Source: Psilocybe cubensis (Eukaryota). Taken from it: a stretch of DNA of 64,000 bases. The notes under the pieces were generated by a model. That model was not told the DNA's origin. It saw nothing but the letters and a program-made list of their open reading frames with translations, and did no database searches. Made by a program: the position numbers and the translations under genes. Position 1 is the first letter of the stretch. Each line of letters begins with the position of its first letter. The stretch spans positions 2,294,001 through 2,358,000 of the forward strand of contig CM039000.1 in the NCBI GenBank assembly GCA_017499595.2, written 5' to 3'. Below are positions 1 to 64,000 of this stretch, one piece after another.

Positions 1-1300
1 CAGATCGCTGTAGTTTGTAAGTTGTGTCCATCAATTCAAATTCGAATAGTCTTACTGAAGGTAAAATAGGCGCCGATCGCACTCTGCGGATATGGGAAAA
101 CAAGCAACCTGCTGCTGAGGTTGCCAGGCTGTCCCACAATACTGCTGTTGTTTGTGTATGCTGGATGCATGCAGATTCAGGCGTGCTGACATTAACGGCG
201 GACGGTATGATCATGAAGTGGACACGGAACGTGAGTCTTATTCTGATGTGAGATTTATCTGCCAACATAGTCATGCAAATTTAAAGGGCAAGGAATGGAA
301 GTTCACCAAATTGTTTCTTGTGTCAGAGGTAGCAATGCTAGATATTCCCGTCTGTATGGCATACGCCAAGGATCGCATTGCTGTTACGACACCTTCTGGC
401 GTTAAGGTGTGGATACTTAACAATGGTAAGTAATCTTTTTTTGGTTGGTTAAAATTTGGAGGCTATTCAATTCAATGATTTTAGGAAGCTGGCAGTCTCA
501 GCGTGACATTGTTCGGTCAGGCGTAACTGCTATCCGGTTTGTGTTCAATGGAGACGCGCTTATTGGAGGTTGCCGTGACGGAGTTTTGTGAGTGCAGTTA
601 AATTTGGAATTCAAAATAAGCGACGACTGACAGCGTTATACTTAGATGGTATTCCGAAGTACCAAATGGAACTCTCCGTGCCCATGTTTTCTTCCCGTCC
701 AAAAAACCCATGTTATTAATTTTACCTTCTTTCTGTAAATCAATAACTGACATCATTTCCAGCACGTCTATTGACCTGCCACCTACTGGTACCTATCTAT
801 TAGTTGCGCAAGAGGGCGGGCAATGTCATTTGGTAACACTGAAACCAAGTGAGAGCAAAGGCGTTATCGAGCGAACATATACATCGGAAAAGCTCCAATC
901 TCTCAAGCAGAAGAGTTTCCCCGCCGTGTTCGCCACCAGGGGCCAAGCAGTTCTCTATGGCACCGTAAACGGATGTGCGCTTGTGTGGGATAGGAAGAAA
1001 GGAGTGATTGTATATGGGCTTAAACATCCAGAAGGTATGGATCGTGTGCAAATGTGCCGTCTGTGTTTGTCCTCACGCACTGGCCTTTCTTTCTCTAGGC
1101 GACCTAATACAGGCTGCAGCTGTGAGTAGTATATGTGGTAGATCCGGTGTAACTTCGGGAGCTGACTTCGCCTGTTGTAGACATTTGACGGACGGCCTGG
1201 CGTGGAAGGTTTGATGGTCACTGGGACGACTCAAGGACGACTGTTTTGGTGGCCGCAACCTGTTGCAGCAGCACCTAGTAGTACCCACAATGGGACTGGG
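1..1300 (+). CDS. WD40-repeat protein, partial (5' end outside window; 3' end uncertain)
   Basis: WD-like segments across several exons: 'GADRTLRIWE', 'HNTAVVCVCW', 'ADGMIMKW', 'SGVKVW', 'YGTVNGCALVWD'; GT-AG introns between them. The final exons could not be resolved. Confidence 0.6.
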
Positions 1301-2049
1301 ACGCGTGCGTGTAAGTTCATACATGTGATGAGTGTCAAGACTGATTGAAGTGATGCATTACACAGAGGATACCTCTCAGAGAAAGCGTGCACAATAATGG
1401 GATATGATAGCTTAGTTATTCGTATAATAGTATAGTTGTTGTTTTGTTAGGGATTTTGTATCATATTTAGCATCAGTGCAATTGTTATCATTATCAGGGG
1501 GCAAGTGATTGTGTTGTATGTTGTTTGGCATTATGCCACGGACAAGGCCGTGCTCCTTTACCAGAGCGATCAAGTCGTTGCAACCAACGCCTTCACCGTC
1601 AGTGACAGTCATATCTTAAACCAGTCCGTTCAACCCCACCCGTTCGCTCCCAAGGTGCTCCTTTCGCTTTCTTGTCCCCGCCTTTACCGTGCTTACTTTG
1701 CTTCCAGCTCCCTGTCTATTTCATACAGCCCCTTGCCTCATTTCGGTCCACGAGCCTGCATAAGCCAACGGTTCATTCTATCGTGTAACTGGTTCGTTCA
1801 CCCACCTATCTCTTGCGCCTATCTACAGAACTTGTTAAAATTCCTTTCTAGATCTGTGAGTTGCCTGCCTTTCGTCCTTCTTACCGTCTTCTACCCTATG
1901 AAACACAGCCACGAGGCTCTGTTGCCACGCCGCCAATGTCTTCAGGCGATAAGAGACGGCTCAGAGGGATAGTATTGCTTATGAGTACTGACTTATCTTT
2001 TGTGGCAGTCGTATCAATTCTGTGAATCATATTCTAGAATCTCATCAAC

Positions 2050-2891
<842 letters not shown>

Positions 2892-3519
2892 GAACGACCC
2901 TTGACGACCAGGACTATTGCCCTTCTACATTATGCTTGTCACTTACGAATCAACCCCTCACGCCACGATCTGGTTATATATCCGACATCGCCTATATTTT
3001 TCCGTCCCCTTTCTACATGTGTCTGCCTCTTCTTATCTGCTACTAGTTAACATCGACGTGATATTTTTTTCCTTTCAACATTTGTCTCTCACACTGAGCT
3101 CAGAGAGAAGTATTGATACCTTATACGTACGTATGTGATTATGTTTTGCAAGAATTCCTTACGGAATCTCCCCCAAAATTCCTACAAGACGTTCCAGGGG
3201 TTTGAGAACCATGTCTGGAAAGTTATATTTTGTTAAGCATGACTGTTAAGTCAGCGATGAGGGGTTCAGCTATTATCAAGTGGTATAACTGTAATGGAGT
3301 CAAAATTGATGCAATTTAAGGAGTGGCAAAGTAAAGAGTGACGTCGTGGAAGGGGTGATGTCAATTTCATCCACGAATATACAGAATTCTGTAAACATTA
3401 CAATGAACATTTTGAAGATATTATAAGAGTCATCTTCTAATGGTTGGGGAAGAAGGCGAAAGAGTGTACAACTAAGGAGTGAAAAAAGAGTCATCCTCTT
3501 CAGTAACGATTCAAGACTA

Positions 3520-4339
3520 TCAATTTGTCGGAACTAAATTTTGTTAGAAATAATGAGTTTTAACACTTATAAAAAAGGGAGCAAGTCTTACCGTCCGCTT
3601 CATCGTTCGAATCAACCTCATCCCGCCTACTATGTGCGTTGAAAGAATGGTCGAATGGGCCCAAGTCCGAGTCTACCACATATGAGACTTTACCATCTTG
3701 ATCATCTTTATCTTTCAAAGGGCTAAGTTCTATGCCTGTGCGGAGTGGACTGGGATCACTGCCCACTTTGGGAAGGTTTGTGTTAGCTTTTGTGTCGGAC
3801 AATGGATTCAAAGGTTTCGAGTCGCCGAAGACATTTTTGAGAAGACCGTCAACAAGGTCTCCCGCTTTCGAATCCACAGTTGGAGGATTCCCATTTGTCG
3901 GGGGAGAAATGATAGGACCTATTCCTGGCAGATTCTTGGAAGTGTCTGACGGCCCTTGGATGATAGGACCTATTCCTGGCAGATTCTTGGAAGCGTCTGA
4001 CGGTCCTTGGATGATAGGACCTATTCCTGGCAGATTCTTGGAAGCGTCTGACGGCCCTTGGATGATAGGAACTGGAGCTTTCGCGGTACCTGTTGCTACT
4101 GTAGGGATGTATGTTATAGTAACACTTGGCTTCGGCTTTGGAATGAAAGCAATTTCAGTTCTCTTTGTATGTTGTTGGCGTGGATTGAACTGCTTCAAGG
4201 GCTTGAGGTTTTTCGCAGCTGCAACTTTGGCCTCGTGTCGGTGATGGTGTCTGGAGGTAGGCTTGGAAGTCACCATAGTCGATAGAGCGAGTACAGCAAC
4301 GATGAGGAGGCTAGAGCGAATTTTCAAAGACATAATCAT
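3520..4339 (-). CDS. Secreted Pro-rich protein with three 17-aa tandem repeats
   Basis: Signal-peptide-like N-terminus (MSLKIRSSLLIVAVLALSTMVTS), dibasic KR and RR sites, 3x PIIQGPSD(A/T)SKNLPGIG; probable short last intron (gtaaga donor at about 3591). Confidence 0.7.
3911..4069. repeat. 51-bp tandem repeat, 3 copies plus a partial copy, in coding sequence
   Basis: gataggacctattcctggcagattcttggaag(t/c)gtctgacgg(c/t)ccttggat begins at 3911, 3962 and 4013. Confidence 0.95.
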
Positions 4340-4842
4340 CGTCGCGTTCTGAGCTTCCAAAGGGGTGATGAGGGTGTCAGGTGGGCCTTTGACTGCTTGA
4401 GGACCAGAGAAAGAAGTGGTACAGGGGTAGACTGAAGAACATAAAGAAACTAGAAGGTGAATTTATATGGCGAATCATCTTTAGAGAGGCTGACTTTTCC
4501 TTGAGGTGATCTCGAGATATTTTGAAATGGTCTGGCACCGTTGGTTGTAAGATGGCTGACTTTTTTCTCCAAAGAAGTCCTATGATGGTGAGCATAATTT
4601 CAAAGTCTCCTGGTTTCAAGTGGCTGGCATACACGACAGAGGTAAATTACGGAGATGCAACCTTTGGCGCTTGAAGTCGACCATAGTGTGAACTCAGTCA
4701 GTCAAGATCCTACGAGGTTTGAAGTAGTGGTGTTGACGGGGTTTACGGACCGACCCTCCGCCCGTACATAACAAGGACAAATAAACCCTTTTTTCGTGGT
4801 TCCGTTCAACATTCTTTCAGATTCTATACTTTGACCTAAATT

Positions 4843-6059
4843 ATGTCTCGTCCACAGGACGACAGAAATCAAGAGGCTACGGTGTATTTGGTATGACTAA
4901 CTTGTTCATGTTTTCTGGAAGGAACTCCACTGCTGACCGTTAGCTCAAAGGGAAATCTGGATGAGCGGTGTACAGATGCACTCATTTGGGAATTGATGTT
5001 GCAAGCGGGACCGGTTGGTGAGTACTAATATACCTTTCGACAATCAGCTAAAGCTCGTATTAATTAAATTGATTCAGTCAATGTGCATCTACCAAAGGAC
5101 CGTATATCAATGGCACATCAAGGGTACGGTTTTTGCGAGTTTCTGACAGAAGAAGATGCAGAATATGGGTGTAAAATTATGAACCAAATCAAACTTTGGG
5201 GGAAACCTATCCGTGTAAACAAGGTTTGTTGACCAATCCTTACATTGGAGCATGTATATTTATACCAGTGTTTTACAGGCCTCTTCGGATAAAAAACAGC
5301 TGGATGTAGGCGCAAATCTGTTCATTGGAAATTTAGATGAAAATGTCGACGAAAGACTCTTGTACGACACGTTCAGCGCTTTCGGAATAATGGCAACCAC
5401 GGCAAAGGTGCGTATCTATCACTCCATTTTTTGAACTACCTGACAGTGTTTTTAAGATTGCCCGCGATCCAACCTCTGGGACATCCAAAGGATACGGTTT
5501 TGTATCATACACGGATTTCGAGTCATCGGATGCCGCTATCGAGTCAATGAATGGTCAATTCTTAATGAACAAAGCAATCACTGTACAATACGCGTTCAAG
5601 AAAGATGGAAAGGGTGAACGTCATGGAACACCTGCTGAACGTCTACTCGCTGCTCAGGCGCGCAAGAATAACGCACTTCCCGTAGCCGCCAGACCGCCTC
5701 CTGCCCCTATCGCTTTCGGTGCCCGGCCACCAATGCCAGGATTCCAGGGACCGTACCAAGGTCAATTTGCTGGTGTCCTCGCAGCGCCTCCACCACCACC
5801 TGGATTTACACCTCAACAAACCATCATGCCTCAAATGCAGATGGGTATGCCCCCTCCAGGGATGGCGCCCCCTGGAATGGCGCCCCCGGGGATGGCACCC
5901 CCTATTCCCCCTATTCCCATGGGCATGCCAGGAATGCCCATGCCACCACCACCACCTCCTGGTATGCAGATGTATGGTGGATTCCCTCCCCCTCCCCCTC
6001 CTGGATTTGGAGGGCAGTATCCTGTTCCTCCTCCACAGCAACAACCACCCCAGTATTAA
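4843..6059 (+). CDS. HSH49: U2 snRNP SF3b subunit 4 (SAP49/Hsh49): two RRMs and a Pro-rich tail
   Basis: [47 protein letters not shown]...QGYGFCEF...[31 protein letters not shown]...[21 protein letters not shown]. Confidence 0.97.
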
Positions 6060-6258
6060 TATCTTCACTGCTAACGTATGTAAAATAATGAATATACCCT
6101 TTTGCAAGATGTTTGTATAATGGCTCTAGTAACAATTTTATGATTTCAGTTGCATGATCAATATGTTTGTTCCCTCATAATAAGCAACGTGTCACATGTC
6201 ACATGTAACCGAAGGATCTTCACTCTACTGGTACATTACCACACGAATTACTACAGCT

Positions 6259-7012
6259 ATGGCGCACACAATTCTAGAATATTCAACATTGGAGTCAACG
6301 TCTAAGTGAGTTCATTGTACTGATGGTATGATTACATTTAACCCCGCTTTCTAGATGGAAGAACTTACCACCACCTCCAGGTTTTTCAAAGTCGTCATCA
6401 TCGACTGTACGTTGTCCTCAAACACGTTTCTCACTTGAATCTCACTCGTCCTTACAATTGAATAGCATAAAGTGACCAACTCTAAGAAAGCGGTGGTGTC
6501 TCCGGAGTCTTATGACGCGCTCAAAGAGAAACGCGCATGGGATGTAGCAATTGCTCCTGCCAAGTCGCTTCCTATGCAGGCTTTCATGCTTTATATGTCT
6601 GGCGGTGGTGTTCAGATTTTCAGCATAGGAATAGTGTTTATGCTGCTGCTCTCTCCTTTCAAGAACATAGCTGGCATCAATGAAGGTATGGTCTAGCACC
6701 ATGCTAGTAGACAATAGTTATTGACGCAGGAACTACTGTCAGCGTTCGCCCAATATGCGCCTTCAAAGAAAAGACCAAAAGCAATCACCACTCTACCTAT
6801 TCACAAAGCTGTCTATATCCTGTGCAACCTTCTTACACTGGGTGTAGGCCTATGGAAATGTCGGTCAATGGGCTTGCTGCCAACTGGTACAGGCGATTGG
6901 CTTGCGTTTGAAACTCGAGGGCCTGTAGGTGTTGTTATAGTCACCAAACGTCGATTCATTTTTTGATATTGTTTTTTGAACTTGATAGGCACCCGAAATA
7001 TCATTATTCTAA
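6259..7012 (+). CDS. EMC4: ER membrane protein complex subunit 4 (DUF1077)
   Basis: '[33 protein letters not shown]' and '[22 protein letters not shown]' are EMC4 hallmark motifs; multi-exon. Confidence 0.93.
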
Positions 7013-7456
7013 CAAATATTCAGTTTGACTTGTCCCATACCCTATTTTACCTATATCCAACAAAGACCGTTTCTCGCACTGATTCGCATGTCAAATGTAC
7101 TAATCCAGACGCTTAAAGAATACATTCATGGTAAAAAGATTTCCTCTAATGTTAGTATAAGGGGGAGTTTGTCAGACAGTTTCCAATCAGTCAGTATTTA
7201 GTAGCAATTATTTATCTTCGGCGTTCACATACATACTAGTAAGGTTTATTGTACCATGCTTATTAACTTGATCACCCTGAACAGCAGGGCCATATGACGG
7301 AATCCTGATCCCAACACAACTCTTATTCATGTGCCATGTGATGGATGTGAGAAGGTATAGCAATTCGCTCAGATTTCTCTCACTCTCCAACACATTACAC
7401 AACGTCCAACGTTGCAGACTCCCGATTATACGAGCTGGTAGCTGATTTGTACCAAT

Positions 7457-10400
7457 ATGGGTCATCCTGGAGACCAGGTTAGCCTGAAAGAGTCTATGCC
7501 CAGGTGTGCTCTACCTCCAGTGGCCCCTTGGGTTAGAACGAGATCCAAATTTCGGCAATTACTTTCGTATATCGCGTTGTTCTCTGTCGCTGTTACATTA
7601 TCAACTATCTTACCTACTCCATGGTCTCTGTATCACGCGACAAACAGCTTGAAGAACGCGTTCAACTCAGGCAAAACGGACCCCGCCACGGAATGGGAGG
7701 ATAACATCTGGCCGTTGCGACAACAGACTCCTTGGGATATATCAACGGATTATTCTTACCCAAGAAAACTCGATTACGAAGTTACCGAGGGAACTTGGCT
7801 GCGTCTGGATGTACATCCTATTTCTGGTGATATCGTATTCGATATGATTGGCGACATATATTGTCTTCCAGGACGCCAGGCACTGAGATCAAACACAGAA
7901 GCAGTTAACGCGCGTCCTATCCTTACAGGCATTCCTCACGACTCCGATCCGCATTTTTCTCCATCAGGTGACAGGCTTGTTTTTAGGAGCGATGCAGAAC
8001 TTGGGGTGGAGAATATTTGGGTGACTGAATGGAAAGGATGCGAAGAAATGGATGTCCGTTCGCCCAGCCAATATAATGAAGAACTTCAACTAGCTTTAAG
8101 CCAACAAGAATATGAAGAAGGCCTCCTTACTCATGGTGTTAAGGAGTCACCTACAAGGAGGACAAACAGGCTTTTACGGGAAGGTCGATTGACTGGTGAG
8201 GCATCCACGTTTAGTACATTCGGGTATTTTATTGATTCTGCTTTTTTTTTCTCAGCTCGGAGAGTTACAAACGAAACATATCGTTGGGTCACGGATGCTA
8301 GGTTTCATCCTTCTGGGCACAAGGTTATTGCCACAAAATGGTACACCTCAGAGCGGTCCCTTGGGGCTGGCGAGGGCTGGGAATATGACGTGCCCTCTAT
8401 CCATGAATTGCGAACAGGAACAAAAAATACCATTCAGCCTGGAAGTGGTACACGTTTAGTTTCCCGTTCTCTGCCTCTGGGTTGGACGTCGGAGAATTAC
8501 GGTGACCAACAGATTGGCCCGGAACAATTTGTCTGGAAAGGGAATGACGCTCTTATATTTGCAAAGAACGTTATTGACTCCTCCAAATTCACATATAGCA
8601 AAGGCAAGGCTTTAAACATCTTGGCGTAACGTGGAGCTCACTGTAATTTACTAGATATCCATAAAGGGATCTACTCGATATTCCAAAAAAATCTTACCAC
8701 TGATTCCACTATCACACTAGTCGATTCTACACCTGGTGGGGCCAGTCGTCCAGAGCTCTCGCGCGATGGCCGTACTCTGGCATTTGTTAGAAGGGTTAGA
8801 GATAAAGAAGCTTTGGTCCTGAAGTCAGTCATTGATCTGCCTAAATTTTGTGTTATGAACTTACTATGCCTGAAGGGATCTTCGAACTGGTTCCATTCAC
8901 AATATTTGGTACGGCTTGACCTACGATGTCTCCGCTATTTCTGCCCCGATGGGAACATATCCCTCGTTTGCCTTCACCCCTGCTGACGATGCCGTCATCA
9001 TATGGGCTGCAGGTCAAATTTATTCTGTCCCTTTGGCTACCAATTCCCTGGGAGAAAAAGTGGCATCTTCGTCCGATTCTCCCAAAGCTATTCAATTTGT
9101 TGCCCGCATTAAGAAACGGCTAGCTAACACTCGAAGTGGTGGCGTTGACTTGGTTCATTTTGAAACTCAGGATACGCAAGACATCCGATCTTTACAGGAT
9201 CTTCGTGCTAACGACGAAGGCACCAAAGTGGTATTCCAAGCCGCTGGGACAACTTATTGGCAACATGTGGGGAAAAACATTAGTGGAGCTGTCCCCGTTA
9301 TGAACGAAGAGGCTTCTTACTACTCGCCCACCTTTGTTCCTGGAGACGATAGCCTTGTGCTTCATGCTCGCTGGTCCGATTCGACGTATACAACTTTTGA
9401 ACTCTCAAATTTGAACACAAATACTGTACACGAGATTGAAGTTCCATTCGGTCGTTATTTCTCACCAATACTCTGTAAATGCCATGGATCAGAAAGGACC
9501 ATTGCTTTCGTCAAGTCGGCAGGAAGCTATCTTTCGGGTGAAATTTTGGCCACTGCCGGAGAAGGCCTTTACATGGGAGAGATAACTCTTCCACCCGTTG
9601 ACGCCACCAACTCTCACAAAATTACAATCCGAAACCTGCGCTTTGTGCCAACGGAAATTGACTTTAACGGTGACGATTCAGCACCTGTTGTCAACATGCG
9701 TTTTATTCATACGAATCAGAAACTTTTAATCCAGCAATCAAGGCGCGCGTTTGTAATCCACTTTGCAGGGAAACACGATTTATCTGGAAAGCCCCCCCAT
9801 AGAAATGTTGCTTCTGGCGAAATGTCAACTGAGCTCGTTGTCGTCCCAAAATCGAACAGTAAATCTGCACTTGATATTGCTTTTGCCGATTTTTTCCATG
9901 TTTATTTTGTCTCTGGGAAGCACGTCAAGAAAGGAGAGGCTGTCTGGTCCCGTCCGGGCAATGCAACCAAAGGTCTGGCTAGGTTGAGCTTAGATGGTGG
10001 CCACAGCATTACCTTCTCCGCCAATGGGGAACGGTTGTTCTGGTTCTTAGGTAGGTTTCAAGAAAAGTTGTTACGTTTACCCCTGCCTCGATTGAACTGT
10101 AGTCTGACGCAGGTCCATATCTGCATTATTTGGAAACTTCTACGCTCAGTAAATGTTCTTCTGCCATTAGAAAGGACCAAGATACCTTCGGTGTCTCGTG
10201 TGTGAAGACATTGGTACGCTTCCAACAAGTCAACAATGTTAAACACACGACCGACATAGCAAGACTTAAACAAGAGGCTGCAAACGCAGTTGCTTTACGT
10301 CAACCCTGGCTTGAAGCCGAAATCAATAATTCAGACGTCTTAGTTGTCTATAACGCAACTCTCCTGACAATGGAGTCAGGAAATGCCGCCACTGATTTAG

Positions 10401-11991
10401 TGAACTCCGGCATTTTGGTGGTGCGGGGAGGCGTTATTGAGTACGCAGGCCCACTCAAAGATTATAATGTGCCCCCTGGTGCTACAGTTATCGACGCTGA
10501 TGGAGGTGTGTTTTGTCGTCTCTGTTTTTGGTCTGAATATTCAATTATCGAAAGGATACGTTGTCCCTGGTTTCCTCGACGTTCATGCGCATTGGAACGG
10601 TTTTTCGGACAGATATCCTGCCAAATCATGGGAACTGGAGACATTCCTTGCGTATGGCATTACAACGCTTCACAAGTACCGTTTTCATTTTCTTGAGCCT
10701 TACATACGATTCACCAGCAACTTTTTTCTTTTAGTCCCAGTGCCGATACAGTCAGTGCCTTCAGCGAACGCAGTCGCGTTGAAGCTGGAAAAATGGTTGG
10801 CCCTCGTATTTTTACTACCGGCACTATTATATATGGCGCAGCAAGCCCTGGGATTCACCAAGATATTGTTGACATGGCTGAAGCATCCTCTGCTCTCATA
10901 AGGATCAAAGCAGAAGGAGGTCCTGCCAGTATCTCATACAAGAATTACAATATTCCTTCTAGGTCAGCTCATGCGCAGTGTTAATGGTTGAACGAGATTT
11001 GAAATTGTTTCTTAGGGCATCTCGACAGAGGTTACTAAAGGTGGCTCAAGACATGAGTATGCTCTGTGTTCCTGAGGGAGGGATGAATTTTGATTGGGAT
11101 TTGACATATATCATTGATGGTCTGCGTATATACCTTGCTTCTTTTAGTGTCTACCTAACCTGCAATTTCTCTCCACTTCTAGGCATGACGACGGTCGAGC
11201 ATCCATTGCCCATTCCGCAACTATACGACGATGTTATCACTTTATATGCTTTGAGCGGCACCGGTGCCACCCCCACGCATATTGTCAATTATGGAGGTGC
11301 ATGGGGTGAACAACTGGTTTGGGCCACAGAGGACGTACCCAACAACCCAAAGTGTGCATTCTATCTACATACAGAAAAGAACTTACTGATCAAATCTATC
11401 TATGCAGACTCCGTCGATTCACGAGGCATGACATTCTGGAATTCGTGTCTGAATCTACTGCGCGACCGAAAGATTGTGCGTTGTATATCTCTTTAATCAA
11501 TTTATTATAATATCTGACCTCTGTTGCCTAGCATATGCATTCTTAAACACATCTCGCTCTATTGCAGCCATGGTAGACAAAGGGTTGTTGGCCAACGTTG
11601 GCGCGCATGGAGAGCCTCCTCTTGGTGTCAACTATCACGCCGAAATGGGCTTCTTTGGCATGGGAGGATTGAGTAACTACGAGGTATTGCTTACAAATTC
11701 AATATAGTGCATAATCTCATATGCATTCTTTAGGTTATACGCGCTGCTACATCTTCAGGGGCCCGTACCTTGGGGATGTTCCCATCCTTGGGCTCACTTT
11801 CCCGGGGAAAGCTCGCAGACTTCTTGGTATATCCTCCAGGAATTGATCTTCTTGTAGGTGAGGTGAGTGAGAAGACCAGGCAACTGCGTTTTGTTGCGCG
11901 AGGCGGAAGAATCTGGGAGGCCGACTCAATGGTTGAATTCTGGCCAGTGAAAGGAAGGAAACAGACCATGCCTGTATTGAATGCCGATTAG
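7457..11991 (+). CDS. Membrane-anchored TolB/PD40-like beta-propeller fused to a metal-dependent amidohydrolase
   Basis: N-terminal hydrophobic helix; propeller motifs 'EGTWLRLDVHPISGDIVFDMIGDIY', 'DSDPHFSPSGDRLVFRSD', 'GGASRPELSRDGRTLAFVRR'; amidohydrolase motifs 'PGFLDVHAHW', 'VPEGG', 'TTVEH', 'GAHGE', 'GSLSRGKLADFLV'; about 10 introns. Confidence 0.85.
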
Positions 11992-12500
11992 AGTGATATT
12001 AGCATACATGATCTTTCTTGCTGCTAATGAAATATAAAGCTTTCCAGACTGACGATTTGTTTATCTTTTTTTCGGTGGAGCGTTATCGGTTTGTCGGAAA
12101 AGACATAGTCATCCCCTTGCAGCCGCTTGGATTGTTTACACTCTAAATATCAGTAAAACAGTGCCCTATGAAACTTTTATCGCCTTCATAAATCAACCTT
12201 TTCATATAGTCTCGGCCCGAGTCTATTTATGTAACATGATGTTCAACTTCAACAACTCCTTCCACTTTTGTCCCCTTCTGACTCATTGGTTATACCACCA
12301 CCTTTGGCACATCTCTTACCTATACCCAGAATCCCCGGCCGATACCCAACGCTGTGCTGCTTGATTGTTCTCTACATACGTTCAACAAGACGAACTTCTT
12401 CAAAGATACTTCCGGGGGAGCACACGAGTCTTGAATCGATACTTGGCAGCTTTCACTACCTTTCTTCAGTTCTAGTCTTTCTTCCAAAGAGACGGCAATT

Positions 12501-14333
12501 ATGATCATCACAATACGAAACCTAACTACAGACATTATAGTTGCACAAGCGTCCTCATCACCTTCGAAATTCAATGTTAATCGACGGACAAAACATCATG
12601 GCAATGGATCAACTGAGAAGTCATCGTTTCCTACAGAAATTACTCTCCATACTTCCGTGGATGTAGTCATGGAACTACCCAAAGGTTTCCAACATGAACT
12701 TAATCTTCAACACATTCCGGATACTGTTCAAGATCTCAGTTCCTCTACTATGACGGAGACACAAGGATTGTTAGGCCGTAACAAATGGCACATTCACCCT
12801 GAGGGTTTCAAAGTCCGATTCTCTATGATGCTTGGTGCGTCATGGCAATCTTTATCCACTCCAGAGGATTGTCCTTGGAGACTTTTTTCTCGTCGCGTAT
12901 GTATTCCACTGTTATTAAGTGAGGGGGGCTGTCCCAAATGTTTTGGGATTCAGTATCAATTGGCATTAGAACGTCGTTGCTGAATGATTCTGTGCTCAGA
13001 TATCACGACGTCGCCATAAGTTGCTCATTCTTAGCCGTCGGAATTTAGGTTCATTTCTTTCCGAGATGCCTGACCGACTGCCCTTGTCTTCGCTTGCCCT
13101 TCCAGGTTCGTTTCATTTTTTTTTTCGTAAATTTCTGAATAAATCAACAGCATATATCCCATCTAACAGGTACTCACGATACGTAAGTACATTGTTGTTG
13201 CGTTGAGTTTATATCGTAAATAATTTGATCTAATGCGCTGATCTACAGGATGGCGTTCCATGGTTGGCCTATCTCCCAATGTCAGTCGCCAGCCAGCCCA
13301 TTAAGCACTCAACTTCTTGGAGGTATTCGCGTTCTTGATATCCGTCTCGCTGTGATTCCACCTCCAACACCTATTCTCAAGCCCGATATTAAATATGAAT
13401 TAATTGCCTATCATGGATTGTGGCCTCAAAAAACGCCATTCACTATTATCTTGAAAGATATTCATGCTTTTCTGAACTCACCGATAGGGATGAAGGAAAC
13501 CATTGTAATGTCCATTAAGCAAGAGGACTTCGTTGTGACGCCTGCACGAATTTTTTCGAAACTCGTTAGAGAGACTATAGTTCATGGTGCCGGGGGCTGG
13601 GGTGACTCTGAATCAACTGGGCATGGTGTAAACAAAGGGATGTGGTTCCTGGAAAACCGCATACCAAGACTGGGGGAAGTGAGAGGGAAAGTAGTTATGC
13701 TGAGTCGCTTCGGAGGCGATGGACACGGCTGGGAGGGTGGTCTAGAGGGCCTTGGAATACATCCTACAACTTGGCCTGATAGCGAAAAGAAAGGATTTCA
13801 GTGGGAGCTGAAAGGTACTCTTGTCCGAACTCACGATTGGTAAATCATCCTTTCTCCAGTTGCTTACTTATCCACATTTACACTATTAATATAGGTATGG
13901 CATCCCGTCATTTCTCTCCATTCCCGAGAAAGTGAAGTTGGGTACAGAAAATTTAATTCCTCCGCCGGATCTCAAGAAACCACTGCTACCGATAACCTAT
14001 TTCTCTGCAGCGTCTTTTCCTCTCGCATTTCCACCTACAGTAGCTAAAGGTTTTGGGTGGCCAAAATGGGGCCTTGGGGTGGAAGGAGTAAACAGCAAAC
14101 TAGGAGCTTGGCTGCTCGATCAACTGGGCGGAGATGCTGGCGCCGCCTATCCGAAAGCCACTAATAAAGACATTCTTTTGGAGAAACGACCTCAGGGAGA
14201 ACAGCAAGCAGAGCCAAGAATACGTGGTTGGACTTTCTTGGACTATTACTCGGAACCTGAAGGAGGCGACCTTGTCCCATTGCTGATCGAATGCAATTTT
14301 AGAGGGCGGAAGGAAGGAGAAGAGGGATGGTAA
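12501..14333 (+). CDS. Phosphatidylinositol-specific phospholipase C, X-domain (bacterial/fungal PI-PLCXD type)
   Basis: 'LPLSSLALPG|THDT|MAFHGWPISQCQ...QLLGGIRVLDIRL...IAYHG...ETIVMSIKQE...IPRLGEVRGKVVMLSRF'. Confidence 0.9.
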
Positions 14334-14686
14334 GGTCAGTCCGAGTACTACATTTTTAATATGACTTTTGTAAATATGAAGTCAGGATCCCAATCTGTGA
14401 TATCGTAAATGTATGCCATAAATAGAAACGGCACTACACTTTGCTTGCTCTTAGCGCAAACAAATGTAATGGTTCAGATAACTTGGGTTTAAGTCGATGG
14501 ATGTGCGTCTGCAATTTGAAAGGTTCTGACCTCACTGTGAAAAATTGACTTTCAATGATGCGGTCTTTCGCATTTAACCGTGAGCCCGATTAGGAAGATG
14601 GAAATGTCCAGGCTCCTTAAATAGGGGCCCATTCGCACTCCTTACTAAGATCGTTCACACCGACTCTTGACCAGCTTCAGCCCACC

Positions 14687-15263
14687 ATGCCAACTCTGAA
14701 TCTCGTAACTAACGTTAAGGTATGCCTCATGCTCACCAATGGGGTACATTCAGCAGTAAACTGTTTTACATACTAGGTTCCCGATGCGAAGGCATTCGCC
14801 CTTGAATTCTCCAAGGTGTCTAACCTGGTAATAATGAAGTGATCAAGATAATGACTACCCTCCAAGTTTGCTGCAGAGACTTTGCGAAAGCCCGAAAAGT
14901 ATATCTCTGTGATATATACCCACAATGAAATCGTGACTTTTGGAGGAACTCTCGATCCAGCTTTTAGTTTGAGAATTGTGAGTTTAACCATGACATCTTT
15001 GACTATTATCTTACTCCGATTTATATACAGGACAGCTTGGACAACATCAGCGAACAGGAGAATGAGGGTTACAGCAAAGCCTTCTACAAATTCTTTGAAG
15101 AGAAACTGGGGACAAAGGGCGACAGAGGATATGTAACTTTCATCGATCCCGGCCGGGCTAACATTGCGTAGGTTCATACAATATTTCAGGATTTAAATGC
15201 TGACCCTCGTCATTTTTCAGTTTTGAATCGACCACTTTTGCCACTATCTTCGGCCCCAAATAA
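14687..15263 (+). CDS. MIF/tautomerase-family protein
   Basis: Starts M-P (catalytic Pro1): MPTLNLVTNVK|VPDAKAFALEFSK|FAAETLRKPEKYISV...TFGGTLDPAF...|SLDNIS...KFFEEKLGTKGDRGYVTFIDPGRANI|...STTFATIFGPK*. Confidence 0.9.
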
Positions 15264-15774
15264 GTTTTTCATCGTAGCTACGTCTGCGTCCAAATATCAA
15301 GATAAACTTTCATCGTCAAATATAAATATCTGTCGTAATGCAAATTGGGTGCTACGTGAGAAGCTGGAACCTAGCCACAGCTACTTGTTTGATTTGGAGC
15401 ATATTTTGGCAAATACTTGGGCGCAACAAATCCCAGTATAGGCTGAAGGGGACTAATTATGTGGCCTTTCTTTGTTTTGCCATTGGCTTTGCGACGAATT
15501 TCTGGCTCCAGAGGAGATTTTTGATCATCTGGACGAAAAGAGTACAATCTTTGCCAAATTGACTGCAAAGGTTTGGGAGTAGGTCATGCCAGTTCATCGT
15601 TTCGGAGCCACATCGAATAAGGTGTCTGCTGCGTCAAAAGCAGCAGAACACGGGCGAAGAATTAACCTATCCGTTGCTCTCATAAACGGTAGATGTATAA
15701 ATACATCTACCAACAGTCTGTTATTGCAATTTGATTGGCAACATCATTACAAAGTAGAAGCACGAAAAACAGGT

Positions 15775-16805
15775 CTATTGATTAGGGTAAACAATATCGA
15801 CCTCCCCGTCGGTGCCATTTTTAACAATAGTTACTGTTGCAAGAGTCGCATTGTCGTTATTGTATGTTGTCCAGGCAGCATTGGCATCTTTCCCATCTAG
15901 AGTGAAAATGTTGACATTCCTCATCGTTGTCCTCCCTTTCGGCAGATCGGAGGGTCCTGAGATGCTATCCACACCGAATGCCTCATAGGCATATACTAAT
16001 TCCTTGTTTACCGATACAGACATCGCCGTTCCCGGTACACCAGTAAATAGACAAGAGTAGTAATAGGTCGTAACTGCGTCACTGGTTGTTGTGATGTTGT
16101 CAATGTTGATAAAGCCGCCCAGAGTCTGATTTGACGGTACTGCAGTGAGGTTAGTGTAAAAGACGTCCGAATTGACCAGGTACCATGAAGACACAGCCCA
16201 GAAGTTTCCACCGCCGGCCGCAGAGATACCGTACTGTAGCACAGGTTGCAGCATGGCGTCGAACTCGTTGGAGACAAGGGCATTGTACATATACAGCACC
16301 TGGCCGTCCGAGTTTACAGGAGGTGTGGGTACGTCCCAAATTGTGGAAAAGTTGGCGAATGGGCTAATTTTGTCGTTCTTAAAGTAAGCAAAGACGACAT
16401 CCCCTTCATCAACACCACGAGGAGCGAAGCGGCCTATGTACTGTGATGCGTTTCGAGAACTTCCAGACGTCGGTGTAGAACTTATGACTGTCCCATTTGG
16501 CCACACGATATCGACGTTTGAATTATTGTGCCGAATGTGGGCACCGTCTGGGACATAATGAGTATTTTTTCTTGATACAGGTCCCATTGGAGTCTTCATA
16601 ATATCATCATCGGAGACGGTTACATTAGCTTTTGAAGGGCTTTCACTGGTCATTGAGCCTGGACTTGTTCCCTGAACATCCAAAGCACTTATGAGGTGTG
16701 ATTTAATTAAGAAGGAATGGCACTCACTAGGATATCCCCGACTAGAGAGGGTGACGCCAACCCACCGATAATAAAAGCTGACAAAATCCAAGTTTTGCAG
16801 AACAT
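15775..16805 (-). CDS. Secreted prepro-protein, probable concanavalin-like/G1 glutamic-peptidase-like fold
   Basis: Exon 1 encodes the signal peptide MFCKTWILSAFIIGGLA; intron at about 16727-16673; then 'TPMGPV...HYVPDG' pro-region and 'WDVPTPP...MLQPVLQYGISAAGGGNFWAVSSWY'; many N-glycosylation sequons. Fold assignment is by recall only. Confidence 0.7.
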
Positions 16806-17449
16806 TATGGAATGGAACCTCAAGGTAGAAAGAAAATCAGGGTGGGTGTTGACGCAAGGACTTGGAAAAAACAGGAATTTATATAGAAGTTATAAATCTA
16901 TTTCTGACTTCATGGGTTTTATTTTGACCTAGCCAGCCTCCTGGCCTCTGTGTTAAGTTGGTCAGCCTCTCGGGGAGAACGCGTTCCCGAAAACTTGGAT
17001 GAATAGCTTTGTGGTCAGCCTCTGTGTATGTAAGGCGATGTTTAGATATCTAGACACCGGTCGATAGTATTCTAAATTCCTTGGTCGTTATCTTTTTGAA
17101 AATAAAATTAGTAGATGTACCTACACACCATTTGGATTGATAGAAATGGAATGATCATTCCTTCTTGTGATAAAACAGAGCAAATATCTCTTTCATAACC
17201 ATATAGGTACAGATAACACTTTGGTTATTTATTGTAAAAAGGGTATCAAGCATGGGAGGTATAATTGTATGGTTGAATGTAAATTGCTCTCTCACAGTGT
17301 TGCCTGTAGTACCGAGATATTACTGCACCCTAAGCAGTTCACGAAGCTTTGTGATTCAGAGGAAAGTATGTGTCTGCCTTCAAGATATTTAATGTTAACA
17401 TTTATAGGGCCGAAAGATAGAAGGACGTGGTTGTACTGCACCAAAATGG

Positions 17450-18332
17450 CTATAGCATATCCATGAACTCTTGTTCGGGCTCCTCGTATACGATGTCAGA
17501 AGAATCTTGGATCGCTTTCCCCTTTCCTTTCTGTTCGGTGTTAACCTCATTGCCTTTACCTGCTGCACGGCTGTAGTTTTTGCCTGCACTCTTCCCGGCA
17601 GAGTACTTTCGGATAGCAGTGCGATCGCCTTCAAATTTGCCATCACCTATCTTAAAGACTGCTCGGAGAACAGATTTGCCTCTCGTTTGGTAAGTAAGGT
17701 CGTCATCGTCATCCTCGGGTATGACTTCGTCTTGAACTTCGACGGTGCCTGTGATAATCTCAACGTTGATCTCGTCTTGTGGATACGGCAAAATCGGTGG
17801 AAGAGCGCATAATAGCTGCATTAAGACAGGGATAGCAGCACCCATTGCGCTCAGATGGAGTGTTTTATATCTACAGCGAAGATGAGACATTGCTATAAAT
17901 GACGGGTGAAAAGAAAACTTGCCCATCAACAAAAATGACATCTTTGCACCGGCGCATGTAAGCTCCCAGAGGAGTTTTACGAGTCAGACATATCATGTTT
18001 TTGCCTTCTCTGTGGCTAGAACGCGGGCCTGTGGCAGACACAGAAGCTGGGACAGTTGGGAAAGGTCTTGGAGGAGCAAGCTTGTTTATTCGTTTGGGAT
18101 TCTTTGAAACTTGGGGACTCGCAATATTGTATGCCATATCATTTACTTGAGTAGTTGGTTCATCTGTAGGTCCTTTTGCAGTTTCCGAGCGCACAACTTT
18201 AGCCAGGTGAGGCTCAACAACAGATGAAGATGGCATTGATGTACTCGGAACCGCCATGGTAGACAATTTGGGACGTTTTCCATTGTCGATAGCACCACTG
18301 GAGTCATGTTTTCTCTTTTTCGTAGCGTTCAT
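17450..18332 (-). CDS. POP7: RNase P/MRP subunit Pop7/Rpp20 (Alba-like)
   Basis: 'NMICLTRKTPLGAYMRRCKDVIFVDG|YKTLHLSAMGAAIP...TGTVEVQDEVIPEDDDDDLTYQTRGKSVL' fits the Rpp20 pattern; one GC-AG intron (17922-17871); N-terminal NLS KKRK. Confidence 0.8.
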
Positions 18333-18530
18333 AACCGTCAAAGTAGTAAATTTGTCGGAGCCGGCTGAAGGACGGAAGGTGACGAGATCGACGATACAAG
18401 CACAAACATTGAAAAAGCAAAAGCCCCGTGTCACGAAAATCGATCACTTCATCTTTCCCCTCAACCTTCGAAAAATCGGCTGTGTTTTCCTGGTATCACT
18501 ATCCAGGAAAAGCATACGTCGTCGCCCAAG

Positions 18531-20125
18531 ATGAGTACGGATGTCGCGGAGCAGAATATCCAGATGTGGAAGGTCAAGAAACTCATCAAGAGTCTTGACT
18601 CCGCCAGAGGGTGCGCTCACTTTTTATCGTCACCAATCTCTTGTCTGATTATGCTGTAATATACAGAGCTGGTACCTCTATGATCAGCCTTATCATACCC
18701 CCTAAGGTACTTCGCGATCGATTTGCGTGCGGACTTCGCTTTATTCCTCATATGTGTTCAGGATCAAATTTCCAGGGCGTCAGCTATGTTGACGCAGGAA
18801 TACGGAACGGCTTCTAACATCAAATCTCGAGTCAATCGTCTCTCCGTTCTTGCTGCCATTACCAGTACTCAGCAGCGTCTCAAGTTGTACAACCGAGTTC
18901 CCCCTAACGGTCTTGTACTCTTCGTTGGCACTATCTTGACAGACGAAGGCAAGGAGAAAAAAGTATCTTTCGACTTCGAACCCCACAAACCAATCAATAC
19001 GTGTGTAAATTTCACTCTTACTTTCTGTATCGCATAGCTTACGATGATTCTTTCAGATCTCTCTACCTTTGTGACAACAAATTTCATACCGAGGCATTGT
19101 CTGAACTATTAGAATCGGACTCCCGCTTCGGCTTCATTGTCATGGATGGTAATGGCACTCTCTTCGGTGTCCTTGCTGGTAATACCCGCGAGATCATTCA
19201 CAAGTTCACCGTTGATTTACCCAAGAAACACGGTCGTGGTGGACAGTCTGCTCTACGTTTCTCGCGTCTTCGTGACGAAAAGCGACACAACTATGTGCGC
19301 AAAGTTGCAGAACACGCAGTTCAACATTTTATTACCAACGACAAAGTCAACGTTACAGGTCTTGTTCTTGCCGGTAGCGCCGACTTTAAGACCGAACTCA
19401 GCCAGAGTGATATGTTCGATCAGAGGCTCGCCGCCAAAGTTATCAAAGTTGTTGATGTCAGCTACGGAGGCGAAAATGGCTTCAATCAGGTATGTTCGAT
19501 ATAAATCCTTTTTAGACGCATTGTTGACCTATTACAAATAAAACAGGCAATCGAACTGGCTGCTGAATCTCTTGCCAATGTCAAGTTTGTCCAAGAGAAG
19601 AAGCTAATCCAGAAATACTTCGATGAAATCAGTCAAGATACAGGCAGATATTGTTTCGGCATTGATGATACCCTCAAAGCATTGGAACTGGGTGCCGTTG
19701 AAACTCTAATTGTCTGGGAAAACCTGGATATCACTCGCTATGTGCTTCGCAATGCTGCTGGAGGTAAGCTTGGCCATGTGTGTATAGGAAATGATCTGAT
19801 CATATATTATCCAGAGGAAATCATTATCCATGCTAACAAGGATCAAGAAAAGGACCGTGAAAAGTTTATCGATAAATCCACAGGCCTCGAAATGGAACAA
19901 GCCACGGAACCCCAGTCCCTGCTCGAATGGTTCGCAGAAAAGTACAAAGAGTTTGGCGCCAATCTTGAGTTCGTTACCAATCGTTCCCAGGAGGGTGCTC
20001 AGTTCGTCAAAGGTTTCGGTGGTATTGGCGGTCTCCTCCGGTATAAGGTCGACTTCAACAACCTTACTTCGATCGACGAAGAGGACGACGACGAGTTCTA
20101 CTCTGATGACGACGGTGGTATCTGA
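18531..20125 (+). CDS. SUP45: Eukaryotic peptide chain release factor 1
   Basis: GTS loop (GAGTSMISL), [21 protein letters not shown], '[15 protein letters not shown]' and an acidic tail; stop TGA at 20123-20125. Confidence 0.99.
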
Positions 20126-20504
20126 CGTTTCTGCTGGCTCTTCGGAGCCCCGTCCACAAAGGGTACTTCGGGCGGGGCGGATGGGAGGTGTGGTGACTTT
20201 AGGCGATGCGGGGAATTCGAGGTCGATGATGGGACAGGACGCAGCATAGGAGATCAGAAGGGATTTCGGAAGATTGTCATAAGAACACAAAATCACAAAC
20301 AAGCTATGTCCAGTTATGGTCGACAAGCCATACCTTGGTCGTCTGCGCTTGTTAGGAAACTGAATTTGTCAAGACCCGTGGTATTGGTCAAACGTTTCAT
20401 ATCTGCGCGATTTTTCCTACCACTTAACATTTGTCATTGTCGATGCTAGGTATGTTACCATGGCATATGATTTATCCCTCATTTGCTGAACTATTATTTT
20501 GTAG
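20126..20504 (+). promoter_or_regulatory. eRF1 3'UTR readthrough/NMD element (leaky stop context, hairpin, open extension, 3'UTR intron)
   Basis: TGA-C; GGCTC-TTCG-GAGCC hairpin at 20136-20149; 107 in-frame sense codons to TAG at 20447-20449; intron gtatgt(20450)...gctgaac...tgtag(20504). Confidence 0.8.
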
Positions 20505-22375
20505 ATAATGTGTGTTATGAGTGTCTGAATTCTTTGGAACGGTCGCTTTGGCTTTCTCGATTTGCAACTCGTGTATTTCAATGTTTTAATGGACAAATGT
20601 CACTGTCTGTTTATTGATGCGTGATATAACTCTGGCACATCGTCTTCTCATAGGTCTCTGAATTTATAGTCACAAACCAACCTCGCAAAACCAGTGAAAT
20701 TTGCTAAATCATCAACAACATTTTGTCAATGGGTCGCTGGACGTTAAGCATTCACCTCTCTCTTGGTTTATCCCGCACTCGACAACTCCATCGTCGCAGA
20801 ATGTGAATCTTTTTTGGGAAATTGACTAGTATTCCTAGGTCCATAGAAGACCACGCTGCAGGGAACACAACTTCGTCCAAGCTCTTGTGTCCTTCGTACA
20901 ACGGCTCTATGGAAGGAATGACCGACAATCTATTTTCATCCTATACTGATCATGTTATCGATACAGATAAAGGTCTAATACGCCTAGCGGATCGGAATCT
21001 ATGAAAAAACATTGCCTTGCTTTCTATTGCCCGTGCTCCAAAAATTATTATGGACCCTCGAAAAGGGACTTTCTATACAGTAATGCGGCGTCTAAATTAC
21101 TTGTATCGGCGCAAAAGACGGTCTAAAATATTCCGAAGTACTCTGCATGGTTCACATGTGGTTCTGGCCCAAAAACAACTCGCGCAAGTACCATTAAATC
21201 CTTCCTTCATAATGATTCTTGCCATTGATCACTTTCATACTTGTCATATAAAAATACCTGAAATCAGCGCAGCTAGAGATGGCGCGGTGTCCAAGGTCTT
21301 CTCTGGGGAACCTGAGGGTTTTTTGCTCTTCGTCGATTCAGAACAGGGTGAAGGTCACACGATCCGCCTGCAATTTTAGACGAGGACTGACGCCTCGAAC
21401 TTGACATCCATCACAGTCATTGGCCCCCCAAAGGCGCAAGGACCGCTTGCTATTGATGCAACGTCGTCGCCTACGTTTGAAATGTTACAGGAATCATGTC
21501 AAATATTTTCCAAAATGTTTTTTTTGGTCGGTGTCATCCTCCTCAACCTCAGACGCAAAGTTGAGGGCGCGCTACAAATCATCACTTTGCAATGTTCATC
21601 GAAAGCGGCAGGAACACGCCCAAGGACCTTGAATCGATCGGGGATGGGCACGAACTACACATCATGATAACCTGGTGTGTCAGGCGAGTCCGATATGTTC
21701 TGTAGCCTGACATTGTCGATACTAACCGACCGTTCTGCATGATGGTCCGCTCCAAGTACCCCCCCTACCTTTGTTTGTCAGAGCCTGCATAGTATTTCGT
21801 AAGGACGGCGCCAACTTGTCCTTGGCATCTGGTCATGCCCTGCTGGAGAGCAGATAAGTCGCAACGCATACATTTTCAACAATCCGAGTTTACCGCAATT
21901 TTTGCATGTCGACCTGGAGTCAGGTCTACACTACATCCCAAATCAGTACGGGAAAAGACGCCGAATCCCTGTGGATATTCTTGTTTCGAAGGCTTTTGAC
22001 TTACAGATGCAGGTGGGACTGACATGTATGACCGCGATCTGTCCGTCGGTCGATGTTATGAATCACAGTGATTCTAGTAACGTAATATGCACGACTCTAG
22101 TCAGAGAGTGGGCAGATTGAGATCCCAGCGCTGCCCGTTCAGCCACCGTTGACCTACAACGTGAAGTGAAAGGTGAAATATAGTTGCATTCTGCGATTGG
22201 TATGACCTTGTGCTCAGGTCACATTTCATAAGTACCCCGGGGCCTCGATAGTGGATAATATAGGTTAAAATGATTCATTCAAGTCAACGTAACAGGTCAT
22301 AACTGTGGAGTCGTAAGTGTGTAAAGTACACAGATTGGTCGTTAGTCTGCAAACAGTCCAGTGTTCATATGGTCA

Positions 22376-23421
22376 TCAATCCTATCAGAAAAAAAACCCT
22401 GAGCTTGATTAATAACCGATAGGAAGAACGGGCTTACAATGATCATCCTTTGGCGCGGAGGAATCGCCGTCTTCATCTCCCATGTTTCATTGCGGCTACG
22501 GGAAAGACCCACGAAGCAGGATTCTAGGCCAAGAAAGTCGATTCGGCGGACACCGCCAACCATTTCGACGGGGTCGCCACCACAGCGCACCTGAAAAGCA
22601 TCACTAAGCCTCTGCCGGTCTTCCGACGTCAGCTCTACAGTATAATACTCGTGATGGCCGATGGTACACCTCAGCTGTTCGTGTATCCCAATCAAGACGT
22701 CCATAACGGAAATTCCGTTGGGAGAGTTGGATTGAATCTTAATCTTCCAGGGTAGTTTGGGATGCCAAATGAGGAGGCGTTGGGTAGGAGGGGAAGTTGC
22801 GAGTTCGTAAACATCCCCGACGGATTGGGGTATCAGACCGAGGTCCGGAGAGGGTCGTACACGGATATCATAGAAGATTGAGGTAGGATCGCGAGAGCGG
22901 TATAAAATCAAGGGGTTGAGACGATAAGGAAAACGAAAGGAAGCAGGGCTTCCTACAAAAGATGACAAAAGGACTATTAGCGGACCGGCTGTAGATTGGA
23001 AAGACGAAGTCATACCCGTGACGATGGACGTAATTTTCCCCAGGTAGTTCCCCAGTTTTCCTTGGGAGGAAGGTGATTTGTACCCCTTTCTCCAATGTCG
23101 GGGCTTCCGAGAGAGGTAGACAGTTCGTGCTGTAGGGACAGTGTATGTGAATGGGTGGGAAGGATCGTTAGAACGAACAACAGTCATTGTGCGCGCTATT
23201 GTTGTATAGCGGTCATAATAATCTCGACGCGATTTACGTCTACGTGAATCGGCGCTCTTGCCCCGTATTGGTGCCAAATCTTGCGGTTGAGCGTACTGTA
23301 TGACTTGAGAAGGAGGTGGTACCGTGTACGACACGGGAAACCCTGACGCATTATACGCATGTTGGATTTCTGGAAAAGCATAAAAGATATTATGAGATAG
23401 CAGACGAGTTTCGCGCGACAA
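22376..23421 (-). CDS. DUF6699-like Agaricomycete protein (start uncertain)
   Basis: 'LNPL...IFYDIR...ELATSPPTQRL...LPWKIKI...GISVMDVLIGIH..LR...GVRRIDFLG...FVGL' is the recurring DUF6699 pattern; internal GT-AG introns. Confidence 0.7.
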
Positions 23422-25007
23422 AGGTCTACGGCATCGTTAGCGAACGACCTATAGTGAATAACATATCCGACTCTGTCGCACTTACTCCATAGGCCAGCTT
23501 TCAGATGTCATTAGTGATCTTTCGCGGCCCCATGGAACATTTGCACACCTATAGAATTCCCTGTACTCTTCGACGCTGTGCGTCCATTGAGCGTAAGCCA
23601 TTCTGCTCGTCAAATAGCTGGGTTATCGGGAACGATGAAGGTGCAAGTGCGATTCAAGAAACAAGACATGAACCCAGACAAAGAGGAGAGCGAGCAAGTG
23701 AGACATCTAGTAGCTAGTAGTCGGGCAGACACTATTAATGATCCTCAAGCAGCCCAAAGCAGTTCGTTCAGCCACTATGCTGCGCCAGTTCAGCAGATGG
23801 CAAGATTAGGAGCCATTATCTCTGTACACGGCACTGCAGACAATTAACTAGCCCTGTATACGCGTTTGCAGCATTCTGTACACTTGGATTTTGTACAAGT
23901 CAGTCTGTTCTTGTTAGCTTTCATTCGGAATTATGCATGCAATCAGAAACCAAAGAGGAGTCGGGAACACCTGAAAAGGAAACCTTCGAGCTCGGAGCAC
24001 GCGTCGCGTCTAGCCGAACATCTTCAAGCTCCGCGGCATTTAGATTTACAAAACCGCATCCATAGTCTGCAACGGCGCAGTATCCCAACAAGAGTATATT
24101 CAAGTCAGTCTCTTTGACTTGATTTTCCTTAGCTTCAAGCCTTTAAGCCTCATTAGTACTAGTTCTACCCCGCGCGGGCGGTTAAATGAGCAACCCTTTA
24201 TCACCTCCATAGTATGTAACCATGAGGGGGCGCTGCCGTTAACTTGCCTTCAACGACGACCTCGGGAAAGGTACGCCCCTCGTCCAACAAAGATCTTTTT
24301 CCCAAGGCCAAGCACAGGCAGGGACCATTAGCCTCATCTCAATGGGACACCGCGGTAGAAATAATCCTCCAGTAACAAAATAATGCTCGTAAAGGATGAC
24401 TCGACGACGACTCCGAGCTTCTCTGGCCGCTGCAATAGGCTCAGCACAGCTCAGCACTTATCATAATCTACGCAGCCCTTCACTTAGCGCAGCGATGAAA
24501 TGATGGCAATCCCCATTGCCAAGCAATTTTTTTCAGGGATTCAGGGTGTATGTTGTGATATGCTTTGGCCCATTCCACCAGGATTCCGGGGTCAAGTGTC
24601 CTGGAATAGCTCCACACCTTTACGAGAGTGTGCATATACGTACACATATTAGGAACAGGACACACCCTCCTGAATAATTAGCGAAAAAAAAAGTTCTTGG
24701 CTGGCCAGGACTCGAGAAACCCCTACGACTTTAGACCGCTGTTCTCCACTCATCGTGCATCAATGCTGGAAAATGGGGTGGCGCTGCCTGATAATTGTCT
24801 CGGTGCCGTCCAAGCCCGTTCATCGCCCAAAAATAATCCAGGCTAGCCGGATAGAAAATGGAAAAGGCATGAAGAGTTGAAACCAAAAGACATAAACGAC
24901 GCTCATTCTTCTTGTACGTACATGCGTGTTCACAGGGACGAGAGTTAGATCAATCGATGCCATACGTGTGTGCCTTGAGAATAATTAATACATTCTGACA
25001 TTTACAT

Positions 25008-26829
25008 TCAACGGAGAGTGACAAGTTCTTGTGAAAGTCGGAACAAGGATCAGTCAATGTGTTGTAAAAAGATGGTCCTTGACTAACCTTCTCCAGAAGT
25101 GGGATGAATGGCCACAGTGTCATCCAGGTCTTGTTTTGTTGCTGCGAAAAAACATCGTTTAGAGGCAGGGAAAAGAGAACCGATTTTGTTTACTTACCGC
25201 CCATCTTTACGGCGACTCCAAAGCCTTGCATGACTTCATCGCTTCCCAAACCAATGATATGTACACCGACCACCTTTTCTTCAGGTCCGGCGCAGATTAA
25301 TTTGTATACGGTTGGCTCCTTGTGCTCCTCCTCCACCATGGAGAAATATAGAGCACGGAATCCTGACCTGTCTGTGATATTTAAATATCATTTCAGCAAG
25401 ATGAAGATGAAGAAGCAAGGGAAGACATACAAATTTTAATCTGGTCATCGCCGTATTTTTTCCTCGCCTCTGGCTCCGTCAAACCGACAGTTCCGATAGG
25501 AGGATGTCTGTAAAAGCGCCATCAGCAAAGCGATTGAAATAAAAAAATCTGAAATGCATCACTCACGAGAAGACAACAGTCGGTATGTTTTCGTAGCTGA
25601 GTTTATCATTCTTGAATTTCTCTGGACCAAATAGGCGGTTCGAGAGTCTCCTGCCAGCAGCGATAGCGACGGGCGTCAAAAGCCATTTACCCTGGACATC
25701 GCCGATAGCAGTGACGCCCTTGACCGACGTATTCTGGTACTCATCCACAACAATATCGCCTTTCTTGTCCAGCTTCACCCCGACCTCCTCCAATCCAAGC
25801 CCTTTAGTACTGGCATGCCTACCAATGGCCCATAACAGCACATCCACCTCGATCTTCTCTCCTTTATCCGTGTGCACGGTTAACGGGCCACCCTTTTCGC
25901 CTTCAACCTTGGTGACATGCGTCTGCTTGTGTAGATGCACGCCGCTCTTTTCCATCCACGGCGTCAGCGTCTCCTGCAGCGTCGGGTCAAACGTCCTCAG
26001 CACCGTCTCACCGCGGATCAGAAGATGAGTCTCGGTGCCCAGCACATTGAAGATCCCGGCGAGCTCGACAGCAATATACCCAGCGCCGACGACCGCGACG
26101 CGCTTCGGTTGGTCCTCCAGCGCAAAGAAGCCATCCGAATCAATACCGAGGCTCGCGCCTGGGATCTCCTCGTCAGACGGCAGCGTCGGCTGTCCGCCGA
26201 CGGTGATACAGATGTTGTCTCCCTTGAGGACGTACGTCTGCCCGTCCGGGCGCTTCACCTCGACCTCTGTCGCGCTGAGCAGCTTGCCGAAACCCTGGTG
26301 GAATTCAACGCCCTCGCGGTCAAAGTTGTTGGCGTAGATACCATTAAGTCGGCGGATGTAGGCGTCGCGTTGGGGCTTGAACGTCTTCCAGTCAAATTTG
26401 GCGTTCTCGACGCCGGTGAATCTGTAGCCGCCCGCGTGGTTTGTGATTTTATCTTGAAGATCTGCGGCGTGCCACATAATCTGAAAAAAATGTTGTAGAT
26501 TACATGTATATGCAATAATGAAGACATTATGCTGACTTTCTTGGGCACGCAACCTGATGAGAGGCTCAATATATGCGCACGAATTAATCAACTATCCTAT
26601 TACATACCGACGTTCACACACGTTCCTCCCAGATGAGGTGTGGCTTCGACAACGGCAACCTTTTTGCCATACGACGCCGCCCTCCTCTAGAGAAAAACCC
26701 CATTAGTGGATGCTCCAAAAACAGCAAAAAGGAGAACTTGCTCACAGCCGTACCGGACCCTCCACTGCCACCCCCTATAACAATATAGTCATACTTGTCC
26801 GCAGTTGGTTTATCGAAAATCGGCGGCAT
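25008..26829 (-). CDS. GLR1: Glutathione reductase (AUG-initiated form)
   Basis: [24 protein letters not shown] active-site region; [46 protein letters not shown]. Confidence 0.98.
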
Positions 26830-27161
26830 ATTCTTGTTAGCAGTGCTGTTAATCGCTGGTGGTTTCGAAGAAGAGCTGGTGGTGCTTAATGCCCTGTAAA
26901 CCTATTGAAACAAAAGGCAAAAGGATGACGATTGTCAACAACGCAATACGACGGTAAACATCCAAATACGCCCAACGCACCTGCGAAAGCCGAAGACTAG
27001 GGGACGCAATCTTTCCTGCAACAGACGTATAGCCCCGCGAGCAAGCGGCGGATCCAGAGAACGAAGGGGAAGAATAGGAGAAAGAGAGACAACGCGGTCT
27101 GCTGGTTAATAAAGCCCGGAACGCCAGATCTAAATCAGCACAGTCAGCAAAGCAGTCCTCG

Positions 27162-27169
27162 TATTTATA
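27162..27169 (-). promoter_or_regulatory. TATA box of GLR1
   Basis: TATAAATA on the minus strand, about 35 nt upstream of the AUG-free presequence-coding exon. Confidence 0.5.
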
Positions 27170-27720
27170 ATAAACCAAATACTCGTGCACCCACCTGCAA
27201 CTGATCACGGAAACTTTTCCTGTAGAAAGGGAGGTATTATACTTATACAAGCCTTGAATTGAGTGCGTGATCAGCCTATCAAAGGTACTAGAAACAAAAA
27301 GCTCTGCTCAATCACATTTTCAGGTCAAGATAAAGCATAGAAAGCACGCACCGAGTATGGCGCAACCGTGTCGTCACTTTGCTGAACAGAGAAACGAATT
27401 CCTGCAGAGCCTTGTAGTCAGCAACCTATCAAAGTGACTAAAAAAAGTCGCGATGGTCACGTGTATTTAATTTATATTTGGCGCGTGGCAAATCGACTTG
27501 GCTCATGTAGACCGTACTTGCCCGCTCAACTTGAAATCACGCAAAGTATTATTATCGCGAGAGAAAGGATGTGATTGAATAAATTGATCAGCGTGCTAGA
27601 AATATAATAAGATGACGACGAGGAAGGAAAAGAAAAAATGTGATGAAAAGATACAGAGTAGTGAACTTGTAGAGTATGACAGAGTGGTGAGGAAGAAACA
27701 CAATTGAGACAAAAAAAAAT

Positions 27721-27738
27721 GATGATGATGATGATGAT
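27721..27738. repeat. (GAT)6 microsatellite next to a poly-A run
   Basis: gatgatgatgatgatgat, in the probable 3'UTR of the 28355-30304 gene. Confidence 0.9.
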
Positions 27739-28354
27739 AAAAAAGTGATGATTTGAAACATGCAAGCACCGAAACTGGGGAAAAAATGGGTATAACACAA
27801 GACTAATCACCCAGAAGAAAGAAAAAAGACCAAGAAGTAATCAACCTCGACCAGGCTCAGTCATAACTCTACAGATAAAATAAAATCTGTTGGTATGCGG
27901 GAAAAGGAACGAAGATGGACGTGCAAATAATGGAAACGAAGAGGCAAATAACGACGACGTGCATGCAGATAGCAAAGGCAGAGGTATGACGATGATGATT
28001 GACAAAAGAGACCTATATACAAGGGGAAAAAAGATAAATATTTGAAAGAACAAGAATTAAAAGGACGCACTCGACGGACAAACTCTAGTGTGGGCGAATC
28101 AGGGGAATGAACGAATGGGATTAAAGTTAAGGCAATGGATCAAAAAACAAGCGCGGAATCAAAATAGTCGTTCGCCAACAGATTAGCTTCCGTGTGGGGA
28201 ACTTGGCGCACGAGGCAAACCAGTGGAAAGAGTGGTGTTCATCGCACACAACGGTGGAAATTGAGCGGTCGAATGATGGCCTCTTGTCAAGTCTTGCTCG
28301 CGTTTCCGTTCCGTGAGCTTCTTCGACCAGATAAAACGCCTCATGGTGCCTGGT

Positions 28355-30304
28355 CTACTCTTTATGACGACTGACTTTTTCCACACCTGCTCCCAACGCT
28401 GTCTTTCTGCCCTCTTCTTCTTCCGCCTCTTCATCTTCCTCGTTTTCATCTCCACCATCGTCTGCATCCTCGTCCTCTTCCGAGTCTTCGTCGCTTCCAG
28501 AGGTAGACAGAGACGAGAGACTCTCTCTCTTGCTATCGTGATGTACTCCATCCTTCTCAGCAACGGCAGCCTCGGCGCCATCAGGTACGACTGCCGTATC
28601 GTCAGTAGCGGCAGCTAGAAGCTCCTTTGACCCTGCAGCCGACTTGATTCCAGAACCCGACATACTCCTTCCATGACGATGCGACGAAGAATGATGAAGG
28701 TGACGAGGTCTCATGAGGACGGGAACGACGACGGGAGTATGTTCCCTCTCCTTTTCCTGTTCTGGCTCATCCGTAACAAGAGCACCGCCAAACACGAATC
28801 CTTCTTTCATCTCGCCAACAACCTGGTTCATTTCCTCCGGTTTCTGCTCCTCAGGATTCGATGAAGACGGCTCTGCAGCGGGAACCTCACTGTCCTTCTC
28901 GGATGTGTTTGCTTCCATAGTCGACATGCGCGTGGGCGTCGGGGTACTCATCTTACTCTCTGTCACTTCTTCCTCGACTGATCGTTTCGCCTGCTCCTGC
29001 TCCTTCTCTCTCGCCGCCTTTTCTTCTTCTTCCCTCTTCTTCCTTTCTCTCTCTTCTCTTCTTCTCTTTACCCATCCCATCCCGCTTCCATCGTCGTCAT
29101 CCGCCATCGCCGAAGAGGTAGAAACAGCGACACCGCCGACACCCTGCTTCGGAGCGCGTCCATTCATGCCTGCTCCACCATGGAGCCTCTCCCAATTGAC
29201 AGCGCTGGTTCCAGCCATACCGGCGCTCTTGGCACCTTTTACGGAGCCCATGCCGCCGTATCCCCACTCAACAAACTCATCCTCGTCATCGCGCGCATTG
29301 GCAAATGGATTAGGGTTGGTGGCAGGGCGTTTGGAGCCGTAGACCCGGCCATTGAGCATGCGAGTACCTTTATGGCGACTGGCTGCAGGCTGGGAAGCCG
29401 ACTTTGGCTCTGAAGCGAGGGAAGAGGGCTGTTTTGATTTTGACTTGTAGCTTTGAGTGCTCTGTGTTCTGGCGAGGGGACTTGAACCGCTGAGGATGGG
29501 AGCAGACTTGTCGGAGCCGTTGGCAGAGGTCCAGCGGGAGAGACCAAGACCCCAACCGGAGCTTGTAGCTGTAGATGCGGTGTCTGTAGATTCGCGGGAG
29601 GAAGTGCGAAAGAGATTTATGGCGCCTAGGGTAAGAATTTCTTCCTTTGAAAGGGCGAGGGCTTTGCGTGCGGTGTGTGAGTGACCATGGCCCTGGCTGG
29701 CCTCTATTGAGGGGGTGGGTGTGAGAGAATGGGAACTAGAGCCAGAAGAGGATGTTGAAGAGCGCTTAAAAGGACGAAGAAGAGATAGATTGCGGGGCTT
29801 GGGCCATGAAGAGGGAGGATTGTGGGCGGTGAGAAGGGGCGGGGAGCACTTTGTGGTGCTCGAGGGGAGAGCGGAGTGGGCAGTTACAGGGGACGAAGTG
29901 ACGCTTGAGAGCGGGGATGCGTCGCTTGGGGTGGTTGTGCGTGGTGTGGAGGTGGAGGAAGCAGAAGTAGATGATGAGGAGGAGAGATAGGAATTTGTAG
30001 ATGAGGCGCTGCTGTTCTCGCGCTCGTCGCTGGTGTCGGTGCGGATGTCGTGTGTGCGGGGGGAGGGGCTGGCAGGGGGAGAGAGGACGAGAGAGGCGGG
30101 GATGTGGTTGAGATCGTGGTCGTGGGGGATGGCTATTGGGAGCTCGTCGCCGTCGTCGGTGATGAGGACAGCGCGACGGGGGTCGGGGAGGGGAGCGAAG
30201 CGGATGGAACGACGGGGGTGGCTGGCGGGGACGGTGGTCGCTGTTGCGGGCGGCGAGCTGGAGGGGGAGGGCAGGGAGCTGTGGAGGAGAATGCCAGTAG
30301 CCAT
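28355..30304 (-). CDS. Large, mostly disordered Ser-rich protein of unknown function
   Basis: Intronless ORF of about 650 aa; strong start context accaccATGG at 30304; conserved-looking islands 'RRSIRFAPLP', 'RMLNGRVYG', 'EFVEWGYGGMGSVK', 'DDDDGSGMGWVKRRREERE', 'RKTALGAGVEKVSRH'. Confidence 0.85.
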   Translation of the reverse strand: MATGILLHSSLPSPSSSPPATATTVPASHPRRSIRFAPLPDPRRAVLITDDGDELPIAIPHDHDLNHIPASLVLSPPASPSPRTHDIRTDTSDERENSSASSTNSYLSSSSSTSASSTSTPRTTTPSDASPLSSVTSSPVTAHSALPSSTTKCSPPLLTAHNPPSSWPKPRNLSLLRPFKRSSTSSSGSSSHSLTPTPSIEASQGHGHSHTARKALALSKEEILTLGAINLFRTSSRESTDTASTATSSGWGLGLSRWTSANGSDKSAPILSGSSPLARTQSTQSYKSKSKQPSSLASEPKSASQPAASRHKGTRMLNGRVYGSKRPATNPNPFANARDDEDEFVEWGYGGMGSVKGAKSAGMAGTSAVNWERLHGGAGMNGRAPKQGVGGVAVSTSSAMADDDDGSGMGWVKRRREERERKKREEEEKAAREKEQEQAKRSVEEEVTESKMSTPTPTRMSTMEANTSEKDSEVPAAEPSSSNPEEQKPEEMNQVVGEMKEGFVFGGALVTDEPEQEKEREHTPVVVPVLMRPRHLHHSSSHRHGRSMSGSGIKSAAGSKELLAAATDDTAVVPDGAEAAVAEKDGVHHDSKRESLSSLSTSGSDEDSEEDEDADDGGDENEEDEEAEEEEGRKTALGAGVEKVSRHKE

Positions 30305-33300
30305 GGTGGTAAGAGGCAAAGACTGAATCCTTTCAGAGTTTTCTATGAGCGACATCGCCTTTACAACTTGGCAGAGTTGCGCTGCCCGGGGTCTCACTCC
30401 ACACGTGCTCCCGATCTGGTAAATCTCAGATTCGCCCCCCCAGACCCCCCCTTTGACTCCCCGTTCCTGTTCCTCCTCCTCTGCTTACCTCAGCCTCTTA
30501 CAACGTCATCCCGACTAGGCGCGCATTCATTCACAACTCTTTCTCGTCTACGAATCCTCCCGGCATACTTTTATCCTCATTACTGTTGCACTACATCCTA
30601 AATGGAGCTGTCTTCTCGCAAGATCATGATCATGATTCCAGTCAGCTTTCTTCCCCGGGAAGCCAACGTCTAATTCCCCTTCTAAAGCCCAAGTGGATAT
30701 GTTTTCTTGATATGTCCGCGTCCATAAAGCCTCCATCAATTCCGGAATTTGCCAGCAGTACACCAGTCCGACTCATTCCGCAAGGAGATTTATATAAACC
30801 TCGAGCACACTCATCTTCCAATCATATCATGCACGCTCGCACAACAGTATAACGGCATTTACCATTTGATAAGATACCCATGTCTCTTCTCAATTACACC
30901 TCAAATGAGCTGTTGTAACACGCTCTGGGCGGTGCGCAATGGCTTATCGGTGCGAATCACCATCTCGTTTGCTCCATCAACTCGCACAAAGCAACACTTA
31001 TCTGCCAGTCGTAGCTGCCAAGCTCGCGCTTTCCGTCCTGCAATAAAGAGCTCCTAGCTCCAATTTTTCCTGCAGGGTTTACAACACCCACGTTCGGAAA
31101 AACCGCGGTTATTAACAATATGGGAGTACATGACTGTACGTACGTATATTGATATCATTTCTAGGTTGGCGAGCGTGCGTTTTTGTCTTCCGTCGTTACG
31201 AGATCATGCTCACCTTCATTTAATAGCTAGCTTCACGATAACGAAGAACAGTCGAGGTGCGAGTTAAAAGGTCTGGATCTATCCACTGACTTTACATACC
31301 AGGTGGGTATTGAATACACGATTTTGCAGACATATTCTTTCTGCCATCGGAACCTTATTTCCTGGAGTCGATTCCCGCCGCATTGGCCTTGACAATGGCA
31401 TTTCGGGAGACGAGGTCCGGGGGCGTTTCAAAAAATGGTTCAACACCCCAGAATGTAAACCTACATTTGCCACTATTATCTGCGATTACTAATAACAAAC
31501 TTTGCCTCACCGGAGATTAGCCTGAAAGAGTGTCAATCAATGTAAGTGCTATTTTACATGTAAATAGTCAAAGCTAGTTCGAGTGCTAAAGACGTATTGT
31601 GCGCAGAAAGAGACTTGTAGAATCGTGATGTGATTGCGCGCGTTATTCAAAGACAATACACCCAACTGCCTACGGTTACTTTCTCAGCGCTAGTGACTTC
31701 TTTGATGTTGCGGCAAACTGAAAGCATCTTTTATTATCATGCCGAACTGTTGGCGCTAGTGCTCGTACTGACCATGCCAGTTGCTTCTAGTTGACCTGGG
31801 CGATACCGCAGGGCGCATCCGGCTGCCCCGCCATACTATGACGCTTTATTGATGATGATTCTCATGCTGATGAAGAACAAAAGGTCAAAATAGATCAGGA
31901 TTGCTCAATGCAACAGCCAATGAAACACTGTCTCCGAGGTTTTAAGTGGATATCAGCACTCTGACCTATATACGGTCAATATTGTGGGGCGCGCATTTGC
32001 GACCCGTGCATGCGCGTACGCGAAACATGTCTAAACACTTGGCGGGCGCTCCCGGTTTCGGAGGACACGCGATTCGTCTTTCGAGTGCTGTCATCGCACC
32101 TGGGCCTCCTCCGCGCTATTCGTCCACCCGGCTGGATTATATGCGAAGTGTACATACAGCGACGCATGTGCGACTCGGACGCCCGCTGCCACCCGATTTT
32201 ATATTTTAAAAAGACACCAGGTATAATCACCCCTGCCGTGATGTACCGCTGGACGCAAATCTGCTGAACAAATTTACCTGCAACGGTGATGCTGCGTTGC
32301 GATGCCCGCCATCAACTGTTAGATGCTTTCTTTAGATGCTCGGAGATGCACGACCGTGGATTTTTTCGAAAGAAGGTGTGGACTGGCAAGTAGGATCAAC
32401 CTCTTTCCATTGCTGTTAGTACATTATGAGGCGTCACTACGGCGGACATCGGTGAGCATCCATTATTACGAACGCTGGACTAATAAATCTATTAACATTC
32501 CAAATTTGCCAGCAATTGTAGTACCCGAAGATACGACAGTGTCGGAGGTCCACTTTTCTGGCCCTGCTGGTTCTATCAACAAAATGTATACCTATTTTCG
32601 TCGAGGGCCGTATAAATAGCCCTCTTGTCGATAGTACCCGTGGGGAATATCGCGCTAATTTTATCTTTAGCACACGATGATTGAAAGGGACCTTCGTTCG
32701 CCATACCTGCCGGTAGCGGTCTACCTGCGCAGCAGTTGGAGCGAGTAGGGATTTTCGTCGCACCAGTAATGCTGCCGCGTTCTTTTTTTCGCCCCCCACT
32801 TGCTTCTTCTTTACAGTGCACACGCCGGTACCGGTTTTGTTTTTGCTAGGATGATGACGGAGATCATGGTGATATTAAACTCCTGAATGCGATATTAATA
32901 GTAATTTTGTTCACGTTTTAAAGGGTTCCGTGTTGTGCAGTTGATTGTTGAAGAGCAACGTGCACTCTTCGCGGGAAGATCCTCTCTCTGACACATCTAT
33001 TTGTATCGACGTCAATAGCTGCGTTGATCGATAAGACATACACTAGTACGTTAATTATTACCACAAAAAGGTCAATTTTGTGACACATATGTATCCAGAT
33101 CAGTCATGTATAGTTTCATGTAATTAGTGCGCTAAAGAGGGATTTCTCTGTTTGTTGACTTTGGGCGCTAAACTTGGAGCCTATTGACGGCGGGCAATGG
33201 CGGAGCCGACACTGGCCGACCACCCGCTATGCTACCTTGGCTCAACGCCCACTGGCACCCATGAGGACAAATGCAGATTAGACTCCCTCTGATTAAGATA

Positions 33301-36300
33301 GGCTTGTCGATCACTTGCATTTTGGTATATGGTCAATTTCAAGCTACATATTTGAATAAAAGCAATAACAGGATTGAATTTGAAAAAAAATAAAACGCGT
33401 AGCTGGATTTTGCCGTGCGTGGGTTGCTCCTGATTTCTGCATGATTGAAAAGTTTGAACCCTCGTTTTTGATATATGTATGTGTTGTATATAGCGACGAT
33501 GGTCCGTGGGTGGCAAGGGGCTACAAGGGGGCGCAATTATTTGTCCAACGGAACTTACCCTTTACGGTTCATTTGGGCGACTGTAGGACTGTGCTTTTCA
33601 TTGGGAAATGCAAAGCGACTTTCGCACTGGTTATAATCGTGATCTGACTGCGGCCTCATCACTTTTCCAATAACGTCCGCCAAGACCCACAAATGAATGT
33701 TGAATGAAAAAAAACATGTTCGATATATCAGGTTACTTCTTGTGCTAATAAGGATAACAAAACGGAGTCAATGCAGGCCTCCGAGTAGTGAAGACTTTAT
33801 CATCGTTGGTATAATTCTACTCTAGAGCGACGTTCAGAGTGAGGAACGCTCTGAGGCGAGAACAATCACGGCGAATGTTGTGAATGCCGGTTTCCTCATG
33901 CTCATGTGCAATTTCTTCTGCATGTGGTCCCCAAAATTTCAGCAAGCGCTTGTCCTTGCCCTTCCTTGCCTCGAGGCGTCGCTTACAATAGCGTCGGACA
34001 CCTCAGGACACCCTACTCACAATCATCAGCAGGGGCGTATCGCTGTGTATTTCAATTGCATGGCGCTACTTATTTCAAGTTTGCTTTCTAAAATCAACTT
34101 GTGTTTTATACACTTTCAATTATACTTGTGAAAATTCATCTAGATGACTTTGAGGCGCGGCTGTTTGAAAAGGGTTACTGGCTGTTACTGGTTTCATGCG
34201 GTTATTGTTCCGTTTGCGGTATGTTGCTAATGCAACCCGACAATTTTATTGAGCGCGATTGTTCTTGACGACTCTCGCCAGATACAGCTCCCGCCGACGG
34301 CGGTTTTTCTAATGTCCTCGCTCTCTCTGGGCAATCGTAAAAACATGTGGACCACTCTGATTGGAAATGACCGAATATTGCGGCGGGGGGCCAAGGAAAG
34401 CGTGGAAAGAGGTATTCGGTGATGGCCAGTTCAATAAAGCTCCGCATCCCCTTTGCGTATTTCTCGCGGGAGTAAAAATTTGTTCGAGAATCGAGCGTTG
34501 ACGATCTCGATTCTCGTCTATCGTTGGAAAACATATGAGCACAAAGACCCGATGATACCCCCCTCCCCTAAAAAACCTTTTTCGAATTTTATTCCGAATA
34601 TGATCAATTGAGGGCAATTTACACCGTCTGCGGCGATGCACAAAAGCAAAATTGAAAAGTATACTCCCTTTCTTTTCTGACAGGTGGGTGTATCCTGCCA
34701 ACTTGTCCACAGTAGGGAATAGTAGAGGATACCTCACTATACCACTCTCTCAAAACTCGGGAATGTTTAGATTATATATACCCAAAGAGCCGATAATTCT
34801 GCAAAACCTGGTTGCTAACCCCTGTTGCATCATACACATCCTTGATAAGGACAAGCGAGATGCACGGAATTGTCTGGTAATGTTAATTATAGTACAATAA
34901 TATCATACACGTTGATCCCAAGGTGAGGTTGTGTACAATTTCTCTCCTTTTATCACGGCGTTCCGACTCAAGGGATCCTTCGGAAATCTACGGGACACAG
35001 GTTGCGTAATTGAAAAATTTTGACTTGGCTAAATCAAGGTATTATAGTATTCTGTGTCGTTCAGAGGAGAGTTTTGGGTTATAACAACTAAAGTAATCAG
35101 TGAGTTACGTCTGATCTTTGGTTTGTGAAGCATAACTTTCGGAAGGTAGCAAGCTAACTCACTGCACAGAAGTCCAATACATAACATGAATTTCAGTTCA
35201 AATAACCTCACTTGCGCCTACGGCAATCCTCGGTAATTCTGAGATAGTCGGAACGCACAAGGCCGATTTGTCCTCTATGAGTGAGAACAACTCTCCTATT
35301 GACAAAGCTGGAAATTTTTCGGAACAAACACGCTGCGGAGTCTTTTTGGAGCAGCATCTTCAGCCAGGAAGTATGCTTCATGACTGCCAAAAGATTGAAC
35401 CATAAACACACCAAATGTGGTGCTACTCTGCATGATGTCCGGCAGGGAAATTTTACATTACTTGCCCGCGTATTGTGGACTTGAAAGCTCAAATCATGAT
35501 TTACATTGACTATGCCTTGAAAGTTGATGCTAATTTCGGCTCACAAATCTCTTTAGCATCATATCTTGACAGCAAGTAATTACCATTGGGTTGTTCCCGG
35601 ACATATTACATACAGGTTCAAAAAGCCTCCCATCATGGACATTGGCGTCATCTCAATAGTTATCGATCTTTTTCTAGTTTCTTCTAGCTTGAATCTAAAT
35701 TTAATGTCCATAATCCACCCTGAGTTCAGTGGCTATAATTAAGCAGTCCGACTGCGTCAAGCCTTCTCTTATTTAAAGATGCAGTGAATGTACGAGAGAA
35801 CTTGTATTTATAACAGGATATTATACCTATTTAGTATAAGTCAACTAAAGCTTTCGGCGACGACAATTTTACGCGGTTGTTCAATTCCAAGGCATTTTTG
35901 CGACGATGTGTGTAGCACACTAAAAATAAACTTGGGCCATGTTTATAAATAACACTCCCCGGGATTCGTCTTCGAGAACTCCTGATTTAGACGATCAGAT
36001 TAGTGACTAGGATAGGGTGAAGACGATACCCCGAACACCCTTGCTGCTCTCACTAGAATCCTCTCGCCAACTTCTCAAATAGCCCTAGCTCCCTGGATCC
36101 CCGCGCTACTAGCTGCGCGCGCCATGGCCAACGGTGAGGTAGTGTTCACTATGCTCGACGTCAAGAAGACATTGCGTAAATGTCTAGGGGGTCTAAGGAC
36201 GGCTTGAATGTTTTCATGGGGGATCCTGAAGTTTGGATGGCTCATTCATAACCGCTGGTTCAATGAAAGATTTGAAGTGCCCGTCGCCATTATCATAGAC

Positions 36301-36776
36301 ATACTGGTATTCAGGAGTCGGGATATCTCAATGGTGATCTTCCGACAGATCGGTTCTCGCCCACTCATCGAGTTCCTCTACTCACTGCAAGCCTAGGCAT
36401 GGAGTACATTGTGTTGCATCATTGGAATACTGATAACCCTGTCCACCTGCTACCGTACAGTTGACAGTGTTGATTGCTGCAAAGCAAAGGAGAGTCGATC
36501 GAGCCATGCGTCGAACTGTAGATTACTTCTGTGAGGGTCATGCGATACAGCTTTTGCCCACTCCATAATTCTCCGTTATTTAATTTGGGGACACTAGTTA
36601 CCATAATCGATCGTTGCTTGAGATAACAGGCAATGGAAGTCGTGTTTACTCCGCGACTTAGTTCAACTTGAGGTAGGAGAGCTCCGACGATGCAACAGGA
36701 GTGCTAATAAATCAATTCAAAAGCTACAGCGAAAGCGTACAAATACATATCATATCGATTTATTCTACGTACCCAC

Positions 36777-39444
36777 TCAATATGCCACTCGGCTCGTAAG
36801 GCCGTCCATCTCACGCTCGTAGCAGCGATGCTTGCTGATTTGGTAGGCAAAGTTTGACACAAAGCCCTTAGGACTAGGAGCTATCTCCAATGCATCGACA
36901 ACCGCAGAGCTGACGTCGTATTTTCCAGTCGTCACGACTCCATATGAGGATACAACGTCGTCTACTCCAGAGTTGGCAAAGTTAACTTCAGGAAGGTTGA
37001 GAGCTTGCTTGACGACGTCAACAGCTACAAGCAATAAGTTAACGCGAACTCAAAATGTGTTCCTAATGAAGATAACTCACCATCACCAATTGCACCAATA
37101 GCCTTGCAGTGACCGAACGCTTCGCGAATCCAATGCACCGCACGTCCATTACTCGCAAGGTTTTTTGCATGCTCCGATCCAGAGGGTATGTAAATTGCGT
37201 CAAACATCGTCGACCGTTGTCCTTCGAAATGATGATCTGCAACAATTCCTGACCCCGAGATGATATGTCCACCCTCGGAATGAATTTTGGCACGTCGAGG
37301 GCCAATGATCCATGTTGTAGCTTTGGCACTCGCCAGCGCAGCGCGAACTCCTTCGACTTCGGTAAGATTAAAACCGTCAGTGATAAGCACAGCGATTCTT
37401 CTGGAAGCAATGGTAGGCGTCTTAGGTGCGTAATAAAGCTGAGACAACGTTTGATCTTTATGTCCATGATTGATGCGGACTGGTTTGTCGGGTACAGGAC
37501 CATTCACGTTCTTGGCCACAGTGACTGCAAGGTCGAAATCGATGTTGTTCAAAACATTGATATAACCATCATAAACACGTTGATCGTCACAATGGCTCAA
37601 TTCAAATGAGAACGCTGCGATGACGTGGTTCTTCTCGTGTTGGCTGAGAGAATTGTAAAAAAGTTGGGCTTGACTGAAGTGCTCTTGGAATTTGGGCGTT
37701 CTGATTCGACGCTTGATACCTTCAACCTTTTGTGCATGTCTTTGAATGGCAAATATTACAACAAGATGACTAGGGAAGAAGTAGTGATAACTCACTCAAT
37801 ATAACCTCCATGCGAAGGAGGTACCGGGTGCCCGACATTGTCACGATTAGGGAAGTAATTGATAGATCCCGGGTTAATACGATGTTGACGAGCACCGTCA
37901 CGGTGGTGATTCATGACGGGACAGACAGGACGATTTATCGGAATCTAGAAGGCAACTCTCAATTCAAATTATCGAGCAGGTGTTAGAAAGATAATTTACC
38001 TGTTCCCAGTTTATACCAAGCCTAGTAATTTGGGTGTCGAAATAGGAGAAGTTCCGACCTTGTAACAGAGGATCGTCACTAAAACCGATACCAGGCACTA
38101 CGTGGCTAGTACAGAAGGCAACTTGTTCGACTTCCGAGAAATATTCGTCAACCACCCGGTCGAGAGTAAATTCACCAATCTGATGAATGGGGACGAGATA
38201 CTCAGGCCATACTTTAGTAGCATCAAGAATATCAAAATCGAATGAGTGTTCATCCTTTTCTTCGATAACTTGAATTCCGAAAGTCCATTTAGGATAGCAA
38301 CCATTTTCAATAGCCTCTTGAAGGTCCTTGCGATGGAAGTCTGCCATAATAGAGTGAGGCACTGTTCATAAAGCAATCAATTTACATACCGGGATCCTGA
38401 CCAGCAAGTTTCAATGCCTCATCCCACATCAAACTATGCACTCCAAGCTGAGGGGTCATGATAAATTTAACGAAAACTCGCTTTCCTTCCGCATTGATGA
38501 GGGTGAAAGTGTTGACGCCAAAACCTTGCATCATTCTGTAGGAACGTGGGATACCTGTAATCACGTTAGAATCAAAACCAAACAATCATCACAATAGATA
38601 CCTCTGTCTGACATGGCCCACATTACCATATGAGCCGCTGGAATCAAGGCATTAGAAACCAAGTTCTTATTGCGAAAGAGGCATGCAATGAACTGACATT
38701 CTGGTTGAAGGCCAACAAAATCCCAAAAGTTATTATGGGCAGTTTGTCCCTGAGGAACTTCGTTATGTGGCTCAGGCTTTACAGCGTGGACGAAGTCTGG
38801 AAATTTGATTGCATTTTGGATGAAGAAAACAGGGATGTCGTTTCCCACAAGATCCCAATTTCCTTCATCGGTGTAGAACTTCATCGCGAAACCACGAACA
38901 TCACGAACGGTGTCCTAGAAGACAAAAGTTCAGGATCTTGCGAAACATGAATATATGCTACTGACCGCGCTGCCACGCGAACCTTGGACGGTACTGAATC
39001 GAATAAATATGGGGGTAGTGCGACTTGGGTCGGTCAGGACGGGTGCAAACGTCCATTTCGAAGCAGTATTGTCGTAAACTCGGAAGTGCCCATGAGCACC
39101 AGCTCCGCGTGCATGCACTACGCGTTCAGGTATACGTTCATGATCAAACCGGTGGATTTTTTCTCTCGCAATATGGTCCTCGAGTAAAAATGGCCCCTGG
39201 GTACCATTCTCGCCCTGAACGGACAACCTGGATGCATCGCAGGAGCTGAGTTAACCCAGTGATCATGTAACATTGCTATATGTACCCACCAGTTGTCGGT
39301 GTCGGATATTTTGGAACCGAAGTCAGTCGTCAATCCCGAAGAGCTCGAGATGTTTACATGATCTCTTTTGAGATCTTTTATCTTTGCATTGTCGGTGACA
39401 TGAGCCATTGCATGTCTGACTGCTGATCCAATTGAAGAAGACAT
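36777..39444 (-). CDS. Large-subunit monofunctional heme catalase with C-terminal DJ-1/flavodoxin-like domain
   Basis: '[17 protein letters not shown]' (distal His), '[11 protein letters not shown]', 'EGNWDLVGN', '[15 protein letters not shown]' (proximal Tyr), C-terminal '[11 protein letters not shown]...FDAIYIP...[10 protein letters not shown]'. Confidence 0.97.
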
Positions 39445-39791
39445 AGGTCGAAGATGGTGACAAGAAAAATAAATAAAAGCAAGTGCCCAGCAGAAGCGTT
39501 AGATTAAATACATTCTCGTGTATTGCGGAAGAATTCATTAGCGTCAGCTGTGACGTTTTCTGCCCACAGATCGTGGACTTTGAGCAAAACTAAAGAAGAC
39601 AAGAATTGGAAATGAGCAAACTGCTTGCTCAGAGTCTGGCGTCATAGGTGCGATCATGTGATTCAAAGTTGGAGCGCGTCCCATCGACAGGGGCCTCAGC
39701 CTATCGAAAGCCAGCAAATGGAGTAGTATTTAGAAAATAGTCTCATTTATCTCCACAGGCCTTCGATTGCCTATAGACAAGTACAATAATT

Positions 39792-41672
39792 TCACCAGAG
39801 CTCGTATGCCAAAAGCAGAAACACTGGGCCGAGCAAATAACGAGCCTTTCCAACTACAGAATGCATAATGTGCCGAGTTGACCGTGCACCGGAAGTGTCC
39901 TTTCCCGCCAGAACCTGTTTTCGGTAGACCTTGAGCGAGTTAATGCTCCAAGTTGCATTCTGAATTTCGTCATTGTAGGAGAGAATGTACAAAGTCGATC
40001 GATCAGAGTACGCACCTCAAAGTTGGTAGGGTCCGTCATTCGTTCAGGGCAAGTTCCAGGGCAGCCACTTGTAGCATATGAATTACCGGCCCAGTCACCT
40101 ATATGCGCGTATTAAAAAATGATGTTTTTACCAAGAAGTGGCAACAAACCGCAAAATGTAATATCTAGAATAACATTGGTTAATTTGTTGTGTATTGCGG
40201 TAAAATAGAAGCCATAGTACTCGCCAAAAACAATGGAGTGGTTTGTAAAATATTTTGGGATATCGCACTTGGTGTTCATCAACATTGCAGACGGCGGTCC
40301 CCATAGAGAAGGATTCGGCGTTCCCGCAGTAACATCTGTAGGGATTGCAGCACGAAAGAATGACCCTTATGTTATCATGTCAGGGCTATGTTAGATGATA
40401 AATAGGATGATTGCACTCACACACCGAGATATCGTTCTCGTCCCATTTCATAGCTAAGATCCCTCCTCCCTGAGACTCGAAAAATGTACCGTAAGAAGCG
40501 CGACTCCATTCTACAACGTCGCAGCCACTGTTGGAATTGACGTTTGCGTCGCAATTGGTACTATTGTTCTGCAAACGCCATATTAACAAAACATAGCTAA
40601 CTATAAAATCAAGCTTATCACCGGAACTTGACCTGTAAAGGTAGCGTTGGTGTCCAGATGACATCCTAGTCATTATAGTATTAGCAAAAACATTGTCCAA
40701 GTGTATTCCCTATTACCTGGGTCGGTATGCCATGCAATTTGATTATGTTCGTTATCGTGTACTCCTTCCAAAATATCGATTTCACCATTCTACGCAAAAA
40801 AGGGTTGGTTTGAGAAGCCATGGAGTGTCACGGTATTGTTGGCGCCTTACATGTGGCCAATTGCCTCCAACAGTCCAGAAAGCGGGCCAAATAGCTTATA
40901 AGGCATGAGATACTGGCCAATATATCACGCGAGATTTAACCACCTACCGCAACCCCAGGGCGCTCTGTTAAGATCTAAAATGAACAGCCCAGTGTTGTAT
41001 GTCTTTTGACTAGTAATTCTGATACTAACGATATCCACATCAAGTCAGCAATGAGTGTCTCTTTGAGTAACTCTCAAACCTACCTGGCGCGAGTAACCCC
41101 CAATGGCAATACCGATGTGTCGTCTGCTTTCATGAATGCGGTCCCGTTATCTGCCACCCAGAATAAACCCATCTCCTGAGCGGTAGATTTATTGACATAG
41201 CTATAAACAATTTGTTTCCGTCAGAACCAAAGAGGTGGTAGTATATCATTTTTGAACTGACTCGACTTGGCCACTGAACGAAAATAAATGGATTAGCAAA
41301 GACCAATTTCTAATACGGTGAATCTCACTGTGTTGGATCATCTGTATTGAAGAAGTCCCACTCGCTGGGTAGTTAGAATCCTGTCAGTTTCACAAAACAC
41401 CGCACACTTGAATGACCGCCTCACTCAAAGAATGTGCTTCCTGCATAAGTGTCCTGTGGCAGCCAGAGAAATGGAGTACCATCCGGATTGTGGTTTATGC
41501 CTGTGCTGTCGTCTCTTTTCTGAGGGACAAGAGGGCGGCGCCATGATGACGGCCAGCGGTCATAAGACGATTGGCCAAAGTTTGCTTCTAACTTAGCACG
41601 AATTCCAAGATCAGGCAGGGCAGATATGGGAACAGAGATGGCGAGAAGAAAAGGTGAATAGATTTTAAGCAT
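39792..41672 (-). CDS. GH16 endo-1,3(4)-beta-glucanase, probably GPI-anchored
   Basis: Signal peptide; 'WPAFWTVGGNWP|..GEIDILEGVHDN' catalytic motif; 'GGGILAMKWD', 'DITFCGDWAG', 'ATWSINSLKVY'; hydrophobic C-terminus; many micro-exons. Confidence 0.9.
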
Positions 41673-42554
41673 CGTAAGTTATGTCGTGAGTCCTTATTCG
41701 TCTGAAATGAAAAAATCTAGGGGCTAGTCGTGGCTGGTGAAGTTGTGGCGTATGCTAGAGCCTGGCAGTTGGACGCAGAACAGAAAGTGGAGGTAAATAT
41801 GTGGAAGACTTAGCAAGACAGAGCGGTGTACATGTATCTATAGCAAGGGAATAGCTTTTCTTCGGACCCAGGAATGTTGGTTGGGGACCAACCTCCACAA
41901 TGCCTCAATGCAAGTGCTGTGCCTCGGCCCGAAGGTGTTTATATTTAGATAATCTACGTACGCTCCGTGTTCGACTCCGTTCCGTCTTTCTTCTCATCCA
42001 ACCGTGATACGTCAAAGCCTACAGCAGACACGAGGCGCAACGTTCACTGACCTACGAATGTTGAAAATTATGTTTGCGCCTCATGGACAAGACAGGACGG
42101 TGAAAATGGCGGTACACTTATAAATCGCATCATCTCTGAATGAGTGATCCGTATTGCTACTACATCGTGTCTGGCATGAGGCTCTTGGTGAATATCATTG
42201 CTCCTTTCCCTCTTCTGTCACTTTGTCGTATGTTCTACTGCTTTTAGCTCGTGTCTGAACGCTTTACTGTTAAAGTACGCTAGCTATATTTTGCAAGGAA
42301 ACCTATCATGCGCAGCACGGACTCCGCGCAAACGAAATTCTAGTAGCCGCTTTCAACTACCTGTGAGTCTTTGACATGTAGAGCACACTGACTGGTGCTA
42401 CGTGCAATGCGCGGGTCTATTTCGCTAGGTCGTTTCCGGTCTGATCGATTCATCAGGTTGACATCGCCGCAGGCCATTCTTATCTACTATATCTGAACGA
42501 TCATATCTCTCTTTGCCCCGTAACTCCTGCTGTATAGCAGCGAAAGGATTGGTC

Positions 42555-44207
42555 ATGTCTAACGACGATCCCATTTCCTACATCTTCCCAGTTGCAAAAG
42601 ACCTCGGCCTTTTTGACTACACGATTTCTATCGCCAACGATGCGTTGAATAGAGCACTGGATGAGTTGGACAAGCAAAATCGAGCAGAGCGTTCTCTAAA
42701 TTTTTGTATGGCTTTATTGGATCCTTCAATCCATGCTGAGAAGCAGCAGTTGGAAACCTTCCAGATCTACCGTGCGGCCTTGGACGGTAGGTAAATCGAT
42801 GTTTAGTCCTTCCCCGTTCTGACATCATTATTGTCAGACCCCAAAATGGTCAATCGTTTATTGGATAGTGACCATATCAAAGACCGCGTATCTGCCTCCC
42901 TTCCTGTGCAAAAACCTCGCCATGATTTTTCTGCTACAGCCATGCATCAAGTTATTTCTCTCCCTGACACTCTGGACACCATTTTTTCTTTTCTTGCTGT
43001 GCGCAAACGAACAGATAGGTCCGACCTCTGCAATGCTGCCCTTGTATCGCATGCCTTTTATAATGCAGCGACTCCTCTTCTTTGGCAGAGCCCTCGACGT
43101 CTCGATACGATTAGAAAACAGCTTCTCTTTGCTTTTGGAGCATCTATATCTGGAAAGGGCGTCGGACGACACGTCCAACGATTGAGTATCAACATTTTCA
43201 AAGGATGCTGGAATATCAAACTTTTAATCAAAATTGCGGGGCTCACACCAAATGTGACCGATCTAGCAATATACTGGGGAAATTCCATGGACGGCGAAGA
43301 AATAGTAACGACTGAATCCGTGGTCTCAGTCAATCAGATTTTGTTGACGTTCTCCAAACTTGAGCGTCTTGACCTTGCCAAATATTCATACACTCCGCCC
43401 CGAGAAAGGATCCTAATTCCTGTCGATGCACATAAACCATTTACCCAGTTGAAAGGACTCAGCTTATATCGTTTTCATTGGCTATGGGAACCCATACTAC
43501 AAGGCATCGGTTCCAAACTCGAAGACCTGGATATCGGTTTTGGAACACATTTGGAAAGCCACAAATTAGTCAAAATTTCCGCCAAAGTCCCTTTCCTGAA
43601 ATCGTTACACATATCAGTACTCGACGTGGATGACCTTGGTTTCGCTTTTACCAACATCCCGCAATTGGAACACTTTTACGTTAACAATTTCTCCTATGTG
43701 GATAACACATCTTCTGAGAAATTGATCCAACACTTACTTACTATGCGTTGCCTGCGAACCATACACATAGTAAATTGTATGGTTAAAGGAGAACAGCTGG
43801 AGCTACTGGCGAACTCCTCCCTCGCCTTAGAAAATTTGACTTTGGAGTTGATCGGGGACGACTCTGTGCCACAGGCCATTCTGAAGTTTCTCAGGGACAA
43901 ACGGAAGACGCTCAAAAGGATTTCTTTAGGCTTTTGTGACGGCTACAAATTAAAGGCTTCCAATGATATAGCTTATGCTCTTGCCGAAATCCCTAACCTG
44001 GAATATGTTGACATTGACATGGATCTTAGCGGCGACCGACCGAGTGCTGCGTCGATTGATGCTCTTCTTAACAACTGCCCCAACCTTCTCTTAACGGATC
44101 AATTAAGAAACTTGGCTGATGGAAATTCCCTTTTCAATGAAAAGTACTTGCCGAAACTGAAAAGCATAGAGGACGAGATGTATGAAGAATTATCGTTATA
44201 TGATTGA
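42555..44207 (+). CDS. F-box-like / RNI-type leucine-rich repeat protein
   Basis: 'VISLPDTLDTIFSFL...DLCNAALVSHAFYNAATPLLW' F-box-like motif followed by LxxLxL repeats; one intron at about 42791-42837. Confidence 0.8.
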
Positions 44208-44525
44208 CTACATGTGTTATATAGTTTTTGATGCAATACGTTGTGTATGCTGTGGACTGTATGGTCATGAAAAACATCGGAAAACTCGCTCTTGATTGGT
44301 TTGAGGATGATTAACTAACTTGAAGGAGATTCAGAGGAGATCAGTGGAATGTGTATGTTTGGCCTTACACTTTAGATGATCGGGGCAGTCAAGGGGCAAT
44401 GGCAAACAACGCGTCAATAATGAATGATCGTGACATTCCCACGAGCCTTTCTTCTTAGCGACTTCAGCTTCAAACTCAAATTCCATCATACCTCAAGTCA
44501 TCCGTGCCCTTGGAATTTCGTTCCA

Positions 44526-46362
44526 ATGTCTGACTGGACTACAGACGCAAATGAAGCATTGACACTCTCTTTAGGTACACTCCACACTCTCAATCTGGTG
44601 CCTTCCAATACTAACACTCGGATGCCAGTGCGGTCTGCAACCGACAAAGAAGTACTTGCCGAAGACGAAACATATGAAGAATTTCACCCAACATTCACAT
44701 ATCCTGCATGTTTCACGCTGTCTTTACACCATTCTAGCTAACGAGTCATTTAACAGATTTATGGCGAAGATGAAAAGATATACGGTTATAAAGACATCGT
44801 CATTGATGTAGGATACCCTTTTGTTGAGGTATAACGCGCCATTGCAACTTACGCATCACATCTTAATGCAGCTTCGGTTTACCTCGGGGTCATTGAAACA
44901 ATATCTTAATATCACGTATGCTAAGAAGTTACCATCAACATCGACGGTAGATGATGTCGAGGCTACGTTGAGTGGTTTCATTCCACCAGGTGAGGGTAAA
45001 GTCTCCGTAAAAGCCTGCATAGTTTATTTATTGCATTGTTTTCAAGGTTATTTCACGGATAAAGACGCATTCCTAAAGGCTGTGGACAATGATGCAAACG
45101 CTTTCCGACCTCCAGGCCAACTTGTTTACTCATACACAAGGCCCTCTCCCAGCTCTTCTTCTAAGGGAAAGCGGAAAAGAAGTGGCAACAATCAGGCGTT
45201 GGACCCTCAAAGCGAGGACGTCATTGAATATGAAGTATACCATGTAAGTCACACTTCTTTCGACTTGATAAGGATGCTTGATTTTCTTGCTTTAGTCCAC
45301 ATGGGATACCCCAGGTTTTCGAGAGTACCACCGCAGAATGCAACTTTTCATTCTTCTTTACATTGAGGGGGGGTCTTATATCAACGAGGATGAAGATACA
45401 TGGGAGTTTGTTCTATTGTAAGCCAATAAGTCATCAAAATCTCACTTTTGCCAACGGTATATGGTTTAGATTTGAAAAGCGTAAAAGAAGAGATACTTCA
45501 CATACATCGGCATATCATTTTGTTGGCTATTCCTCACTATACCCATTCTACTATTTTCCTGAAAAGGTTCGACTGAGGCTGAGGTCAGTAGGAGTGACCA
45601 AACCCTCAGTCGTGTTGTTCTAATATTACACAGCCAATTTGTTATTCTACCTCCCTATCAGCGTCATGGTCATGGGTGTAAGCCATATCGATTTCTTTTA
45701 CCTGCTCTCTTTTATCAAAGAAATTTTTCATCTAGCCGAACTTTACAAGGCCATATATCAGTACATCCTGAAGAACCCAGTCATCGCTGAATTGACGGTA
45801 GAAGATCCAGCTGAAGCATTCGAAGACTTAAGGGACAAAAATGATCTTGAGATGCTACTGTCGAACGAGCGATTCATTGAAGAAGCATTCGGTGCACAGG
45901 ATTCTGTCGGAGGTACTCGACGTGCTCGAAAAAGCTTACATGGAGGTGAACATGGACTTGAAAAGGGAAAGTTAATACCACCAGCCGATAAAGTTTGGTC
46001 TGAGAAATGGCGGAAAGATCTGAAGATTGCTGGGGTAAGGTTGTATTTTTCACGTTGTGCGCTATGACTTACCCTCTTTTGTAGCGACAATTTCAAAGGG
46101 TTACTGAAATGCTCGCACTCCTACATCTGGATCCACAGGATCAGAATATTATGCGCGCTTACCGTCTTCAAGTCAAGGAGCGACTATACCGATTCAATTT
46201 TGTAAGCTCATTCATCCATTCACTTATTTTTTTAGCTTATAAAATTTGCATGTATAGGAAATTCTAGCCCAGCTTGAAAAAGAGGAAAGGCACGAAAAAT
46301 TAGAAGAAACGTTTCAAAGCGTTCGTGATGATTACCACAGAATTCTGGCGCTGGTCACCTGA
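44526..46362 (+). CDS. HAT1: Histone acetyltransferase type B catalytic subunit
   Basis: MSDWTTDANEAL...FHPTFTYP|IYGEDEKIYGYKD...YHRRMQLFILLYIEGGSYI...RLRL|SQFVILPPYQRHGHG|...ELTVEDPAEAFEDLRD. Confidence 0.97.
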
Positions 46363-46501
46363 GACGGCTCATCTCCTGTGTGTATTTCTCACTGATCGAA
46401 ATATATGTTCTTTATTTCATTGCATTCATGCAGCACATATATTGCTCATGTCTATTTACCCTTGAAAACATAAAACCCAAAATAAAATAAAAAAGAAGGA
46501 T

Positions 46502-47279
46502 TCAGAGTTCCCCGATCTCAACGTCGCCCAATTCAACCATGCCGTCGTCTTCAGCTTCATTGATTGATTTAACCTGTGAACTATGGACCCCGTACTCGTT
46601 TTCCATCTCTTCTGTGCCCTCATGTTCACGGCGCTTCCTTTCCATGATGATGAAAGTCAGAATGATGAGATCGATATCCAAAGTGCACGGCTGGATGCGA
46701 AGCACCTGCTTTTTTTCGCCAGCGAAAATGCCCTCCGTCCCTAGTACCCTCATGGAGGATGCTATTTCTGTATTTGAATCAGAGCGAGTAAGCTAGAGGG
46801 GTAAATAATTTGGATTGCCAGTGAAAACTAAGGTGAAAACTCACAACACATCCACCACCCTTAACCGGTTTCCATCGATATTCGAATGCATCGTCTCCTA
46901 CAAAATAGCGTACGCTGCACCAACCGGATTATGGCCATTTCATAATTGTAGTGAATGAGAGAGCTTGTGAATAAACTCACGAGCCGAATTTATGTCGCTT
47001 GTAAAGGTAGTGCAATGACCTTATTCCAGTACCTTGTAGACCAACGTATTGAGCTGCACCGCTGAGTAATGGACACCTTAGGATTGTAGGTGTGTCACGA
47101 TTTCTCCATTCAATCTCAGCAACGATGCATTCTTCGGGTGAAGCCCCTGGTCGCTGAATTAATGTGACGCAGGGCCTATCTTCAAAAGGTTCATCCGTAT
47201 CGATTTGATAGTGAGGTACCCCATTCGCAGAGACCAACAAGGTGTGTTCCGGATCGTCAGGAATGAAGTAAAGATCCAT
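46502..47279 (-). CDS. DUF6593-like protein
   Basis: 'MDLYFIPDDPEHTLL...GVPHYQIDT...VAEIEW' and the C-terminal 'LRIQP...DLIILTFIIMERKRRE' are typical of this Agaricomycete family. Confidence 0.7.
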
Positions 47280-47760
47280 GGCTACCAGGCCAAGGGCACT
47301 GTAACACACAGCGCTTCAGAAATAAATATAAAAAAAAAGCAGAGCAAGGGAGTAAGACATCGTTTTACAGAGAGAAAGGACTAAGTATCGTTGGTATACC
47401 GCCTCGGACCATGTAAGATCAAGGCCGGTTTCGAACATCCGTGCGTTGGGCTGGCCTTGATAATTTGAACCGGATCCTGGCCTTGCCGTCCAGACCAGAC
47501 ATACATGCATCACGCACACCGAGACTGACCATCAGGGTACAAGGTATTCAGCTGTATTCAGGTCATCTGAATCTGGTATGGTGCATGAACGCGGAAGATG
47601 AGAGCACTGTGGCTTACTAAACGAAGGGTTGGCGGATAACCTTATCGCATATCATAAACCAAGGAATAAACAATGAGCGATCAATCCAAAGGAAGTGACT
47701 GCCCCATGTCAGTAAATGAGGTGAAACGACCTGTACAGTAGTATACATGATACAACAACA

Positions 47761-49279
47761 TCAAGCTACATTACCCTTGTCTGGAGGGAAGAAGAGAAAG
47801 CGAACAGTTCCATCATTCTGACCAATCTTCTCATTGGTGTATAGAGCACTTGGATCAGAACTCAGCGGCCTCTGGTCTCGTCGATGACCGCGTAAAGCAT
47901 CTTCATGTTCGCGAAGGGCAATCTTCATGCGGATCAATTGGTCAGACTTGTACGGCGATTGTGGTTGAAGTGTTTGCAAGTTGTGTCGATCCCGTCCTGG
48001 AAGATTGGGCGAAGGAGAGGAAGGAGTACTGGGCGAGGTATTGGCAGAGGGATTTTGAGAAAACTGTATGAAGAGGTCCAGCATGGTATGTGCAAAATCT
48101 AAAATAACAGAAGAAATGAGATAAAAGGTCAATCAGGAGGTAAGCCATGAATTTACCATCAACGTCGCCCAGTTCTACACGATACACATCCATCCATGTC
48201 GACGGCGTACTAAATTGCTGCACAAGTACGGCTGGAGACAACTTTCCCTGTTCATCGTACTCCGGTACTTGAGGCTGTTCAAAAGATAATAGTAGAGCTG
48301 CAACGTATAGGCTTCCTATTGCCAGAGTGTGTGGCGGGTATGAAAGAGGCAAGAGTGTTCTGTAACTGAGATTTAAATTAAAACATATCAACGTAAGAAT
48401 CGAATGCAGTTGCTAAAAAGTTGTGCACCTGTCGATGGCTATTCGCCATGCAAGTTTTATTAACTTTTTATCCGCTGAAAAATAAGTAAGAACCTTATTT
48501 TGAGATTGTGTCAATGTTACTTACCCCGACGTTCCTTTCCAATTTTAATTACATATGGAAAAGCCATACGTGCGGTGAAGTTGAAGCAAATAGTTTCCAA
48601 GATCAAGCGCTCTATTGCCAATAATTTCTGTCGATCACCCTCTACTAACTCCAAAGTGAATCAATTACAGTTATTCCTGGATTGTTATGAATAAAGATAA
48701 GCGTACTGCAGGGTCCATTGTGTCAAGGTCTATCTCTCCATTAGGATTTTTAGATTTTGCAGCACGGTCGGGATATCGAATTGAGTATGAAGCGGCAAGT
48801 AATTCGCGAGGTTTCTTGAGAGTATCATTTTCCTTTGTTGATACGTAGAGGGCAGCCAAGGCTACGTCCTAGCATCTTCTGACATTAGCGATACACATTC
48901 GGTGAGATCAAATCGACATACATGGTACTGGAAATCTTTTCTTGGGAAGAAAAGATTGAATCGATGGTATAAAACTTCTGCCGTGGCTATGGTGCGCCTA
49001 GGGCTATGCAGCAAGGAGAATATTGTGAATGACTAGGCTGATATGATAATGGTAATTAGTAACTCACAATCCAATCCGAGCTCCAATGGTTTCGAGAAAG
49101 GTACAAGCGTTTTGTCTGACCTTTTCTTCCTGTGTAGCTGTCTGCTTTCCGCGCTGCTTCTCGGACAGATGGTGGATTTCGGCTGGGGAGAAATAAGGAT
49201 GGTAGTACTTAGACGATGATGTCGGCATATGAGAAGGTGTGTTTGCCCTGGAGCTTTGTCGGTCTATGCTACTTCGCAT
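47761..49279 (-). CDS. Transcriptional cyclin (Ctk2/cyclin K-like)
   Basis: 'QNACTFLETIGARIG|..PRRTIATAEVLYHRFNLF...VALAALYVSTKENDTLKKPRELL...LLAIERLILETICFNF...AWRIAID|..RTLLPLSYPPHTLA' cyclin box. Confidence 0.85.
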
Positions 49280-49508
49280 TTTGATGCAAACGTCCCTTTA
49301 TGGTGTTAGACACCTTTCGAGTGAAAGCCAAGTGTGTAAGACGCTATAGGACGTTAAAGGAGCGCGAATATTTGAGGCAGCTTAATGGAATCAACTCGAG
49401 ACTACCTCCGACGGAAGCCTTTGTCCAACAAAGCCAAATAAAACCTTCCACTTCTCAGCCTCAGGTGTGCAAGTCGTCCAAACGCATTTCACCCAAAATA
49501 TTCATTCA

Positions 49509-50647
49509 ATGGCAGAGCTTGCTCCTGCTCCAACTTCGTCTGCTCCCATGGAGGGTATTATCTCGGCAGATAGGCCAGAGACAGTCTCTCAATCAACTCC
49601 CGCTGTCGAAGAATATTCATGCGAAACCCTCTATATACAGAACTTGAACGAGAAGATCAAACCTGAAGGTATTATTTTATCATTGAAACTTAGATCGCTT
49701 GTTAACCGTATATTTGTCTTAGTTATGAAAGCTTCTCTACGTGGCTTATTCAAGGTCTATGGAGAGGTTTTGGATGTTGTAGCACACAAGAATCTAAGAA
49801 TGCGTGGTCAAGCATTCGTATCCTTCGCGTCTCCCGAGATCGCTAAGAACGCGATGAAAGACGTACAACGTTTCCCCTTGTATTCAAAACCGATGGTGAA
49901 TAACAATATTGTTACGATCATACTGCACCATGAACTAACTCGTAGCTCGAAGCAAATATCGTTCGCCCGAACACGGTCCGACGCGGTGGTCAAGAAGTTG
50001 GATACAGAGCATTTCGACGAGCATAAAGCGCGGAGGGAGGAACATAAAAGTATGTTCTTGACATTGTTTTTCAAGCACTCTTAACTAACGAGGATACCGA
50101 AGAGAAGACACGGTATACGAATCCCCTTAAGTCCAAGTTTAGAGCCAAACGACTAGCTGCAGAAGGTTTGGAGTTTATCATATTCATTGTCCGCTCTCTA
50201 AACACCATGTTTAGTGGACGGAGGTGCTGCAGCTCCTGCTCCCAAACGGCCGAACGTCCAAATGCCAGACGAATACTTACCACCAAACAAAATTCTTTTC
50301 CTTCAAAATCTACCAGAATCGGTCACCAAAGACCAGCTAATGGCCCTTTTTTCTCAGTCAGTATCCATTATTGGGTCGTCGCTTAAATTCGAAGCCAAAT
50401 CTTACAAAATATATTTAGATATCCAAATCTCCACGAAGTTCGTCTTATTCCAACAAAAAGAGACATCGCTTTCGTGGAATTTTTGGACGAGGGAAGTGCA
50501 GGAGTAGCCAAAGATGCCCTGCACAATTACAAGTTGGATGGAGAGAACAAGATCAAGGTTCATCTATCTATTACCTTTACTGACAATTACCCAATATCTC
50601 ATGACATAAACATTTTTTCTTCACAGATTACCTTTGCGAGGAAGTAG
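49509..50647 (+). CDS. U1A/U2B''-family snRNP protein (two RRMs)
   Basis: 'TLYIQNLNEKIK...DVVAHKNLRMRGQAFV...KPM|QISFAR', second RRM 'LPPNKILFLQNLP...EVRLIPTKRDIAFVEF...IK|ITFARK*'. Confidence 0.93.
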
Positions 50648-51227
50648 TTGGGACTTGTACATTATTTTTTCTTTTCTATTCTGTTGTGTAACATCATTCA
50701 TGCGGCTCGAAATCTACTCCCGACTTTTGATTGAGGTAGTATGGATTTACTATCTGAAGCTTACCGACACGCAGGCTACTCGGTTTCTTGTCCCCTTTCG
50801 GTTTCGACAGATGTGTACCGGAAATTTACCTGTGGTGGATTGGGAGCTACTGCCCAAAGTAGATCAACTCAAGAGTAACGACATCGGTAATTTGTACATC
50901 GATTGAGCTTGTCTTTTGTAGTCACAGCTATTGAAACCTTGTTTGACCTCCGAGGCGGAATACTATGTTCTTTTTGCAGCGAGTTGCCGCCCCTCCTTGT
51001 GGCTGTAGCAATAAACATCACGGTGTCGTGATATCCTGAAACGGTTGATGTAATTAAGACTAGCCCCGCCATCAAATTGCGCCGGTAGCATAAATACCCG
51101 GAATTTGGGTGTAAGATACCCCACTTCTGTTGCTGGCCAACGGAAACAATCCTCGCCTATTTCCCCAGGTTGTACCGCACCCTCGACACCTTTTCACAGC
51201 AACGCACAAATTCGGCTCTTCAATTCC

Positions 51228-52309
51228 ATGAGTGCACTCAAGTTGTCCAAAACCTCTGCAGGGCAGGCGCGCGGCGCATTTGGGCAGGTCAAAAGGCGAT
51301 GTGAGTGCAGAAGAATCGCCGTTCACACTAAATGTTGCTCTGCACCGCAGTCGCTCATGGAGTCTTTAGGGATCCATGGCTCTCTGAAAAGACAAGGCAT
51401 ATTGATGCCTGCTATGTCCCCTTTGATGACGGAGGGTACAATTACGCGCTGGAAGAAGAGGGAAGGCGAGGCTTTTGAGGCTGGAGATGTCTTGCTGCAA
51501 ATTGTGCGTACCTATCGTTTCCTACGCCATTTTTCGACAGTCATTAATTTTGGCGGATTGGTGCCTTTAGGAATCAGATCTCTATATGGTTGACGTTGAA
51601 GCTCAGTGTCCAGGTATCTTGGGTAAAATTTTGGTTAGTTTATCTGAATCCAGCCCCCTGACCGCCATTCTGACTCGATTCAATTCCCATCAAATTAGAT
51701 ACCCGATGGAACGTCTAACGTGCCGGTAGAGCAACTCATTGCACTGGTCGCCCGAGACACGAACGAGCTCGCTGTATTGCAAAATCAGTCAAATTTGCCT
51801 CTCCCTCCTGCCTTGAACTCGTTGCCTGTACCGCCCAGTACATCAGCTTCCTCTCCTCGTCAATCATTCAAACCCTTGTCATCTCCACGCACACCTACTA
51901 TGTCTTCTCGTACTCCATCTTTGTTTGAGATGCACACTATGGGATATGGTCAACGAAATGCACACATAGGCGGCCCCCGCGGAACTATACCCAAACCTCT
52001 GGAATCACTTGGTCTCGACACAACCTCTGAAATTCGGGTTGCCATGTCGCCTTGTCTAACACCACAATGGCTAGCTTCACAGACGCAAACTGAGGTGTCT
52101 TCGCCGTTTACCCCTTCCACCACGAAATGGCCAGCATCTGGCGGAGATGTAGATCAATTTCAAGTAAGTTGTACAAGCACTTGATAATTCAATCATCAAT
52201 CACTGAGCCATATGAAAACAATTAGACTGAGGGGGCCGCTCTCCGGAGGATGATTGTTTCGAATCTTTCACAATCCTCTAGAGGTGTTGAGATTGAGGAT
52301 TGGCTATGA
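51228..52309 (+). CDS. Mitochondrial lipoyl-domain protein, a PDX1 paralog lacking the lipoylation lysine
   Basis: Presequence MSALKLSKTSAGQARGAFGQVKRR|WIHGS; 'MPAMSPLMTEGTITRWKKREGEAFEAGDVLLQI|ESDLYMVDVEAQCPGILGKIL|IPDG...'; last exon TEGAALRRMIVSNL...EDWL*; four GT-AG introns, reading frame intact. Confidence 0.85.
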
Positions 52310-52479
52310 TTTTTGCAACCTGATAGTTTCATGTGTGTACTATATCATGTATTATAGTAGCTTTTCATGGCCCGGAAAGAATAAAATATGAGCCCGCGAC
52401 ACTTTTAGCGTTGAGAGGCGAACCGTGTCACAAAAAGGGCGGTATACATGAATTTGTCTGCAAAGGTTAACCATGATTA

Positions 52480-54452
52480 CTATATTTCATCATCCAAAGC
52501 CAAGCACTAAAAACATCGACGAGTATCAGTACCAAATCACGTAGTTAAACACTACTAACCCTAAATTCAATGAAGGCATCGCTGCGCCCTGCCGCTATTC
52601 TAGGCTTTGGGGAAGGCATCAGAAATTGGAGGCTCAGAAGTCCATCTTCATCTATCCTCAAAGACGTTTTGGTTGAACTTGAAAGAGCTTTGATAGTGCG
52701 GGAAATATGTCCAAAACGATAGCTGCCAAAACCTGTTTATTATTTTGCTTTTTACCTAAAGGATGCGGTAAAGTCCACCTGAAAGATACGTTTCTTGTAC
52801 ATTCGAATGTCTCGAGTACTTCCCGGTCATTCGGATAATCCATCTGTTATGTAGATTTCAAGTCAGTGCATGCAACAATACCCTCATCATCATCAAAAAA
52901 AGAAAATTAGTCAAGAAAAAAAACAAACCTCAGTGCTTCCAAATGTGCCGGTTGCTTGAATACGCAGCATGGGCTTCATAACAGGAGATCTTTGCTTTTG
53001 CTTCTGTCGCGCATTCGCATCGCTAGCTAATGGTAACTGTTGTTGATTCGCAGAGATAGGCGGGTTTCCTATAAAGGCCAGTTTCTCGCATGAAGGATCC
53101 AATTCAGATAGGGCATCGCGCAACCACGAGGACTATTCTGTCGTTCGTCAGGGGAAAGTGCAGAAGCTGAATTATCAACATACTTTTAGGATGATCCTAA
53201 GAACTCTACAGAAGTTCGGTTAATTATCTGCAGCAATGTCACAAAGAAAAAGGAGCAAACGTTTTCGAGGTATCGAATTCGAGTTCGAGTTGAGGTTCTG
53301 GGTCGAAAGTAGTGATTTCACATGTGGTGGTAGGCCCGGCTGCGTCTTCGGCACTACGCAATTCTGAATCGTACAGAAATAATGAGAATGACGAATCAAT
53401 AAACGTACATGATCAACGTAAGAGGATATCCTCCACCAGGATAAGAGAGACGCATGCTAGTCCTCTTCGAGTTTGATCCACCATTGCCAAAATATGCATC
53501 CAATCCCCTCATAGGTAGGTTAGCTCCTTGACGATCTCTATGATCACTATTCTCGCCATCTGAGTTGTCTTCGTTAGGGTTTGGCCATCCCCTGCCTTGA
53601 CCAACTCTGTTCCCGCCTCTGCCTCTGCCTCCTCTGCCTCCCCCGGACCCTCTTTCCCCGTCATCTATTGCCCCTGACGACGTATTTATATTCCCTGTAG
53701 CCGGGCCCGCCGTTCCAAAGATATTTAAGCACTCTATCAGCGTAGTCAAAGGAATTTCAAATGCTGCATTCTCCATGTCTTGTTCTTCCTCGTCTTCTTG
53801 CTGATATTCTTGTTGGTCATGAGGTTTGTTGCAATCTTCGTCCGACTCGGATTCAGTCTCGGAGTCCAACATACCAACTTGGCCAAGATGTGAAGGTCCC
53901 ACTTCTTGCTTTGTATCACGCTTGGACCTTTCTGTTCGCTTTCCCTTGGAGTTAGACAGTCGATGTCGAGGTGGAGGTTCGGGGTGGAATGTATATTCGT
54001 CGAAAACATCTGAGAAGATGAATGCCGTTCCTAGAGCCCAAACATGACGGAAGCAAAGATGATAGAGTAGATTACAGTTCCAGAGAGTCTAGAAAATATA
54101 AACGCGTTATTTACCTAGCAACGTACGAGCCTCTTCCACAGTAATCGTGAGTCCTGTCTCCGTGATTGTCACTGTACCTCGCTAATTTGTGTCAGAAAGA
54201 AACAATGCATATAATTGGCCAGGAGAACCTTACATACATTAGAAAACTGAACTCCTCGCAGTAAGGCCACAAAATATCGTAGATCATGAACGGAGGCCGT
54301 CAACACCTGAAAAGACCATAACAGCGTGGATAATAGAAGAAAGATTTGCCCGTATAAGAGAAAAATGACGCTTTGTTATTTCGTCCTGCTGATACCCTTT
54401 AATATTCTGTTGAAATATAACTCACGGGTGGCAGCACATCATTCTGCGCCAT
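52480..54452 (-). CDS. RAD1: 9-1-1 checkpoint clamp subunit Rad1/Rec1/Rad17
   Basis: 'LTASVHDLRYFVALLRGV', 'GLTITVEEAR', 'AFIFSDVFDEYTF', 'TTLIECLNIFG', 'TTTCEITT', 'IILK|SSWLRDALSELD', 'GTFGSTE|MDYP', 'SLRIDEDGLLSLQFLM', 'FIEFR|CLALDDEI*'. Confidence 0.92.
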
Positions 54453-54725
54453 CGGCCAGGTCAAAGTAGAGTTCAAAGGAATTAATTGTAAACAGTAAGA
54501 CAGAGACAGAAAACACCCTGGTGTCCGGGCCGTACCATCCGGCAATTCAAGAATTTCACACTTCTGTCCATTTAGTTTACCCTACGCTCAAAGCAAATTA
54601 ACTTCTACAGTCAGGGTCGGCATTCCTGATATTAGCTGGCAAAGCCTCTAAGGGGGTGTATAGTGTGATTAATAAAATAACAGGAACGTGATAGTTCTGT
54701 AGCGTAGCTAAAACCTAACATCTAG

Positions 54726-55984
54726 CTAATATAGACCGTCCAGGTAGTTGGTAGTCTTGGATGGTGCAGGTGGGGTAACAGGTGTCTGTAATGTCGACTT
54801 GGAGACGGGGGGTAAATAATCTGCGAGAACAGAATCGAAGTCCGCGTCCTTGATAGCTGAATTCGAATGAATGTTAACAAGTTTGTCTCCGAGTAGAATA
54901 GTATCACTGATGCGTACCAGAAGGAACGGGGTTCCTCGCTTTGATGGATGCTTGTAGCATAGAGGAGACGATGAGTCGTCGGATAGAAGGACCATCGAGA
55001 GGAACCTTTATTGACATAAATAAAGTGCGTTTGCTTGACAAATTAGCAAGGACTTACCGGTGCTGCCGCTGCTGCCTGACTTGGAGCCTTTGATCTAGCC
55101 TGGTTGGCCTCTTCAATGGGTGAGATGCTTGGTTTAAAGGTTCCAAGTGGGCCTGAAGCCTTGCCTAGGAATGTCAACACATCCCCCTTGGTGAGCATAC
55201 CTCTCACTCCAGTGCCCTTAATGTCTTCCACTTTGGTAACTTTATGTTCAAGTAAAAGACGGTGAACAGATGGGAACAATGGACGAGCGTGTTCGGGAAG
55301 GGCATATGAGTGAGCTCCAGTTGCGTGGATTGGTTCTGAGGGTGTAAACACGGGTTCCGAGGCCGGAGGTGAACTGGATGCCGAATTTCCCGTTTCCTTT
55401 GGCGCTGGTGTTGTCTCTTCTTTGGGCAATTCAAGATTCGAAATATCGTCTCCTTCCTCCGCAAGAAGAGCAATGATTTTTCCAACAGGCACACCCTTGG
55501 TACCATCTGGTGCCTAAGTAAATTGTATAGGTATTTATATATGACAACCTTCACAATAGAAAATAGGCGTGGACCGACCAAGATTTTGCCCATTATACCG
55601 TCTTCCTGTGCTTCGACATCTATAGTGGCTTTATCTGTCTCCTACAAGGAAGAAAGGCATATATAAATGGACAGTCCGAAGCCAAAAGTATTTATGCCTA
55701 CAATTTCCAGCAGAACGTCACCTTGAACAAAAGATTCCCCCTCCTTTTTCTTCCAAGACGCGATGCCACCTTCAGTCATTGTCGGAGACATGGCAGGCAT
55801 CTGGAAGTTAGTGACAGCCCATCGTGCACTTGAACCATGGAACACTGAAAGTATCCGAAATTGATTTCAATTATAGCTCAAATGTGTTGAAACGAAGAAG
55901 AGGCTCACGCCTAGCCGCATGAGATGCAGCTGGGACCATCTGAGAGGCCCTGAAAGCCATAGAAATGCCCTTCATGCAGGCCAT
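54726..55984 (-). CDS. PDX1: Pyruvate dehydrogenase protein X (E3-binding protein)
   Basis: Presequence; lipoyl domain 'MPAMSPTMTEGGIASWKKKEGE...LLEI|ETDKATIDVEAQ'; PSBD 'LFPSVHRLL...IKGTGVRGMLTKGDVL'; short C-terminus with no acyltransferase domain. Confidence 0.92.
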
Positions 55985-56283
55985 TGTGGAGGAGGTACCG
56001 GAGTAAGTGGTGGGCAGAAGGAAGGCGAGTTTCGCCAAATGCCTGGGGCCACAGAATATGTATAGACGCACGTGATGCTCCCTGGCGGGGAAACGCTTCT
56101 CAGAATTTCGGTTGTGGCTTGAACTTATCACTGACCGATACAAGAGCTTCCAACTCAGTTATGACCCTTGGATGCTCCTAGTTTTCTCTGAATTTCTTTC
56201 GCTGCTGCCACCATAACAGCCACCGTTCGAAGTCCTATAGAAAGCCCACAATTTGCACAGCAATCCGTAGTCACTTCCTTTCC

Positions 56284-59200
56284 ATGCTCACAATCATCTC
56301 GCGAGTGTACCGGTGGATTCGCACTCTCAGTCAGAGGTTTTTTCTGCAATTTGGATTGTGAGTGTTATAGCAATGCGTGTTAAATGTGCTCTCATTTTGC
56401 TATAGACACTGTGCCACCCACCAAATTCGTGTTATTCTCATCTCCTGTGTGGTCATTACGTCGCTGTTCTATCCTGCACTCGACCTTTATACTTCATCTC
56501 GGAATTCCTCCCAGTCACTCCTTTACAATTGGGGATGTGCTCTACATCCTGCTCCAGAACAAGACCTTGCCAATCTTTGGCAAAGTCAAGACACGCTGCG
56601 GGTACATGAAGATCCCGTTGCCCGTGCAAAATGCAGGGCTAATAACGCTATACGCGTAGAACATATCCTTATCCAGAGCCCCCTTGTAGAGGATGATGGA
56701 GCACTGAACCACAATATTCTTCTGTCTACACTGGATCTCGAGCAACGCTTGGAGGATATAATCTCTTCTGGAGATTCCCCATGCCTGAAGAAACCAGACG
56801 GGAAATGTCTGGTCATTTCCCCACTTGCATTCTGGAACTATGACAAGTCCACCCTTCTATCCGATTCCAACGTCTTTGATACTCTCACTCACTCCAAGAA
56901 TGTTTCTGTTTCTGGCATCCCCATCACTCCGCAAATGGTCTTAGCAGGAAGGGGATCATACGAGCCTCACGTCGGCGGGAATAAATTGGATTATGCCACA
57001 TTCCTTGCCCTGAGCTACTTCTTTCCAAATAGTCCATGCTGGGACTCTGGAGCAGAGCACGCTCTTTGGGTACACACTATCCAAAACACGGTTTCTCAGG
57101 ACGCCGAGGTTGTTGCCCGAGGCCCTGAAGCCACTCTGATTGCTCTTGACGTACGTATATATTTTCTATTGCATCCTTTAGGCTAACACTTTTCTAATTC
57201 ATTCATATAATATAGTATGATCCTCATCTGTCCACCACGAAGGGCTGGTCGGCTATTTCGGCGTTCCTTTATTTAGCATATATCGGATTTATTGCCTACG
57301 TTGTCTGGTCAGTCAAATACATGGACGCCGTACACTCGCGCCTGGGGGTGACATTCACAGCGCTTGTCGAAATTGCTGTGTCAACAATCACGTCACTTAG
57401 TGTATGCGCGCTCGTAGGATTCAAAATCACTATGGTGCCATGGTACGTCCGGTCTTTAAAATCTTTTCTAAGTCAGGCGATTTATATTTTGCATGCAGGG
57501 AGGTGTTGCCAATAGTGATCGTTTTTGTTGGTGCTGAAAATATGTTCACTCTGGTGAGTGACTCTCGGCGGCCGTATGAATAGATTTACTCATGCGGATT
57601 ACTCGCGCCTATTAGGTAGATGCGGTCGGCAAAACGTCTGTCACGCTGTCGGTCAAGCAACGCATCGCAGAAGGGTTAAGTCGCGCAGGGACCTCTAATA
57701 CGCTAAAGGTTGTCTCGTACAACTCTATCTTGGGCATTATAGCTGTATTTGCTGTCGGTGCCGTGCGTCAATTTTGCATCTTCGCCATTGTCGTTCTGGT
57801 CGCACATTGGTTTTTGGCACACACCTTTTTTATGGCGGTTCTTTCCATCGACATAGCTCGATTGGAGGTTTGTTTTATCGTGACTCATAAACGCTCATAA
57901 GATGCTAATAGATATTATCTTTTTCAATCCAGCTAGAAGAACTTCTCAGACATGATACCAGCTTGGTGCCATCAGTTCCGCCAAAGGCAGATAACCTGAA
58001 CACAAAGCAACCACGCTCTGGGTGGCGGAAACTCATCTTGACCGTTCAAAATCTCTTACAAGGAAGAGCGGCAACCAATATCAGTCTCCTCATGGTGAGT
58101 TGAGAAGCGTTCTTTTAGTACTTGATTAAAGGCATGGACCTCTGACACCCTTTCTTTCACGCCTATCTGATCTAGCTCTTAGCAATTGCTGCCACTTTGT
58201 ACTACACTACCTATACTGCATCAACTTCGACGTTGGACTCTACTCTTCGTAAGCCTCTCGGCGCTATTTCAAGGACAAAGACACGCCCAGCCGCGGACGC
58301 TATTTCGATCGCAGAGCACATCTGGAAAACTCTAAATCCCGCACAGACACCGCTATTACATCTACGCCTCGAGATTCCTACTATCATCACCTTCAGCGCT
58401 GGTAGTGAGATCTCCAGAAATCCTTCAGGCATCAATGCTCGGTACACTAAACGAACGTTCAAGTTCATTCTATGGATACTAACTATTCTAGTGGTGCCTA
58501 TTGCGGCTACCACCGGCGCGCTGTACGGTTTACTTCTCTACCTTATGAAGAATACCGAGTTACTGGATGCCCAGAGGCAAAGCGCGGAAGCTGACAGTAC
58601 CTCGGACGCCGTAGCAGATGAAAAAATTTTCCAGGACAAGTTTTCGTTCTCCACTCTCCCACGAGCGTTTCCGAGTGATGTTGAGCTTATCGCTGCCAGC
58701 AAAGATGGGCGTATCATTGTCTCTGTAGGGCTCAATAACGAAATCATTACCTGGAACGCAAATACAAAAAAACATATATCAGTCAATGCAGCTGACGTTT
58801 TATTGCGGATGACAAGCACCTCTTCGTCTGCAGGGTCGACTGTGACTTCGGTAGCAGTGGACGACAAAGGTCGATATTTTGCTGTGGGGACGGGCGCGGG
58901 CCTAATCGCCGTATGGAGTGTAAGTAAGAGCAGTGGGAAGGTCAAGCATTTACCTCCCTTAGCCTTGGAAAACTCTTCAGCAGGTGTGACAGAGATGCAA
59001 TTTGTGCCCTCCCTCTCAGGTTATTCGAGGACTTTTGGGCGCTCACCTCCTGCATCTGAACCAAGTTCTCCGGAAACGAAAGGAAGTGACATGGTACTGC
59101 TGGCGACATACGAAAATGGCGTAGTGGCAAGATGGACTGTGGGAGAAATACCATCTGTTACCTATTTCGTGGCGTCGCGGCGAGCTACCGTCGTTCGTTC

Positions 59201-60470
59201 ATCTCTCCTGCGGGTTAGTCCAGAAGATAGGGTGCTTATAGCCTTCACGCTGGACGATGGCGTGCTTGAATTAATGGAGACAGGAGATCATGAGCCACTG
59301 ATGCTCCAGGATTGTTATCTCCAGGCAGGAAATCCTTACGATTTGGTGCGGAAGGTTCATGCGTGCAGGGCAGAGATGAACGGCAGCATGAGACTTGTTG
59401 TTGCAGCCGCTACAGAAGCGGGCTCCGTTTCTCTGTGGGATGGTCACACGGCGGAGTGTATATCAGTACTTGAAGACGCCCATGGTCGAATAGACCATCT
59501 CCGAGTCTCCGCCGTGGACTGCAAAATGTGCCCTTCATGTGGCTACCTGCCAATGGACAGTTTGTCTCTCGCGTTTTCAGTAAACAGCGTGGTCCAATTT
59601 TTCAAACTGTACTTGGACGATCCGTCAAGAAGGTGCTCATGCTCTCGCGCCGTTCGCCTTCAGCAGCAATTACATCACGTATCTTCAAGGGACAGTCTTG
59701 GGAAGCGTTCGAGGAGTAATAGCAACGCTTCTTCGTCTCAGATTGGATCCCCGTTAATTCCCCGCGCAAGATTGGCCACTGCGTTCGAAACATCGGCTTT
59801 TCCTATTTCTGGTCACGGTGTACATTCACGGCGCGCCTCCGAAAAAGATACAAGTAGGAGATCTTCAGAGCTTTTAACTGTGCCTTTCCCGGGCAACATT
59901 GGCTCTGCCGATGACTATGATCTTCACGTTAGTCATACCCAAGATTTGAGCGGGTCGACAACACCTACGAGCTCATTTTCGTCTCAGTCAGTATGGAAGA
60001 ACGCAGTTCTTATCTCTTTAGCTGATGTGATGTGTGAGCGGGGGGGATGGGGAGTGACAAATAGTTCTTTTGTCGGAATCCGACGCAAACCACGATCGCA
60101 GGGGAAAGCCAGAGCTATCTTATCGCCGCACGCGTTGCAATCGTTCACTTCTTCCGGGCTGACGATCGCCACCCTGGAAAGATGGGAGTTGTGGATTTTC
60201 GACCCAGTGGGGGCTCAGTTGCGAAGTTCATTGTTAGCTTCGCTGCCCGGGCAGGAAGAGGAGTCATGGGATTCCTCTCCCTCTTCATCTCCCTCAGTCT
60301 CGCCCTCTTCATCACGGACAAATTCTGTATCATCCTCTTTTTCTGCAGGCGGTACCGATGAAGGTATAGCTAGACTACCTTTTACGCGGGTGTCGCCTCT
60401 CCTCGTTTCTTCTTCTCATGCCTTGGCAGGATTTGGAAATACCATTGGTGTTGTCCACTTCGATGCTTGA
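56284..60470 (+). CDS. SCAP: SREBP cleavage-activating protein (sterol-sensing domain + WD40)
   Basis: 'FFLQFGL|HCATHQ'; SSD 'VHSRLGVTFTALVEI...PW|EVLPIVIVFVGAENMFTL|VDAVGKTSVTLSVKQRIAEGLSRAG...AVRQFCIFA...FFMAVLSIDIARLE'; C-terminal WD40 repeats. Confidence 0.92.
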
Positions 60471-61434
60471 TGCTTCTTTTCCCCTATTCTCCTGCCAATA
60501 TAATTTAGTTCTATCTAGTGTCCAGGACCTATCTCATTATTATCCTTGATTCATTTGGATTACGGCTTCTTCCTCTGTTTCTTTTCACTTTTCTTGTGTA
60601 TGATTGTGACTTATCCGCTGTGACTCCGCAATGCTTTCAGAACTGCGTTTTCTTGTTTAACACAACAATGTTTTATCTTTTAGCTCAGTTTAATTGGCAT
60701 CCCTACTTTCCGTAGATTACTATACTGCAAGCTAAATCGTGTATCTATAAGACCACTATTTCAATAGGAATAAAACGAGAGTTAGGAGACATGAGACATT
60801 TAAAAGGTAATCTAACTTAGTTCAAAGCTAAATCGATGAAGTCGACATCGTTGACTTGTCTTGAGATGGATATTTGTCCGGAACGAAACATTCTAACTTG
60901 CTCATCCAAAAAGACGATATAAGTCTCATGCACTGGGTTCATCGATACGACACAATACGAGTTCCTTGAATTCTTTTTATTGATTTGTTTTCTGCTCAAC
61001 TTACGAAATGCATGTTTTTTTGGGCGCTTACTGGGCTTACCCGATTTGGAAACCCATTTTTGCTTCTTGATTTCGACTTGAAAAAAAAAGACTTTCAGTC
61101 ACTGAATTGAAGGCAACATTTACTTGCGCGATACTAAATGAATTTGGCTTATCCAACCTACATATTTGATTAACTTGAATGAACAGTCGTAATGCATCCT
61201 CTAGTTATAGAATTAAGATAAAAGCAATGTCGCGAAAAAACCAATTCAATGGCGTCTTCTAGTCTTCAAGTAAACGCTAGTAAGATAGCGTCAGGTTAGA
61301 CGAAATTAGATCGTTAAAAGTTGGAGTTTAGTGTGCGGCGATACAATAAAGAACATTACAGAACTTATAAAGGCGTTCATAGAAAGCTGGTTTCTTCAGG
61401 CCATCCAGTGGTTACAATTATCTTATCTTCGAAG

Positions 61435-61865
61435 ATGAAGCTTTGTGTTGTTTTGTCCTTCATCGTTGCTGTTGGAATTACCGGCGTAACTGCGCATGTA
61501 GCGTGAGTCTGACTCTTGTTAGAAATTTAGAATATGCCCATGTCAAACCATTTGATTGAAGGGACGACACCGATGACACGGAGCTCTTCGCTCGTACATG
61601 GGGAACCGGTAAGCATAATGATATCGCGATAATATTATATTCTCACGTCCGAGAAAATGACTCGACAGGGAAGTGGACGATGGACGACGATCTCTACCAC
61701 AGGACCGTCAAGCCGCATTTCTTGTCTGTTTTCAAAGGGATGCCCAGCTTCACCGGTCTGTGCGGCTCAAACCCCGACTTTTTCATCGAGAAAGACGGGA
61801 CCGTCTACCCGAGTGCTGTGGAAAGCAAGGCAAAGAAGCTGGGGAAATGCACCAAGGTGACTTGA
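61435..61865 (+). CDS. Small secreted prepro-protein (about 103 aa)
   Basis: Spliced (introns 61503-61561 and 61609-61668): MKLCVVLSFIVAVGITGVTAHVA-DDTDDTELFAR-TWGTGKWTMDDDLYHRTVKPHFLSVFKGMPSFTGLCGSNPDFFIEKDGTVYPSAVESKAKKLGKCTKVT*; coding-like codon usage in exons 2-3. Confidence 0.75.
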
Positions 61866-62111
61866 GGTTTTCATTGCAAGTTCTGATCTGATAGGATGTT
61901 AGTCTAAATACAACGCTGATATGAGCGAGTACCTTACGGAGCTGTTGCAACACAACGAATAGATGTCGATTAGGTTAATCTATGAATTTCTTGATTGTGT
62001 ATTGCAAGTGAGAAAGTTGATGTGGAGTGAAGAGTTGATTACATAATAGCAGGACAAGTTGCAAGCAACGAGTGTGATGATCGTTGGACGTGCACCTGGA
62101 CAACACCGTCA

Positions 62112-64000
62112 ATGGGCTGGCTTTCCTCTTTGTTCTCAAACGACTCCTCCCAGCGCTCCCGGAAGAGCCAGGCTTTCACCTCCACCCACGATGCCTTTTC
62201 TCTACCCACCTCTTCCCCCGTATTCAACCCTCACCCAGACGCTTTCAATCCAGACACCCTAGTCTCCCCCTCGCCCCTCTCTGCGCGCACACCCACCGCG
62301 TATACGTATCCACCCCAGGGCACAATAGGCTATGGATATGCACCTCCTTCGTAAGTCTTCTACCCTGGCGCGGTTGTGTGCAGTGACTTCATTCTTTGAG
62401 ACATAGCTCCGCCTTTGGTCCCCGACCCGCATCGTCATCTTTGCTGCCCACACATATGGACCAACTGCATACCCCTCTTACTTCAAGTCAGGGATACCCA
62501 CCCTTGTCTAAAACCTGGGCACGCATCCGCTCCTGGCTGAACAGGGAGTACCCCGAGCTTGGGGACACGCTAAACTACGGCATCCTGCCTCAGGAACTGG
62601 CGGAAATCGAAATGCAGTTCGGCTTCGCGCTGCCTTCCGTCGTGCGCGAGTCGTATCTCTGTGTAGATGGCCAGGAGGCCGAATCAGCGGCTGGATGCTC
62701 AGAGGGGCTGTTCTTCGGATTGACACTTTTGCCTTTGGAGAGCGTGTTGGAGGAGTGGAGATTTTGGCGAGAAGTAGACAATGATCCCAGCACAGGTGCA
62801 AACGATGCACTGCGCCAATCCATGCAGTCAATACCCCCCGACTGGATACGCAGAGAATATTCGCAACGCGGTTGGATCCCCCTCGTTGCCGATAAAGCAG
62901 GTAATTATCTCGGCATCGACCTCAATCCTGCCGAGCAAGGCCAAGTCGGTCAGGTCATTGTGTTCGGACGGGATTTCGATACCAAGGTCGTTCTCTGGAA
63001 TGGCGATGGTCTTACTGGATGGGCGAAATGGCTAGCAGCATTTGCAGAAGAACTTGAGAGTGGTGAAGGATTTGAGATCGGGGCAACAGATGCCAGTGAA
63101 GGAAGTGAGGATGAAGTGGGCTATGAAAGCTATTTTTACGATGGTCATGGTCGGGGACAAGGAGACGGAGGTGGAGATACTGGTTCTGGGGGTGGTCTAC
63201 GTTACACCGGTGAATATCGTGGTTGGAACGTGTTGGAAGCATGGGCGGATCGGAGTCTGCGAAGATGGCATGAAGCCGGTGTCATCTCAGCGGATATAAT
63301 GGCGCCTGTCGCAGAGGACGTTAGAAGGGCGAGTCCTTTTTAATTCGCTCTTGATCAAGTCTAATTCTATGGTAAACAGGATGATAGACAAGAGCTAGAC
63401 ATAGTCGAGCTCAGTATGCAAGGGCCTGGTGCCGTTGAAGTCGCTATCCCTGTCCTCACAGAGACTTCTGAGGCAATTCCCCGTCCTACACCTGAAGCTC
63501 TCGGTCATCATTCTGGCCAAGCAGGCCCTTCTAATCGTACAGAACCGGTCCCAACTATCTCAGTTACTAAACCTCCTGCACCCCTACCTGTTACTCTTCC
63601 AACTGCTTCAGACATCGCACCACTACCCTCACCTCCTAATTCTGCCCATTCTTCCCTAGAAGATTTAGAGTCGGGACGTATCAACGGACTACACGGTTAT
63701 TCAGAAGATGTCGGCCTAGTAAGCTCTACAAGAAGAGTGGGCAAATCAAAATCCCCTATTCGACGCGAAACATCAGAAACTACTGGTTCTGCTCTTCCTT
63801 TGTCATCATCACCACCACTTCTGCCATCTACACCTCCTAAAACGGCTTCCCCACCACCAATTATCCCTGATCTTCTCGCTGACCTAAGTCCTGAACTATC
63901 AACACAATCTTTTAAACCATTGTCAGAAGTTTATTCAGAAGAACTGTCGAAGGCATCAGAAATGAAGTTGGATGCTGCTGAAGTCACACCGGAGGAGGAG
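62112..64000 (+). CDS. SMI1: Smi1/Knr4 cell-wall assembly regulator (runs off the window end)
   Basis: 'TWARIRSWLNREYPELGDTLNYG...LPSVVRESYLCVDGQE...GLFFGLTLLPLE...QSIPPDWIRREYSQRGWIPL..DKAGNYLGIDLNP...GQVIVFGRDFDTKVV'; N-terminal MGWLSS myristoylation-like motif. Confidence 0.93.

Follow-up and report, generated by a model that had tools for sequence, protein, structure and literature searches.

A Putative Readthrough/NMD Autoregulatory 3′UTR with a Covarying Two-Hairpin Element behind the eRF1 Stop Codon of Psilocybe cubensis

Introduction

Only two systems have shown by experiment how eukaryotes keep the activity of release factors constant, and the eRF1 locus of the mushroom-forming fungus Psilocybe cubensis raises the question of whether a similar circuit operates there. 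In plants, 3′UTRs combining readthrough and NMD (RT-NMD 3′UTRs) have been defined and proven experimentally (Nyiko et al. 2017, PMC5397192). Neurospora crassa has NMD that depends on the exon-junction complex (EJC) and acts via spliced 3′UTR introns (PMC10578600, PMC6173133). Its erf1 is also a fungal eRF1 mRNA with a spliced 3′UTR intron and, by the titles of the papers, is autoregulated by readthrough and 3′UTR-intron NMD (Zhang & Sachs 2015; Kurilla et al. 2020). Neurospora is an ascomycete, unlike P. cubensis, and the basidiomycete layout or its hairpins may already be described in that work. The 2020 study of Kurilla and colleagues is said to propose similar circuits in many fungi. Here we analyse the eRF1 gene in a window of P. 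cubensis DNA (the whole 64-kb stretch under study) together with related fungal loci.

Results and Discussion

The eRF1 Gene and Its Spliced 3′UTR Intron

The eRF1 coding exons (table 1) join into a CDS for a 439-aa protein, with Pfam matches to eRF1_2 (E 2.4e-46) and eRF1_3 (E 7.6e-16). Contigs of two sequencing runs, X1 and X2 (1843 and 1855 nt), lack all six GT..AG introns of the gene, the five coding introns and one behind the stop, while runs X3 and X4 match the genome colinearly. Since the six introns are missing from X1 and X2 and present in X3 and X4, we take the former pair as spliced RNA; both come from one study, are labelled only "RNA?" and, as assembled contigs, cannot reveal minor intron-retaining forms.

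Behind the stop, both contigs join 20449 to 20505 and skip 55 nt (aligner joint 20446/20502, cut +3). The skipped segment carries the marks of an intron, with gtatgt from 20450, gctgaac at 20484-20490 and a tag ending at 20504. Its splicing places an exon junction 324 nt downstream of the normal stop, within a spliced 3′UTR of about 460 nt; the NMD cis-element of the RT-NMD definition is a spliced 3′UTR intron more than 50 nt after the stop, or a 3′UTR longer than about 375 nt. In the terminal exon, a block at about 20573-20600 is conserved in some relatives (similar in L042, L053, L054 and L057) and may be a polyadenylation element.

Table 1. Features of the eRF1 locus and of its 3′UTR (positions in the window)
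Feature	Position	Strand	Basis
eRF1 coding region	18531..20125	+	X1/X2 spliced RNA contigs, joined CDS, Pfam
eRF1 exons (last including the stop)	18531-18610, 18667-18706, 18762-19000, 19057-19489, 19547-19763, 19815-20125	+	
TGA with C at +4, leaky tetranucleotide context	20123..20126	+	Sequence; stops of relatives
Conserved 10-nt spacer, stop to hairpin 1	20126..20135	+	Alignment of 61 sequences
Hairpin 1: GGCTC, TTCG loop, GAGCC	20136..20149	+	RNAalifold; covariation
Hairpin 2, stem CCGTCC / GGGCGG	20150..20175	+	Covariation; clade-wise RNAalifold; window folds
Putative readthrough extension, 107 sense codons, peptide not conserved	20126..20446	+	ORF; Pfam; conservation
Next in-frame stop TAG, last three exon bases	20447..20449	+	Sequence; kept in spliced RNA
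3′UTR intron, 55 nt, gtatgt...gctgaac...tag	20450..20504	+	Skipped in X1/X2; retained in X3/X4
Terminal 3′UTR exon	20505..20644	+	X1 contig ends 20636, X2 ends 20644; contig ends cannot prove a poly(A) site

A Fixed Stop Context and an Open Frame

The eRF1 reading frame ends ...GGT ATC TGA, and the base that follows is C, the main element of the readthrough context in the RT-NMD definition. For comparison we used 80 related fungal eRF1 loci, all from metagenome contigs, which represent 61 distinct lineages; these are related to each other, so that the counts given below are not independent events. The stop is TGA in all 79 loci where it can be identified, and +4 is C in 78 of them, with L071 as the sole lineage carrying TGA-A. 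These counts omit L015, which has no stop and whose contig diverges right after the last codon, possibly as a chimera, and include L067 and L068, whose stops were re-located by hand because the frame walk had entered an intron of the last exon. The fixation of TGA-C contrasts with the third codon positions just upstream, at only 0.74 bits. The six bases 3′ of the stop, CGTTTC, do not match the plant stop-CARYYA hexamer. Among the 61 lineages the corresponding hexamers are CGGTTT (19), CGGTAT (18), CTCGTT (9) and others, and the bases 5′ of the P. cubensis stop are not A-rich.

Beyond the TGA, frame 0 runs free of stops for 107 codons and closes at a TAG that is the final codon of its exon, which agrees with the position of the next in-frame stop in the RT-NMD definition; over the same 20126-20446 interval, the other two frames hold three and five stops. 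The chance of 107 open codons is 0.0022 in 20,000 mononucleotide shuffles of the 321 nt and 0.0016 when 20126-20640 is shuffled, and the analytic value under local or window composition is 0.0020-0.0033. An earlier note on this DNA had described the TGA followed by C, the frame open to the TAG, the TAG as the last bases before the donor, the 55-nt intron with its three motifs, and normal termination 324 nt upstream of a junction. The sequence and the spliced contigs agree with each of these, and the splicing that it had set out as a check is seen in X1 and X2. Its view that the open frame is improbable also stands; its figure of roughly 0.6% (0.0059) assumes uniform codons, and the composition-aware values are 0.0016-0.0033.

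Conservation of the Layout but Not of the Peptide

In 55 of the 61 distinct lineages the frame that stays open longest is frame 0; the median open walk is 86 codons in frame 0, 35 in +1 and 15 in +2. Introns in the relatives were predicted blind to frame, with a PWM predictor trained on 50 CDS introns. This predictor separates true introns from controls poorly (the best candidate in reverse-complement controls has a median score of 9.8 and a 90th percentile of 13.7, the true-intron median being 15.2), and its predictions are used for frame-to-frame contrasts only. Before its first stop, frame 0 runs to within 50 nt of the predicted junction, or past it, in 41 of 48 loci, as against 11/48 and 4/48 for the other frames; the median stop position relative to that junction is +7.5 nt for frame 0 and -150 and -207 for the others. 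At intron scores of at least 12, the reach counts are 30/35 for frame 0 and 7/35 and 2/35 for the rest. The stop falls within 2 nt of the predicted donor in eight of the 48 loci, and many more have a frame that continues across the junction; a stop exactly at the donor is thus only one variant. The top predicted intron is far beyond the frame-0 stop in seven of the 48, six of which have a compatible lower-scoring candidate and one of which, L021, has none. In a second lineage, L042, an intron-free cDNA-like contig, lacks the 53-61 nt GTATGT..YAG segment that the genomic L054 and L057 carry at the end of the extension.

The extension itself gave no domain match in a Pfam search of its 107 codons. 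In the window it ends ...HCRC, presumably unlike the peroxisomal tripeptide signal pattern. Its first 19 codons encode a similar peptide in many lineages. Over its first 57 nt, information per codon position is 1.14, 1.28 and 1.09 bits, compared with 1.70, 1.82 and 0.74 in the CDS, so this stretch is conserved without codon periodicity. Past about 60 nt after the stop the sequences of the relatives do not align. L042, L054 and L057 differ by frame-shifting indels (17, 1 and 10 nt), yet frame 0 still stays open, which argues that openness is maintained and not a peptide. The layout is conserved across the 61 lineages and the extension peptide is not, as in the RT-NMD definition. The earlier note had anticipated that orthologs would keep the open frame and the adjacency of stop and intron without peptide conservation. 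The open frame is kept and the peptide is not; as to adjacency, reach to the predicted intron is general, whereas abutment on the donor is confined to the minority of loci counted above.

A Two-Hairpin RNA Element at a Fixed Distance from the Stop

What is conserved directly behind the stop is an RNA structure of two abutting hairpins (table 1). The spacer that precedes them is exactly 10 nt in 60 of the 61 lineages and 11 nt in L047, and the G at +11 is invariant and the T at +10 nearly so. In hairpin 1, 99.7% of cells are paired, with C:G replaced by U:A in eight sequences and a loop of 4 to 10 nt; at this position L068, the most distant locus, carries another hairpin. Hairpin 2 encloses a conserved GGGTAC motif in its loop (20161-20166) and shows changes on both sides in 6/7 pairs, with 77.8% of cells paired in the MAFFT register. 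From the MAFFT alignment, RNAalifold gave hairpin 1 only; hairpin 2 was specified by hand and then checked per clade, and clade-wise RNAalifold recovers it. Two clades (L001/L009/L020/L052/L056 and L072-L080) lose the hairpin 2 register in both alignments, and this brings its paired share down to 78-79%.

Taken together, the two hairpins have 87.9% of cells paired across the 61 sequences, versus 36-57% with the partners slid. They contain 42 double-change cells in seven pairs, and their covariation score was reached by none of 500 shuffles, with a similar outcome on a model-fitted alignment. A covariance model gives a single match in each locus, the one at the eRF1 stop, and no other in the window. 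The stop is thus followed, at a fixed short distance, by a structure backed by covariation. Folding energy is not significant, with z +0.26 over 140 nt and z -1.51 over 50 nt (11/200 shuffles fold as well). An extended form of hairpin 2 (20147-20178) competes with hairpin 1, and the single-sequence minimum-energy fold favours it and destroys hairpin 1. The element may have two states, the terminating ribosome resetting its conformation.

Scanning positions 19900-20800 with Rfam (E up to 1) returned only two unrelated, sub-threshold matches at chance level, and our literature search found nothing on a basidiomycete eRF1 3′UTR or on a structure behind an eRF1 stop. The covarying element has no Rfam match and appears to be new here, though a hairpin precedent may exist in Neurospora. 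Viral and Drosophila readthrough stimulators are stem-loops or pseudoknots located a few nt after the stop. The eRF1 element resembles them in that a stable structure with phylogenetic support begins at a set, short distance (here 10 nt) after a leaky stop; unlike them it is cellular, fungal and part of a release-factor gene, it is built of two hairpins that abut and include a conserved loop motif, and its stimulation is putative (on structured stimulators see Firth et al. 2011, as cited in PMC5397192).

A Proposed Autoregulatory Circuit

In the light of these observations we consider it likely, by analogy, that the eRF1 mRNA carries a readthrough/NMD autoregulatory 3′UTR in which a structured readthrough signal takes the place of the plant hexamer. 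The earlier note had read the locus as such a switch, and its layout is supported by TGA-C, by the spliced intron and by conservation in 61 lineages; readthrough, NMD sensitivity and feedback by the level of eRF1 are carried over from plants and Neurospora. With abundant eRF1, ribosomes would terminate at the UGA, an EJC would remain about 20-24 nt upstream of the junction, the whole 3′UTR would stay untranslated, and the mRNA with its retained complex would enter UPF1-dependent NMD. When eRF1 is scarce, a near-cognate tRNA would decode the UGA more often, probably aided by the two abutting hairpins, since these are located at the mRNA entrance of a ribosome with the stop in its A site. The readthrough ribosome would then translate the 107-codon extension, strip the junction complex and terminate at the junction UAG, with only about 136 nt of transcript left downstream, and the mRNA would escape NMD and yield more eRF1. 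The C-terminally extended eRF1 is most likely a by-product. Our literature search returned no paper showing EJC-type NMD in Agaricomycetes.

The proposed circuit shares much with eRF1-1 of Arabidopsis and other seed plants (PMC5397192). The gene is the same, the leaky stop has C at +4, a spliced 3′UTR intron follows the stop by over 50 nt, and the next in-frame stop is near that intron (less than 25 nt upstream in Arabidopsis, 0 nt here); in both, the layout is conserved across the clade and the extension peptide is not. The stop-to-intron distance is 130 nt in Arabidopsis and 324 nt in the fungal gene, and plants keep a second, unregulated eRF1 paralogue. The plant signal is a nearly invariant CAATCA (CARYYA type), whereas the fungus has CGTTTC (CGGTWT in relatives) and covarying hairpins. 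Whether a structured recoding signal dedicated to this gene has evolved in mushroom-forming fungi, so that the level of readthrough that decides NMD escape of the eRF1 mRNA is set by the element rather than by a linear hexamer, seems to us evenly poised; if true, the element would be a fungal readthrough stimulator that is cellular and non-viral and has no Rfam family. As in bacterial prfB (RF2), a release factor would sense its own activity at a stop in its own mRNA. In RF2, however, +1 frameshifting at an in-frame UGA makes the active protein (PMC5397192), whereas in fungal eRF1 the protein comes from normal termination, and the proposed role of recoding is to protect the mRNA.

Alternative Explanations

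Could intron-dependent NMD alone keep the eRF1 mRNA low, in the manner first reported for N. crassa, with readthrough giving no protection and the hairpins tuning termination kinetics or UPF1 recruitment, binding a protein or stabilising the RNA? A spliced 3′UTR intron 324 nt after the stop agrees with this, and stop-adjacent elements can modulate NMD without readthrough, as is known from the retroviral stability-element literature. We nevertheless find it unlikely, as it leaves unexplained why, despite indels, frame 0 alone is kept open as far as the intron in most lineages, and why TGA-C is fixed in 78/79 loci. A role of readthrough in making a functional C-terminally extended isoform, with an incidental intron, would account for the similar peptide encoded by the first 19 extension codons, and functional readthrough extensions are known in fungi (a reference on cryptic peroxisomal targeting cited in PMC5397192). 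Yet this is improbable: the conservation has no codon periodicity and is explained by base-pair covariation, sequences cannot be aligned past about 60 nt, indels shift the frame, no Pfam domain is found, and the plant extended product was inactive and not conserved (PMC5397192).

It is highly improbable that an ordinary 3′UTR intron happens to follow an accidental open frame. The G-rich sequence after the hairpins does lower stop frequency, and many genes were inspected for the earlier note; still, the probability is 0.2-0.3% with composition taken into account, the +1 and +2 frames of this sequence soon run into stops, and the pattern recurs in 61 lineages, where the counts of longest frame and of intron reach contradict an accident. 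A conserved stem-loop following a UGA could also suggest recoding as selenocysteine under a downstream structure, but we regard this as very improbable, given that no SECIS or other relevant Rfam family was found at E up to 1 in 19900-20800 and that the element sits 10 nt after the UGA and not distally. Nor is selenocysteine use known from Dikarya.

Conclusions

The P. cubensis eRF1 locus and 61 related lineages extend the RT-NMD architecture to mushroom-forming fungi, and the compact, phylogeny-backed RNA structure right behind the stop is a feature that the plant system lacks. Two questions thereby become testable: whether a cellular RNA structure tunes stop-codon readthrough in fungi, and whether a 3′UTR frame can be selected purely for the passage of ribosomes that clear a junction complex. 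In practice, eRF1 gene models in mushroom-forming fungi should include the 3′UTR intron and a recoding note.

The eRF1 Gene and Its Spliced 3'UTR

The eRF1 gene lies on the forward strand of the window (Pfam eRF1_2, E 2.4e-46; eRF1_3, E 7.6e-16) and its joined exons encode a product of 439 amino acids. An earlier note proposed, from the sequence, that the 3'UTR of this gene is a readthrough/NMD autoregulatory switch. The TGA followed by C, the long open frame behind it (hereafter the extension) and the canonical intron on which that proposal was built are all present in the sequence, with correct coordinates. Across the span of the extension the +1 frame has three stops and the +2 frame five. 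The probability of 107 open codons is 0.0022 when the 321 nt are shuffled 20,000 times, 0.0016 when the whole 3' region is shuffled and 0.0020-0.0033 analytically. The note's figure of about 0.6% took codons as uniform; its claim of rarity stands, and the frame is thus somewhat rarer than it stated.

Features of the eRF1 3' region (window coordinates)
Feature	Position	Strand	Details
eRF1 stop	20123-20125	+	frame ends GGT ATC TGA; next base C
Spacer	20126-20135	+	10 nt; exactly 10 nt in 60 of the 61 aligned sequences
Hairpin 1	20136-20149	+	GGCTC, TTCG loop, GAGCC; found by RNAalifold
Hairpin 2	20150-20175	+	CCGTCC ... GGGCGG; directly abuts hairpin 1; loop motif RGGGYACGYC conserved
Extension	20126-20446	+	107 sense codons; closed by TAG 20447-20449
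3'UTR intron	20450-20504	+	GT..AG, 55 nt; gtatgt from 20450, tag ends 20504; branch-like gctgaac 20484-20490

A run search returned five sequencing runs with this sequence, four of which were compared over 18300-21299. Contigs from two runs of one study (X1, 1843 nt; X2, 1855 nt) omit six GT..AG segments, namely five coding introns and the 3'UTR intron (reported as 20446 to 20502, cut +3). Those from two runs of a second study (X3 and X4) are colinear with the genome, with four single-base differences, none in transcript exons. The run label of X1 and X2 is merely 'RNA?'; since they lack all six introns and X3 and X4 retain them, we take X1 and X2 to be transcript-derived. Their eRF1 contigs begin at 18464 and 18460 and finish at 20636 and 20644, which gives a spliced 3'UTR of about 460 nt, although a contig end is not a proven poly(A) site and, the spliced form being seen in the assembled contigs of one study, an intron-retaining form may also exist. 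The predicted removal of the intron is thus borne out, and with it the exon junction 324 nt downstream of the normal stop. The TAG is the final codon before this junction and stands some 136 nt before the contigs end.

Some neighboring features deserve mention. The last exon of the 3'UTR contains a second conserved block at 20573-20600, TGTAT-rich and ...GTTTAAATG...-like, some 40 nt before the RNA contigs end; it has a counterpart about 70-130 nt past the 3'UTR intron in four related fungal loci (L042, L053, L054, and L057) and may be a polyadenylation element. An upstream, divergent gene is marked by a 190-aa open frame on the reverse strand (17871-18443); separate contigs of X1 and X2, with ends at 18384 and 18370, stop some 80 nt short of the eRF1 transcript (region 18300-18384). 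Antisense to the C-terminal part of eRF1 and to the first part of the extension, the reverse strand has a stop-free frame of 220 codons (19706-20368), which sequence composition probably explains.

Conservation of the Stop Codon and of the Open Frame

Metagenome contigs were scanned with the last eRF1 exon, yielding 598 pattern matches, of which 136 were confirmed by tblastn; the best 80 (L001-L080; 68-94% identity to the 102-aa query) were used. Each locus was walked to its stop, with L067 and L068 corrected because the walk had entered an extra intron. Among these best 80 loci a stop is identifiable in 79; all 79 are TGA, and 78 have C at +4. The sole TGA-A is at L071:874-877; there the two hairpins persist, and no stop interrupts the extension over the at least 67 codons before the contig ends. 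In L015 alone, no stop follows the last eRF1 codon: its 1249-nt contig turns repeat-like there (700-900, CCGGATAAAA-type repeats), and is possibly a chimeric assembly or carries an insertion.

At 95% identity or more, the window and the 77 loci walked directly form 60 clusters, and the addition of L067 and L068 gave 61 distinct non-window lineages, which share kinship and do not represent 61 independent events. The longest walk past the stop is in frame 0, the eRF1 frame, in 55 of the 61, as expected if the open frame is conserved in orthologs.

Openness of the three frames past the eRF1 stop, and their reach to the predicted 3'UTR intron
Frame	Median open codons	At least 48 open codons (lineages)	Stop at most 50 nt upstream of predicted junction (loci)	Median stop position relative to junction (nt)	Same, intron score 12 or more
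0	86	57/61	41/48	+7.5	30/35
+1	35	11/61	11/48	-150	7/35
+2	15	4/61	4/48	-207	2/35

Composition alone does not account for openness confined to one frame. Conservation of an extended protein finds little in its favor: 3'UTRs of different lineages are unalignable past about 60-75 nt, and the extension in the window has no Pfam match. Furthermore, the close relatives L042, L054, L057, and L071 differ by indels of 17, 1, 10, and 3 nt, such that homologous bases are read in differing frames, yet frame 0 is open in each; in L054 and L057 the TAG ahead of the donor falls in another frame, and frame 0 runs on past the junction. The expected absence of peptide conservation is thus observed, and the comparison indicates selection on the open frame, not on the peptide. 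In plant eRF1-1 the extension is likewise not conserved, and the extended protein is described as inactive (PMC5397192). As third codon positions just upstream of the stop are nearly saturated (0.74 bits), so uniform a stop codon and frame argue that both TGA-C and the open frame 0 are under selection in these relatives.

To what extent the frame reaches an intron was examined with splice-site matrices trained on 50 coding introns from the loci, scoring downstream GT..AG candidates blind to frame. The predictor is weak (true-intron median 15.2 vs. best reverse-complement candidate median 9.8, 90th percentile 13.7); it ranked the proven intron of the window first (14.9). The 48 loci tested, each with at least 420 nt downstream, are the 61 rows (60 clusters including the window, plus L067; L068 unscored) minus 5 cDNA-like and 8 short ones; the top candidate was deleted in silico and the first stop located per frame. 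Six of the seven loci failing in frame 0 have a lower-scoring compatible candidate, which in L017 has donor and acceptor sites patterned as in its clade; L021 has none. The adjacency of stop and intron envisaged in the earlier note holds in part: the frame-0 stop lies within 2 nt of the predicted donor in 8 of the 48 loci (the window, L003, L010, L018, L022, L025, L033, and L062), making it a recurrent variant, whereas in many others the frame passes the junction and closes 1-114 nt beyond. One further lineage provides independent support for the intron. The L042 contig has no introns in its coding part, where exactly 906 nt encode 302 residues, and lacks a 53-61 nt segment, flanked by GTATGT and CAG or TAG, present in genomic L054 and L057 at 269-329 past the stop. 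3'UTR introns in Cryptococcus are described as generally poorly conserved in position (PMC5006051); against that background, it is notable that this intron has been kept.

A Two-Hairpin Element Downstream of the eRF1 Stop

The first 55-60 nt past the TGA are 75-91% identical across lineages and the remaining UTR is unconserved. This conservation does not follow a codon rhythm: positions 1, 2, and 3 carry 1.14, 1.28, and 1.09 bits, whereas the corresponding figures for the final 180 nt of the CDS are 1.70, 1.82, and 0.74. In the alignment of 61 distinct sequences, the two hairpins form standard pairs in 87.9% of 793 cells, compared with 36-57% in controls that shift the 3' partners by 1-3 columns; both sides change in 7 of 13 pairs (42 cells), and none of 500 column shuffles scores as high for covariation. 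The paired share is 99.7% for hairpin 1, which has U:A for C:G in eight sequences and loops of 4-10 nt, and 77.8% for hairpin 2, which has double changes in six of seven pairs. Two clades out of register in the alignment, folded separately, show the same plan. In L068, the most distant locus, an unrelated hairpin of 7 bp stands equally far from the stop, with the loop motif retained. A covariance model run on the window and 80 loci (367 kb, both strands) gives one match per locus, at the eRF1 stop, by construction since the aligned sequences built it; it finds no match elsewhere in the 64-kb window, and its remaining rows are a match at the correct stop of L068 (E 0.25) and a stray one (E 0.62).

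Against structure count the ordinary single-sequence folding energies (z +0.26 and -1.51) and the minimum-energy fold of the window, which favors an extended hairpin 2 (20147-20178) that takes three bases of hairpin 1. For the three pairs gained in this way the paired share is 86.9%, and in a single clade (L072-L080) they too show joint changes, so the two forms may alternate; the case for such a two-state element rests on a single evolutionary event. A G-rich tract with GGG or GGGG runs lies directly past hairpin 2 (20176-20200), in the same place in most loci; together with the 3' arm of hairpin 2 it could pair in other ways or fold into a G-quadruplex.

An Autoregulatory Reading of the eRF1 3'UTR

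The window locus displays all three parts of the definition of a readthrough/NMD autoregulatory 3'UTR drawn up for plant eRF1-1 (Nyiko et al. 2017, PMC5397192). The CARYYA hexamer is absent after its eRF1 stop. Splicing and comparative evidence support the interpretation advanced in the earlier note, and we consider it likely, with some reserve, that this is a 3'UTR of that kind. Similar circuits were reportedly proposed in many fungi in a 2020 paper on Neurospora erf1, and the circuit in a mushroom is at most a further case of an already-known type. The covarying two-hairpin signal appears undescribed as far as our literature search and Rfam, which has no matching family, show; that Neurospora paper may cover it.

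With the stop in the A site, the hairpins would begin at the mRNA entrance of the ribosome. A start there is the usual geometry of recoding stimulators. A C at +4 is described as the strongest single readthrough determinant, and the exon-junction complex, 20-24 nt upstream of the junction, as removed only by a translating ribosome; in plants, more eRF1 gives less readthrough and stronger NMD (PMC5397192). In N. crassa, spliced 3'UTR introns are described as triggering EJC-dependent NMD (PMC10578600, PMC6173133). By analogy, we infer a functional eRF1 feedback loop at this locus: high eRF1 would favor termination at the UGA and mRNA decay, while low eRF1 would allow readthrough that clears the junction complex; the ribosome would then terminate at the TAG on the junction, some 136 nt short of the 3' end, and the mRNA would be stable.

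Follow-up and report, generated by a model that had tools for sequence, protein, structure and literature searches.

Can one glutathione reductase mRNA supply both the cytosol and the mitochondria of a mushroom when its leader offers no second AUG? The question is raised by the GLR1 gene of Psilocybe cubensis, which lies on the minus strand of the window analysed here (the whole stretch of 64,000 nucleotides from contig CM039000.1; all GLR1 coordinates below refer to the window and to that strand). An earlier note, made from the sequence alone, proposed that two ATG-free exons ahead of the annotated AUG encode a mitochondrial presequence and that a CUG start, read by leaky scanning, gives rise to a mitochondrial isoform.

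The coding region of GLR1 (25008..26829; 472 amino acids, seven introns) is defined by a gene model that reproduces protein record P0002, by the junctions found in two of the sequencing runs described below (X1 and X2), and by family membership. P0002 is labelled Psilocybe cubensis and is matched at 100% by the largest GLR1 exon; it scores 626.3 bits against TIGR01421 (cut-off 556.15) and 605.5 against PRK06116 (cut-off 480), which places it among glutathione-disulfide reductases (GLR1/Gor). The best-scoring candidates in the genome comprise a single glutathione reductase locus, 67-100% identical by exon, and other matches at 26-39%. The annotated AUG (26827..26829), at which P0002 and the cytosolic form start, has A at -3. 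A 17-nt micro-exon (26553-26537), included in X1 and X2, carries the second redox-active cysteine of the active site, and the last intron of the gene ends in AAG.

Five sequencing runs cover the stretch, none of them recorded as RNA; four were compared, X1 and X2 from one study and X3 and X4 from another. Contigs of X1 and X2 have nine joints across the region and those of X3 and X4 have none, so that X1 and X2 behave as spliced mRNA. (Contigs of this kind reveal neither start sites nor rare splice forms, and a coverage gap at 27320-27450 as well as contig depths were excluded from the evidence.) The nine introns in use are 54-79 nt each. Leader exon 1 as observed (27195..27288) comes from a piece of an X2 contig, its 5' end being a lower bound; it contains no ATG and has in-frame stops at 27273 and 27207. 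Intron 1 (27130..27194; 65 nt, GT..AG) follows; both X1 and X2 contain its joint at 27129/27195, which X3 and X4 lack. Leader exon 2 (26981..27129), delimited by sequence and contigs, encodes residues 1-49 of the putative presequence and ends in R-L-x-Q. It is separated by intron 2 (26902..26980; 79 nt, GT..AG, phase 0) from the leader part of exon 3 (26830..26901), which is 24 codons long in the window gene and 12 in most orthologs. A joint at 26899/26979 that skips 79 nt is present in X1 and X2 contigs and absent from those of X3 and X4; the junction 26980-26902 proposed earlier is in use in both RNA-like runs (two of two, one study). The sequence likewise bears out the proposed architecture, with exons 27127-26981 (147 nt) and 26901-26830 (72 nt) on either side of a 79-nt GT..AG intron, joined in frame to the AUG at 26829, and with no ATG in either exon.

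Once spliced, the leader measures at least 315 nt and contains no ATG at all, splice junctions included, in the observed splice form. Frame analysis of the spliced mRNA puts an in-frame TGA (27205..27207) five codons above the CUG; in this splice form no start farther upstream can therefore be read into the leader frame, which is open for 77 codons below the stop. An upstream in-frame AUG was sought in the observed spliced leader and none was found, so that the mRNA does not have the dual-AUG arrangement of yeast. An unseen upstream exon supplying an ATG had been named as something that would undo the proposal: the exon exists and, in the observed splice form, it is free of ATG and bears an in-frame stop. 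A 152-codon unspliced open frame from 27307 was ruled out as coding, since it spans a spliced intron. ATGs at 27338 and 27317 were rejected as sources of a start; they head frames of 8 codons and 1 codon ending at 27314, with no in-frame donor.

Intron 1 also changes the picture of what lies above the CUG. The TATAAAT at 27169, which the earlier note had placed just above the CUG as a promoter element, is intronic (27194-27130), is spliced out in X1 and X2, and is rejected as promoter of the observed mRNA. The acidic residues that had been read directly above the CUG lie in the same intron and are removed with it in both runs. The attached caveat that the CUG may lie too close to the cap falls for X1 and X2 molecules because their contigs reach 27288 (X2) and about 27272 (X1, judged from the length of the joint's side); in the observed molecules, 96 nt or more separate the 5' end from the CUG. 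The earlier note had also named a transcription start below its first exon as a refuting condition; the contigs attest transcripts that reach beyond that exon on its upstream side. A candidate promoter element, also TATAAAT, is present at 27470..27476, between the RNA end of the upstream gene and the leader. In the interval of about 270 nt (27561-27288) between the RNA contig of the upstream gene and the GLR1 leader contig, this TATAAAT (27476) is accompanied by three short ATG frames and, near 27463, a CACGTG box. The upstream gene itself has a 709-codon S-rich frame (30484-28355) and a 58-nt intron in its 3' UTR (28068-28011, minus strand) that is spliced in X1 and X2; lying ~290 nt below the stop codon, this intron is a possible nonsense-mediated decay feature.

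The proposed start CUG (27125..27127) has G at -3, G at +4 and C at +5. Below the stop no near-cognate codon precedes it in frame, and the frame holds no other CTG. The fallback starts that had been suggested below it, ACG and ATT, fare differently: ACG 27028 is rejected as main start for its poor context (T at -3 and at +4), and the AUU at 27008..27010, which lies 34 codons above the AUG and is flanked by A at -3 and G at +4, holds up as a second candidate. In the ortholog L003 an AUA occupies the same K-I-A tripeptide, 31 codons above the AUG of that locus. A hairpin below the CUG was looked for, and none is consistent across loci (z from -2.6 to +1.3; -0.2 in the window gene).

The 73-codon extension that begins at the CUG is basic and S/T-rich, with 0 D/E, 19 S, 6 R, 7 L and 9 R+K, in agreement with its original description as acid-free and rich in R, S and L. 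An equally long frame free of stops and of D/E arises in 0.14% of 5000 same-base shuffles, and the other two frames of the leader contain 2 and 3 stops. Taken by itself, the no-stop/no-acid pattern is weak in five orthologs (shuffle chance 0.03-0.18). The helical hydrophobic moment of the extensions is moderate (0.35-0.58, a range that stands without a control set). An R-10 type motif, R-x-(F/L/I)-x-x-(S/T/G), at 26866..26895 predicts a cut by MPP followed by removal of an octapeptide; the part of PMC7996597 used here associates the R-10 motif with MPP and then intermediate peptidase cleavage. The full motif lies 22 residues above the Met in the window gene. R at -10 together with F/L/I at -8 from the cytosolic Met is found in eight of ten loci, and the full three-position motif in five of ten (spacings and exon lengths were counted from 31 rows); R at -10 is missing in L006 and L014, and the motif of the window gene is 12 residues farther from the Met. 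With predicted R-10 processing, the mature mitochondrial enzyme of the orthologs would begin at the cytosolic Met. With the 24-codon exon of the window gene, 12 extra residues would remain after such processing.

Conservation was examined in loci from a metagenome scan. Of 80 loci, 12 were read by eye, having been picked for high identity, for introns or because the match began at the first residues; those left unread looked bacterial (about 50% identity, unbroken match). L005, L015 and L054 have too little upstream DNA, and the 5' end of L010 is absent. Nine fungal loci have usable upstream DNA, with core identity to the window gene of 55-82%, and seven of these (L003, L006, L007, L008, L009, L013 and L014) have purine-NN-CUG-GC in frame. 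Their extensions are 27-84 codons long (27-44 in all except L003), rich in S and R, stop-free and ATG-free, with 0-1 acidic residues. When the window gene is included, the stretch from CTG to AUG lacks in-frame stops and ATGs in 8/8, the codon after CTG specifies Ala (GCN) in 8/8, and D/E are absent from 7/8 extensions, with one acidic residue in L003. Stops or frameshifts in orthologous leaders, which the earlier note had said would count against it, do not appear in the orthologous loci examined. The other two loci, L004 and L011, have 32 and 72 open AUG-free codons, respectively, before the contig ends, with no CTG-G within. L011 (1-217) is intron-free, is nearest an Apiotrichum record and has an R-10 motif before the Met; lacking CTG-G in its available part, it may use another start or be a truncated locus.

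The pattern RNN-CTG-G had been set in the earlier note before the orthologs were tested, and its occurrence was scored in eight fixed 270-nt intervals. It occurs in frame once per interval in 8/8, and off frame once in all 16 readings. Shuffling gives a chance of 0.105-0.167 per locus, with a product of 5e-7 over seven orthologs and of about 2e-4 over the four that have no upstream in-frame ATG. L007, L008 and L013, which are mutually 83-90% identical, were treated as one group. In each of them an in-frame ATG precedes the CTG, by 14-28 codons and at distances that differ, and these loci may be AUG-started because no stop intervenes (in the genomic frame). The ATGs of this group are either untranscribed chance occurrences or the mark of a lineage in which AUG and CUG alike serve as starts. 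In L003 the 450 nt above the AUG hold no ATG, and in L006, L009 and L014 a stop lies 8-12 codons above the CTG.

At the beginning of the leader frame it is the codon that is conserved, not merely leucine, since the Leu of R-L-x-Q, itself conserved, is encoded by CTT, CTC or TTG in seven loci and never by CTG; synonymous positions thus do change within these leaders. (A Fisher test of 7/7 CTG against 4/39 among other Leu codons, p 6e-6, is partly circular and was set aside because the start Leu had been chosen as CTG.) The 20 nt around the CUG are identical in the window gene and L003, the cores of which are 82% identical; an AG in the upstream part of this block suggests that intron 1 is shared as well. 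(Pairwise DNA alignment of the leader with L003 misplaced this shared block.) To judge from GT/GC..AG ends and frame, intron 2 lies at the same point, after R-L-x-Q, in L003, L004, L006, L007, L008, L009 and L013. Its donor is apparently GC in L009 (300-375) and its acceptor apparently AAG in L013 (2133-2197). L014 is nearest records of Mixia, Tilletia and Kalmanozyma, at 55-57%.

Protein records point the same way, as far as the choices of gene callers can be followed. Among the best 120 matches, the start is the M-P-P/M-A-P Met in 60 of the 62 full N-termini (proteins of up to 534 aa), which suggests that agarics are mostly without an upstream in-frame ATG. In several of the 29 longer matches the model continues through the leader, where R-L-x-Q/x-x-R recurs. 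M-A-L opens a Panaeolus record at a comparable point, which suggests that an AUG replaces the CUG in Panaeolus, and L-A-F-R is read at this point in a Favolaschia fusion model. A search with the N-terminal region gave 24 matches and few new extensions.

The explanation that we consider probable is that GLR1 makes two proteins from one mRNA, with a CUG-started mitochondrial presequence read by leaky scanning; its translation and import are what we infer. The original proposal of a leaky-scanned CUG gains support from the splicing of both leader introns, from the ATG-free, stop-bearing upstream exon and from retention of the CUG in 7/9 loci. Scanning ribosomes would begin at the CUG part of the time and produce a precursor of 545 residues whose presequence is basic, S/T-rich and free of acidic residues. 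The precursor would enter the mitochondrial matrix and be trimmed by MPP and then, at the R-10 motif, by intermediate peptidase. Most ribosomes would skip the CUG and meet no other AUG before the strong one at 26829, from which the cytosolic enzyme of 472 residues would be translated; the weakness of the CUG codon would set a low mitochondrial share. AUU 27010 may add a second, shorter precursor.

This AUU could also be the main start of a genuine presequence, which would then be 34 residues long. Its context and its AUA counterpart in L003 speak for it, as does the length, which fits most orthologs (27-44 codons except in the window gene and L003). Against it stand the identical 20 nt around the CUG in L003 at 82% core identity, the recurrence of the L-A-F start in L013, L014 and P0123, and a frame that is open and acid-free from the CUG onward, with the CUG coming first in scanning order; a principal role for the AUU is unlikely. 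Only slightly less likely is that the CUG precursor is made while the cytosolic form comes mostly from a shorter transcript, driven by the TATA-like element in intron 1 and beginning at or just below the CUG, so that transcription sets the isoform ratio. The intronic TATAAAT 27169 is ~40 nt above the CUG, AT-rich elements are seen by eye 20-60 nt above the CTG in several orthologs, and alternative start sites support dual targeting in some Cryptococcus genes (PMC7049704, in the part drawn on). The contigs would hide such a nested transcript and therefore do not disfavor it; however, the element is intronic in both RNA-like runs, and AT-rich stretches are common in introns.

It is somewhat less probable still that the leader is an untranslated relic of a presequence that formerly had its own AUG, with only the cytosolic enzyme now made. 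The annotated proteins do start at the AUG, and translation of the CUG leader is a deduction, but a relic would not retain the open frame, R-L-x-Q, the intron phase, the R-10 spacing and the CTG, all of which persist across loci 55-82% identical; moreover, a neighbouring conserved Leu changes codon while the CTG stays. We give the least credence to a rare splice form that would put an upstream AUG in frame and start the mitochondrial form as in yeast. ATG 27506 can be joined in frame on paper, by splicing from a donor at 27460 to the acceptor at 27130 (331 nt) or from 27497 to 26902 (596 nt); contigs drop rare forms, and three related orthologs do have an upstream in-frame ATG. Neither joint is seen in the contigs, however, where introns in use are only 54-79 nt, and ATG 27506 requires a transcription start above TATA 27476. 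The ATG-free upstream stretch of L003 and the stops of L006, L009 and L014 oppose such a form as well, and it leaves the invariant CTG unexplained.

The proposed CUG initiation upstream of the AUG of GLR1 can be set beside several established systems (comparisons hold for those parts of the cited papers that they draw on). In yeast GLR1 both starts are AUG codons. Mitochondrial and cytosolic forms of the Saccharomyces cerevisiae enzyme arise from alternative starts, the subject of work by Outten and Culotta in 2004 (PMC11653698). The mushroom gene likewise would make a long mitochondrial and a short cytosolic form from one glutathione reductase gene, and differs in that its upstream start is CUG, its presequence has 73 residues and is split by an intron, and its leader has two introns. 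Closer in mechanism are the 'DualNCC' synthetases of Cryptococcus, ArgRS (AUU) and LeuRS (ACG/AUU), in which a near-cognate codon opens the mitochondrial signal; across fungal lineages such codons and weak AUGs take each other's place (PMC7049704). GLR1 shares with them a single-copy gene, an in-frame AUG-free open leader on the mature mRNA, a near-cognate codon in strong context that is conserved (7/9 orthologs, three of the seven with a competing upstream ATG) and a strong downstream AUG; leaky scanning would be common to both, and the composition and R-10 motif of the GLR1 extension are consistent with a putative matrix presequence. It differs in being a redox enzyme and in its codon, CUG, and the DualNCC cases are backed by ribosome profiling or fractionation, whereas the argument for GLR1 is made from splicing and conservation. 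In yeast, Ala1, Grs1, Hfa1 and Hyr1 have mitochondrial isoforms started at near-cognate codons, a widespread feature there (PMC6582344).

Among basidiomycetes, Pgd1 of Ustilago maydis makes a peroxisomal isoform from AGG-AUU (PMC7214817). Pgd1 and GLR1 are both NADPH-linked enzymes with a targeting signal (putative in GLR1) hidden in the annotated 5' UTR and a conserved non-AUG start (in GLR1 a proposed one); Pgd1, by comparison with GLR1, has a peroxisomal PTS2, a tandem AGG-AUU and proof by reporter mutants. The cpc-1 gene of Agaricomycetes has one positionally conserved near-cognate start in good context (PMC5487733), but its codon varies (AUU, UUG, AUA, CUG) and its extension is not a targeting signal, whereas the GLR1 codon is CUG in every locus showing it. 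A full-text literature search, with most subscription papers outside it and with supplementary tables that could list such a case, turned up no account of non-AUG initiation in a fungal glutathione reductase. The word 'glutathione' is absent from the main text and one supplement text file of PMC7049704 (other supplementary tables of which could list GLR1), and Glr1 is not mentioned in the main text of PMC6582344. The mechanism is established in fungi, with glutathione reductase as a new case.

A CUG start is also found in mammalian thioredoxin-glutathione reductase. In the Psilocybe cubensis genome, the thioredoxin reductase gene TRR1 has a leader of 32 in-frame codons with no ATG and no D/E, rich in R/S/T/L and headed by adjacent ACG and CTG with A at -3 (G000, C6, 1110044-1110142; L089, 1286-1384; plus strand). 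To judge from sequence, it is probably a second non-AUG mitochondrial presequence. A bolder reading, doubtful at present, is that mushroom-type fungi supply mitochondrial thiol-reducing systems by non-AUG starts (the CUG of GLR1, and TRR1 likewise), and that the GLR1 CUG predates the split between Agaricomycetes and other basidiomycetes, an age suggested by the non-agaricomycete records to which L014 is nearest. If this were true, start-codon stringency would be one dial for mitochondrial redox capacity, responsive to stress without change of mRNA.

With a CUG as the probable start, ATG-only gene models of mushroom-type fungi would overlook the mitochondrial GLR1 isoform, and the proposed start implies that most agaric models of this gene (the 60 of 62 noted above) miss a real isoform. 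In mushroom-forming fungi, the conserved CUG of the GLR1 leader could serve as a clean reporter of how stringently start codons are selected. Initiation at the CUG would explain how a mushroom with one glutathione reductase gene and no annotated targeting signal could reduce mitochondrial glutathione, and GLR1 can be thought of as one gene that solves dual targeting by AUG in some lineages and by CUG in others.

Follow-up and report, generated by a model that had tools for sequence, protein, structure and literature searches.

The window analysed here, a stretch of 64,000 nucleotides from Psilocybe cubensis (GCA_017499595.2 CM039000.1:2294001-2358000), contains, close to PDX1, the gene of E3BP (protein X), a twin of this gene which, to judge by its sequence, probably encodes a non-catalytic accessory or regulatory subunit of pyruvate dehydrogenase (PDH), so far undescribed. 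The twin is probably non-catalytic because the lysine that carries lipoic acid is lost, in a gene that is expressed and conserved. PDH controls the passage from glycolysis to respiration and, to our knowledge, the list of its subunits in fungi (E1, E2, E3, E3BP, kinases and phosphatases) is considered complete. If our reading is true, the twin is a conserved fifth structural relative, unlipoylated and without E3 binding, through which PDH would be controlled at one more, stoichiometric level. Our searches of the open literature yielded no article that describes an E3BP paralog without this lysine.

The lysine-less paralog and its transcript

The products of the two genes share 34% identity over 260 columns (BLASTP, E 6e-36), a similarity that is far beyond chance, and a single gene, RAD1, separates them (Table 1). 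The latter is identified by Pfam Rad1 (PF02144, the Rad1/Rec1/Rad17 family), with E-values of 1.2e-11 on the window ORF at 53399-54088 (minus strand) and 7.1e-60 on the public model P0126; the spliced contigs lack eight CT..AC introns within it. The original prediction of an intact protein X paralog near PDX1, with RAD1 alone between them, is thus confirmed. The orthologs of PDX1 are publicly named pyruvate dehydrogenase X component, and three of the PDX1 introns are among the joints listed for the spliced contigs.

The two genes were also said to have introns at matching positions. This stands for introns 1-3, which have equal aligned positions and phases (1, 0, 0) in both, but only to within two codons of the BLASTP alignment for the fourth, which is in phase 0 in both genes. 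One of the junctions quoted for PDX1, RR/LFHGS (the slash marks the intron), in fact reads AR/LFHGS. Exon 3 is 63 nt long in both genes, while the fifth intron and the last exon of PDX1 have no counterpart in the lysine-less paralog.

Table 1. Features of the paralog, RAD1 and PDX1, with positions counted from the first nucleotide of the window
Feature	Position	Strand	Remarks
Lysine-less PDX1 paralog	51228..52309	+	5 exons, 272 aa
Exons of the paralog	51228-51300, 51370-51503, 51571-51633, 51699-52163, 52226-52309	+	last exon with stop
5' untranslated part of the paralog	51156..51227	+	51156 is the start of the spliced run X1 contig
Basic, presequence-like N-terminal 33 residues	51228..51395	+	one intron inside; homologous to the PDX1 N-terminus
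Lipoyl-like domain, residues about 35-110	51399..51758	+	two introns inside; Pfam Biotin_lipoyl, ortholog model
Former lipoylation hairpin, ESDLY	51571..51585	+	Leu (CTC) at the acceptor Lys position
Conserved motif in the linker, residues 148-185, a degenerate trace of the E3-binding domain	51870..51983	+	MAFFT against the PDX1 PSBD
C-terminal amphipathic helix, homologous to the first PDX1 core-binding helix	52226..52270	+	BLASTP alignment, ortholog model
Acidic-hydrophobic C-terminal tail	52286..52306	+	ends IEDWL
RAD1 (9-1-1 clamp subunit)	52480..54600	-	convergent with the paralog; stop 52480, 5' limit approximate
PDX1 / E3BP	54726..55984	-	6 exons, 318 aa
Exons of PDX1	55984-55909, 55844-55702, 55641-55579, 55513-55058, 55005-54918, 54856-54726	-	
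ETDKA of PDX1	55627-55641	-	
E3-binding domain of PDX1	about 55175-55273	-	
Core-binding helix of PDX1	within 54918-55005	-	exon 5
Terminal NYLDGLY of PDX1	54729-54749	-	

All four introns of the paralog have GT..AG borders and its frame is intact. The last 272 residues of the public protein P0040 are identical to its product, and the open frame, which extends from 51054, contains no in-frame ATG upstream of the start at 51228. Two runs of one study, X1 and X2, presumed to be RNA, were used for the joined, intron-less form of their contigs: exactly the four predicted introns are absent from these, whereas two DNA runs retain them. This shows that the mRNA of the paralog is made, and made without a lysine at the lipoyl site. 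The contig joints 51503>51571 and 51632/3>51698/9 flank exon 3, which is therefore present in the mRNA. The expression on which the original prediction made itself depend is borne out by these contigs, spliced as modelled. In relatives, 11 intronless contigs carry full or near-full ORFs of the lysine-less paralog.

The N-terminal 33 residues of the paralog include eight lysines and arginines and no aspartate or glutamate, and the RRW.HGS / R.LHGS block is kept in both families. This presequence-like N-terminus presumably has a role in mitochondrial targeting.

Retained and lost elements of E3BP

The ETDKA hairpin of PDX1 is replaced by ESDLY in the paralog which, as the original prediction had it, has no acceptor lysine; the aligned run contigs show zero letter differences at this site. 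Throughout the family, lysine is found in 0 of 109 readable sites, compared with ETDKA in 114 of 116 PDX1 orthologs, and a profile search of the full library gives the same picture: among its best 150 hits, all 44 family representatives with a readable site are devoid of lysine there. The residue that takes its place is mostly hydrophobic.

The fold around the lost lysine is kept. In both genes, exon 2 matches Pfam Biotin_lipoyl (3.8e-5 for the paralog, 5.1e-6 for PDX1), and this profile (PF00364) matches 40 of 40 family members, with a best value of 2e-13. The structure models are those of orthologs rather than of the window's own spliced protein; a first model, from a 14-row alignment, was poor (mean pLDDT 44) and was superseded by the one used here, from a 94-row alignment, in which residues 31-120 of the Hebeloma ortholog have pLDDT values of 86-98. 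With its PF00364 match and its modelled flattened beta-barrel, the domain belongs to the single hybrid motif. Foldseek places the domain model closest to the human E2 inner lipoyl domain and to the lipoyl domain of E3BP; 1y8n_B is matched with E 2.5e-8 and an rmsd of 1.2 A over 85 columns (TM 0.82 by target), and the matches to 1y8n, 3crk and 2q8i have TM scores of 0.82-0.84 by target, rmsd values of 1.2-1.4 A and 38-42% identity. The mean identity within the lipoyl-like domain is 77%, versus 87% within the lipoyl domain of PDX1 (45 pairs, 10 species), and several positions conserved in the family differ from PDX1.

The E3-binding domain was described as vestigial and embedded in an SP/TP-rich linker, and both statements prove correct. 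Pfam E3_binding scores 1.5e-5 on exon 4 of PDX1 but has no hit at E<=1 on the corresponding exon of the paralog, and the same profile (PF02817) matches 0 of 40 family members at that threshold. Nevertheless, MAFFT aligns a conserved linker motif with the PDX1 PSBD, and one of its arginines is near-invariant in both families. This motif is unstructured in the ortholog model (pLDDT 45-57). The linker is disordered; that of the window protein has eight SP/TP sites and consists of serine, threonine and proline to 40%.

The retention of the presequence, the frame and the C-terminal helix, also predicted, agrees with the basic N-terminus, the ORF of 272 codons and the homology of this helix with the first core-binding helix of PDX1. 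In the ortholog model, the helix is predicted at residues 248-260 (block pLDDT 84). In Hebeloma, PDX1 and its lysine-less paralog share 56% identity over this helix, whose mean identity is 51% within the lysine-less family, versus 76% within PDX1. On the contrary, the second core-binding helix (ADFDSV..DYL type) is absent from the lysine-less paralog in the alignments. The core-binding region of basidiomycete E3BP comprises two short helices and a Y/F-L/F-DGL-phi end (Forsberg 2023, PMC10156792), and of these three elements the paralog retains only the first helix and the terminal motif. Deeper-branching family members end with YFDGIL-type tails that resemble the E3BP motif. The motif is present in members from Marasmiineae and Tricholomatineae, among others, and has drifted in the window's own lineage (IEDWL, LDELF). 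A complex prediction with the C-terminal parts of Hebeloma PDX1 and of its paralog, run without alignments, gave a score of 0.01, which speaks neither for binding nor against it.

Forsberg 2023 (PMC10156792) recognises an E3BP by a lipoyl domain, a peripheral-subunit-binding domain and a core-binding region, in the same order as in E2. The paralog keeps this order, the middle element being a remnant and the last one half present, but has neither a lipoylatable lysine in a ..TDKA.. hairpin nor an E3-specific peripheral-subunit-binding domain. The same article leaves open by what means basidiomycete E3BP, with its minimal core-binding region, grips E2, and the paralog would be a natural probe of this question, since one helix is kept and the other dropped.

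Spread, selection and origin of the family

The lysine-less family is present in 54 named mushroom species, all of them Agaricales, from five suborders, whereas PDX1 is also found in at least five further orders (three checked). Orthologs occur, for instance, in Coprinopsis cinerea (CC1G_03865) and in Schizophyllum. In public records the members of the lysine-less family are named hypothetical, protein X or E2, and as a result of this misnaming, pathway reconstructions for cultivated and medicinal mushrooms include a non-functional carrier among the PDH subunits.

The paralog is under purifying selection. The three least diverged pairs of the family have dN/dS values of 0.25, 0.11 and 0.10 (of the 45 pairs compared, 23 yielded no ratio owing to synonymous saturation; L003 and L009 were left out), far from the value near 1 that the original prediction regarded as a danger sign. 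Frame-broken copies, its other concern, were not seen among the family proteins and loci examined, every full-length member being intact. The most constrained part of the protein is the lipoyl-like domain (pN/pS 0.00, 0.02, 0.06 and 0.09), the linker motif being next (0.10-0.28); the values for the C-terminal helix range from 0.05 to 0.41. Outside the lipoyl-like domain, the paralog evolves faster than PDX1.

The linkage between the two genes persists across the five suborders: in three species their locus tags differ by two, and contigs of equal listed size carry them in 26 of 35 species (hand count). It is important to note that the linkage to PDX1 is read from locus tags and listed contig sizes, while the metagenome loci show the RAD1 side: RAD1 is convergent downstream of the paralog in 15 genomic metagenome loci (32 loci fetched). 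The expected lysine-less orthologs have thus been found, with their linkage to PDX1 and RAD1, but physical linkage is not evidence of function. In the tree, the family sits on a long stem (0.75 changes per column), and the duplication is not placed relative to the PDX1 clades; a sister relation to Agaricales PDX1 is not rejected by the AU test (p 0.258). Most simply, the paralog arose by duplication of PDX1 in the ancestor of Agaricales and has been linked to PDX1 and RAD1 since.

Possible roles and comparison with known systems

Overall, the original prediction is partly supported: its structural claims hold, while its functional part, in which the twin would compete for E2-core sites or act as a decoy for PDH kinase, phosphatase or lipoyl transferases, is interpretive. 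The best reading, to which we adhere tentatively, is that the twin is a mitochondrial pseudo-E3BP on the E2 core, which would neither recruit E3 nor carry acyl groups. It would be imported into mitochondria, where its helix and tail would dock in the same pockets of the E2 core as E3BP. As it would not be lipoylated, it would not shuttle acetyl groups, and since it would not recruit E3 either, it would act as a pseudo-subunit at the E3BP sites. By occupying or sharing these sites, it would set the E3 load and the number of working lipoyl arms of the PDH complex, and its dead lipoyl domain would become a protein-binding surface. The model for such a working is provided by plant acetyl-CoA carboxylase, with its non-biotinylated BADC versus BCCP. 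However, the idea of a simple competitor is weakened, since no more than the first helix and the terminal motif are left of the three core-binding elements, and since this motif is altered in the window protein. Against the best reading speak also the lower conservation of the C-terminal helix than in PDX1 and the distribution of constraint, which is strongest on the lipoyl-like domain and on the Ser/Thr-Pro-rich linker motif and could point to a partner outside the PDH complex.

A broader proposal seems to us possible but doubtful: all gilled mushrooms would tune PDH by means of a dead-carrier subunit that has been the neighbour of PDX1 ever since the order arose, competition for the E2-core pockets would determine E3 occupancy and TCA flux, and the twin would be the first known BADC-like pseudo-subunit of any 2-oxoacid dehydrogenase complex. 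A twin that works as a pseudo-subunit would carry the dead-carrier regulatory principle over from biotin to lipoate enzymes.

Alternatively, the twin may be an adaptor on the E2 core, whose dead lipoyl domain and linker recruit another partner (a PDH kinase or phosphatase, or a lipoate-attachment enzyme), so that a function is added and E3BP is not displaced. The low pN/pS of the lipoyl-like domain, followed by that of the linker motif, suits this explanation, as do the family-conserved positions that differ from PDX1 and the fact that the closest solved folds (1y8n, 3crk and 2q8i) are E2 inner lipoyl domains crystallised with PDH kinases. But the binding of PDH kinase to the inner lipoyl domain requires the lipoyl-lysine arm, which is missing here, and we consider the adaptor somewhat unlikely.

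The paralog may also have acquired a new function away from PDH, its carrier fold and helix serving another complex (another 2-oxoacid dehydrogenase, for instance) or another compartment, with a linker that would be regulated. The disappearance of a recognisable E3-binding domain and of one of the two core-binding helices, the long stem and the abundance of SP/TP sites in the linker all speak in favour of this scenario, which we nevertheless find unlikely, because the paralog retains an N-terminal block and a first core-binding helix that are homologous to those of PDX1, and because the linkage to PDX1 is kept in five suborders, even if the latter argument does not bear on function.

That the twin is a decaying or functionless duplicate, a pseudogene in waiting, is very improbable: both hallmark functional sites of its PDX1 parent are lost and the first structure model was poor, but all full-length members seen have intact frames, the gene is expressed and occurs in 54 named species, and its dN/dS (0.10-0.25) and the near-zero non-synonymous change in the lipoyl-like domain refute this reading, as far as can be told from sequence. 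Least probable of all, to a degree that makes it negligible, is an annotation artefact in which another exon or editing restores the lysine in the true mRNA, since the X1 and X2 joints include exon 3 with no letter difference at the lysine-less site, which is also found in the 11 intronless contigs of relatives, even though the public model P0001 omits exon 3 and other public models keep introns.

Compared with PDX1, one gene apart, the twin has in common the exon structure, the N-terminal block, a lipoyl-type domain, the first core-binding helix and, in many members, a Y/F-L/F-DGL-phi-like end; it differs by the absence of the acceptor lysine, of a recognisable E3-binding domain and of the second core-binding helix. 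The modelled domain finds its best structural matches in the inner lipoyl domain (L2) of E2p, the docking site of PDH kinase, but L2, unlike the domain of the twin, is lipoylated and part of a catalytic E2 chain.

The closest parallel to the proposed working is with plant BADC proteins, non-biotinylated paralogs of BCCP that bind plastid acetyl-CoA carboxylase and modulate its activity (PMC12706156). Both BADC and the twin are paralogs of swinging-arm carriers, with a barrel-sandwich fold, long disordered regions and no modified lysine (PMC12706156 for BADC). The likeness is one of proposed working, not of descent: the parent (BCCP versus E3BP), the enzyme, the kingdom and the compartment differ. 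Furthermore, the binding and inhibition by BADC have been measured (PMC12706156), whereas the action of the twin is proposed.

MRPS36/Kgd4 (PMC9974300), the small adaptor of 2-oxoglutarate dehydrogenase that attaches E3 to the E2 core of this complex, is unrelated in sequence; it has no lipoyl-type domain and it recruits E3, which the twin seemingly cannot do. What the two would share is to be non-catalytic accessory subunits of a 2-oxoacid dehydrogenase complex that have long been overlooked.

The locus, its transcripts and its public models

The gene models of the lysine-less paralog, of PDX1 (E3BP, the E3-binding subunit of pyruvate dehydrogenase) and of RAD1 (which encodes a subunit of the 9-1-1 clamp) were built by hand from a reading of window positions 50900–56300. 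The products of the paralog and of PDX1 align with 34% identity over 260 columns (E 6e-36) and the gene between them matches Pfam Rad1 (1.2e-11 for the ORF of the window, 7.1e-60 for the public model P0126), which confirms the paralogy and the position of RAD1. Pfam recognises Biotin_lipoyl in both products; E3_binding is found in PDX1 (1.5e-5), with no match in the paralog at E ≤ 1. Introns 1–3 interrupt identical aligned residues, with phases 1, 0 and 0 in both genes, while intron 4, of phase 0 in both, lies two codons apart in the alignment, and PDX1 has one additional intron and a final exon absent from the paralog. The original prediction of matching introns is thus right for the first three but not exactly for the fourth, and the PDX1 junction it read as RR/LFHGS is actually AR/LFHGS.

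Features of the locus (window coordinates)
Feature	Position	Strand	Description
Lysine-less paralog	51228–52309	+	five exons, 272 aa, introns all GT..AG
Paralog exons (hand model)	51228–51300, 51370–51503, 51571–51633, 51699–52163, 52226–52309	+	
Lipoylation hairpin of the paralog	51571–51585	+	ESDLY (ETDKA in PDX1)
Linker motif of the paralog	51870–51983	+	38 residues
RAD1	between paralog and PDX1	–	Pfam Rad1
PDX1	55984–54726	–	six exons, 318 aa
Segments behind the N-terminal extension of P0040 (the first an upstream ORF)	50610–50906, 51054–51227		80 residues
PDX1–RAD1 fusion of P0126	52480–55984	–	728 aa

Contigs from four sequencing runs were aligned to positions 51000–56100. In X3 and X4, which come from one study, the stretch is present unspliced and in one piece. 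The contigs of X1 and X2, both from a second study, skip 51300>51370, 51503>51571, 51632/3>51698/9 and 52163>52226, all GT..AG, which are precisely the four modelled introns of the paralog. Eight CT..AC introns of RAD1 are absent from them as well, as are the PDX1 introns listed. That these two samples are RNA is a guess, but since every intron of the three genes is missing, the contigs are best read as transcript assemblies. They cover the paralog and include exon 3 in the mRNA with no letter difference listed there, so that the gene model and the spliced contigs agree on the replacement of the acceptor lysine in ESDLY. The contigs differ from the window at a single place within the gene, 51842 A>T (in X1, X2 and X4, not X3); it lies at the third base of a Thr codon (ACA), a silent difference between strains. 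The feature exists as initially described, apart from small corrections.

At 52226–52506 the paralog and RAD1 converge, their stops (52309 and 52480) only 171 bases apart. One contig each in X1 and X2 reads through from one gene to the other, as do the metagenome contigs L002 and L009; the two 3' ends probably overlap or abut. Within its large exon, RAD1 encodes a Gly/Arg-rich, RGG-like low-complexity insert between acidic stretches (about 53560–53680, minus strand).

The family is misnamed in public records. The product of the paralog is identical to the last 272 residues of P0040, a 352 aa model named 'Pyruvate dehydrogenase protein X component, mitochondrial [Psilocybe cubensis]'. The N-terminal extension of this model is without support and looks like a mis-model: five intronless contigs from relatives (L001, L002, L005, L006 and L007) have an in-frame stop shortly upstream of the shared start Met, and the spliced X1 contig begins at 51156. 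PDX1 exon 4 is 100% identical to P0126, a P. cubensis model with Biotin_lipoyl, E3_binding and Rad1 domains, in which PDX1 and RAD1 are wrongly fused; in the aligned assemblies each gene lies on a contig of its own and has its own introns. In several other models (P0001 from Psilocybe cyanescens, P0061, P0043, P0250 and P0256) the lysine-less site is hidden or garbled, either because the 21-codon exon 3 is skipped or because the intron after LLQI is read through.

A lysine-less family in the Agaricales

A search with exon 4 alone found 35 relatives. Sixteen were fetched; the site is visible in 15, none with a lysine (0/15), and is missing from the remaining one, a model without exon 3. A 14-member profile matched 3539 lipoyl-domain proteins, the best 120 of which all belong to the family where readable. 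Over the 125 proteins of the exon-4 matches and these best 120, lysine occurs at 0 of 109 readable sites, the other 16 proteins being mis-modelled (two) or fragments without the site (14). In place of the lysine stands Ile, Leu, Phe, Tyr, Val, Trp, Thr, Asn or a similar residue, never Lys or Arg. Among the orthologs listed by a PDX1 search, 116 of 120 fit the pattern; ETDKA is present in 114 of these and the other two retain an intron at the site. A 40-member profile run against 1.84 billion representatives gave 171 matches below 1e-30; the best 150 comprise 48 family members (44 visibly lysine-less, 4 fragments) and 102 PDX1 or E2 proteins with the lysine. Judged from these sequences, the lysine-less E3BP paralogs are a family of the Agaricales, not an accident of one gene.

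At least 54 species are named among the matches listed (43 in the 14-member profile search and 11 more in further searches). We take all their genera to be Agaricales; seven are confirmed as such in NCBI taxonomy. The suborders Agaricineae, Marasmiineae, Schizophyllineae, Pleurotineae and Tricholomatineae are covered. The PDX1 search also yielded Polyporales, Boletales, Atheliales, Jaapiales and Corticiales (three confirmed in taxonomy), from which no lysine-less relative appears among the matches listed; the PDX1 proteins of these orders reach 130–170 bits against the family profile, so such a relative should appear there. One PDX1, P0239, labelled Pleurotus ostreatoroseus, clusters in the phylogenetic tree with Polyporales (Irpex, Panus, Meripilus) and not with Agaricales; this record may be mislabelled or contaminated.

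A tree was built from 91 named rows (39 family, 33 Agaricales PDX1, 15 other PDX1 and 4 E2-like), after removal of nameless and mis-modelled ones. In it the family forms a single clade with an SH-aLRT of 98, its stem is long (0.75) and its inner branching matches the suborders. The tree gives the family no firm position among the PDX1 clades, and an AU test does not reject one clade of the family and the Agaricales PDX1 (p 0.258). On the simplest reading, PDX1 would have been duplicated once, close to the base of the Agaricales, and the copy would have changed fast and then descended vertically.

The linkage seen in the window recurs. The paralog and PDX1 carry locus tags that differ by two in Psilocybe cf. 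subviscida, Candolleomyces eurysporus and Arthromyces matolae and by four to thirteen in five further species, and by a hand count the two genes sit on contigs of identical size in 26 of the 35 species that list both. RAD1 lies convergent directly downstream of the paralog in 15 genomic metagenome loci (32 fetched); the three of these that were read are lysine-less and have the intron after LLQI.

Domain anatomy and constraint

The first 33 residues of the paralog contain 8 Lys/Arg and no acidic residue, and include a conserved block that also occurs in the PDX1 N-terminus; this suggests a mitochondrial presequence. The structure was modelled on the Hebeloma ortholog, a family member standing in for the spliced protein of the window, with a 94-row alignment. 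The lipoyl-like domain (residues 31–120) has a pLDDT of 86–98, and its best Foldseek matches are the human E2 inner lipoyl domain in PDH kinase complexes (1y8n_B: E 2.5e-8, rmsd 1.2 Å over 85 columns, 38% identity) and the human E3BP lipoyl domain (2dnc, 41% identity); a profile search of PDB sequences is consistent with them.

The linker (40% Ser+Thr+Pro in the window protein) is disordered in the model. Its conserved motif aligns in MAFFT with the PDX1 E3-binding domain; it retains the beginning of helix 1 and the Gly-x-Arg-Gly loop, has one Arg that is nearly invariant in both families, and has lost helix 2. In members from Marasmiineae and Tricholomatineae the loop is still PDX1-like. The vestigial E3-binding domain originally described is therefore visible as an aligned remnant, but not to Pfam, whose E3_binding profile matches 0 of 40 family members at E ≤ 1. 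The C-terminal amphipathic helix (model residues 248–260, block pLDDT 84) is clearly homologous to the first post-linker helix of PDX1 and is followed by a short acidic-hydrophobic tail; like the presequence-like N-terminus, it is retained, as had been proposed.

Eleven metagenome contigs (L001–3, 5–9, 11, 13 and 14) carry a whole or near-whole intronless ORF. Nine of them and the window gave a codon alignment of 45 pairs. Synonymous sites are saturated in 23; in the other 22, dN/dS is 0.09–0.37, not near 1, and in the three least diverged pairs it is 0.25 (dS 0.15), 0.11 (dS 1.23) and 0.10 (dS 1.27). Regional pN/pS, for these three pairs and for the window against L001, is 0.00, 0.02, 0.06 and 0.09 in the lipoyl-like domain, 0.28, 0.12, 0.11 and 0.10 in the conserved linker motif, 0.34, 0.41, 0.05 and 0.19 in the C-terminal helix, and 0.5–0.6 in the second linker. 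Constraint is thus strongest on the domain that has lost its capacity for lipoylation. Mean identity over ten species is 77% in this domain vs 87% in the PDX1 lipoyl domain of those same ten.

Possible roles and known systems

The paralog is an E3BP relative that is expressed, conserved and under selection. Its carrier-type domain is folded but lacks the acceptor lysine, an E3-binding domain is no longer recognisable, and the core-binding region is partly kept. A role in pyruvate dehydrogenase control is a plausible, directly testable hypothesis. The protein would be imported into mitochondria, where the retained helix and tail could dock it in the pockets of the E2 core, as a pseudo-subunit with no working swinging arm and no E3 to contribute. 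It might then share the E3BP sites or compete for them, or bind another partner through its linker motif and dead domain. Occupancy of the core in competition with E3BP is the reading we tentatively prefer, at somewhat less than even chances. The loss of one of the two core-binding helices counts against it, as does the lower conservation of the C-helix (51% identity vs 76% in PDX1) and the fact that the strongest constraint bears on parts without core contact. An adaptor that brings something else to the E2 core would keep the docking step and is unlikely, at about one chance in four; a function away from PDH is a little more doubtful still. A pseudogene or an artefact is very improbable for a spliced gene under such constraint.

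Core occupancy can be set against what is described for other fungi. Ascomycete E3BP binds inside the E2 core via an amphipathic helix, and basidiomycete E3BP is inferred to be reduced to two short helices and a conserved Y/F-L/F-DGL-phi motif (Forsberg 2023, PMC10156792). On that description, PDX1 of the window fits the basidiomycete type: exon 5 encodes one helix, an ADFDSV..DYL-type helix is the second, and the protein ends in NYLDGLY. The paralog keeps the first core-binding helix and lacks the second. Its end is YFDGIL, YFNGL or YLNGIL in many lineages and has drifted to LDELF or IEDWL in that of the window. A lysine-less paralog is not mentioned in the same article, where a term search finds a single 'paralog', referring to mammalian E3BP, and a single 'lysine', referring to those of E2; the literature searched gave no account of one and no name for the Agaricales family.

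Clusters of small proteins with a lipoyl-type domain alone are listed in a protein atlas for Oomycota (231 aa), Ascomycota (146 aa), Zoopagomycota (148 aa) and Haptophyta, and give a lead to other stand-alone or candidate dead carrier domains in eukaryotes. The closest analogy in working is the BADC family of plants, non-biotinylated paralogs of BCCP which, according to PMC12706156, bind biotin carboxylase and modulate acetyl-CoA carboxylase.
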